Assembly: GCA_039545335.1 (NCBI GenBank)
Contig: BCIN01000007.1
Span: forward strand, 496,001-560,000
Direction of reading: 5' to 3'
Origin: Kondoa subrosea
Taxonomy: Eukaryota
DNA length: 64,000 nt
Shown: positions 1-64,000 of the stretch, piece after piece
Position numbering within the stretch: position 1 is the stretch's first letter
Layout: every line of letters starts with the position of its first letter
Position numbers and translations under genes: made by a program
Notes under the pieces: generated by a model
Told to the model about the DNA's origin: nothing
Seen by the model: the letters and a program-made list of their open reading frames with translations, nothing else
Database searches by the model: none

Positions 1-28
1 ACCCTTTGACCTGGCCTACGGAACTCAC

Positions 29-182
29 AATCGGCTTCCTCATCAGCTGAGGACCCAGCACCATATATGACTGCTTCATCGGGATCTTCCTCATACTGGG
101 ATAAAGCCCTTCGCGACGAAGTTCTTTCAGGCGACTTGACGAAAGGTGCCCTGAGATAGCTTGGCTGCTGTTGTTGCTGCAT
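29..182 (-). CDS. First exon of a gene running off the left edge (MQQQQQPSYLRAPFVKSPERTSSRRALSQYEEDPDEAVIYGAGSSADEEAD), unknown product
   Basis: ATG at 182-180, open frame of ~51 codons ending at a GTGAGT donor. Confidence 0.5.
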
Positions 183-601
183 TACGTGTATTTTGAAATG
201 AGTGGTAGGGTGTTATAAAAGAGCTGTGGAAGAAGGGAAATTGCCATAGAAACGGCGCGACAGTTTAGCTTTCCAAAATTTGTTAGCGTTACTCAAGAGC
301 ACTGACTGTGATTGTGATAAAATAAGGGCTGAACGTCAGGTATAAATTACTAAAGTACTGTCCTGCAGCAGACTGGATATATTGGAAGTTTGTGTGAAGA
401 AAACAGAGTCGAAGCGCGTTCAAGCCGAATCTCTGAAAGCGGCAGGCGGCCGAAGACAAAAGATCCGCTTCAATAACTGGGGCAACAACGTCTAGCACAA
501 CGGCAGAATGTGTTCAAAGCGAGGCATGCTTGTATCTTCTCGCGGGGATTCATTGTACAACGTGACAACATTACAACCAGAGACCAAATAAAATAGCGAG
601 T

Positions 602-3600
602 TTATTCCAGTAGTGTACTGTAAACAATCATCAGCAGATGTGACAGAGTGCAAGGGAAGGCTAACCAGAAATTAGATGGGAAAACATTTCCGCCCCTATA
701 TAGAAGTCATTTGAGCTTCCTCCTTTGGTTTGTTCTTTCATCGAGAGCACTTACAGATGACGCCTGTTCTCGTCTAGTAATTCGCCCTGCCACCATCCAT
801 CCGGGTCCGTAGCGAAAACAGCAATCACATCATCTTCCTGGAAAGAGAATTCTTCCGGTACAGAAGCTACATAGTCGTAGATTGCTCTCACTGACAGCAT
901 GAGTGACATAAGTAGCAGTATACAACAGCAGGCTGAATCATTACTGACCAAAGAACAAAACCGGTCGGCCATTTGTGTAACCTCCAGGTGGTGCTTGAAC
1001 ACCAGTAGGCATAGCAGGTGAAGGAGCTCGCTGAACAGGCGCAGGTGATGGAGCTCGAGCTTGATGAGGTGGTTGAGAGTAATAAGGTTGCTGTTGCTGG
1101 GCTGCACCCATAGATACCACACTGGGAGAACGATAAGGCTGCTGTTGAGGTTGATTATAGTTCGACTGCTGGTAAGATGGTTGTTGGGCTTGCTGCTGAG
1201 CATAAGCTTGAGCTGGAGTTGCTGTATTTGGCGGCGCCTGAGATCCATAGCTTGGAGCACCTCTGCCATACCCAGATACGGGTCTTTGCTGCTGCTGCTG
1301 CTGCTGTTGAGGCTGCCCATAACCAGCATTCGATCCGTACTCGTTCATACCGGCAGGTGTACTCGACCTTTGCTGGTTTTGCTGATACAAAGAGTTTGGC
1401 CTTTGTTGGGCTAATGACTGCGTAGATTGAGCTGAGGCCATCGCAGGTGGTTGACCATACTGAGGTTGAGCATATTGGTGTTGAGAAGGTGCAGGTGAAA
1501 CAGGTCTAGCGGCATAATTCGAATGCACAGATTGCGGTCTAGGAGAAGTGGCTCGAGGAGGTGCTTGAAATTGCTGTTGTTGCTGATGCTGAGAAGATTG
1601 CTGATATTGATTGTATGAGGGCTGCCCATAAGTGGCTGGTTGATTATTCCCATAAGGCACTGGACTTGGACTTCTGACCGGTTGTCCATAGCCTTGTTGC
1701 GAGACAGCGCTAGTCGTTCTGGCTCTCGGGTCGCCATTAACAGGAGGATGAAAGCTTTGCTGAGAGACTGGTCGAGCTAATCTCTGTTCCCCGGGCATAG
1801 CTTGACCATAGTTCTGAACAGCTGAATCTCTTGGTGGTCCAGCACTCGGATTGCGCATCATAGCAGCAACAGGAGCGGGAGAAGAAGGAGCACCACTATA
1901 TCTGTTAGTTGACGGTGCTGGCGAAGCTGGAGTTTGGAAAGATCGATGTTGGGAAGGAACAGGAGAAGAAGCTCGTCTGTAGTCTTGCTGTTGAGATGGA
2001 GCGGGCGAAGCAGCTTGTCCTCTGCCAGCATCGTACGATTGCCTATATCCAGCTGCTGGCTGCTGCTGCTGCTGACCGTAAACATCATTCGTTGTGCTTC
2101 TTCTGGGCATATCGCTTGATTGAGATGGCGCAGGAGATTGGGCATAGCTATTCCTGTTCGACTGTGTGGGTTCTTTAGACTGCATACCAGGCAACTTGAT
2201 GCCTCCATAAGGTTTCGTTCGCTCTGGCGCTTTGTTCGGATCCCGTAAATCAGCCAAAAGTGCAGCTAATTCATCTTGTTCCGTATTTTCCTTTTTGACT
2301 TCTTGAGCAGGCTTGAACACAGGAGCTGATTGTATTGGATCTGGTTCTTCAGCTCTAGGCGAAGGAACGCGTTGTGAAGCAGTGCTGTCTTTTCTTGATC
2401 GGGTTGAGCCAGCTTGATTGTTCGGCGTTGCCAATTTCCCATCGTTGACAGGCTGGGAGGGAGATTTGTAAGAGGCAGCAATAGAGCCGTTTGAATATCG
2501 ATTCACTGGCTGCTGTTCTTGCCTTGTTGGTGCTAAAGAACCTTTCGACTGTCTTCGTTCTATCGGGCCTGTAGAAGGGTTGAAGGGTGCTGGAATCTCG
2601 GTATCTGGACGATTGAGGCTAAGAGGAGAGATAGGTTGAGGTGTTTGTGAAACAGAAGAACCATTACGAGAATGACTTTTCCGCTGCTGCTCTTCGTTGT
2701 ACGCTTGAGCTATTTGTTGAGCAGGTGAAGGAGGAGCTGTTCTTGCTGTTTCAGGTGCTTCTTGGCGAGAAGCGTAGGGATCTGGATTAGGCGTGGCAGA
2801 ATGAGGTGCGCTAGAGTAAGGTGCTTCTGCGGTCAAAGAGCGAGTAGAAGGAGGTCTTGAGTGCGATCTACCACTAGTAGACTGAGCAGATTGTGAGCCT
2901 TGTCGGCCTCGAGAAGGTGGGTGTTCATTATTGGGTGTAACGGCCTGCGAGGGAGGTTGAGATTGAGGCATTTGTTGACCTGGTTTTAGCGCATTCGCTA
3001 GATCTTGTAGGGCTTGACCAGTACTGATGATCTCAGTCTTTGCTGAACTTCGAGCGAAAGAAGCAGTGCGATAAGTTGCTTTCCTGTTATCCCCATGATC
3101 GCCTCTCTCGTAGTTGACAAAGGCAGGAACATCTGTCAGAAAAAGACACCCGAAGAATCAGCACGAGCTAAATCCCGCAGCAATCGTCTGACCAAAGATC
3201 TTTGCTCCAGTGCCTCGCTCATTTGCAAATTGTCTGAGATCGGCGGGTGCATTACAAGTTTCAAGCACTCTTCGAACATTCTCACATGACTGTACAAGAC
3301 CCAAATACTCTATGAGCAAGAAGCAGACACAGATATCAGTCCACGTACCTCATCATCCGTAACGCAAATTAAACTAGCACCATTGGCATAATCCCATAAA
3401 CTGATTCGCATATAGTTCAAGCGTTCTTCTTCCAGATCTTGAGCTAGATCACAGAAGGACTTCCATTCAAGATTCCATTTGCTGTACGTCATGAATCTTA
3501 CGAATCAACACCGAAGACTGTTTCGTAAGAAGTATTGGCGTACGTATTTGTCTCTTTTAGAGCATGGGAGAAGACTTCGTACTCCTTCTTGTTCACTTGA

Positions 3601-4473
3601 ACAGTCTGGTTGGCTTTATCCAGCTTTGCGGAGACCTAATCCATGTTTTTAAGGATGCATTGAATTCCTAAGAAATTGATTTCACCTTGTCTAGATCGCG
3701 ACCTTGTGTCAAACTAGTCTGCGCTGTCAGACCATTGATTGAAACACAATCGGTCTTGTACTTCTCCTTTGCCTGTATCTCATATTAGTCAATGGCTTTA
3801 AACAGCCAAAGTAGCCCACTTTCGCCGCAAGTCGTTCTTGATCCAGCTTAGCTCTATAAAGCTTCTCAATAGAGCCTTGATGCTGTAGGACATCCAAGTG
3901 TCATCAGTAGACCATTCTACCGATGCGCAGCATGCCTACATTTGCTTTTTTCCCATCTCGAACGGTTTGGAACTCTCTTGTCCTGTTCTCTAATGCTGTG
4001 CGAAACATACTAGAGCAATATCTAAGCATATGTAGATGTATGGAGCAGGTGACGAACATGCCCAGCTTATCGTGTGCATCTGCAGTATTGGCGACTTCCA
4101 TTCTTACGCGATCCAAAGCGAGCCGCATAGAGCTGTCAAGTGAAGTGAATCAGTAAAGATGCATGCTTCTACTGAGTCCCGTAGCTGACCCAGACTCTTC
4201 TCTGCCCAAGTATTGCCTTGACAGTTTGGATAACTTCTTCGCATAGTCCTCCTCAATTGCAGCTCGACTGTTATAGAACCCTCTGAGATCCTCCAAAGTC
4301 TTGCTCCCGTTCTTCAATCTGATCATCAAAGCCTCATAGCCAGCGCCTTGAACGTCCCAGAACGAATTGCAGAAGTCATTCGGGTCTGCATCCATTGAGG
4401 ATTGCAGACCAGGGCCATTGCTACGTTGATCTGATTGCGAGCCTCTACGTGAGCTTGAAGGCCGCCTCTCCAT
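602..4473 (-). CDS. HOF1: F-BAR (PCH) / SH3 cytokinesis protein, Cdc15/Hof1/Imp2 family
   Basis: N-terminal FCH motif (FCNSFWD..GAGYEALMIRLKNG..RAAIEEDYAKKLSKL), F-BAR helices (QDLEEERLNYMR..LWDYAN), long P/Q/S-rich linker, C-terminal SH3 (VRAIYDY..EEFSFQEDDVIAV..DGWWQGE..GNVFPSNF); multiple introns. Confidence 0.85.
1286..1308 (-). repeat. CAG/CAA run encoding poly-Gln in the Hof1 linker
   Basis: ttgctgctgctgctgctgctgttg on + strand. Confidence 0.7.
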
Positions 4474-4669
4474 GCTTCAAGACAGGTATAAAAGGCTAGA
4501 TGATATATTCAGCACTCGGTTGTTGTTTGGCAAGAACGACTTCGCAAGTTGGTGGTCAACGTTAGGCTGCCACTAGATGATACTAGATGATTCCCATTGT
4601 GGAGCTATGTAGAGCAGCCCTGCTGCTGCTGTCTGTGATCAAATAGTCCTTTGAGTTCCCTTTCTCCTA

Positions 4670-5490
4670 TTTACTTGCAAGACATCATCATCTCTTCTCG
4701 TTCTATCTTGTTCGATATCTCTCCCTCGACACTCTACCCATATCTAGCGTTACCAATCCTAGTCACATTGATCAGCCTGGGTGTGGAACTCGAGTAAAGT
4801 CCTCTCACTTACATCTGGAAATTCTTGATAGCGGTAACTTGATTCACCATATCCCATACTGCCCTCGTAAGCCTTGTCGCGTTCCCTCTCCTCTTCCGAA
4901 TCTACATCATCAACCGATTCACCTCCAAGCCCATCTCCACTGCTCGATTCCGTATCGCTGATTTCTGTCTCGTAATCTCGTCGCTGTCGAAGCTGACTGT
5001 CGAAGGCGGTTTGCGAGCTTCACTAATGTGTTGATCAGGTAATGCTTGAATGGCTTCTGAAAAGGATAATAGACGAAATTGCGTGTCACGAGGATAATAT
5101 ACAATTGATGCTTCTTGTTGTTTGTCTACTTCTTGCTCTTCGTTTTCATTTTCACTTGAATCGCCTGAGTGTGTGTCCGCTTGTAGTATCTCCTCATAAC
5201 CCGCGCAGACATTCCGCTGTAGTATTGGAAATGAGGATGAGCGAAGATTCTGCTTTGACAGATTGTCACTGACTATAGCATCAAAGTCCCATAGTTGATC
5301 GAAAGAGTGATCGTCATCCCACGACCCGTCTTTATCGACCCATCTCGTTACCAATTTCCTGACAATTTGAAGTGAAGTATTTTCCGGCTATAGATTGACA
5401 CTTCGTAGGATATCTTGCGAAAGATTGGTCGTGATCGGATCGAAAGAGATGGTACTAGGGATAATTTGCCATTCGCTTGCGTCGTTACCA
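4670..5490 (-). CDS. Hypothetical protein (spliced; ends uncertain)
   Basis: 150-aa ORF 4902-5354 with acidic tract, flanked by plausible donors/acceptors and further in-frame exons. Confidence 0.45.
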
Positions 5491-5687
5491 TATAGATGAG
5501 AGATCGGAGGACAATGACTGAGGAGATCATTCAGAGTTATCCCGTCGCGCGGAGTGCCTTTATGATCATCGCAATGAACCGAGGTGCATGAAAAGCAAAG
5601 AGAAGCCCGTTCGAGAACATCAACAGAACCAGAGACAGACCAGTCTTTGGGCAGAAGTCTTCTGGTTTGAGCAAGAAATGTTTGCTT

Positions 5688-7166
5688 TCAACGGGTTTGG
5701 TAAGAAGGTAGTTCAGCTAATGCTTTTGTCCAATCTGATTCTTCAGGCAAAATGCCTAAAGTGGTGTGAAGCAGTCCTTTGATAGCAGGAATCTGCTGAA
5801 TATGCGAAAGAGGCATCGATATCTGGTCTGCAGAGCTTTGCCCATAAATCTCCGTGTAGTGCTTATACCGTTCTTCAAAGTAACGTTGCGCAGCTCGATC
5901 TTGTAGTTTTTGCTTTCGACAATCCATTTCTGCGAAGATCTTTTTACACACAGTAGGCCAATTGTCATCAGTGATTTGTATGGTGGACTTGAACAAATCC
6001 GAGCTATAGAATTTGTCATTTGGTTTGATCCACGATAGAGAATGACCAGATCTTTCAAACGAGCGAGGATATCAGCTTTTCGGCTTGCTTTCAAGCGCTT
6101 TGAGGCTCTTCTCTTTGATCTAATGAATTTACAGAAACGGCTACGCAATTTGCTCTGCTCTGTGGCGCGCTGCATCGCATGTTAGCTTTTCTAAGGAGTA
6201 GATATGAGACGACTGACTTGCTCTATCTTGTCGTAAGCGAATTCACCGATCCACTCTTGTATCCATGGCCGCTCAGCAACATATTCAGCTGCGTATCTTG
6301 CCTGTACTGGTTTCAAGTGGTCGCCCATGCCAGCAGATAAGCCTTTCTGCCAAGGCTTCCGCGATAACAGGGCAATGCCGTACTTTTTCGCCCATGCTTC
6401 AACATTGCTGAGTTCGATATCTTGAAAGTCTTCGAGCATCGAATACGCGCGAAGTAGATCCAACCGCAAGCAAGTGACCTCCCAACAGACGTTGCGCTCA
6501 GTATAACTCCAATCTGGAATATTTCTCGTCTGCTTTGCTCGCATTCCCTGTTCGGTGTTATGCTTTGAACGATTGATTAACGCTAATGCGACATCTTTCT
6601 TCGTGACAAGACGACCCTTGGCGGTGCATGTACCCCTGATCAATCTGAAAACGAATAAGATGCCTAGTCAAGTAAATGTGAGGTGCACTAACTCAGCTCC
6701 GACACATCTACTGCATATGCGGGCAGAGAGGAAGAATTTCGGTACGGCGGCTGTCGCTAAGTTGCATAGATCCATATGCTTCTTGAGGGGAAGGTTATAT
6801 TCATGAGCCGAAATATGAGCCTCTTCTGACTTTGTCTCGTCGGATTCGTGTAAGCCGCAGACCTGCATTGAGAATTGAGTGATCACTTTGACATTGCAAA
6901 ATAATGCGTACTGTACATTCGCCAAACAGCATGAAGCGGACAAATGAAGGTAAGCTGGTTTTGGGAGGAATTGAAGGAAAGACTCCATGATAAGTAGATT
7001 TGATCGCGTCTTGCCAGATCGTTTCGGTGTTCCTGCTCAAGAGAAGAGCACGAAGAGGCTTCGAGACGCGAGAAAGGTGCAGAAGGTCTTCTGGCTTGAG
7101 TAATCCAAGGATCAGAAACTGCAATTCGGTAGCGAGGCCTTCAAGCCGCGCAAGAGGACGCTGCAT
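5688..7166 (-). CDS. F-box domain protein
   Basis: N-terminal F-box LEGLATELQFLILGLLKPEDLLHLSRVSKPLRALLL..IW followed by Cys-containing exons; several introns. Confidence 0.75.
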
Positions 7167-7296
7167 AACGCAATGCGCACTTGCAACGATGCTCAAGATG
7201 TGATATATAGCTCTTGGTATGCTCCAGCCGTAAGGGCAGGATATTGCTTCGCGGAAGACCTGCTTGCATTGTTGCACCGAACGAATGTATTGCTGA

Positions 7297-8780
7297 ATGC
7301 GAGCTCGCCTCCTTGCTCGCGCGACATGTCGACACTATTCTACTCTTCCAGTAACAATCAAGCAATTGCTAGCATCTGAGTCTCCTCGGGGTGCAGTCGA
7401 AATCTCAGGCTGGGTTAGATCCATCCGACAGCAGAAACGTATAGCTTTTGCTGAGCTCACTGATGGCTCTACATCTGAATCCTTGCAAGTGGTACTGGAT
7501 CCGCTGAAAGCTGAAGAGTTCGTGATGCGTAAAATGCAATAGTGCATGAATCGAAGATATATATACAGACTATCTACTGGTTGCTCGGTCTCGCTCAAAG
7601 GCTCGCTGCAAGCATCTAAAGGCGCTGGTCAATCGCTAGAGCTAAAAGCGGAGGAAGTCTCTCTGCTAGGAAGTTGTGATGTAGTGAGTTTCTTATTGAC
7701 TCGCAAGTATGTCTGCTAATATCATTCAGACATATCCTATTCAAAAGAAGGCTCATACTGCGGCCTTCTTACGCAAGATCCCTCACATGCGACCAAGAAC
7801 AGCTGAAATAGCGTCCATGCTTCGCTTTAGGCATCAAGCTCGCGAAGCCGTTTCCGCTTACCTTTTTGTTCGGTCTTCTCCCTCTTCAATGCTCCTTTCG
7901 TGCTCAATACATGTGATGTTAGGCCAATGATTTCATTCAAGTTGAACCGCCTCTTTTGACAAATTCAGATTGCGAAGGTGGATCTTCAGTTTTCAGAGTT
8001 GAATCCTCTACTTCTTTCCCATCCGCATCCTTCTCCAAGAAGAAAAATCCACCCGAACCTTTCTTTTCCTCCCCGACTTATTTAACAGTCTCTTCCCAAT
8101 TATACTTGGAAGCTTTATCGAGTTCCTTAGGCAGAGTATGGACTTTGTCACCCGCTTTTCGAGCAGAAGAACATTCGCTCACAAGCAGACATTTAACTGA
8201 ATTCACTATGCTGGAAATCGAATTATCTTTTGTTACTTTGGATCAAGTAATGGATGTGGTTGAAGGATGTATCAGATCCATTTTACCCGAGGAGAAGAAA
8301 GATGAAATTTGGAAAAGGATTACTTATACTCAAGCAATCACTATTCTACAAGATAAAGGAAAAGAAGTAGAATGGGGTGAAGAAATGAAAACGGAAGATG
8401 AGAAATTCTTATGTCAACATTTTAATGGACCGGTATTCGTCATTCGTTATCCTAGGAAACTTAAGCCTTTCTATATGCGACCTTCACCTGAGGGAGAAGA
8501 AGATACGGTTGAATGCTTTGATTTACTAGTACCGAGAATAGGTGAATTGGCAGGTGGAAGTTTGAGGGAAGAAAGATATGATGAGTTGGTCAAAGCGATG
8601 GAGAAAAAAAAGTTGAACAAGGAAGATTATGATTGGTACCTGGATCTGAGGAGATATGGATCTGTTCCGCATGGTGGATTTGGGTTAGGTTGGGAAAGAT
8701 TGATCAGCTGGTTGCTGAAATTAGACAACGTTAGAGAGTGCATAGCTTTCCCAAGGGGAACAGAAGGGTTTAAGGTGTAA
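7297..8780 (+). CDS. SLM5: Mitochondrial asparaginyl-tRNA synthetase
   Basis: Presequence-like N-terminus, OB-fold GWVRSIR, YLTVSSQLYLE, FRAE..SRHLTEFTMLEIE, KPFYM, ELAGGSLREER, WYLDLRRYGSVPHGGFGLGWERL. Confidence 0.92.
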
Positions 8781-8867
8781 TACTCGAAGAATGAAAACAC
8801 AATTGCATGCCAGTTTCTTGCTAGACTAGGCCTTTTTTCGTATACAAACGCATTGCAGAAATGCTGA

Positions 8868-9431
8868 TTAGAATCCACGACCACGTCCTCCGCCTCTTGG
8901 TCCTCCGCGTCCGCGTCCCCTCTACGACACGATAACATTTAGCTTGACACAGAATTCGAAAAGGAAAGCAAGACGCACATCACCACCTCTTCCACCTCGA
9001 GCTCCCCTAGCTCCGCCTCTCCCTCTATCAGCTGCTTCTTTCCTCTTTGATGGTTTTGGTGCATCGTCTACAAGTAAAGTGTCGAGTGGAAGAGAGTCGG
9101 GCAAGATCACATAACGAATGTTGTTGCCTCTGATGGAAAGAGTGTCTAGCTGTTGCGGTTCTCCATTACGTACGACCATTTTGACTGCTTTGAGGAAAGT
9201 GTTCATAGAAATATCGACCGCTGTGTTCGAAGGCATGAATGAGCGAGTCTCTACAGGTAATGAGAGCTGCTCTTACCTGTTATTGTACCATGTACTGTCG
9301 TGCCATTCTTCAGCTCTAGCGTGCACGTCTCATTGTTGAGTTTCTGTAGGAACCTATTGACATGGACAGATTATCAGCGAAAAGTCGAAAAGTCGAGCCA
9401 AGGAAGGCAGAGCTGACCGTATCAACTTCAT
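8868..9431 (-). CDS. SMD1: Small nuclear ribonucleoprotein Sm D1
   Basis: [67 protein letters not shown] plus RG-rich tail; 3 introns. Confidence 0.95.
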
Positions 9432-9842
9432 AGCTGGCTGGGAAGTGTATAGTAGGGGAGCAACAGGCGAAGATGAGGTCGAGCTCGCTGTTTGGCTCGA
9501 AGCAGGCTTGCCCTCGAACCGAAATCTGCGAGCTGCCTTGAAGGCCTGTCAAGACGATATCCGATCCCGCCGCTGGCATATATACCTTGCATTCTATTCA
9601 ATCAGGACTCTGCAGAAGCCTTCAAGCTCTTGTATTGATTTCTGCTTGTGGATCTGGTTGCTTCCTTCGCCTGTTCTTGCACGTAAGAGTAGGATCGCGA
9701 GAGTAGGGCGGTGAAGATACAGGACTGTCAACGGGCCTAAGTTGTGAGGCAAGACTTAGGAGTCCGTGCGTGAGCTGTCGTTCTGTAACCGCTTATGACC
9801 TGCATTGATTCCCTATAGGTGTGTCCTCTAGGAGTGTGTACG

Positions 9843-10967
9843 ATGATCAATTCCAGCGCAGAATATGGCCAGCTAACATATCAAGAGGCCCTTAGTGCAA
9901 ATACAGCTTTACCTCGCTTTATGTGAGTCAGTGCCATTGGGATACTAAAGGCACAACTGAATCGCCCTATCAGTCACGCTATCAAGCAGTGCTGTGCAGA
10001 CCCATCTTCGTATATTACTTTCTTGGAGGAATTCAGCGCCGGATGTCCCGTTGAACATCGAAATGCATCCAGTGTAGTGCTGGTCAAACGAGCTTTAATC
10101 TCGGACTTTGATCTTCTGATGCTTCAATTTAAGAGTGTCGTGGCGGACATCAATTCTTCATCTTCCATACCCAGATATTTCATGGGTATAACGAATTCGT
10201 CTGGTTTCTGCCAATTTCTCTATCAAGACCTGTCGACACTTCGTAACATGCCCCTTGCCAAGATTACAAACTTTCTTGAAGTATGTGTAACGACAGAATT
10301 GCTCTCCACAATGGGTATTTATCACAGCTGGACTGAATGTGGCCGAGGTTTTGAAGGGGAGAAGCTCGATGATGATGTCAAAGAAACGGCAATTATGAAC
10401 TTTCGGTCCCTGACTTCTCTTATTCTGCGGCATGATCAAGTACAATATCCCGCTGCGATATGTCTGCCGCCTCACCTCTTTTCTGGTACAAGCATATCTA
10501 CTCAATGCATACTGAAGTCATTCATGGAGATCATCGAACCAGTCTGGCAACAATCTGTTCACGCTTTCGCTTTCGCTTTGGGCCAACCTATTTCCGCTGG
10601 TCAAGAAACAGACATTGTAATGGATCGAAGCCGAATCAGGGAGCGCTTTTCGCATAAATTTCCTGGCAGGTTGGAAGAGTACCGAAAAAACATATACGAA
10701 GTCTGCATGTCTTGTGGAAAATACCAAACCGGGTTAGATCAGGTTAAAGAGCGGATGAAGCTTTGCGCAGGTTGTTGTCTAGCCATGTAGTAAGTCTTAT
10801 ATCTTCTGAGATCGGTGCATTCTCATTTCGATGAGTAGCTGCTCTACCGAGTGCCAGAAAGAAGATTGGAAGCAGGGCGGTCATCGAGAGGTCAGCTTTG
10901 CCCTGCCTGACTATTATGTGAGCTGATAATTGCAAGACAGGCTTGTAGCAGAGAGTGCGAGGGATGA
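9843..10967 (+). CDS. MYND-type zinc finger protein (paralog A); 5' end may extend to ~9362
   Basis: CMSC..KLCAGCCLAMYCSTECQKEDWKQGGHREACS after splicing 2 terminal introns. Confidence 0.75.
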
Positions 10968-11237
10968 AGTAAGCAGTCTGTCTTGGACTGCTAGACGGTG
11001 CTCTACTGTACTGTTGGCATCAAGAGGTCCCAGTCTCAAACCTTCTGTATACTTTGATCATGCTCAGATTCGCCTGCATTCGCGATAGTATAATGAATGA
11101 ACGTGTGCCAATAGATTAGCTGCAGTGTTCGACCTCTTTGCTTTATTTTCCCAAACTTCAACGAGATGATGTAATCACCCGGTGCAGGTCAAAATGCGAC
11201 GTCGGTATATCTTTGCAAAGCAACCAAAGCCACTGAT

Positions 11238-13272
11238 ATGCCAGCAAACGAGCAGCAGCCCTTGTTGGAGAAGAAGGAGCTGAAAGAAGAGGATGCTGAA
11301 GAATCGCTGGGGTTCGCGTTCTCACCAAGCAAGAAATGGACTATTCTCTCGGTCATCTTCGTTGTGCAGCTGAGCATGAATTACAATGCGAGTGTCTATG
11401 GATTTGCAGTGAAAGATGTGTCAAAAGAGTTTGGTGTCAGCGAAATCAAAGCAAGGTGAATGAAGTGATCGGCACATGTTGAAAAAATGCTGAAGATCTG
11501 CTGTAGACTAGGACAGTCCATCTTCTTGATCTGCTATGGTCCGCGTATTCCAATTTTTCTCTCGATCACTGCTAACGACATTTTACATCAGGTTTCGGTT
11601 GCGAGCTGTTTGCTCCTTGGTCCGAGTCTAGTCTTGGGCGAGTTCTGGTCATGCAACTGTCCATGACTCTAGTCAATGCTTTCACTGCAATGGGCGTCTT
11701 TGCACCCAATTTCACTACCTTGATGGCTTCTCGAGCTCTTGCCGGATTATCTTCAGCCGGAGGAAGTGTCACTTTGGGAAGTAAGTACGCTTTGTTCTAT
11801 TATTAACACTGTCTGAAATACTTGGTGATCTTAGTGGTCGCCGATCTTGAAAGATCAGCTACACATCAATATGCGGTGTCAGTCGACTATTGACTGTCTT
11901 GCCTTCTCTTACTGTCCTTCAGATCCTTCATTGTGCTAGCTAGTACTCTTGGGAGTGTGGTCGGTGGTATAGGAGGACCTTTACTTGCAGAATATTCCTC
12001 TTGGAGATGGAACGTATGTCAGCGCGCGTCTTTCACAAATGTATGCTCAACGGATTATACAGCTTGGCTCGCAATTGATCTTTGGCTTGATCGCTCAAGT
12101 TCTGCACCTTCTGCTAGTACCGGAAACCTACACAGACGTGTTGATAGATAGAGAAGCGAAGCGCAGACGTGACGCAGGGGAAGAAAAGGTCTATGGCCCA
12201 AATGAATTGAGTGATGGATATTCAATAAAGAGCATAGTCAAGGTAAGTCTCATCTAGATTTTTTGACCTGTGCTTATCTTTTATGGTCAGATTATCGGAC
12301 GACCCTACTACATGATAGCAACTGAACCTATCGTTCTCTTCTTGTCGTTACTATCCGGATTTTCCGATGCTTTGTCCTTCATTTTTATTGAAAGCTTCCC
12401 TTTAGTGTATAAGCAATTTGGTATTCTATCTCTATGCCATAATGTGCACAATGCTCATATGGTTTTCAGGTCTATCGGAATCTGCTTTGGCTTTCACTTT
12501 TATTCCTCTGGCGCTAGGCTATGTCATTGCTTTCTTCCTCTATTTCCCCAGCATCAGGACACAGCAAAAGATTAGAGCAGAAGATCCAGACAAGCTTACA
12601 CCTGAATCTCGCCTGAAGTGGCTACTATATCGTATGTCTCTCCGCAGGATATCAGAAGCCAATTGAAAGTATTTACATAGTCGTACCGCTTGAACCTATC
12701 GGCTTGCTACTTTTCGCTTGGACTTCTGCGCCATTCCTTGTCGGTCACAGAGTCTGGATACCGATGGCATCTACTATTCTGATCGCAATGGCAAACTATA
12801 CAGTACGGACTTTCTTTTGTCTTCTTGTCGAAACCTGTGCTCTGTCTCATTCTTCTATTCAGGTATATATGACTAGTGTAGATTATATGATTGCTGCATA
12901 CGGGTAAGTCAATTCGTGCTGTGTTGTGTCGTAGTTGACGTAGTGCTTAGAAACCATGCGGCTTCCGCTACTGGCGGTAACGGCTGGATGAGAGACGTGT
13001 TATCAGGTCTCGCAGCCTTAGGCGCAACTGAATTCTATACTTCGATAGGCGAGTCCTGTTCTGTTCTATAGTAGAGCACTCAAGCTGATTATAACACAGG
13101 CGATAAGTACCAGTATCAATGGGCAAGCACGATATTGGCTGGACTGAGTTTGCTAGTAGCAATCCCGTGAGCCTTGTTCTGGAAGTGATTAACCTTGACT
13201 TACTTTTTCCATAGGGCGTATATCTTTTACAAACATGGAGGAAGCTTCAGAGAACGCTCAGCTTATGCTTGA
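11238..13272 (+). CDS. MFS transporter, DHA1 (drug:H+ antiporter) type
   Basis: KKWTILSVIFVVQLSMNYNAS, GFGCELFAPWSE, RALAGLSSAGGSVTL, VPET, EPIVLFLSLLSGFSDAL, PESRL, DYMIAAYG..AASATGGNG; many introns. Confidence 0.88.
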
Positions 13273-13412
13273 AATAGCCCGTCAATCTCATTCAATTCAG
13301 CTCTGACCAATATTTCTTGGAAGATAATTTATTGAACATTTTTACTTGTATACCAGCTTTACCCATAATCGTCAAAATGTAATTCTAGAATACACTGTCG
13401 CTGCGTTATGTC

Positions 13413-13842
13413 TCAGTGGATAGACAAAGGGTATAGTACAGCTTTACTACAATAGTCTAGTGTACAAGAATAGTACGACCTGCGACTGCTTGGACAGGTC
13501 ATGGGAAGCTGAAGAGCACCAGCCAATGAAACATTGTTTGCTGCTCTGCAAATAAATCTGATCATTCCGTTGCAGCGGTAGATGCGTACTGTCTGAAGAG
13601 CACTCACCGTTCCGCCTACTTTGGAATTTAGCATGCCGCGGCGTATAAGCGCTCGTTGGCGACGAATCTTGCGAGAATCGATTTGCGAAAAGAAACCGGT
13701 CAAGTTTGGAAATAGGATGGGTCTTTGTGCTTTCTCGTGTTGGCGATGGTGGTATAGAATGCTCATTTATCGGATGCGAGGGATGAATGCTGTTGGAACA
13801 AAAAGGCTGTACCTGATTGAGTTTCCCATTCTCTGTCGACAT
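13413..13842 (-). CDS. Possible small hypothetical protein
   Basis: 131-aa ATG ORF with internal GTGAGT donor; no recognisable domain. Confidence 0.25.
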
Positions 13843-13887
13843 TAGGCAAGAAGTACCTAAGAAGCTCGAACGGCCAGCTGTAGTAGA

Positions 13888-14948
13888 TCAAAGATCGCCA
13901 GAGGATCCGCTTAATCTTGCGAATGCTTTGCTTGTTGTATCCTGGAGCTGAATCCAGTCCCTATATGATCCTGATAAGTATATAATTGCCTGATAGGTGA
14001 AGAGCTTACGTTCCGCCTGTCTTCACTGCCAGAACATATAGCAAAAAGCATGCTGTCAACAGGAAAGTCCATCTCATTTGATACAGAACCGCTGCTTCAG
14101 ATCTTAAGCACAGTCCATTTATGAAAGAAGAATACGTACTCGAGAGCAGCATGTCCCCACTTTCTCCTTTCGACCAAGCTTCAAAAGCTTTTTGCTGACT
14201 ATCAACGCCTCTTAACAATTCCGGCCTGACCCTCCAGTTGATTACTTTTCCTTTCCCCTTTTTCTGCAAGCGATAGATAACCAGCGTTGGTATTGACCAA
14301 ACATTCCATTTGCTAGCTAAATGAACTCGACTGAAAGGTCTTGCATAACCTTCTGAGTCTACTTCAAGATCTTCTTCATCCGCTAAGAGAAACGCTTCCG
14401 ATCTAGCTAAATCAGGTGTTTCCAAAGCTTCTTCATGAGTTGAAACTGGTAAAGTTGAACCATCATTCCATTCCATTGCTAACCAAGGTTTCGATTCCGT
14501 TGATCGAGAGAAAGCTTTGGCATCCGTATCGATAGAGACGAAAACACATTTGAAGCGATGAGGATTCCGAACAGAAAGTTGCATGATACTCTGTCATCAA
14601 GCGGATGATCAGAACCTTTTTAAACCGTTTTGAAATTGGGAAGATTTGGCACACCTCATAGTACGCGTTAAGGTTACCCTGTGATTTGCTCCATTCCGAA
14701 CCAAACAAGAAAGCTACCACTTCGCAATCCCTAAACTCGGATTCCAGATTCACTTCTTTCCCATGCCCGTCCCTCAGCCTCAGTCGCCGTAATAGTGAGT
14801 CAGAATGAGTGTACAGATACGAAGGCACACGATCAGCCAGCGAGGCAGCCAAAGGCGTCTTCATTGCGGAACTCCTTCGACGAGGTTTCGGTTTCTGAGG
14901 GGCATCTGAGGCGGAGAAGGAGACACGTTTGTTTTGGGCTGTTGTCAT
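13888..14948 (-). CDS. Thioredoxin-like (nucleoredoxin-type fold) protein with C-terminal TM helix, lacking CxxC
   Basis: EVVAFLFGSEW, FKCVFVSID, PWLAMEW, KWNVWSIPTLVI match the Thioredoxin_8-like pattern; hydrophobic C-terminus. Confidence 0.7.
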
Positions 14949-15116
14949 TGGTTCTCAGCGAAGGTATATCGAGTCAGGTATCTAGGTGAAGTTCGGCGTT
15001 GCAGAACAAGCATCATTTCCTGAATATTAGATTAGGTAATCCTCGGATTACTTAGCAATGCATATGGATATGGCTCGTACGAGTCAGTACAAGTATCAGT
15101 ATATATTCAAGCAAAA

Positions 15117-15793
15117 TCACAAGCCCTCGAAAAGACCTTCAACTTCTTCCGCTTCGTCAGCAGTTGGACTGTCATGAATGAATGCCAATTGGGTTTGGTC
15201 ATACATCTGCTTGTCATCTTCTTTCACCGCTGGCGATGGAATGATAGAGAACGTTTCTGACCGATTGCTACTGTCACCAAGCAGAACGATGACATAACCA
15301 TCTCTCGCTTCCAAGTTTAGAGGTAGTTTGATTCGAGCAGATCCCATACAGAGAGGAACATGGATCAGAAGAGGTATATCTGCACAGCAGTCAGCTTTGT
15401 CGCAAGGCTGAAAGTCGGCAAAAGACAGACCTAAGCTGATTGTCTGATCTTGCTCCATACGACCTAGTACTAGCATTCCGAATTGATGATATTGACTCTG
15501 AGGCATATCAGAAGTATTCCTGTACTATTTTTGAGCTAGAAGAACAAAGGGGTTTTCTGAGGGAATTTACCAAACGACGTCCATGAATGAGCCAGGAACA
15601 AAAGCATCGCAAGAACTGGGAGAAAGAATGCGTCTATATCAAGCAAGGTCAATTAAAGCTGTCAATAGGGCAAGAGAAGAACTTACGGGTTCCAGATTTT
15701 GCTTTCTGCTCCGAGCGGAAGAGATCCTCGAAGAGTCGGAAAAGCTTGAACGGATACCAGAGCAAATAGAGCACAAAGTATGGTATGCACCAT
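15117..15793 (-). CDS. Small secreted protein, Kre9/Knh1 N-terminal-like beta-sandwich
   Basis: Signal peptide MVHTILCALFALVSVQA, IWNPRILSP..G..DVVWNTS, GYVIVLLGDSSNRSETFSI; 3 introns. Confidence 0.65.
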
Positions 15794-16315
15794 CGAGAAG
15801 GTAATTAGGGGAGCGAAAAATAGCCAGAGAATACAAAGCTGTTTAGCGAAATCAAGAAGCCCTTCTGAGAGATATAAAGGGAATCGAAAGTCAATTCTTT
15901 GACAAGTCCCATGGAAACCGCGGAGCTCTTTCGAGCGCCGAGACTGTCAGAATAGAAACTCTGGTCGCCCAAAGAGATGATCAGAAAAAGGTAGTCTAGT
16001 TGGAGTAAAGCCAGAAATCAATGACGAGAGGACCAAAGGACATTTTCATGTGAGATAAAGGATTGAACGTCACATAAAGCATCCAGTCGTGCAATCAGCT
16101 TGTTTGACAACCTTTCAAAGAGCATAACGAATTGCTTGAAAAGTGTCTTTCGCGCTCAAGGCAACCTAGCACTGCAGGAGTGTAGTACGCGCTAAACCTA
16201 TGCGCGCCGCATGCATGCCTGTGATTGATCTTGAATCACGAACTCGCATAGCGGCGTGTAGAAGACCTACTGCTTGACCAAATTTGTGAGCAAGCTTGTT
16301 CCTGCCCAGCGTTGC

Positions 16316-17849
16316 ATGCAAAGCTTTCGAAGGGTTATACCCATTGCAAATGGTATACCTCGATGCTGTTATTCCACTGCTTCGCCAAAGAAAGCTCGGC
16401 GAAAGCAGCAGCAGCAGCCAAAATACAACTACAACGCGAATCCTTTTGAGCCTGTGCCAGAGGACGAAGACTCTCGCTTGTTTCCTGCTCTGACTGCGAA
16501 ACAATTATCTGTCTATACTCAACCTGCTAAACGCTATCGAGCCTTGACTAGAGACTTCATTGACGATTCACTCTATAATCCGCACTATGGCTACTTCACC
16601 CAGCAAGCAGTCATCTTTGACCTAAACAAGACTCAGGATGTAGGACAAGATCAAGGAAGTGGGTTGGATTTCAAGAGTTTGCCAAATAGCGCTGCATTGG
16701 ATCGAGAGATTGCGAAGAGATATGGAGCTTTCGAAGGCGAAGAAGGCATGCAATCAATTCCTGGAATGGGGACAGGGAAAGCGAGACAAGTTTGGCATAC
16801 GCCTACAGAGCTCTTTCAGGTCAGCTTCATCCTTCTGTTGATTCGCATTACTCATATGTCTATAGCCTTGGTACGCTCGAGCAGTAGCAAGATACCTGCT
16901 GAACGAATACCAGCTTCATCTGTCTCAAAAGGAAGATCTCATTATTTACGAGTTGGGAGCAGGAAACGGAACATTGATGCGAGGCATTCTCGACTATCTG
17001 GCAGAACATGAACCAGAAATTTATGCTCGAACCCAGTACAAGATTATCGAAATATCACCTCGCTTGGTAGAACTGCAAAAGGCTCGAGCTGGTCCTAAGC
17101 ATGCCACTCGAATCGAAGTCATACAATCTGATATCTTCGACTGGCAGCAGACTGTCTCGCAGCCCTGTTTCTTTCTTGCCTTTGAAGTGTTGGATAATCT
17201 GGCGCACGATGTAATTCGCTTTTCTCGTGATCCAGATCAACCTATTACACCTCTTCAATGCAATATCAGCGTTTCTTCGAATGGCGAATTTGTCGAGCAA
17301 TACACGCCAGTCTCTGATCCTCTTATTTTGGAATTGTTGGCTCTGCGACAAACAACTTCTCTACCTTCCCTGATGCCAAACTATCCCCCTTTTGTCCGAC
17401 GGATACTATCAACATTACCATTCAGCGCAAATATGACAGCACCAATCTTTATCCCTACCAAACTTCTCAAGCTCCTACATATTCTGAAAGATCGATTCCC
17501 CTTACATCGACTTCTCCTTTCCGATTTCTCTTCTTTACCAGATACGATTCCGGGTACGAATTCGCCAGTCGTTCAAACACGTTACAAAGGTCAAACTGTT
17601 CCCTGTACAACTTATTTAGTTTCGCAAGGTTATTTCGATATCTTCTTCCCTACCGATTTTGAAGCGCTTCGACAAATGTATGAAGCTGTTATGGGAAAGA
17701 AGAAGATGAAGTATGAAAGTCATGCGCAGTTTTTGAATAGATGGAGTGAGAAAGAGGAAACGAGGTTGAAGAACGGGGAGAATCCGATGTTGGAATATTT
17801 TGAGAATCAGGCTTTCGCTTATTCCTCTTCGATGGATGAAGATTGTTAG
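16316..17849 (+). CDS. Mitochondrial NDUFAF7/MidA-family SAM-dependent arginine methyltransferase
   Basis: RDFIDDSLYNPHYGYF, VWHTPTELF, IYELGAGNGTLM, IIEIS, FEVLDNLAHD, QGYFDIFFPTDF. Confidence 0.88.
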
Positions 17850-17970
17850 TCTATTCCTGTCCAGGCTCTGAACGATTGCTAATATCAAGGCCTAGGACGA
17901 AAACGGAATACATCGCCTCAACGAAATCGGCAAAGATGAGAAGGATGTCGCTGGTTAACCATCCTTGTCA

Positions 17971-18663
17971 ATGATGCAGTTATTGAAGCTCAGGCTGGCC
18001 CTGTCTTCTCATCTTCGCTCTCTTCCCTCTTTACGCAAACACAAGCCTGGCGCTTTAGATCTCTTCTTTCAACCTTCTCGGCCTAAACCTTCTAAATGGC
18101 ATTCTCTCGATTCTGATGGTAAACTTATCTCTTCCGATATTGCTAAATTATCGGCACTACAAGAGAGCATTCTTTTCGCAACAAGAGTTGCTGGAGCTTT
18201 CTTGACCGAACCGCCGAATAGTTCTAGAATCGCTATTGATCTGACGAATGCGTTGCATGATTTGGATCGGATTGAAGATAAAGTCAAGAGAAGACATTCG
18301 ATGAGTTATATCGTCAGCTTCTTATGCCTATTCAAAGTAAGTTTGCTGATGTGGCAGTGCAGGAATCTTCGATTCAACATCACTATTACTGCGACTCAAG
18401 TGAGTTTGAGCACATCATTTCTACTGTATTACATGTACTGATAAGCTATGTAGCCAAAGAAGAGGTCATCAAGACTTTGCGAACAGCTATTGATGACCTG
18501 ACCATGTAAGCTTCTGTCGAAGAATGCCTGTCCTTGCTAACCTTTAAATAGCTTATGCGAACAAGGCCTGATCTCTCGAGTTGATAAGCGGGTGTGTCAA
18601 GATGTAGTCGAAAGTGGAATCAAGAAATTTGATCGCATAGTAAAACGAAGGCATTCGATCTGA
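17971..18663 (+). CDS. Hypothetical protein (4 exons)
   Basis: Continuous frame after removing 3 GT-AG introns; KRRHS motif occurs twice. Confidence 0.55.
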
Positions 18664-18719
18664 GTGTATTACATTGAAGAAATCTCATGTTATTGTCCGT
18701 TGATTGCATACTAGCACCG

Positions 18720-19499
18720 CTAAACCTGTTCGCGGCCGATCTTGACGCTACTTCCAAGCAAATCCACCTTGATTGTACCATCACTTGCTTCATTGCCTTC
18801 TTCGTTTCCCTCTTCTGCTGGTGGACTTTCGCTGTTCCATGCATGCCAAGGGAAGGATAATTGTCTTTTCTTCAATGCTGGTTCTTCAGCGGTATCCTGA
18901 ACAGTACCTTCTCCGGCTTCTGCATCGAACTCTTTGCCTTTCCAAGGATGAGATGGTCGCCACCACTTAGCACTCACACTGTTTTCTGAACCGTCTCCTT
19001 CTTCTTCTTGTGGTGGATTCTCAGAATTCCAGGCATGCCAAGGAAAAAGGAAACCTGTTTTGAGAACAGGTAGTTCGTCAATATCTTGATCGTTGCCATC
19101 AGCTGCCCTCTTTGCGGTGAGTTGTCTGGTACTCCATGCATGCCAAGGTCTCCACCATCTGCCTCCATCACTCTCGTCGTCCGCTGATGAACCTTCCTCT
19201 TGCTCTAGCTCAAGGTTCATATCCAGTTCAATAGCTGAGCGCCCTTTCTTGACCATACCAGTAGTAGATAATAGATTGTTCTGATCACCAGCGGCTTGTT
19301 TGTGAGCAGAAACAGTTTTGACGGCGGCGAAAGATTCAAAATCTTGTTTGGCGTTGACAATTGAGATGCCGTGAGCTACTAGAGCAATAAGACAAGAGCA
19401 AATATCCATAATGAGCTCTAGAGACTTACCAGCTTTCAAGGCGTGGGCATTAATGCTGCCACAAAGTGCGAGAAGAAAGATTGAACAGAGGAAACGCAT
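18720..19499 (-). CDS. Secreted repeat-peptide precursor (KEP/RiPP-precursor-like) with PWHAW cores
   Basis: Signal peptide MRFLCSIFLLALCGSINA, 51-nt intron 19379-19429, four W-rich cores between acidic spacers, KR/KKR sites. Confidence 0.75.
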   Translation of the reverse strand: MRFLCSIFLLALCGSINAHALKAGKSLELIMDICSCLIALVAHGISIVNAKQDFESFAAVKTVSAHKQAAGDQNNLLSTTGMVKKGRSAIELDMNLELEQEEGSSADDESDGGRWWRPWHAWSTRQLTAKRAADGNDQDIDELPVLKTGFLFPWHAWNSENPPQEEEGDGSENSVSAKWWRPSHPWKGKEFDAEAGEGTVQDTAEEPALKKRQLSFPWHAWNSESPPAEEGNEEGNEASDGTIKVDLLGSSVKIGREQV

Positions 19500-19974
19500 C
19501 GTTGCGAGAATGAGCTCGAGTTTCGACCAGCGAGAAAAGGAGTGGACCAGAACAAGAGGGAAAGTCAGAAAAAAAGTGCACAAGACTGAAATTGCATGGC
19601 CTAGATTTGCCTTAAGAGACGAAACATGAATCTGTTGCCGTCTTAAGTCATCTGTCGATTGATGAGAACACGAGACGGAAGGACACTGGCCATATCGAAG
19701 AGCGTCTTGGCAGTTCGTGTGCGATTGAGAGCCTGGCGGTAGGCTCAAGAATAGAGCCTGAATATCAATTCTTTGCACGGCGAGACTAAGATTACGTAAT
19801 GCACTCGATTCGCGTCAAAATGGAGTAGTGAAGTGCTTCTGTCTGCGGTATAGGTTTGGAGTTTGCGCGAGGAAATTTGCAGATGCTTTGCTTTCTTCTT
19901 TGCATAAATTACTTATGTACATCTATGTTTCAGCAAGACTTTTGGCTCTCTTACGAACTAACATGCCTTGATAT

Positions 19975-22547
19975 CTACGCTTGAACACCTCTGCCCAATG
20001 TACCGAAAACAACGCCTTGCCCTTCGTTGATGGGTCTCCTCAGCTTGTTAGCACCTGAATCCACAAAGAATGAAGCCATGTTGGTAACATTGCTATTCCT
20101 CGTGGTTTGGTCATACTGTCAAAGCGGTGAGATACAATCATCTGGGCACATTTCAAAAGCTCACGAAGCCGTAGTAATTCGCTTGTACTTGCTGAGGCGT
20201 AATGGACAACTCGAAGTAGCCTCGAAGTTGGCCTTCAGCTGGTAATCACACGAGGTACAATCAGCACGGTACTTGAGACATAACAAAGGAAAGAAAGTAA
20301 AGTCACCGTATTGCAGGGCAGGTGTAGCTAGAAGAAAACATCAGTATCATCCAGAACAAAATCGTAAGCAAAGCTCTTGCCTTGTACAAGACCAGCAGAG
20401 TAATTGCGATAGAACGTATCGGTATTCGTATAGGAATATGATGATGGACTGCTGACAGCCGAGCCGGCGAATTCGACAGCTAGAGAGCCTTCTCCGGTCA
20501 CTGGATTGTAGTTTGTAGCGTTTTCCCTGACAGTGTCGTAGACCCAGCTACAGACACAGGTCATCAGATGATGTTAAAGTGTGCAAAGGTAGAATCATTT
20601 ACGTAGCATGTGAATCGCCTGACGTGATGATGGTATTGTTGATATTGTTCTTCTCAATATAGCTGAGAATACTGTCTCGTTGAGCACCATAGCCGGACCA
20701 GGCATCAGCATTGATACTGGTAGCTCCTTTCGACACAATCGAATAGTTGGTGTTGCCGAAAACTACTTGTTGCATCTATAATGTGATTATTAGCATGCCT
20801 TAAGGGTACGTAAGTACAGAGCTTACAAGTATTCGCCAGACAGCGCCTCGTTCTTGACTCTGTTCGAGCTCATTGAAGAGAAAGTTCTGCTGCTTCTTGC
20901 CAGTCATTGAGCGGTCCTTGTCGTCTTTGAATACCATAAGCATAAAGCCCTGATTCGACCAGTCTACACACACCCTTTTCCGCGACAATTTTTTCTGTGT
21001 TGTAATAAAGATCGGTTACAGAGCGATTGTAATTTCTAGTATCAAGCATCACCATGTCGAATAGCTTGCCAATCTTGAAGGATCTCCAGATACGAAGCTT
21101 GTCATCCGTCTGAATCTGGCGGATAGGCATCCACTCTAAAGTAATATGGCGTGGGACAATTTCGAATTGTTAGAAGTGAACATACCATAGTATGCTCGGA
21201 CGGCATTCGCTTTTCTTTCGGTGAATTGGTAACCACCTACTTGACCTTGAATAGTGTCATTGCTATCAGCCGTACCGAACTATTAGGTTTATCAGCTAGA
21301 CCCTGCAATCAAGCCAGACAACACACTGCCCAAGAATTCTGTTTGCACATTCATGATGAGCTAGTCACCACTGGAAGCTGAAAAGCGACGTACATCGGCG
21401 ACTTCATGATCGTCCCAGACTTCAGAGAGAATTATAGACTCAGTATCGGAAGAGAATCATTGGTAATATGAAACACCTGTTTGCCAAGCAAGCTTCTGGT
21501 GCAATGCTCTATATCGACAGTTTAGTCACGAAGCATCTCAAGTAATGCGACACTTACTGGAGATCTGGATCGGCTCTATAAGAAGCGTATCGGTCCCGAT
21601 AATCTTGAAGTGAAGCAACTTCGCGCAAAGGCAGAGAATAGCGGCCAAGCGTTGCTCCGCTTCCATATGCACCATCTGCGTACTCGTAGACTGGAAAACT
21701 ATTAGTCAGGAAGCCAACGGGAAAGGTTCTCGCCTACTGTAGTCTCCGAGCTGTGACTGTTCAGCTTGGCATTCGCAGGAGTCTGGTAAACGCTTACGTG
21801 CTGCACATAATCTAAATCTTCTGAATGGTTCGCTGCAGACCCGTAGGCATTGAAATATCCGAAGGGCTTGTTAGCACAAGAGAAGACAGCCAAGTTGATC
21901 TTTTCAGGCATAGAATCAGGCTAGATAGACTTATCAAACTAGAAGTGGAAAACCAGTGATTGACATACTTCTGGTAATGTCTTGAAGGTGCCCATCATAG
22001 ACGCACCAAGCTCGGCGCCAGAGCAACTCTGGAACATGTAATTGTATTTCGTGTACGGCTCCAGGCCTTTGACTTCCACCTTGACAGACCAACCAATCTC
22101 GTAGGAAGTATGCGCCTGACCAGAAGTGACAAGGGAGGATTTGTTGAAATCTTCAGACTTCGATACCATGTAGTCCAAACATATTGGTGGATAGTCGTTC
22201 CCGCCATACAACCCCGCCAAGTCCAGCTTCTGAGGAAGAGTCCATAGGATAACAGACTAGATGACTTTGATGAGATCCACGCGGGTAAGTAGAAGATACT
22301 CCCGTACATCGTCATATGGGTCACCACTTGCTACTCCATAGGGAAACGTCAGATTTCCAGTGTAATATTGACTCCCACCATTGTTCCTCTTGCGTAGATT
22401 GGAGTGTACTTGATCTAGAGGGACTTCCAATGCACGAATATTCAACGAAGGAGATTTGTAAGCCAAATTCGATTCAAAGATTGAAGGATTGGCGGATGGA
22501 GCAGCAATGCTAGCTCCAGCAAGCAGTAGCAGTGACAGTATCTGCAT
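19975..22547 (-). CDS. Secreted alkaline phosphatase D (PhoD family)
   Basis: Signal peptide, FPYGVASGDPY, LAVFSC, HLGDYIYEY, VWDDHEVAD, MLDTR, DAWSGY, SGDSH, VEFAGSAVSS; many introns. Confidence 0.92.
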
Positions 22548-22679
22548 GATTGTATGGTATAGAAGGAAGATTATTGGCCCTGACAAGCATTAGATTCGGC
22601 ACGTTCGGCATTTAATGAAGCGGATCAACAAATGCATAAAACGTGAACAAGAGGGAAACGTTTGTATATGTAATGGCAG

Positions 22680-24129
22680 TCAGCTTTCACTATTCGCATA
22701 CGTTAGATGGATTCTGCTGCATGCCTGAATCGGATGGATTGAGCGCGGTTCCCAAGTGCTTGGGAAGGAAGTCAGTACCTGCTTGTGACCTTCTTGCCAA
22801 TGCTTCTTCTGACAGTCTACACTAGAGCTGTATAGACATTGATATATCAGATTAAGTGAAAAGATGGACGACAGAAGAGACTTGCTACATTGCTGCACAA
22901 CAGTAGGAGCAAATCTTATAGCGGTTTTCCAGATCTTCTGCGACGTATTTATACCGACCACATTGTAAGCAAAGTTGGCACTTTTCGTCTCGATGATTTT
23001 CACGGAGCTCTATATCGAGAAGTTTTATTCGGTCTGATAGTTCTGAAAGGTGATAGACAGCTTGTATTGGTAAAGATAACATATTTTCAGCTCCCTCACT
23101 CAGTCTGTAGCGGAGAAGAAGGGATAACCCTATTGCAGGATTTATCGCCTTTAGCGTTGCTTCTGAGTAATTTTCATCCGTTTCGTACGCCAACATCAGA
23201 TGCATATACGTCTGCAAAACAGTTTCCATGTCGCGTGAAAGTATCAGCATTCCCGGTTGATTGTCGACAAAGAGATATCGACCACGTATATCGCGCGTCG
23301 GATCAATCTTGACTTTCGGGTTTGCGAGCAGGAGATCAACCAATTTCTGCATTGCCATTGGTATCCAGGCAAGTTTTTCTAGTGTTGATTGGGTACTGCT
23401 ACAGTTTGCATCGTCGGGTAGACCATACCGACGAATGTATGTGGATAGATGAATTAAGACATTGAAAAGTTGAAGCTCGAGAGACAGTGTAACGAAACGT
23501 TGAATATAAGTCGGAGGAAAGCGCTTGATAGACCAGACATGACTGTACAGCTGATGGACAAATGCACTGCAGGCTTCTACCAGCATTTGTCCATGTCCTT
23601 CTTGTAAGTGTGTTCCCTCAACTACCTCTTCTATACGATTCAATAGCAAGATCGATTCTTGCGATAGTATTGTACGGAAGATATATGCCAGGGAAGGGTT
23701 GTCCACTCTGAATGGTTCCAGAGGCAAAACAGTAGCAATCCAATCGCCCTGTTCGATCAATTCCCTACAAGAAGTCAGGTACTGTTGACAGGTTGAAGGT
23801 AAGAGTTCACGCACAGAATCTGACCTGCGATAGTCTTTACGGCATTGAAGGTACTTGCGTCGAGGCGTTTTATCGTTGCGTTTCCCGTCTCCATAGCCAT
23901 GTAATCCAGTCGTATTACTCCCTACCCAATCGTCCTGCTCCGGATTGAGATACTTCCTGAACCTGTTGTACTCTCGTTTGCAGATGGGCCTTGCAGGCGA
24001 AAAAGGAGCAAGGCTAGGTGCTGCTAGCTGGTGCTCAAGCGACACTATCCAGAAAGCAACTGCCGGGTATCAGCCTTGAGGTATCTATTCGGTTCGAAGA
24101 CAACCTTGCTCTTGACTCAAATCCAGCAT
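22680..24129 (-). CDS. MYND-type zinc finger protein (paralog B)
   Basis: 386-codon exon ending CLQCG..ICSYCCAAM|YSSVDCQKKHWQEGHKQ|ACSR; start inferred via 45-nt intron. Confidence 0.7.
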
Positions 24130-25653
24130 GTCATCAACAGCGCAATCCACAGCGCAGCTCGCTAGACAGTCCTTCGAAGCCTCACAAACACTGTCTGCTG
24201 CTGAACGAGTGGCCGCGTTGCAAGCTATTCGAACAGCTTTACATTTGGCCAAGGCAGAAATATTGGCAGCCAACGCAAAAGATGTAGAGGTTAGCTATTC
24301 TTGCAGCAATTCGATATCATGTTGGAATATATCCACAGGCAGCCAAGAAGCTCGTTGATGAAGGAAAGATGGAATCAGCTACTTTGAAGCGACTGGACTT
24401 GCAGTCTTCAACTGACAAGTACGACAGTATGCTTCAAGGGATCAGTGATGTTGCGGATCTACCAGATCCAGCTGGACAAGTCTCTTATGCGTCTCAGCTT
24501 GACGAAGATTTGGAACTCTACAAGGTTTCATGCCCTATTGGAGTACTTCTGGTCATCTTTGAAGCTAGACCTGAGGTTATAGCGAACATCACTGCATTAG
24601 CAGTCAAATCAGGTAAGTTCTTCTGCGATTCCAGGCGTTTCTCACTGATTTTATGATTTCAGGCAACGCTGCTATTCTGAAAGGTGGAAAAGAATCGCTA
24701 CACACTCAAGCAATCATGACCAAATCTATTCAAGCTGCTCTTTCGACTACCAAAATGCCTAAAGCCTATATCCAAACGGTCGAAACCCGTGCAGATATTT
24801 CTGCCTTACTTGCTCAAGATCAATACATTGATTTAGTCATTCCAAGAGGAAGCAATAGTCTAGTTAAATCTATACAGAATTCCACAAAGATTCCAGTAAT
24901 GGGTCATGCAGATGGAATATGTAGTATCTATCTTGATGAATCGGCAGTGGAGAACAAAGCCTTGAATGTGGTACTGGATTCAAAGGTAAGTTTTCTTTGA
25001 ATCTGTACATCTTGGCCTAATTACTGAATCTATCTTAGCTCACATATCCAGCAGCATGTAACGCAGTAGAAACTCTTCTTATACATGAATCGCTTCTGGA
25101 ATCACTTTGGCCAACATTAGCTCGAGCACTCCTTTCAGCAAACGTAACTATCAAATGCGACACTTCTTCTCATTCTGCAATCTCTTCCCATCCACTCATC
25201 ACCGCTCATTCTTCTTCCCCGACCTTACTAAAACAATCGACCGATTCTGATTATTTCACCGAATTCCTAAATCTCACTTTAGCTGTCAAAGTCGTCTCTT
25301 CCCTTACAGAAGCAATAAATCATATCAACTCCCATTCTTCTCATCATACAGATTGTATCATCACCGAATCCACATCAAACGCGCAATTGTTCAGTCGAGC
25401 AGTAGATTCAGCTGGTGTATACGTAAACGCAAGCACAAGGTTCGCAGATGGTTTTAGGTATGGGTTTGGAACTGAAGTAGGAGTTTCTACGGGTAAAATT
25501 CATGCAAGAGGTCCGGTTGGGTTGGAAGGTTTGATGATTTACAAATATCAGATTATAGGAAAGGGTAAAGAAGGTCATGCTACTGCTGATTATGGACAAG
25601 GCAAAAGACAGTATATGCATAAGAAGTTGCAAGTCAAAGAAGCACCGTATTAG
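24128..25653 (+). CDS. PRO2: Gamma-glutamyl phosphate reductase
   Basis: PIGVLLVIFEARP, KSGNAAILKGGKE, DLVIPRGS, GHADGIC, ACNAVETLL, NASTRFADGFRYGFGTEVGVSTGKIHARGPVGLEGL. Confidence 0.96.
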
Positions 25654-25679
25654 TATATACATAATGTATTCAATTGAAT

Positions 25680-27224
25680 TTATGCAGTTTCGGGCACATC
25701 TTCTATTCGAGTCTTCTTGCTTTCTACTACAGAAGACCCTTCTTCTTCTGCTTTCCTTTTGAGCGTCGCTGCTCCATCTACTGAAGCTGCAGGTGAAGCC
25801 ACGGCGTCAATCGTCGGTTTTTTCTTTTTCTTGACTAGACTGTTCAAGTTATTTCGTGGTGCATCAGCCGGTAGAGAGGAGGCGCCGAAAGCTGAATCAA
25901 TGAGCTTATCTCGCTCGGTTGCAGCAGCGATCTCAGGCATTGTTTTGAGGTCGTCAATCTGTCAAATCAAAGTGGTCCCTAAGCAATTATACATCGCCGT
26001 GGGAATTCCGAGCTGACCTTTGCATCCAGCTCAGACATGACTTCATCAATGTTCTTCATTTCTTTCAGATCTTCTTGCAAGACAGCTACATCTTTAGTCG
26101 TCCTAGTCTTTTGCTGTTCCAGCAAGAAAGTTTTCCTCAAAATCAAGACTTGTTTAGCTTTCTCAGCATGCTCAACAGCTTTCAATCTCGCCTCTTCAGC
26201 TTTTCTTTGCTTTTCTTCTGGTGTAACAGTCGGTTCGTTGTTCGAAGAAATTTCTTCAGCTGTTGTGGATGTACCACTTGCTACAACGGGAATGAATTCG
26301 AAAGAAAGAGCAGCCATCATATGCGTTTCTGCTAAACGACGATCATGAGGCGGTAAGATGGCTGTAATAACTTCTAAAGCATTGCAATACTCTTGTGCTG
26401 CATCTTCGAATTTCTCTGTCAGAGATCCGAAATCTTGTATCAGCTTGTCAAGCAGATAACAAGTCAGAACCAGCTGACCTGATTCAGTAGCTACTTCTCC
26501 TAGTGCATTGTAAACGCTAGCCAGCTTCAGCTTGTTCTCTTCCGAATCAGCATGTTTGACCAAAATCGTTCGCGCCATATCCAGAATATTGAAAGCAGTT
26601 TCCAAATCATCGTCTCTTGTATCTTCTTCTGCACCTTCCTCTCCGCCTCCAGCTTCTTCCCCTTCACCATCTTCGTTCTCTTCCTCCTCGAATTCGACAA
26701 AGTTGAACTTGCCTTTGTCAGCTGCTGAAGGACCAGCTTCAACAGTAGGCATAGATGAAGGAACTTTAGGCGGTGCACTAGGTCCAGCAACTGTTCTGAT
26801 CATATAAGCTGTGTCTATCTAGTCTGCTCTTGCGTTCACTGACCTGGTACAGGACTCTCGCCTTCGGCAACAGATGTAGATGTAGAAGCAGCAGGAGCGG
26901 GAGCGGAAGTGTTTCCCAATACACCAGATTGAGCAATAGAATTCCTAAGCAGAGCTTTGCCGTACAGGATGAGCGAATCCACAGTCTCGACAGCTAGTTC
27001 TCCATGTTTCTTTGTTCTATCCCACTCGTAAGCTTACAAAAGATGCAGAAGACCACCACATACAGGGATTCGACAGCTTTAGAGAACGTCTCTGCCGCTT
27101 CAGCATAGCTTCCTTTAGCCAGCTGTTGTTGGCCCAAATTCAGCAAAGCAGACGCGTTTTCTTGCTCAGAGGGTAGAGTAGAGCTCTCTGCTGTGACTGG
27201 AGCTGATTCGGTAGAGGTTGACAT
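25680..27224 (-). CDS. Histone chaperone NASP/Sim3/Hif1 (SHNi-TPR)
   Basis: TPR (YAEAAETFSKA..LILYGKALL), acidic insert, DDLETAFNILDMAR, LGEVATESEKFEDAAQEY, RRLAETH, NNLNSLVKKKKK. Confidence 0.85.
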
Positions 27225-27758
27225 GACTGCTTTGGAAACAAAGAGCAGTGCGAAATTTGTGCTCCAGGCTTGTCAAGGTGACACCGCTCCAATCTCGTGC
27301 CTCTGTCTATTTGCGATCCTCATATGAGCGACGCATTCCTAAGGCGTCTCCTCAGTCCTGTGCTATGACGAGCTTCTCCCTTTGTCGCGTCTTCAATTCT
27401 GTTTTGGCGTAATCATATGCTCTGCTCGTCTCTGTTATCCTGGCCTGCATGTGTTGAGCTCCCCGCTTCTTCAAAAATCGGGAGTCTGAGCGAACTTTCG
27501 AACGAAGGATATCCTATGGACTCCCTCGATGCCTATACTTGTATACGAGTAGACCAGTGACTTGCTGTATAATCTGTCATCTCGCTAATCCGCTAGACTA
27601 TTGCTTGCAAATGGTGTATGCAGAATAGCCCTTTGTCCTTGAACGTCTTCTGACGATGGTCTTCTCTTTCGTCTCTTTTCTCCTCTCTTCCCAAACCATT
27701 AGCAACCCAACTTTCAACTTTCTCTACTCATAACAATTACTGTGCTCTGCCGTCAGAT

Positions 27759-29504
27759 ATGTCATCAACCAAAGTTCCTGCGTCAGTCAACCGACTCGTT
27801 CTCAATCACGCTCATCTGCCATCTGCCATCCATGAAGCCCCATTACCAGGCAAGCCTGGTGATCAAGACCAATCACCAAAGCAAAGGATCGATTGGGGAG
27901 GCATTCGACATGGATCGGTTGTTGCAGTCTGCAGTCTCTTGAATCTCTCAACTATTGATTTTGCTCAAATTCCGATCATAAGACACGCATACGAGAGGAT
28001 CAAGATTCCAACTATCGAAGCTCTCTTGACGAGCCTGGGCAGCCTCCCAGTCCCAGTCGAAGAGCTGAGGTCCTTTTCCTTCGAAGCTCTTGCTTGTGCT
28101 TTTACTTCCCCTTCCCTCACCTTGACCGAAATATACAAAAAAGCTCATTCCGAGATTCGGTTCCTCGCTACGGATGATGCGAAGCACAAAACAAGCAATT
28201 CTGCACATTTCAATTTGGCCATTGCTGGCGATTTCGGCTCTGACCCTTCAGCACCAGAGCTGCTCAAGAATCCCTACTACATGGATTTGCAGCGATGCAC
28301 ATGCCAAACACCCTGCGCCAAACGCTGTCCCAACTATCTCAACCGAAGGGAAGCTCTGCTCGATTGATTGCAAGCATATTCCGGTGCATTGGTATTGTCA
28401 TCAGCATGCCGATCACAACGCAGGCGATTGCATTCAAGATCAAGATCAATTGGGTGAATGGGTTATCTCTCAGGGCAAACATCTCAAAGAGGGATCTGAC
28501 AAGAAACGAAAGTTCCGCCTCTACCACTTCATGCACCCGTCCAAAGCAATCCAGACGATCGCAAGAGTAGCGATGCAGTTCTACGATACGCGGAGGTAAT
28601 CTCTGCCCGTATGCACTACTTGCAGGCAGAAATCTGACGCTTTCAGGACAGATTGGCTATCTTTGTAGCCAAGATGCACGGCGTCAGCTTGCAAATGCTC
28701 CTCGCTCCGCCAGAGGACAAGAAGAAGGTGAACAAATATACCGAATGGTATCGCAAATGCTGTTCGGAACCTTGGCAGGGGTTTGGCCAGCAGCTCGTCC
28801 GACTATGTCAAATAGATGACACCATCACGACTCGATACGAAATTCAACATGTTGGCTCAGAATGGAGAATTCTTCTCGGGCAAGAGTCTGCGGAGAATGA
28901 CAAGTTGCTAGACCTGCTCCCGACTGTTTTACAAAAGAAGCCAGACCAACAATTTCTTTGCGTACATTTTAGAGGTTCGACCGATTCATCTGTCGTAGGT
29001 CATCATGTGTGTATGCTTCATATGAATGGTATCTTGCTGGAAGCAGTTGAACACGGTTAGTCATCTCTCGGTCCACGTCGGAACAACCTGAGTAGTTCAT
29101 TAGGGCTCGATGGCAATGACTCATATATGTCATTGGATGTATTGAATAACACCTTGTCCAAATCTGCATTCTGGATCCTTGGTTTCCGCAAGAAAACCAC
29201 CTTGCTCAAAGCGCAACCAGATAAAGAAATCAAAGGGAAATTGTCGAAGTCAATCAATGAGCGTCGGAACCTACTCCAGGTTGAAGTAGAGAAAGCCAAA
29301 GAAGAAGCACTCAGGTTACGTCAGCTGAGAACGGCAGCATTCTCCAGTGAAACTAGTCTCAAAGCTTCTTCGACAGCGAAGAAACCGGACCCAAGCGGAA
29401 AACCCGTTGGCATGACCTACGGCAACACTCGCGGCGAACTAACAGGTCAATTCAAGACTGAAAAGAATGGAACAATTGCGCGGGGTTTGGTCAGGAGAAA
29501 ATGA
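27759..29504 (+). pseudogene. Hypothetical protein with Cys-rich (AWS/CXC-like) motif, apparently frameshifted at ~28348-28350
   Basis: ORFs 27759-28367, 28174-28599, 28653-29060 and 29127-29504 join via two introns plus one +1 frameshift. Confidence 0.5.
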
Positions 29505-29604
29505 AAGGCGAAAGGTCACATCTTAGCCGAGCGTTGTAATAGAAGAGCACATGCCTGCATATACAATTTGACACATATATTACATGCGATGGCTACAGAT
29601 TAGA

Positions 29605-30134
29605 TCCTATGTCACGAGATCAGCTCACGCAAATACAATAGACGCGCGTTCTGTACTCACACTGTACCACATCCGTCGTTCGTGCAGAAGCGTTAGCGGT
29701 TCTCGCCGATTCTTTTTCAATGCGAGAAGTCAGATCTTGGTTGAGCAGATAATTCGCATCATAATTCGAATTGCCTGTTGACGATCAGTTGTGTATGGAT
29801 GGAATATGATGAAGCTCACTTGTCGGCGCCTCGCTGACAGCTGCATTAGGAACATAACCTGTTGGCTTCTTCGCTGATTTGGTGCTGTTTGTATTCTCCT
29901 GAAGAAGAGCTCTAGGGTTGGCCAGCAGCCGAGCAACTTTGTCTGTTCATCCGTTGAGCAAGCCAATAGAGCGGAAGCACAGATAGCTCACCATCCTTCT
30001 CTCCATCAACAGGCAGATCTGCCTTGCTGAGGATCTCATCAATCTCCCTCTCATCCATGGCCTGTGATATGATGTCAGCCTAGATCGATCACCAGTGACG
30101 CTCATGACTGCACCATGATCTTGGTCTCGTCCAT
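29605..30134 (-). CDS. Small multi-exon hypothetical protein (MDETKIMAMDEREIDEILSKADLPVDGEKD...)
   Basis: Series of short exons bounded by GTGCAG/GTGAGC/GTGAGT donors and CTGAC-type branch sites; internal junctions uncertain. Confidence 0.45.
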
Positions 30135-30617
30135 TTTGAGCGATGTCGATGTTTACAAGCAACCGCGATCATGAAGCATGAGCGTTTGAAGTCTGCGTTG
30201 AGCCACCTGCTGTTTGATCTGTGTGCAGAGTAGCCGAGACTGTCGAGTTGATTCGTACAGGCTATCAAACGCGTACATTTCAAGCTGCTTCAGCTATTCG
30301 ACGACAACGCATTCGTGCTCTCCAAGTTACACCCTGGGATTCCAATTATCCCTTACTCTCTGTTCTACTTCTCCTTCAACAAGCCATTCTATAGATCTGT
30401 TCGGCCATTCGAGGCTGTCCAGCTCGGCGCATTGCCTTTGACAGAGCAAAACCGAAGCTTTCGCTCTTCTTCTGCCATCAATCAAGACGCTGGTCGTCTC
30501 ATCTTTTTCTCTCATCGTCTCTGCTGGTCAGACTCCTATCTCTTCCTGTACATTGCCGAATTCGACTGGTCGAACTCTCCTTCTTATCTTTCTGTCTACC
30601 TTTCGCAATTGCAAAGC

Positions 30618-30959
30618 ATGAACTATTGCGACGACGATGATAGTGACGTTGGTCTAAGGTCCGCTACTTGTTATCGATATTTCCTTCAATTAAAATCTCT
30701 GCTCTAGCGACAAAGAAATAGGCATAATTGCGGTAGGCCGAGATGTCATTGAGATCAGGACTCCAATTGATGAAAGATAACACAGGGCGCCGCTGCTGGT
30801 GGTCTACTCCTGTTAATCCTCATTTACGTCTGTTGCTGCCGACGGCGATCAGGTGTAGATGGCAAGACATCAATGATACAAACTATGTTGTTGGCGAATC
30901 ATATGTCCAGGTCCAACAGCGTGAGACGGACTCCAAAATGCCATAGCTTGAACATCTAA
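30618..30959 (+). CDS. Small single-pass membrane protein
   Basis: Spliced MNYCDDDDSDVGLSDKEIGIIAGAAAGGLLLLILIYVCCCRRR: TM segment followed by Cys and basic stop-transfer residues. Confidence 0.5.
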
Positions 30960-31100
30960 CACGCTTGTATGTCATAGGGATACTCTGATATAGAAAAGGG
31001 AGGATAAATGTTGGACCTTGATTTACTGTCTCTTGCTTCATCATGCTGCCCGCTTGTTCGAACGATTGCAATCGACATTGTCAAGTATTACTGTCATATG

Positions 31101-33613
31101 CTAAAACTGCGATCTCCCACTATACGAAGCAGCCAGCTGCGTCACAGACTTGCGTAAAACATCCCATTCGTTCTCTCTGGGCACTCCCGTTTCTCCAATG
31201 TCGTATCTGTACAAAGATAGTATGAGCATCAACCGATCACATAAGATAGCACAAGAGCGCACATATAGACTTTGCCATCCGTTGATCCGATCGCTGCTCT
31301 TCTACCCTCTCTCTTTTCCCAAGCAAGCTTGTTCAATGCTCTAGGTGCAGTAGGACTGACCACAGTAGAAACAATTGGCACCTGTATTATATTAGAAGGC
31401 CATTCGTGGATTACGTATATAGAGACTCACCTCAGCATCAACATTGAGATTCCACAAGTTGAATTTCCCGCTACCATCTACAGAGCCAAACAAGGCAGGA
31501 TGTTTAGGATGCCACTTGACATCGAACACATAATCATCCGCTTCTTCGAAGACGCCCAAAGGATTGATAGAGGATTGAGAAACCGAATGAGGAGGTAAGA
31601 GTTTGTTGGCCGAAGATCCCAAAACAGGTGAAGGAGCAGAATTGACGTTCTGACCCTGATTGTTGTTATTGTTTGCACCAGCTTTAGCTCTCCATAATTT
31701 CACAGTCCAATCCACTCCGCAAGTCAAAAACAGATCCGAGAAATCCACAGGGCCACTTTGAGAAGGATGGAAATCAATACCCAATACAGGTCCAGTGTGA
31801 CCTCTGTAGATTTCGTTTTGCACTAAACCAGCTTTGGCTCCTGCTCGATCGTAACGATTGGCAGTGAAGACGTTTCCTTCTTCTGTTCCTACCCAAAAAG
31901 CACTGGTTTCGTTTTCTGGAAAAGCGATTGTCGTTATTGATACTTCATCAGTCTTTGCATGACCTGGATGAGATAGTTCAAGCGTTTCAGAAGGTTTGGC
32001 GAGCATATCAAGCACCCAAGCGCAAATTGTTCCATCTGTTGAAGCTGAAACTAGATTGTGAGCGTTCTGAGTGCCAGGTAAAGCGAGTGAGTAGACAGGA
32101 TGGGTGTGACCGGAAGCAGAAAGAGGGGTTTTGAGGACGGGCAGAGATCGAGATCGAGTGTCCCATAACAGTATTTGACCGGAATAAGTACCGCCGATAA
32201 CGAGATTTGGGTGAAAAGGAGAGAACATGACAGAAAGAACATCTGACTGTGATTACAATTCTTTCATCAGACAATTAATATGTCGTGATATGAATTGTAG
32301 TTCACCTGCGCTTGAAAGACAAATTCAGGCCTTTCCAGAAGATGTAGGTTCCATACGCATACGAGTCCTTCGGGGTCGCTAGAAGATAGAGGATTCTTGG
32401 TATAAGACGCGACAGAGAGTTCCGGGAACTGCTCTAATACATCAGAATCTATCGAGCCAAAAAGATGTCGGATCTTTACCTTCAAAGACCAATCCACTGC
32501 TGTAACCGATCTGTTTTTGGTCCATTTCTCATCTGAAAACGTATGCGTGCACTTGACCCTCTTCCCCGGACTGTGCAAATCATTTCTATCTTCCGCTCCT
32601 CCCGCCGTGCCAGAGATGGAGTAATCTCTCAAATAATCATAATTATCACTCAAAGCTCTTTGAATAACTTTAGATCCTTTCTCCAAGAATGAGGTGAATT
32701 CTCCAGTATTGACAATCCCTGAAACTTCTTCTTCCGTTAAAGCTTTCTTTCGAACTTCTTCGTTTTGTTGGGCTAAGAGTTTTTGTTCTTGTTGAATTTC
32801 TAAGTCCACTTTAGCTCGTTCAGCATCCAACTCCGCAATAATTCGGGTTCGAAGTTCAGCTTCAGTTTCACTTCCGACTCGATTGGTAGTGTTGATGGAG
32901 GAAGAACCTTCACCTAGATCATCGTCTTGGGTTGATGTAGATGTAGAAGCTGTTTGTACGGATTTGTCATAGGTAATTTTAGGCTGGCAGGAAATAGATC
33001 AGTTATAGTTTCGAAACAAGTTTACAAACAATTACCAGAGGTTTGAATTCAAAGAGTTCCTCGGCAGTATCAGTGAAGGTAGGTAGCGACGAAACAGGTC
33101 CATATCTATAGCAATATGAGTTGAAGATAAGCAAGTACACCTGAGTGAAACATACGAGGTTGGTGGTGCTTCTTGCTGGTCTTTCTGCTCCTGCACAACA
33201 GCCGCATCGCTCTGTCTACTTGTTCTACCACTAGCAGAAGCGTCTAATGCCGATTCTTGAGCTTGACTTGATTGTAATCCTCTGACCGAGGATGGAGCAG
33301 AAGTAGAAGGAGAGAGAATAGAAGAAATGAAGTCGTCTAATTGAGCTCTAGACGTTGGTCTATCCGTTATAGGCGTCTACCATTCATAGAAGATATCAAA
33401 TGTCTGCATAATGTTGCTTAGCCCATGCACAAACCTACTTCTGCTCTGGATGAGGTTTCCGAGGCATGCTGAGCTAAAGTCGCGCGTCGTTCTTCCCTAG
33501 CTTTCTTGAGAGCTTCAAGCTTTGCTCTCTTCTCTGCTAATTCTGCCTCTGACCAGGCATGATCAGAGCTTTGTTATTGTCAATGCGAGCAAATCCTCAC
33601 TCCGTCGATCCAT
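31101..33613 (-). CDS. Cytoplasmic dynein intermediate chain (WD40)
   Basis: N-terminal coiled coil (AELAEKRAKLEALKKAREER), ITYDKSVQT light-chain site, WD40 motifs GGTYSGQILLWD, GHTHPVY, DWTVKLW, DVKWHPKHPALF. Confidence 0.92.
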
Positions 33614-33849
33614 GCTGGTCTATCTTGTGGAGACTGCTGTGTGATATCAAGAATTGCGGGTATGAATCTAACGTAGTAGTATCATGGATTGAGTGTAACC
33701 GCATTGAAACCAAATTGGCAGGAGAGCTAAGCAAAAGAACAGCGAGTGACTACAAATGGGAGTACAGTAACGAAAGCTTGTGCTATTGAATTGCAAGAGT
33801 AATAATACAGGATAAAGCTGCAGTAGACAGAGAAAGCTCAATCAATTCA

Positions 33850-34905
33850 GAGTCCGACCTATTATAAGGCGATCTGGAGCTCTATTCGCAATAATTGATG
33901 CGATACCTTCTCGCGCTCCTTTGCTGGGATTGACATAAGTATCGGGTGTAGGAACGATTTTAGGATGCAATTGTGCGCAATTCAAGAATTCTCTGGGCGA
34001 GTTCGAGACCATTTCAATGGGAAGAGTAGTACGATTAGAAGGAGGATTGAATACTGGGAGAGGTGTAGTATTATCGGAGATTGCCTTCGAAAGTATTCAT
34101 GTATGCATTGTCTATACGAAACAATTAGCACAAAAGCCATAAGCAGGTAAACGGGATGCACGTACCCTGGCTGCTCCAGACCGATTGATCGCTCTCCATC
34201 TGGATGACCAGACCCAACATTTCTGATATATTGCCTGCATTTCCATAGGTCCATTCTGACCAGACTATCCCTCCAATCACGCCGATCTCGAAGATCCGCG
34301 CATTGCCATCATACCGATCCTTCTCTACTGCCAGCCCAGGTGGATCAACTAGCAAGTTCCCAAAGAGATGTTTCAAGAGAGAGCGTTGGGCTTCATGGAG
34401 CACCGTAAGGACGTAGCAGAATCGCATGACAGTAGACGATGCCTTGTAAGCTTGTGGACGACGAACCTGTGAAACGATAATAGATTATGAGTTCAGATAC
34501 TAAAAAGTGCGTCTAACATACCATGTCATCTAAAGCAGCAGCCAAAGTAACCAATAAATCCATTTGATTTCCAGTTGCATCGCCTTCTTCTTCTTCTTTT
34601 TCCGCAGATCTTCAAAGTATAGAGCTAGGACTGGATCTAGCGACTTCGAAATGGATCGTGAAAGTGGATTCGGTAAAGAAGGCTGAGATCTGGCCAAGCG
34701 TTGGTTTGGGTGTATGGGCTTTTTTGTCGACATCGAGCCCTTCCCAAAGGGAGATGCACATCTTGAGCATCTTATCTTGTGTGTTCGGAGAGTTGCCTAG
34801 ATGCGCGACAACTTTGGTAGCCAGAGCTTTCGCGACGGTGTACATTTGCAACGCGATCGGATTCTGCTCGTCCAGAAGGGTTTCGACAAAGTTGAGCTCT
34901 ACCAT
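33850..34905 (-). pseudogene. Degenerate or hypothetical gene with in-frame stop
   Basis: ORF 34612-34905 resumes in the same frame after TGA and splices (GTATGT..CAG) to ORF 34125-34427; downstream frames inconsistent. Confidence 0.35.
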
Positions 34906-35164
34906 TGTTGAAGTCTAGTGTTTGGTACGAGAAAGAGAAGAGAAGAGCAGGGTATCCTCAAAGCAATTTGGAAAAGGAACCACGGAATGTGCCTGCAAGG
35001 TTCCTGAGGCCTTGCTGCATCCTCTCTGTCTCCGAATCAATAAGAGCGCGTGATTGTGCTGGCCAACAGCGAGAAATTGAGTCATCACATCATCGTCTGG
35101 AGAAGAGAAAGCTTTCATGCAACTTTAATCAGATACAAGCACTTGCCGCAAGGAACAGAAGACA

Positions 35165-36537
35165 ATGGCTGCACCTTCTGTTGCTGAATCGACTCCAAGG
35201 ACTGGAACTCGACCAGAACAACTCGAAGGCAGTCAAAAACGAGCTGGTTCTCAATTTCTGCAATATGCTACACCTTTCCCTGCATTACAGACTGCTTTAC
35301 CTTCTTCTCTCGTATCTTATATCGCTGGCTTAGTCCTTACAAACACTGTCAAGCTGCAGCCAAAAGCTTTGGAAGCATTCTATGAGCCATTGAGTCAAGC
35401 AGTTTGGGTTACAGATGCTAGATCTGTGGATGCATTATGGTGTCAAGGATTCTTTGGGAAAGGATCTTTGAGTCGAAGTGAACCTACTTGGTGGACCCGA
35501 GAGCAGAACAAGATGGGTGCAGGATTGGCTTTGACAAGTGAAGAGATTACAGCTGTGAGAAGAGCTGAGCGGAAAGAAGCAAAGATTTTGAAGGCGAAAG
35601 AGAAGGAAGAAGCTCTGTTGAATGGTCCACTCACACGGAATGTCTCGGAAATATCGACTACTACACCAGCTGCTCGAAAACCTAGAGTTGTGTACAAACC
35701 TAAATCCGCTGGTTTGCCTTGGGACCATCCTGACAATCAAGAACATCTTCAACTGCAACCTGAAGAAGCTTTTTACCTAATCTTCGCCATCGGAAGTCTT
35801 TCTTTGACTATGCCTAAAGTCAGTTTTTTTCCCTTCTTCTGTCTCTGTAACATTGACTTACCCTCTTCCATAGCTCCTCACACCTCTGACTATCCAACAA
35901 GCCTATACACTCTTCCTTCAACCTTCTCTCTGTTTCTCATCCACTATTCCATCAGCTCCTTCAATTCATATCAGACCAGACAATCCTTTCCTCCTCTCTT
36001 ATCTCTCATACCATCATTACCGATCGCTAGGTTGGGTAGTAAGATCAGGAGTGAAATTCTGTACCGATTGGGTTTTATACAAAGGATCAGATGGGAAAAC
36101 TGGGAAAGGAGCTGGTCCTCCTGGTGGTCATGCTGAATTTTCAGTATTGATTATGAAAGATTATGAGGATGAAGAAGATAAAAAGAGTGCGATTTTGGAA
36201 GAAAAGCTAGGGTATTTGACTCAAGAAGAAAGAGAACAATTGGAGAAACTTGGTGGTACAGATTGTTTGATGCAAGCTAAAGAAGAAAGAAGTTCTTGGC
36301 AATGGTTGAGTACAGTCAATCGAGTGACTTCTGGTGTGAAAAAGGTGAGCTATTCACTCTGCCTATCCTAGGAATCAATGCCTAAGATAGTGATAGACTC
36401 TTATTCTCGCCTACGTTACTATTCCATCATCAAAGACAATCACTCAAGAAGAACTAGCCACACCTCATTGCCTGCAGCGATATCATATACGAGAAGTCAA
36501 TATCAGGCGATTCGTGCCAGCCAGATTGAGGGACTAG
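35165..36537 (+). CDS. SEN2: tRNA-splicing endonuclease catalytic subunit Sen2
   Basis: LWCQGFFGKGSLSRSEPTW, EHLQLQPEEAFYL, YHHYRSLGWVVRSGVKFCTDWVLY, GHAEF, NRVTSGVKK, RRFVPARLRD. Confidence 0.92.
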
Positions 36538-36676
36538 AGTTTGGGCTTTGTGCATATTCAAACTTGGTATGCGTGCAATGTGCTATATGTATGAGATGAT
36601 GTGCTGTTGCATTACAATGTGTATAATGATCTTTCGAGCTTCTCTTCTTGCAATAACAAACGAAAATATAACAGGA

Positions 36677-38320
36677 TTAGATCTGACCTCTGTTTATCGC
36701 ATCATATCAGCTCGAGAGCCGTATAGATACTGAATGAACACAAACTTGATGTCGACTTTGGTATAATTTGCTAATGCGGCAGCCAAATTCGCTCTGACCA
36801 AACGACAATCCAGTTGACGTTGATCTTCATGCGTTTTAGACGGTTTCGAAGACGTTTCGGTTGATGCAGCATAAAGGGCTGCATTATGTGCTACTAAGAA
36901 GTCGTGCGCTTCTGCAGAGGTCTCGAAAGCCAATTGCGAAGCGATGAAAGAGAGAGGTAGAGTCATGTATCTGTAAGTTCTGCAATGTCATTACTGAACA
37001 AAGAAATTTCAACAAAAGGACATACGCTTTGGTCATAGTCACTAGAGCTGTGACTCTTTCCCTTGGGATGAAATGATCCATCATATAGCCACCCATTTTA
37101 GGTGCAGCATTGAAAAGCTGAAAAAAGCGTCGGTAATTCGAAGTCGCCAAAGCCAATCGAACTTGCAAAGCATGCTGAACGCATTCATCTTGCCTTTCCG
37201 CTGGAGTCAGATTCGATAACAAGGCATTGATCTCCCTTCGATTGCGCGTGTGAAGTAGATATAGGATTCGATATGCTAAGAATTCTTCTGGATGACCTTC
37301 TAGGCCGTGAGTGTATAAATCTTTGAGCTGAGACTGGCACTGATTGTATTCGCCAAGATCTCCCTGTCAGTTCCAACTCACAGACATCAGCATTGAAGTT
37401 GATGAATGGCATTGAAACTAACCTTTTCTAAAGCTATTCGAGCATGTATTTCGTAGACTGACACTGTAAAGTCGTTCTTGATGCGTTGCACCTGTGCAAA
37501 ATCTCGCTCAAAGAAGAACCCATAGTCCAGCCAATTGAGATGCGCACTGTAAGATCCTGCCGCATGCTCTTGAATTGATCGCAAACATAATTATAATTGT
37601 TCTCAGTCCTCCATTTCTTTTTCATCAACTCAAGAGTCTTTCGAAGCACGCCTATCGGCCTGACATTCGCTGGGTCTGGAACCTGTACATATGAAATGTA
37701 TCCTTGAATTCCCAGACATACCTAATTGATTGCTCAACGTACAGAAGTTAGCCGTAGATACGGCTTTTCCAATGTAGACGAAGTGCCAACTATAGTATAC
37801 CTGTCCCAATCAATAACATCCTTTACCAATTCTAGTCAGCCTTGTAAATTCCGATTCTTGAAGCAGTTGCAACATACTGGATTATACTCAGGCTCTGGTG
37901 TAGACATTGTTGAGCCGAGTTGAGAACCAATCAAAGCGCTGTGACGCGAAGTCTTGTGTGATGTATCGAGCTCAAACCGTTTAGCTCTCTTTGACCTGAG
38001 ATCATCGTATTCCTGGCCCAGAGAAGCAGAACTGAAGTTTGGATCCGGTCTAAGCACAAATAGAACGCCGCTATCAGCTAAGCATGTACCGATATAGAAG
38101 GCACGCACTTCTTGCGCTTGTTCTTGGGTTGTTTCGCGAGCGATTTCAAGGGGAAATTGGCCCAATCGATAGACCAAATAGTCTCCTCGTTGAAAGCCTT
38201 GAATATAGCTGCTTTGAGTTCCGCTTCTACTGCTGGTCTGTTGCTATCCGTGCAAGCTGAGAATGTCGCGTTGACAAATTTCTTGAGGCTGTCTGGCCAT
38301 TTGTCCTGGGCGGAAGCCAT
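36677..38320 (-). CDS. SAC3/GANP-domain protein (Thp3/LENG8-like)
   Basis: [76 protein letters not shown]. Confidence 0.88.
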
Positions 38321-40091
38321 AGTATATAATACAGATACAGGTGTATAATGTCTAGGTATAGCGAAGAATGTCCAAGATATAAACTGGATCACGGTTTGGA
38401 ACAAGCAAGCAATAACAAGAAGGAAAGACTCCCCTGGCAAGCAAACTGACTGCCACTCTCTTGTATACATACAATGCTATCTCTATGCTTGCTTCCTTTT
38501 CTTCATAAATCGAGGGGCTGCTCGAACATCTTCGTCGGATCTCACGACCATGGAACAATGTCCGTGTTTGCTCGCAATGCGCTAAAGCGGACAGCACCAT
38601 TGTGTGCAAGTCTGCGCAAAGACTGCACTCCCCAAAGTCGTGGCTTGTCCTCTGGTCATCCAACTCTATTGCATTTGACCCAGCAGCAAGGACCAGTACC
38701 TTGGCTGTAGCAATACGTCAGACAGTCGATGGACAGCTGCAGCTATCTTCGATGTTCCAACTCTATGTTTCGTTGAAGTCATTTTCGCCTCGAGAATGCC
38801 TCAGGAGCGATGATGATTTATGGACATGTCCTCGACAAGTTTTCTTCTCGTTCCTCCCTCTGTTACTCGTACCTGCAAGCTTTCGGTTCTGATACACGCT
38901 ATCTGGCTGGCACTTTTATGTGGCTGGTATATTTCGTGAATTGACAGTCCGACCTGAAATCAAATCAAAGTGGCAAGAGCCTCACAAAACCAGATCATCC
39001 CTTCTTTGCCTCTCTTTCCTCATCAGCATTTTCCACTAAAAGCGAGCGAGTCTCCAGTATCTATCTTCGTCACTCATCTCTGTGCTTTTAGATGCTCTAT
39101 GCTTTGCTGGCCTTCCCAATGACCTCGTGAGTTGCTCACAATGCTCTTACACCGATTATATTGCTTACTGCCTGCTCTGTTAGATTGTGCTCTTTCATCA
39201 AGAACGACAAGGGGTCCGGCAAATAGTTGAGTAGGGTATCACCGACCCATAACGGTCGAGCCTAGCGCATTCGCCAGCGTCAAACCTCTATCATCACAGA
39301 GATCTATCTCTTACATAGTTGGGTTTGGCCAAAAGGTTGCAATGTTGGGTAAATCTACTACTCGTGCGGCTACTATTTCGATTCTTTTCCTTTCTTTTGG
39401 CCTTCGAGAAAGGAATCAAGCAAAGACGAGAAAGCTAGCCTCAAGTTTCTACTGCCCCTCGCAAGATCATCCGACACTCGATTCTGCTTGCGCTACTGGT
39501 CTTCCTTTTCTTGGCTTTTATATTGGTTCAGGGGCATTTGGAGTAGGTAGCATAGTATATAACAATGTATACACGCACTTTTGCTCGTGTAATTCGCACA
39601 TTCCAAACCAGTACTTTGTCTCAAATCACAAGGTCAACCGTTGACCAAAAACGAATATTGTCTCGAAAAGGCACCAAGAGTCCGTCTACTCTTAAATGTG
39701 AGTTTCAAAGAGGGACAAGTCAAGCGAGCGCTGCCGCTGCTATGTGTATCATGAGCCCGGGATAGTATTCAAGTTCTCCGCTTAGTGCGAAATGGTACAG
39801 GGCTCTGGGAAGCTGCCTTCATGTGTATTGGCTTTGATCTCTTCCTCGTGGCCATTCACAGCTCATCTGCTTCTCTTTCGGGCATTCTATCCATTCCTTG
39901 AGACTTCCGAAGGAGTCTTCTGTGGGTCAATGAAGTCTGTTCTTTGTTTGATCGATGTCGGCTTCTCCTCTCGTGACTCTCAATTGTTTGCTTTGTCCAT
40001 CTTAATCTGTACCACGACTAGTCATTCATTTGTCAAATCGCGATGCACTCGTTTCTTGATTTCGATTCGCCTGTGTCATCTTGCTTTGGCG

Positions 40092-40989
40092 ATGAAAGCC
40101 CTTCTACTAGCGACCAACACTCAGAAGCATCAGTCGCAACTTCTATCAGCGAGGCTAGCAGAGAAAGTGAAGCTTCAAGTCAAGTAAGCTAAACCGCTAT
40201 GAAATCACGCTCAGATCTGACCTCGACTGTAGTACGCTGACTATGGCACTTTCATCGACACAGTCTTAGCGAAATCTCCTTCGCTTCTGCGACTGTCACC
40301 CTCTCATCCAACGCGACCTAACGCGCCGCCTTCCACAGAAGACGATCCGATGCCAGAAGCAGACTCGCCTACTTGCGGTAATTTCGAATCACTGGCGAAT
40401 CGCAATTCTTATGGCTCGACTCTCTCTTGCGGTGGATCTTCATACTCTGGAGACAGTCGTCTATCATTCGCCAGCGGAGAAGTTCTTCAACTGTGTAGTC
40501 CACCAGTCTCCCGCCGGAACAGCAAAATGAGCCAAACTTCTTCCACTTTCTCTTCCACTCGACCAATGTCCTCTGCTCGACCTTTTGGAAACCCTCGGTT
40601 CTCTTCTTCTTCCGCTGAGCTCAATCCAAGTGGTATGCAGAGGTCAAGTTTAACAGCTGCTGAAGCTTATCTGTACGTCTACTTCCCCTTTCATCTCATT
40701 CTAGATTGACAGGAAATGCAGGAATATGGTCCGGAGTCGATCTACTACTGAACTCGTTGAACAGCCATTCTCTTATCGAGCCACTCCATCACAAAAGAAG
40801 AGGTCTTCCAATACTTCTAGCTCAGCTTCTCGTTCTTCAGTACAGCAACTAGAGAACCGTAACCCTCGACCAGCGAGAGAGTTAACCAGAACTCCGGAAC
40901 ATAGTGGGAAAGTTGAAGTAGAGGGAGTCAAGACTTTGAGGAAAAGAATGAGTCTGTTCATTCGGAAACCTAAACGAGGAGATAATTAA
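40092..40989 (+). CDS. Hypothetical Ser/Arg-rich protein
   Basis: Exons 40092-40182, ~40232-40672 and ~40722-40989 separated by GT-AG introns. Confidence 0.55.
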
Positions 40990-41137
40990 GGACTGATGAT
41001 ATGAATGTATTGTAGTTGTGCTTTTGAGGAGATGTAATGACCGTTCTGAGGCGATGCGATGTTCAGGCTATGCCATTTCAACGAAATATCCTCTCTCTTG
41101 CTTTCTCTATCTCTTCTTTTTGCATTACTACTCAATC

Positions 41138-41722
41138 ATGTCTCCTCTTCAATCTAAGATGGACTCTTTAGTCATTCGACCGTTGCACGAGAAGGATGAC
41201 GGAAGGGGCCGAGTAGCGTTTCCCGTTTTATCTCTGCTCGAACTTCTAGAAGGTCCAATCCAAGATCTCAATTTGGCTACTATCAGGCCAGGCTGCGTCA
41301 GAGGAAACCATGTAAGATCTCGCTCGAACTGGAGATGAGGAGATAGCTGATGCGCGAAAGATAGTATCATCCGAATCATGATGAAGCATTCGTCGTGATG
41401 AGCAACACGACATGGAGTTTCCACTATGTAATTGCTCTGTGATAGCAGCAGACGTAGCTGACAGATCAAGCAGGATACGGGCGATGGAACAGCAGCACAG
41501 CATGAATCTTTTGGACCAGGAGCGGTCTTCTTAGGCATACCTAAAGGCTATGCGCACGCTATTCGATGCGATGGAGACACGGGAGAGGTTTTCTTTGCAG
41601 GAATGGCAGCGAGACCCTTTGAGTAAGTTTCTCGAGGCAGACAAATCATCGAAACTGAGGAAAGATGCAGTCCGAAAGATGAACAGAACGCGGTAGCAAG
41701 AGTAGTTTGCAAAGTAGAGTAG
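41138..41722 (+). CDS. Cupin protein resembling bacterial sugar-nucleotide epimerase/isomerase domains (CapF/WbjC C-terminal, WxcM/FdtA-like)
   Basis: DGRG..TIRPGCVRGNH|YHPNHDEAFVVM..IPKGYAHAIR..G..MAARPFD|P; 3 canonical introns. Confidence 0.75.
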
Positions 41723-42135
41723 AAGAAGCTAATGAGATCATGTATAGCGAGAGACGGAAGATTATCAATTTGACGAAAACTAAATAGCACAGGCATGGCT
41801 TGATAGGTCATTAGCGAAAGAGCAGTGTCCGTTTGCCTGAGAAGAGACCCTTGAGGCAGAGCCAGCTCGAGTTAATGCTAAGTGCTTAACACCTTCAATC
41901 TAAAACTTCCCTAAGCGAATTTCTTAGTTTCGTTTTTCCTCGACTTTGAGAAGATTGTGAGCTTTGCGTGACCATCAACGCATCGCAATACTGAGAGCAA
42001 CGCAATTCTAGCAAACCAATCAGGTTTGTCCCTCTTGTCGCAAAAATCTGTCAAACTTGCATCTCACCACCTCAACGCAGGCTTTGCATCTTTCTTTCCA
42101 TTGAATACAGTCCCGTTTAGACCTATAACGACACC

Positions 42136-43325
42136 ATGGCCAGAGGAGCAAGTCTTTTTATTGAAACTTTCAGGAGAATCCAGCTAATCTGGTTTCTCAC
42201 AGCCAAAGAAACATCTGTACGCTTTAGTTTAAAGCAGTCGAGATTCCACAGTCAGGACTTAGCTTCCGTGTGTGAATAGAAAACGTTTGGCAGCTCCATC
42301 ATCATGGATGCTTTCCAAGTTGGGCGGTACTTGGGCACCAAGGCAAGTCATTCAGCTTGTCCCTGTGCAGAACCAGCACCAATACTTTTGTGAACAGGCC
42401 AAGTCCTGGTCCACACAAGCTTAGAGAATCGCTTCCTCTTTCAGTTTTCATCCGCAACAGGCTCAAGTATGCCTTGACTGGTCGGGAAGTCACCCTGATT
42501 GTCGCTCAACGCCTGATCAAGGTCGACGGCAAAGTGAGAACCGACACTAACTACCCTGCTGGATTCATGGGTTAGTCTAAACATTTCTTCAGAGGGACGT
42601 AGGTTGAAGAGTCTGGCCAGATGTCATCTCCATCGAAAAGTCTGGCGAACACTTCCGCCTCTTGTACGATGTCAAGGGTCGATTCACCATTCACAGAATC
42701 ACTCCTGAAGAAGCTCAATGTGCGTGTGGCTTGCGAAATGATCGGTTTTCATCTCATTTATTGCTTCATGCACAGACAAGCTCTGCAAAGTGAAGCGTGT
42801 ACAGCTCGGACACAAGGGCGTCCCATACCTTGTCACCCACGATGGCCGAACTATCCGCTACCCTGACCCAGCTATCCGCGTCAACGACACTATCCGCCTC
42901 ACTCTTCCTACCAAAGTCTCATCCGACGAAAAGCCAAAAGCAGTTGGCGTTGCACCTCACGGAGTAGCACCTTCACCAAAAATTGACGGCTTCATTCACT
43001 TCGAAGTTGGCAACCTTGTTTCATGCACAGGTGGTCGCAACATGGGACGTGTTGGAACAGTCGTATCAAAAGAACGTCATTTGGGTGGTTTCGATATCGT
43101 TCACGTTAGAGATGCTATGGACAAGGAATTCTCTACAAGAGCTGGAAACGTTTTCGTCATTGGCGAAGGCAATAAGCCTTGGGTCTCCCTACCAAGAAAC
43201 AAGGGTATCAAGCTTTCCATTACTGAAGGTTTGTTCTTTGGCTCTTGGGTGATAGACATCCACTAAATGGCCTGGATGATTAAATAGAGCGCGATCAAAG
43301 AAGAAGACAAAAGCAGCAAGATTAG
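42136..43325 (+). CDS. RPS4: 40S ribosomal protein S4 (eS4)
   Basis: [64 protein letters not shown]. Confidence 0.97.
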
Positions 43326-44196
43326 AGAAATCTTAGCTAGCAAATCTTCGCATTGGGTTTTCTTTGGGCACCGAGTAGATGTAACGCTGACCATTGGACC
43401 TCAAGTCGACATTGTGCTGTTTTTCTCTGATTTGTTTCTCTCTTCTTCGCCTTCTTCCTTCGTCAATTAGGCATTTGCTCTCTTTCCTGTGCGCGCGAGC
43501 GCGTAGTTCGGATCGTCTCTTACGTTGCCAAAGATGTCTTTCTGCTCCGCAACTTGTTCTTCATATTACTCTGTCACGATTCTATCTCTTCCTGAGGACT
43601 CTCTCTCCACGTAAAACCTCGTCCTTTGCGTTGTTAAGTATAGAAATCAACTCGCCAAAATGAATAGTCATCGGCAAGGTCACTCGACTTCAGCCTAAAA
43701 TGCTGGAAATATAGAGGGAAAAGGCCCTCCACAGGAATATAGCACGCGTGGTTCATAGACAGCATGACATAGTATACCGAACGCAATCAAGCAGCGACAC
43801 TCTCGAGAAGCTTTGAGAAGTCTGCCTTTCATTGAAATCGCGCGACTCTTGGTTTTGATTCTGAATAGCGACCCAGGGAATTTGCCTAGGAGCGCTAGCT
43901 CCTGACCTTTTGGACCTAACCTGCTTTCGGTCTGGGCACGTTTCCTATTACGCAAAGAAAAGCTATGCGATCTGGTATTGTAGCACGGGCCCTGGGCAGG
44001 CATGTCATCGGTCGTTGCCGCTAGAGAATCTCCTCAGCCTTGTCATGTGTATCATTCTAGCATAATACAGTCATGCTCTAGTTTCCCCTAAAGCTTCCCA
44101 TCGCTTGATCGGGATTGCAGTGATGATGGTATCGAAATGCATGGGTGCAGAAGTATGTCATATGAGAAGCGACTGACTTAGGACGGCTGTCTTGAA

Positions 44197-46405
44197 TTAC
44201 CCGACGAGCCAAAGTGATATTGCTGTAACGGTTCTGTTCCATCTTGTCAGCGAAGCAAAGCAAACTTTATAACGTCGCGCACGATGATGTCAAAAATAGA
44301 CAGGTATCTGTAGAGCGTAAGGCTGAGCTGAGGATGAGTCTCGCAGCAGATAAAGACATACATTGTGCCACCAAAAACATGGCTAGCGTATCCAAGTTTC
44401 GCCCATCTCGAAGGAATAAGCTGGTAGCCACTAACTGATTGACCGAGCTTGCACTTCCAGAGGAGACGAGAGCTACGAAGGACAGCACTGAGGTATCATC
44501 AGCTTATGCGTAAAATCTCTCTACTCAAAATCTGACTGACTTTTCTGATCACGAGGAAACAATTCTGTGGTTGTCCGCAGCCCAACAACGACTAGTACTC
44601 CGAATAAAGGCTGCAACACCAGTTTTGCGATTGTACAGGCCTGAGACATCGGAGAAAGTCAGGAATGTCAGAGACTGGTCAATCTGACTTACGGCAATAG
44701 CAGCTAGAGGCATGCGTTTCACGCGCTCTTTGCTAAATTTCAGACGCGCGAATGATACACCAAGCAGGACCAAACTGGTGCTAGGGTAAAAATGAGATAA
44801 GCGCTTTATGTTTGAGTCTTTGGCTTACGGAACAGAAAGAGCACCGACGAAGCGAGTGAACTGCTTTGTGTGGTCAGAATCATTTGTCAAGCTCCTGTTG
44901 TTACGTACATCGTAGATGAAATTTAAGGGCGGCTGTCCATCAGGTGCAGTTGGCATTCTCGTGCCAGTCCAGCCAGGCGTCGGAAAGATGAGGGACTTGA
45001 GAGGTAGGACGATGGAGAAGGGAATGGAAATAAACATGGCGATCGTCACAGGTTGTACCATCCTCCGCAAAGATGCTAAAAGTGCGAGGAAGAAGCCTCT
45101 AGCTGGCGTGGATACCGTATCTGTAACAATTGGAGACGTTCTGGGAGCTTGAGAGGTAGGTAGATCTTGCGAGAGGGGCATTTCGAAACCAGCAGCCTCG
45201 ATAGTGTCCGGCTTCGCTTTAGCTTCAGGTATTTCCATCTCTTCAGAGTCTGGCACTGCAACATACATTTTGTTCAAATAAATCACATTTTGAGCGGGCA
45301 GGGCGAACCTGAAACAATCTTCTTTCTGCCCGCAAGTCGGCGGAACATATTGCTAAGCTGTCGTTTCCTCCTCACCAAACGGCCTGCAAAAGTACGAGGT
45401 GTTTCGTCTACGTTGTCGCGAAGATCCCAGCCAAGAACCTGAGACCTCTCAGCATCTTTCATTTCACGTTCATGATCGGTCAACTGACGTTAAAGAGACC
45501 TGTCTTTGCTTTTAGAGCGGACTGTAGACCACACACATCAAAGCAGTACTTACCCGTTCCATACATCATGAGCTGCGACATGAAGACGAAGATCGAGACA
45601 TCTATTCGACCTGAGATCATCAAGGTTGAGCAGGAAGAGAAGAACACTCACAAGCTACGCCCAGATCGACGTCAGTATTCGGATCAAAAGGCTTCTGTAG
45701 AGCTACAGATTGCACGATAGCAGTTGGCTGAAAGACCTGTCAGTTTGCAAAGCAAGGGTGTGCTGTGGACAAACCAGATTTCTAAGACCGAATCGGCATC
45801 AGCTGGCGATGCTTACGGGCAGCGGAAACTGACCCCCAATTGCTGATCGCGAGAAGAACGAGGACACCATATTGAAAATCTTTCGGAATATAGAAGATCT
45901 CCCTGCTTACTCGTGAGCTTTTGACTATAATATGATATTACGTACACCACTCACCGAATGATTAAACCCTGAAAGCAACCGAAAGTCTGTAGAAGCAGAG
46001 CCATCATGGCTGAATAAGGCAGCATGAACACGGAAACCATTTCTCATTGACAGCAATCTACCTAAGGGGCCAAAATTGCTGATGTTGTCTTCATTGAAAC
46101 TTGAGATCATAGAAGAGAAGAGCAGGCAAGGTAAAGCTATAGTCATGCAGAGTACTCCGCTAGCCTTCGAAGCGGCAGGAGGAAAGAGTCCTTTTTTGGA
46201 GATAGTGTATCCGCATCCGATAGTTAGTACGAGCTGATTCAATTGATCAGTACAGTTCTTCGGGAATGATACAATTCTGGCCATCACCTTCAACGTAGGC
46301 TTGAATCCAGCCCAAACATATTGACCTAACAAGTGAAAGAGATACGGCACAGCCTCATCAAAGGGATCCTTATCAAACGCGACGCTTTCGCTCACCTGCG
46401 GACAT
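44197..46405 (-). CDS. Auxin-efflux-carrier (PIN-like/Mem_trans) membrane transporter
   Basis: MSAGQYVWAGFKPTLK, IALPCLLFSSM, DGQPPLNFIYD..FVGALSVP..LVLLG, SSVNQLVAT; many introns. Confidence 0.8.
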
Positions 46406-46829
46406 TGTTCCGGTTTGCGACAAATCAAATAGAATACATAAGCCGTGATAAGCGAGCGTAAAATGCAGGAAGAGGAGCACCGCTTGTACGTGACTCGACC
46501 GGCGGAGTGAAAATGCGTGCAGTGCCAAGGCTCTGGTAGCCGAGCAGCGTCGATCAAGCTGCTCCAGATAGCAACAGGATACCAGTACTGTAAGAGCACA
46601 AGAAGAAGAAGCAAGGCGGAGGGAAAGAACAGATCGACACGCGAATTGTAATAGTCGATAAATTGGCGAATTGCAAAGCTTGCACGAAACAGCCAATGGG
46701 GATGGCAGCCTGATCGAGTATGCGAGCTCGACTGCAAAATATACTGGTCCAGCTTGTAAGGTCAAGACGACGCGCAAAAGAAAGCTTTTAACGACCTGGC
46801 CATAGCACGGGCTTTAGGTAGGCACGCCG

Positions 46830-49172
46830 TCATCGATTGCTGTTGGTAGAGACGCTTGTATCCTCGCTATCTGAATCGTTAGGGCATAATATAGTTATGC
46901 TCTGGTTTCTAGTTTCGACATTTCTCTCGACGCATCTACCAAACTTCCCTCTTGACCAAATTTCTTCGGTAGCACCAGATAAGCTTCCGTTCCATCTTCC
47001 ATACGCTGAGCTATTCCCCATTGCGAAGTTCCAGTCCGAACATAACATTGCGTAACAACAGGTTCCCTATTTCATTTTCTTAGTCTAGAGTTTGACTCAA
47101 TGGGGGATGCACTGACAAATGAAAAGACTTCTGCCCAGCAAGTAAAGCGCCCATCACATCAGCTTCCTTCGCAGCGTTTTTGCTGCCACTCCAATTTTCG
47201 CCCGGATCAGGCCATTCATAAGCTCTATATGTTCCTTTTGATGAGTTATAAAGTAGATGTCTGTACTCGAGAGAAGGAGTGTATGACTGAATTGGAGGCA
47301 GGGTAAGGTAAGAAAGGAACTCGAGCAGGTCTTCTTCGAGGTGTTCGATTGCTTCAAAATGAATGACAGCTAAAATCAAACATTCCCTCTGTTCACTAGA
47401 TCAGTCGAGTCAAATCAGACGCAAGAGAAATTTTACTTACCTTCAGACAAATCAGGTCTGCCCATTTCTCCGCATCAGCCAAATAGATCTTCTTGCGCAG
47501 AACGACAGTAGCTTGATGTTCAGGCAAAGGTAGATCAGGCAACTCATCCATGACACTTTGCACTTTCTTTGCCTCTCCCTCTTTGCTTTGCTGAAGCTCT
47601 TCATTCTGATCATTTTGAATACAAGAAAATACTTTGATTTCCGATGCTCGAGGAGTCAAATCTTCCTCCATCGCTTCTAATCTGGAATCTTCTTTAGTAT
47701 AACCACTTTTTTCAGCCAATTTGGCGATATGATCAGCTATATCGCTGTCGTCCGAATCGGTGTCTTGATCAGGATCGGACATGGCTTCTGCTATTTCATC
47801 CACGTTGACTTGGGCATCCAGATTTGTTGGTATATCAGGAGATAACTGAGGTTTTGAAGAAGGTGAAGGAGGTTTGGGTAAAGCAGAAGTTGAAGGGATC
47901 AAAGGTTTTGGTTTGTTTCCCCACGAAACGGATCGCATCCATCCACCGCCGCTTGAAGCTTGTTCAGGTACTTTACCTGTAGGAGCAGGCTTCGATTCAA
48001 TTGTAGTATTAGTAGTAGAAGAAGAGTAGAAAGAAGGTAAAGCAAGATAAGATCCTAATCCTCCCATTCCAAGCGTGTTCTTCCATCCTTCAGCTTTGAT
48101 AGTCCCATCTTGTGCTTTTTCTTTGCCTTTGCTTTTTGAGCTCTGCTTTACTGCATCTGCTTTCGGCTTTTTTGAACAAACAGTGGAACTAAGGTATTGT
48201 TTTAATATTGCAGAATCTGTGTTCGATAGAATAGGAGTTGAAGAAAAGAGAAGTTCATTGTGCTCGAAAAGCTGTAAATCTAGCGAAGGATGACGTTGAC
48301 GTAGAGTTGCATAGGATTGTGAAGTCTCTAAATCAATTTGAGGATCAATACTTTGTACAGCTGAGCTTCTCATTAGCCAGATTGTTTAGAATGTAAGAGG
48401 ACTGCTGACCTGCTAGGTGCTGATGCAGATTTAATCGGCCCAAAGTGAAGGAGTCAGCTGCCCAAGCGGATATCCACTCGCTGTAGAATGTTTCTAGCTT
48501 GGTCTCTAATGCTGAACGACCTTTGCTAGTCAATATGGACGAGAAGCTGCCGTTCAGTAACTTCAAGAAGGTCAGCAAACTACAAGCATCGGATGAAAAG
48601 ATGCTCACTCGAAAGATCTGATAGGCTTGATTCAAGGAAGAAAGGAATACTTCATCCTCTAAGCCGTCATCAGATGGGATGAATTTGCTCTCTTGGCTTG
48701 AATGAGAGTTTTGAGAGGCATTAGATGTTGCTCGAGTATGACCACCGCTGCCTGAGGGTGCAGGATATCGAGCTAGATCTATTGCCTAGGGATCGTATGA
48801 GATATGCAAAGAGTTCATATGGAAGAGAACGGACGACATGAACAAAGTAACCTGGTTCTGGTTCGATGAAGATCATTCTTTGGGAAGAGGTATGGACTGT
48901 TCGAATCTCTTGCTGAGGGTTCGACAGCATTCTGGATACTTTATCAGAGCTGCTCACTTAGAAGAAACAGCAAGCACAAACCTCGTAAAGTCTACTAGAC
49001 CTTGAGCGAGTCCTAGCTTCCTATGCTTCCGATCATCGTCCAATTCTTCAGAGGAAGACAAGAAGAGCAAAAGATCATCCCGTTGGCGCTTGTCCTCATG
49101 TTGTTGCTCAGCCAGACTTCGATTCCAAACGATAAGACTGCCTATGGAGCAGAAAGGTTGCGACAGAGGCAT
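46830..49172 (-). CDS. CCZ1: Vacuolar fusion protein Ccz1 (longin domain; Mon1-Ccz1 GEF)
   Basis: SLIVWNRSL..LLLF..KHRKLGLAQGLVDFTR..VHTSSQRMIFIEPEPGYFVH; AYQIF.LLNGSF. Confidence 0.75.
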
Positions 49173-50186
49173 AGCTCGCGTTCTAAGTGCATAGGGTATC
49201 GCTGAGCTATTGAAGAAGCTCTGATTAGGTATAGGGCACCCGTGGCTGCTTCATGACACGCTCGAAATATTGGAATGCAATCTTAACCTCGGACCGTCGC
49301 GTGACCTTGGGCGATTCTTGGCTTGTCCGATGCTGGAGCTCGCTCTGCTTGAAGGACTGGACTACCCTGGCTAGCGCATTCTGGCACTTGCAATTGCGTT
49401 GATCGCAAATGGCCGAAAACAACCGCGCTGTCACTTGCTGGCTTTCCTCGCCGATTCAGTTTCTTGCTATTCTTCATGTTTACTGTCATTGGCAACCAAT
49501 TGAGGTCTTTGGCGTAGTTGCGCTGGCTTTGTACGACGTTTGCTGTCCTGTTCAGACCGGAGATACAATATGCCTCGAACGAAACTTTCAATCATACAAT
49601 CGTGAGATCAATTAATGACTGACGGTGTCTGTCTTCTATGTATCGCCAAAACGATCTTGTACTCACTGTCTTGGTCAAGCATTCCAGAAAAGTGTACAAA
49701 GATGATTTTCTTTGCTTCGATTGATTTGATCGCTGCCGTCTCTCGCTTCTACTGATCGGTTGTCATTCGCTGCATCTTGTTCGACCACGTGAACACTGCA
49801 TGCGTGGTGATGTTTCAGTGGCTTCCTCCGCCTACGTTATATGTACGGGAATGTTTCCTTTGTTGCAACTTTACCTCGGTGTTTAGCAATCGCTGTCCAT
49901 GCATCAGAAGCCTACTAGGGTCTCAAGAGTCAAGAACTCGCGTCAAATGCACAAGGCTGTCTTGAGATCTGATAAGGGACGGGATTGCACAAGTCTGAAA
50001 ATTGGCAAATCTAAGGCGTCCTGCATAGTGAACTACATAATAATTCAATGCATAGCTGCTCATGCCTCTAGAAGCCTATCTAACCCCGGACATTTTTCTT
50101 TATCAGCCCAAAAAGTTTTCCGGTCGCTTTGAGTCAACACACACCAAGATTGCGGAACTTCTCGTAACAACGATACCGATAAAACC

Positions 50187-51840
50187 ATGTCGGCCCCAAT
50201 CAGACAAAGTGCTAGACAAGTAGCTAGAGCAGCACGTCAAGCTACTACTGCCAACAACAAAAAGCCAGCTGTTCGAGCTCTCTCCGTTTTGGCTTCAAGC
50301 CCAAAGATTGGTTCGACTAAAGTTGCTACTCCTTTCGTGCGTTTGCCCTGGCTTTATGCTGCGTTAGAAGCTAAGGCTCGAGGGGTCATGCACAGCTATC
50401 GAGAGGTGTAAAGACTTTAGATTTCGCTGGCTCAAAGGAAAAAGTATACGAGCGAGCCGACTGGCCATTAGACAGACTGCACGAATATTTCAAGAACGAC
50501 ACTCTTGCTTTGATTGGATATGGTTCTCAGGGTTAGTCTTATCGAAGTGTTTGGAGTTTAGGGCTGGATTTAATCCTGTTTGCATACAGGTCATGGACAA
50601 GGTTTGAATGCGCGTGATGTAAGTTATAATAGGCTGGGGAGAGGTATCAGAGCTTATGCGGAAGATAGAACGGCATGAATGTCATTGTCGGTGTAAGGAA
50701 AGATGGTGAAAGTTGGAAAATGGCTCAAGAAGATGGTTGGGTGCGCGAAGTCCCTAGCTAGCATACTCATATGCTGAGCGAAGCGTATTGGTGCACAGGT
50801 AGAAGGCAAGAACTTGTTCTCTATCGAAGAAGCTCTTGAAAAGGGTACCATCATCATGAACTTGCTTTCCGATGCTTCTCAATCCACTCAATGGGAAATG
50901 ATGAAGCCTTACCTCGTCAAGGGCAAGACTCTTTACTTCTCTCACGGTTTCTCCGTTGTCTACAAAGAAGACACAGGTGTCATTCCTCCTACCGATATTG
51001 ATGTAATTCTCGTTGCACCAAAGGGATCTGGCCGGACTGTACGAACTCTCTTCAAGGAAGGTCGCGGAATCAACGTGCGTATGTTTGTATTGTTATACGA
51101 TATCGCTGACGGCTACACATGTAGTCCTCCATCGCTGTCTTCCAAGACGTTACTGGCAAAGCTCACGAAAAAGCTCAAGCCCTGGCTGTTGCCATCGGTT
51201 CAGGCTACTCTTACGAAACCACCTTCCAGAAAGAAGTCTACTCTGATCTGTATGGTGAACGAGGTGTTCTCATGGGTGGTATTCAAGGCATGTTCTTGGC
51301 TCAATATCAAGTAAGCGCGGTGTCTTTCTTTATCTAGTCTATGAACCAATCGTTTTTCTTCTCTTTAGGTACTCAGGAAGAACGGTCACACTCCTTCGGA
51401 AGCTTTCAACGAAACTGTTGAAGAAGCTACTCAATCTCTCTTCCCTCTCATTGTGCGTACTTCAACCCCTCTGGCTTAATGCCATCCCTCAAGCTCTATG
51501 TATAGGGTCAATACGGAATGGACTACATGTACGCAGCTTGCTCTACCACAGCTCGTCGAGGAGCATTAGATTGGGCACCCAAATTCGAAAAAGCTTGCTT
51601 GCCCGTTTTCGAAGAATTGTACGAATCCGTAAAGAACGGTTCGGAAACTCGTCGTTCTTTGGAATTCAACAACAGAAAAACTTATCGTCAAGATTTGGCC
51701 AAGGAGTGAGTTGTTTTCCCCTCTTACAATGATAATGGTAGAATAGAGTGATTGATCTGGTTCTCTAGATTGGCGGAAATTGATAACCAGGAAATCTGGA
51801 GAGCTGGAAAGACTGTTAGAACTCTTCGACCAGAGACTAA
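50187..51840 (+). CDS. ILV5: Mitochondrial ketol-acid reductoisomerase
   Basis: ALIGYGSQGHGQGLNARD, NLLSDA, LYFSHGFS, VAPKGSGRTVR, SDLYGERGVLMG, CSTTARRGALDW. Confidence 0.97.

Positions 51841-64000: not shown

Follow-up and report, generated by a model that had tools for sequence, protein, structure and literature searches.

The minus strand of the 64-kb window (the whole stretch of DNA analysed, 64,000 nt) carries an orphan gene whose predicted product contains four short segments rich in Trp, Pro and His, here termed cores A1, B1, A2 and B2. The question that this locus raises is whether the cores are liberated as short peptides, as a preliminary description of the locus had proposed, or whether they act as parts of a larger secreted protein.

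Gene model and coding evidence

The gene is contained in a single stop-to-stop open frame (Table 1), and approximately 7e-6 frames of this length are expected by chance in the 64-kb window. It comprises 259 codons from ATG to stop if it is left unspliced, and 242 after removal of a predicted in-frame intron, which agrees with the protein of ~240 aa after one intron that had been described previously.

Coding potential was assessed with a codon log-odds model, using 13 Pfam-supported ORF pieces from the same window as training set. The exon-2 frame scored 0.235 bits/codon, compared with 0.05-0.28 for the 13 training ORFs, and the five other frames at exon 2 were all negative. All four segments of the gene were positive with this model. 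Upstream of the ATG, the remainder of the open frame scored 0.001 bits/codon and is non-coding, and the stretch formed by exon 1 plus the intron had a score of approximately zero (0.017). The codon usage of the orphan gene is like that of the neighbouring genes. In two DNA contig sets (~18.8 Mb) from one sample, which may be that from which the window derives, the gene lay on one identical contig per set, without variants, and no second copy was detected at a likeness of at least 80%.

Table 1. Positions within the window of the orphan gene, its predicted elements and the adjacent genes.
Feature	Position	Strand	Remarks
Stop-to-stop open frame	18720-19814	-	364 codons
Exon 1 (predicted)	19430..19499	-	first in-frame ATG at 19499-19497; A at -3
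Predicted signal peptide, residues 1-20	19440..19499	-	sequence inspection and hydropathy windows
Predicted in-frame intron, 51 nt, phase 1	19379..19429	-	GTAAGT...CTCAT...CTCTAG
Exon 2	18720..19378	-	includes TAG stop at 18720-18722
KKGR	19239..19250	-	KK pair; Gly at P2 before Arg, non-canonical Kex2 site
Repeat unit 1, 64 codons	19011..19202	-	acidic spacer, A1, spacer with AKR, B1
Core A1, RWWRPWHAWS	19131..19160	-	cationic; sequence scan
AKR	19107..19115	-	dibasic candidate Kex2 site; Thr at P4 (not aliphatic)
Core B1, FLFPWHAWNSENPP	19011..19052	-	sequence scan
Repeat unit 2, 64 codons	18819..19010	-	acidic spacer, A2, spacer ending in LKKR, B2
Core A2, KWWRPSHPWK	18939..18968	-	cationic; sequence scan
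KKR	18864..18872	-	Leu before (L-K-K-R), Gln after; best candidate Kex2 site
Core B2, LSFPWHAWNSESPP	18819..18860	-	sequence scan
PhoD-like phosphatase	20328-22589	-	multi-exon, signal-like start; upstream of the orphan gene, same strand
NDUFAF7	16544-17846	convergent	downstream of the orphan gene
Unassigned plus-strand ORF pieces	up to 18663	+	downstream of the orphan gene, convergent

Predicted intron and N-terminus

The protein starts with Met-Arg (a basic n-region), followed by an 11-residue hydrophobic core and by A-H-A before position 21. Under the -3/-1 rule, which is established knowledge for signal peptide cleavage, inspection of this N-terminus suggests a signal peptide. A C-terminal hydrophobic tail is absent from the protein.

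The predicted 51-nt intron preserves the frame and contains no stop codon, so that the spliced and the unspliced forms are both open, and an alternative acceptor lies 3 nt beyond its first TAG acceptor. The intron of the neighbouring NDUFAF7 gene, which is fixed by homology to five relatives, measures 46 nt (16820-16865), ends in a TAG acceptor and contains a branch site of the CTCAT type. The Aldedh, KARI and PhoD genes also contain candidate introns of 51-58 nt that would join frames, with GTAAGT, GTAAGC or GTACGG as donors. The predicted intron fits this pattern, and its splicing was put at roughly two chances in three.

Were the 51-nt segment retained, the signal (either cleaved or serving as an anchor) would be followed by a second hydrophobic stretch (windows of about 2.2-2.3) that could act as a membrane anchor and alter the topology; the protein would then be tied to the membrane, and its W-motif domain might face the cytosol. 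The open reading of the segment is consistent with retention, as are its hydrophobicity and that of the next residues (1.8-2.3 in 11-residue windows) and the frequency of GTAAGT, of which the window has no excess (15 copies on each strand, with ~18 expected). However, the GTAAGT donor, the 51-nt length, the CTCAT-like branch site and the YAG acceptor all match the neighbouring introns, and the near-zero coding score of exon 1 plus the intron also argues against translation of the segment. A membrane-anchored product of this kind is accordingly improbable.

Repeat units and selection on the motifs

The four cores were present in the translation in the A-B-A-B order reported by the preliminary description, whose coordinates mark their inner parts. 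The pattern P-x-H-x-W is common to all four cores; at least two copies of it appeared in a fraction of 0.0001 of 20,000 residue shuffles, compared with the four copies observed. After a six-frame scan of the window, PWHAW was found three times and WWRP twice, every occurrence being inside the orphan gene. The string PWHNWNS at 62611-62625 (minus strand), located in a 46-codon frame with a coding score of -0.187, was rejected as a chance match.

The A and B cores recur with a period of exactly 64 codons (192 nt), and the two units showed 48% identity to each other by BLASTP (E 7e-18). The 192-nt period is invisible at the DNA level to Tandem Repeats Finder (the sole array reported was one of 12 nt and 2.3 copies at 18788-18815) and is seen in the protein alone, indicating that the duplication is old.

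Comparison of one unit with the other revealed 18 identical residues out of 24 in the cores (pS 0.90, pN 0.20) and 13 out of 39 in the spacers (pS 0.80, pN 0.40). One Ser is encoded by TCT in one unit and by AGC in the other. These values, which derive from two internal units of one gene, indicate that synonymous sites are saturated between the units and that purifying selection is strong on the cores and weaker on the spacers. The conserved cores and variable spacers that the preliminary description had proposed to look for among relatives were encountered between the internal units. The constraint on the spacers suits a function of the whole protein somewhat better than a pure precursor made of cores and junk. 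The locus provides a clean case in which motif-level purifying selection is visible within a single orphan gene.

Because the codon usage matches that of the neighbours and the motifs are conserved in spite of saturated synonymous sites, the gene is very probably real and under selection. An ORF that is young or decaying, with no function at present, would be in agreement with the lack of homologues in all the searches performed and of any Pfam family. However, the gene-like codon usage is found in this frame alone, the frame is intact and its first ATG lies directly at the signal-peptide-like start. In addition, synonymous saturation together with the conservation of the motifs between units means that the peptide sequence has long been maintained, which leaves a functionless ORF only a slight chance.

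Basic sites and candidate Kex2 processing

The basic sites KKGR, AKR and KKR followed by Gln, which had been listed previously, were all found in the protein, the dibasic sites being KK84, KR130 and KKR210-212. LKKR is the sole aliphatic-x-x-R match in the protein. According to the available part of PMC8528282, Kex2 prefers Leu at P4, Lys at P2 and Arg at P1; L-K-K-R followed by Q is an ideal match to this preference and the best candidate for cleavage in the protein. The number of [KR]R sites (two) showed no enrichment after residue shuffling (P 0.17), nor did that of dibasic sites of any kind (P 0.15).

One KR is present within each A-to-B spacer. However, in the alignment of the units AKR stands opposite 'AE-' and LKKR opposite 'LKTG', so that the sites are not homologous between units and are not part of the repeat. 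The stretch from B1 to A2 is devoid of dibasic sites, no core is immediately followed by one, and hence Kex2 cannot free short cores. The KR-bounded fragments would have 44, 81 and 47 aa, with net charges of -5, -10 and -6, whereas the bare A cores have +3 and +4. This indicates that Kex2 alone would yield large anionic pieces and not cationic indolicidin-like peptides. The release of cationic WWRP..W peptides and of FPWHAW peptides, proposed in the preliminary description together with a likeness to indolicidin, is therefore not supported by the arrangement of the sites.

Comparison with peptide precursors

Like KEPs, the orphan protein combines a putative signal peptide with short conserved motifs that recur between spacers of greater variability, and it has some KR sites. 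Two published detection rules for KEPs, as given in the available text of the respective papers, were applied. The first demands at least four fragments after cutting at KR/RR (else KK), at least three of them with a common pattern (PMC6339444, Le Marquer 2019). Here, two KR sites give three fragments, and two KK sites also give three. Each of the three KR fragments includes at least one P-x-H-x-W core, but the whole fragments are unlike one another, and the C-terminal one is excluded by the Le Marquer pipeline. The second rule demands that at least three tandem repeats, each of 8 aa or more, be flanked by KR/KK/RK/RR sites (PMC7329392, Umemura 2020), and the orphan protein has two 64-aa units without a dibasic site from B1 to A2. 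Unlike in KEPs, the two units carry two KR sites out of register, the motifs are unbounded, the fragments produced in silico are long (44-81 aa) and anionic, and the protein escapes both rules. Recurrence of Kex2 sites at the same place in each repeat, as in alpha-factor-type precursors, was not found either. The architecture common to alpha-factor-type pheromones, KEPs and dikaritin precursors, which had been ascribed to this protein, was recovered in its signal-like start and its repeated conserved cores, but not in its KR sites.

A KEP-like propeptide would be cut by Kex2 at AKR and LKKR, and perhaps near KKGR, and trimmed by other proteases, releasing two Trp/His peptide classes as signals or antimicrobials. 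The signal-peptide-like start, the conservation of the cores above that of the spacers, the KR in both A-to-B spacers and the fit of L-K-K-R-Q to the Kex2 preference (PMC8528282) are all consistent with this possibility. Precedents also exist in the parts of the literature available: two motif types in one protein are known from 77 of 1193 published KEPs (PMC6339444), and functional long Kex2 fragments from Ustilago maydis Rep1 (PMC7329392). Against it stand the paucity and irregularity of the sites, the negative charge of all three fragments, the failure of both KEP rules and the absence of any site from B1 to A2 or after the cores, as a result of which Kex2, Kex1 and Ste13 alone would free no short core. 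The core motifs were also absent from the KEP supplementary tables searched (3 + 4 text files, possibly incomplete). Taken together, these data make a KEP-like propeptide unlikely, although it keeps a larger share of probability than the other precursor readings considered below.

Two further groups of Kex2 substrates were compared. Rep1 of U. maydis is likewise a basidiomycete secreted repeat protein from which Kex2 would give long fragments; the difference is that, in the available text of PMC7329392, at least eight similar products arise from many regular KR-bounded repeats, whereas the orphan protein would give at most three unlike fragments, and no sequence similarity between them was found with HMMER. 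The K2PP effectors, as described in the available part of PMC8528282, resemble the orphan protein in being secreted and in having a disordered acidic N-terminal sequence before a site of the L-x-K-R type. These effectors release a folded C-terminal domain (PMC8528282), whereas LKKR in the orphan protein is followed by an acidic part of 47 aa that has no predicted fold.

The Trp-rich composition of the A cores recalls antimicrobial peptides. Indolicidin and tritrpticin are Trp-rich membrane-active peptides; in contrast to them, the orphan cores lie within an acidic protein and have no cleavage sites at their flanks, and none of the KR-bounded fragments is a short net-cationic peptide such as a Trp-rich antimicrobial precursor would release. 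The phage-display peptide PW2, HPLKQYWWRPSI, docks on micelles via its aromatic stretch, according to the available part of PMC6270265. Core A2 has WWRPS in common with this membrane-active peptide, and the A cores, like PW2, are cationic and rich in Trp, Pro and Arg, a resemblance that also speaks for a KEP-like propeptide with antimicrobial products. The five-residue identity was rejected as evidence of homology, since the identical pentapeptide also occurs in papers on sclerostin. A full-text literature search with the motif strings yielded no paper on such a peptide: the matches to WWRPS were the PW2 and sclerostin papers, and those to PWHAW were a haemophilia abbreviation.

Like dikaritin precursors (ustiloxin class), the orphan protein has a putative signal peptide and repeated cores. 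Known dikaritin cross-links use Tyr, and dikaritin cores are bounded by KR; in contrast, the exon-2 part of the orphan protein contains no Tyr, KR does not bound each core, and the locus has no DUF3328 neighbour. In agreement with the preliminary description, DUF3328 (UstYa), P450, tyrosinase or any other tailoring family was not detected among the 30 + 59 ORF translations of the 64-kb window, a scan in which small split exons could be missed. No protease family was detected among the same translations. The protein might still be the precursor of a RiPP in which enzymes from other loci of the genome cross-link the W/H cores or tailor them in another way. Short conserved cores rich in Trp, His and Pro would fit such a precursor, and so would the Gln after KKR as a candidate pyroglutamate site. 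However, the lack of a tailoring family in the window, the absence of Tyr and Cys from the mature part, cleavage sites that do not bound the cores and spacers that are constrained as well (pN 0.40 against pS 0.80) make this the most improbable of the precursor readings.

Finally, the protein could be the founding member of an undescribed basidiomycete class of secreted peptide precursors, from which Kex2 and a second protease would free two peptide families, one cationic (WWRP-x-H-x-W) and one pyroglutamyl or neutral (FPWHAWNSE-x-PP). These peptides might undergo Trp-His modification or bind metal, and might serve as signals or antimicrobials. We give this only a slim chance. If the motifs did correspond to released peptides, the Pucciniomycotina, a little-studied group, would gain a class of Trp/His peptides, and the current KEP detection rules would be missing precursors with few, irregular Kex2 sites.

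Product properties and proposed function

The spacers are strongly acidic, as had been noted: the 218-aa exon-2 part contains 40 Asp+Glu and 22 Lys+Arg, with a net charge of -18. This part also has 11 Trp, 6 His and 11 Pro, and lacks Cys, Tyr and N-glycosylation sequons. Its GRAVY value is -0.93, and its mean hydropathy (0.397) falls below the Uversky boundary of 0.443, on the disordered side. On these grounds the protein is probably intrinsically disordered. The AlphaFold2 prediction from the single sequence was uninformative (mean pLDDT 34.4, with 218 of 218 residues below 50) and was not counted as evidence of disorder.

Taken as a whole, the explanation that we favour, with about an even chance of being correct, is a lineage-specific, secreted, disordered and acidic repeat protein whose P-x-H-x-W motifs serve as binding elements. 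The secreted product would be a strongly acidic protein of ~220 aa without Cys and Tyr, in which an old internal duplication would have produced two 64-residue units. Each unit would contribute one cationic WWRP-x-H-x-W motif and one FPWHAWNSE-x-PP motif, making up the four P-x-H-x-W copies. The protein would act intact or, if Kex2 cleaves at LKKR and perhaps at AKR, in the form of two or three large acidic pieces. The Trp/His motifs may work as 'stickers', short elements that bind a target which is hydrophobic or has an affinity for aromatic residues; a polymer of the cell wall, the interface of a membrane or a partner protein can be put forward as a guess. Solubility of the protein would be maintained by the acidic spacers, which would also shield the cationic A motifs. 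Binding to membranes is plausible by analogy with the docking of PW2 on micelles, as reported in the available part of PMC6270265.

Under this explanation, the protein belongs neither to the classical multi-core Kex2 peptide precursors nor to the RiPP precursors. Processing into peptides through the KR-bearing A-to-B spacers and LKKR-Q, with trimming by other proteases, is doubtful, with perhaps the weight of a minority possibility. Fungal secreted repeat proteins are already known as a kind, and the orphan protein would be a fresh variant within that broad kind. On this more likely reading, it would represent one more lineage-specific secreted disordered repeat protein and a candidate surface or interaction factor.

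Homologue searches and genomic surroundings

Homologues were sought in several databases. No Pfam family was matched at E values up to 10, none of the 176 word-sharing candidates from a word-seeded protein search reached E <= 0.01, and ESM Atlas gave no usable match. The lone HMMER match among 1.84 billion representative proteins (E 1.6e-4) was judged spurious; it is a repetitive protein of 4682 aa with bacterial appearance and no common motif. The best PDB match (E 0.24), a TSR-bearing UNC5D chain, was also discarded, as it reflects W-x-x-W-x-x-W spacing alone. Core A1 does have this spacing in common with the thrombospondin type-1 repeat, but the orphan protein is devoid of cysteines and the PDB match is insignificant, indicating that it is not a TSR protein. 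Relatives with PWHAW-type motifs, for which the preliminary description had proposed a search of fungal genomes, did not emerge from the JGI metagenomes: scanning them with the two-unit alignment provided 110 pattern matches and three tblastn-positive loci, and all three were rejected as chance, since they fall in the off-frames of long ORFs on contigs of high GC content and bacterial appearance.

The weight of this orphan status depends on the sampling of the lineage. The nearest relatives of the NDUFAF7 piece overall are 56-59% identical; among the named ones, Mixia is the best at 50%, followed by Rhodotorula, Phenoliferia and Sporobolomyces (Pucciniomycotina). The host looks like a fungus of a sparsely sampled, Pucciniomycotina-like lineage. 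The housekeeping proteins of this organism share just 50-59% identity with the nearest relatives, and at such a distance a secreted protein that is disordered can be expected to go undetected; its orphan status therefore carries little weight.

The neighbourhood of the gene is a housekeeping one. In addition to the genes mentioned above, the window contains AsnRS-like, LSM, F-box, WD40, tRNA-intron endonuclease, SAC3 and RPS4 genes, together with KARI, GNAT, AAA and Sir2 genes, and it gave no matches to Rfam. One neighbouring ORF of 738 aa has a single weak homologue.

Core motifs of the repeat protein

Core A1 (RWWRPWHAWS) of the predicted secreted acidic repeat protein contains a W-x-x-W-x-x-W motif (19131-19160, minus strand), whose Trp spacing is that of the Trp ladder of thrombospondin repeats (TSR). 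UNC5D was the sole PDB match of the repeat protein (E 0.24), and this match reflects the spacing of the three Trp residues. In contrast to a thrombospondin repeat, however, the repeat protein has no cysteines, and its assignment as a TSR was therefore ruled out.

A six-frame motif scan of the window revealed PWHNWNS at 62611-62625 (minus strand), which differs by one residue from the PWHAWNS of the B cores. The frame around it spans 46 codons and runs antisense to an ORF on the plus strand. Since the coding score of this frame was -0.187 bits/codon, the match was judged to be due to chance.

Genomic surroundings

Features of the window surrounding the repeat-protein gene
Feature	Position	Strand	Remarks
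738-codon ORF	944-3157	-	downstream of F-BAR exon; no Pfam family found
F-BAR (FCH) exon	4153-4476	-	
NDUFAF7 intron, 46 nt	16820-16865	+	fixed by homology
ORF pieces	17959-18663	+	convergent to repeat-protein gene; no Pfam family found
PhoD-like phosphatase gene, multi-exon	20328-22589	-	directly upstream of repeat-protein gene, same strand
Assembly gap, 935 N	54856-55790		
AAA-ATPase ORF pieces, two	55974-56378 and 58608-58961	-	2.6 kb apart

The PhoD-like phosphatase has a signal-peptide-like N-terminal start and thus forms with the repeat protein an adjacent pair of putatively secreted proteins. On the other side, 57 nt separate the stop codon of the repeat-protein gene from the convergent ORF pieces, whose coding scores were weakly positive or near zero (0.08, 0.04 and -0.003). 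These pieces may represent an unassigned small gene with its 3' end overlapping the 3' UTR of the repeat-protein gene. The intron of the neighbouring NDUFAF7 gene is short and has an unusual donor (GTCAGC).

Only one weak homologue of the 738-codon ORF was found among 5.8 billion clusters, with 39% identity in an alignment that covers 17% of the query, which illustrates the isolation of the fungal lineage of the window.

The two AAA-ATPase pieces are identical at 105 of 113 residues. The pair is due either to tandem duplication or to an artefact of the assembly beside the gap. A lone N is present at position 57914.
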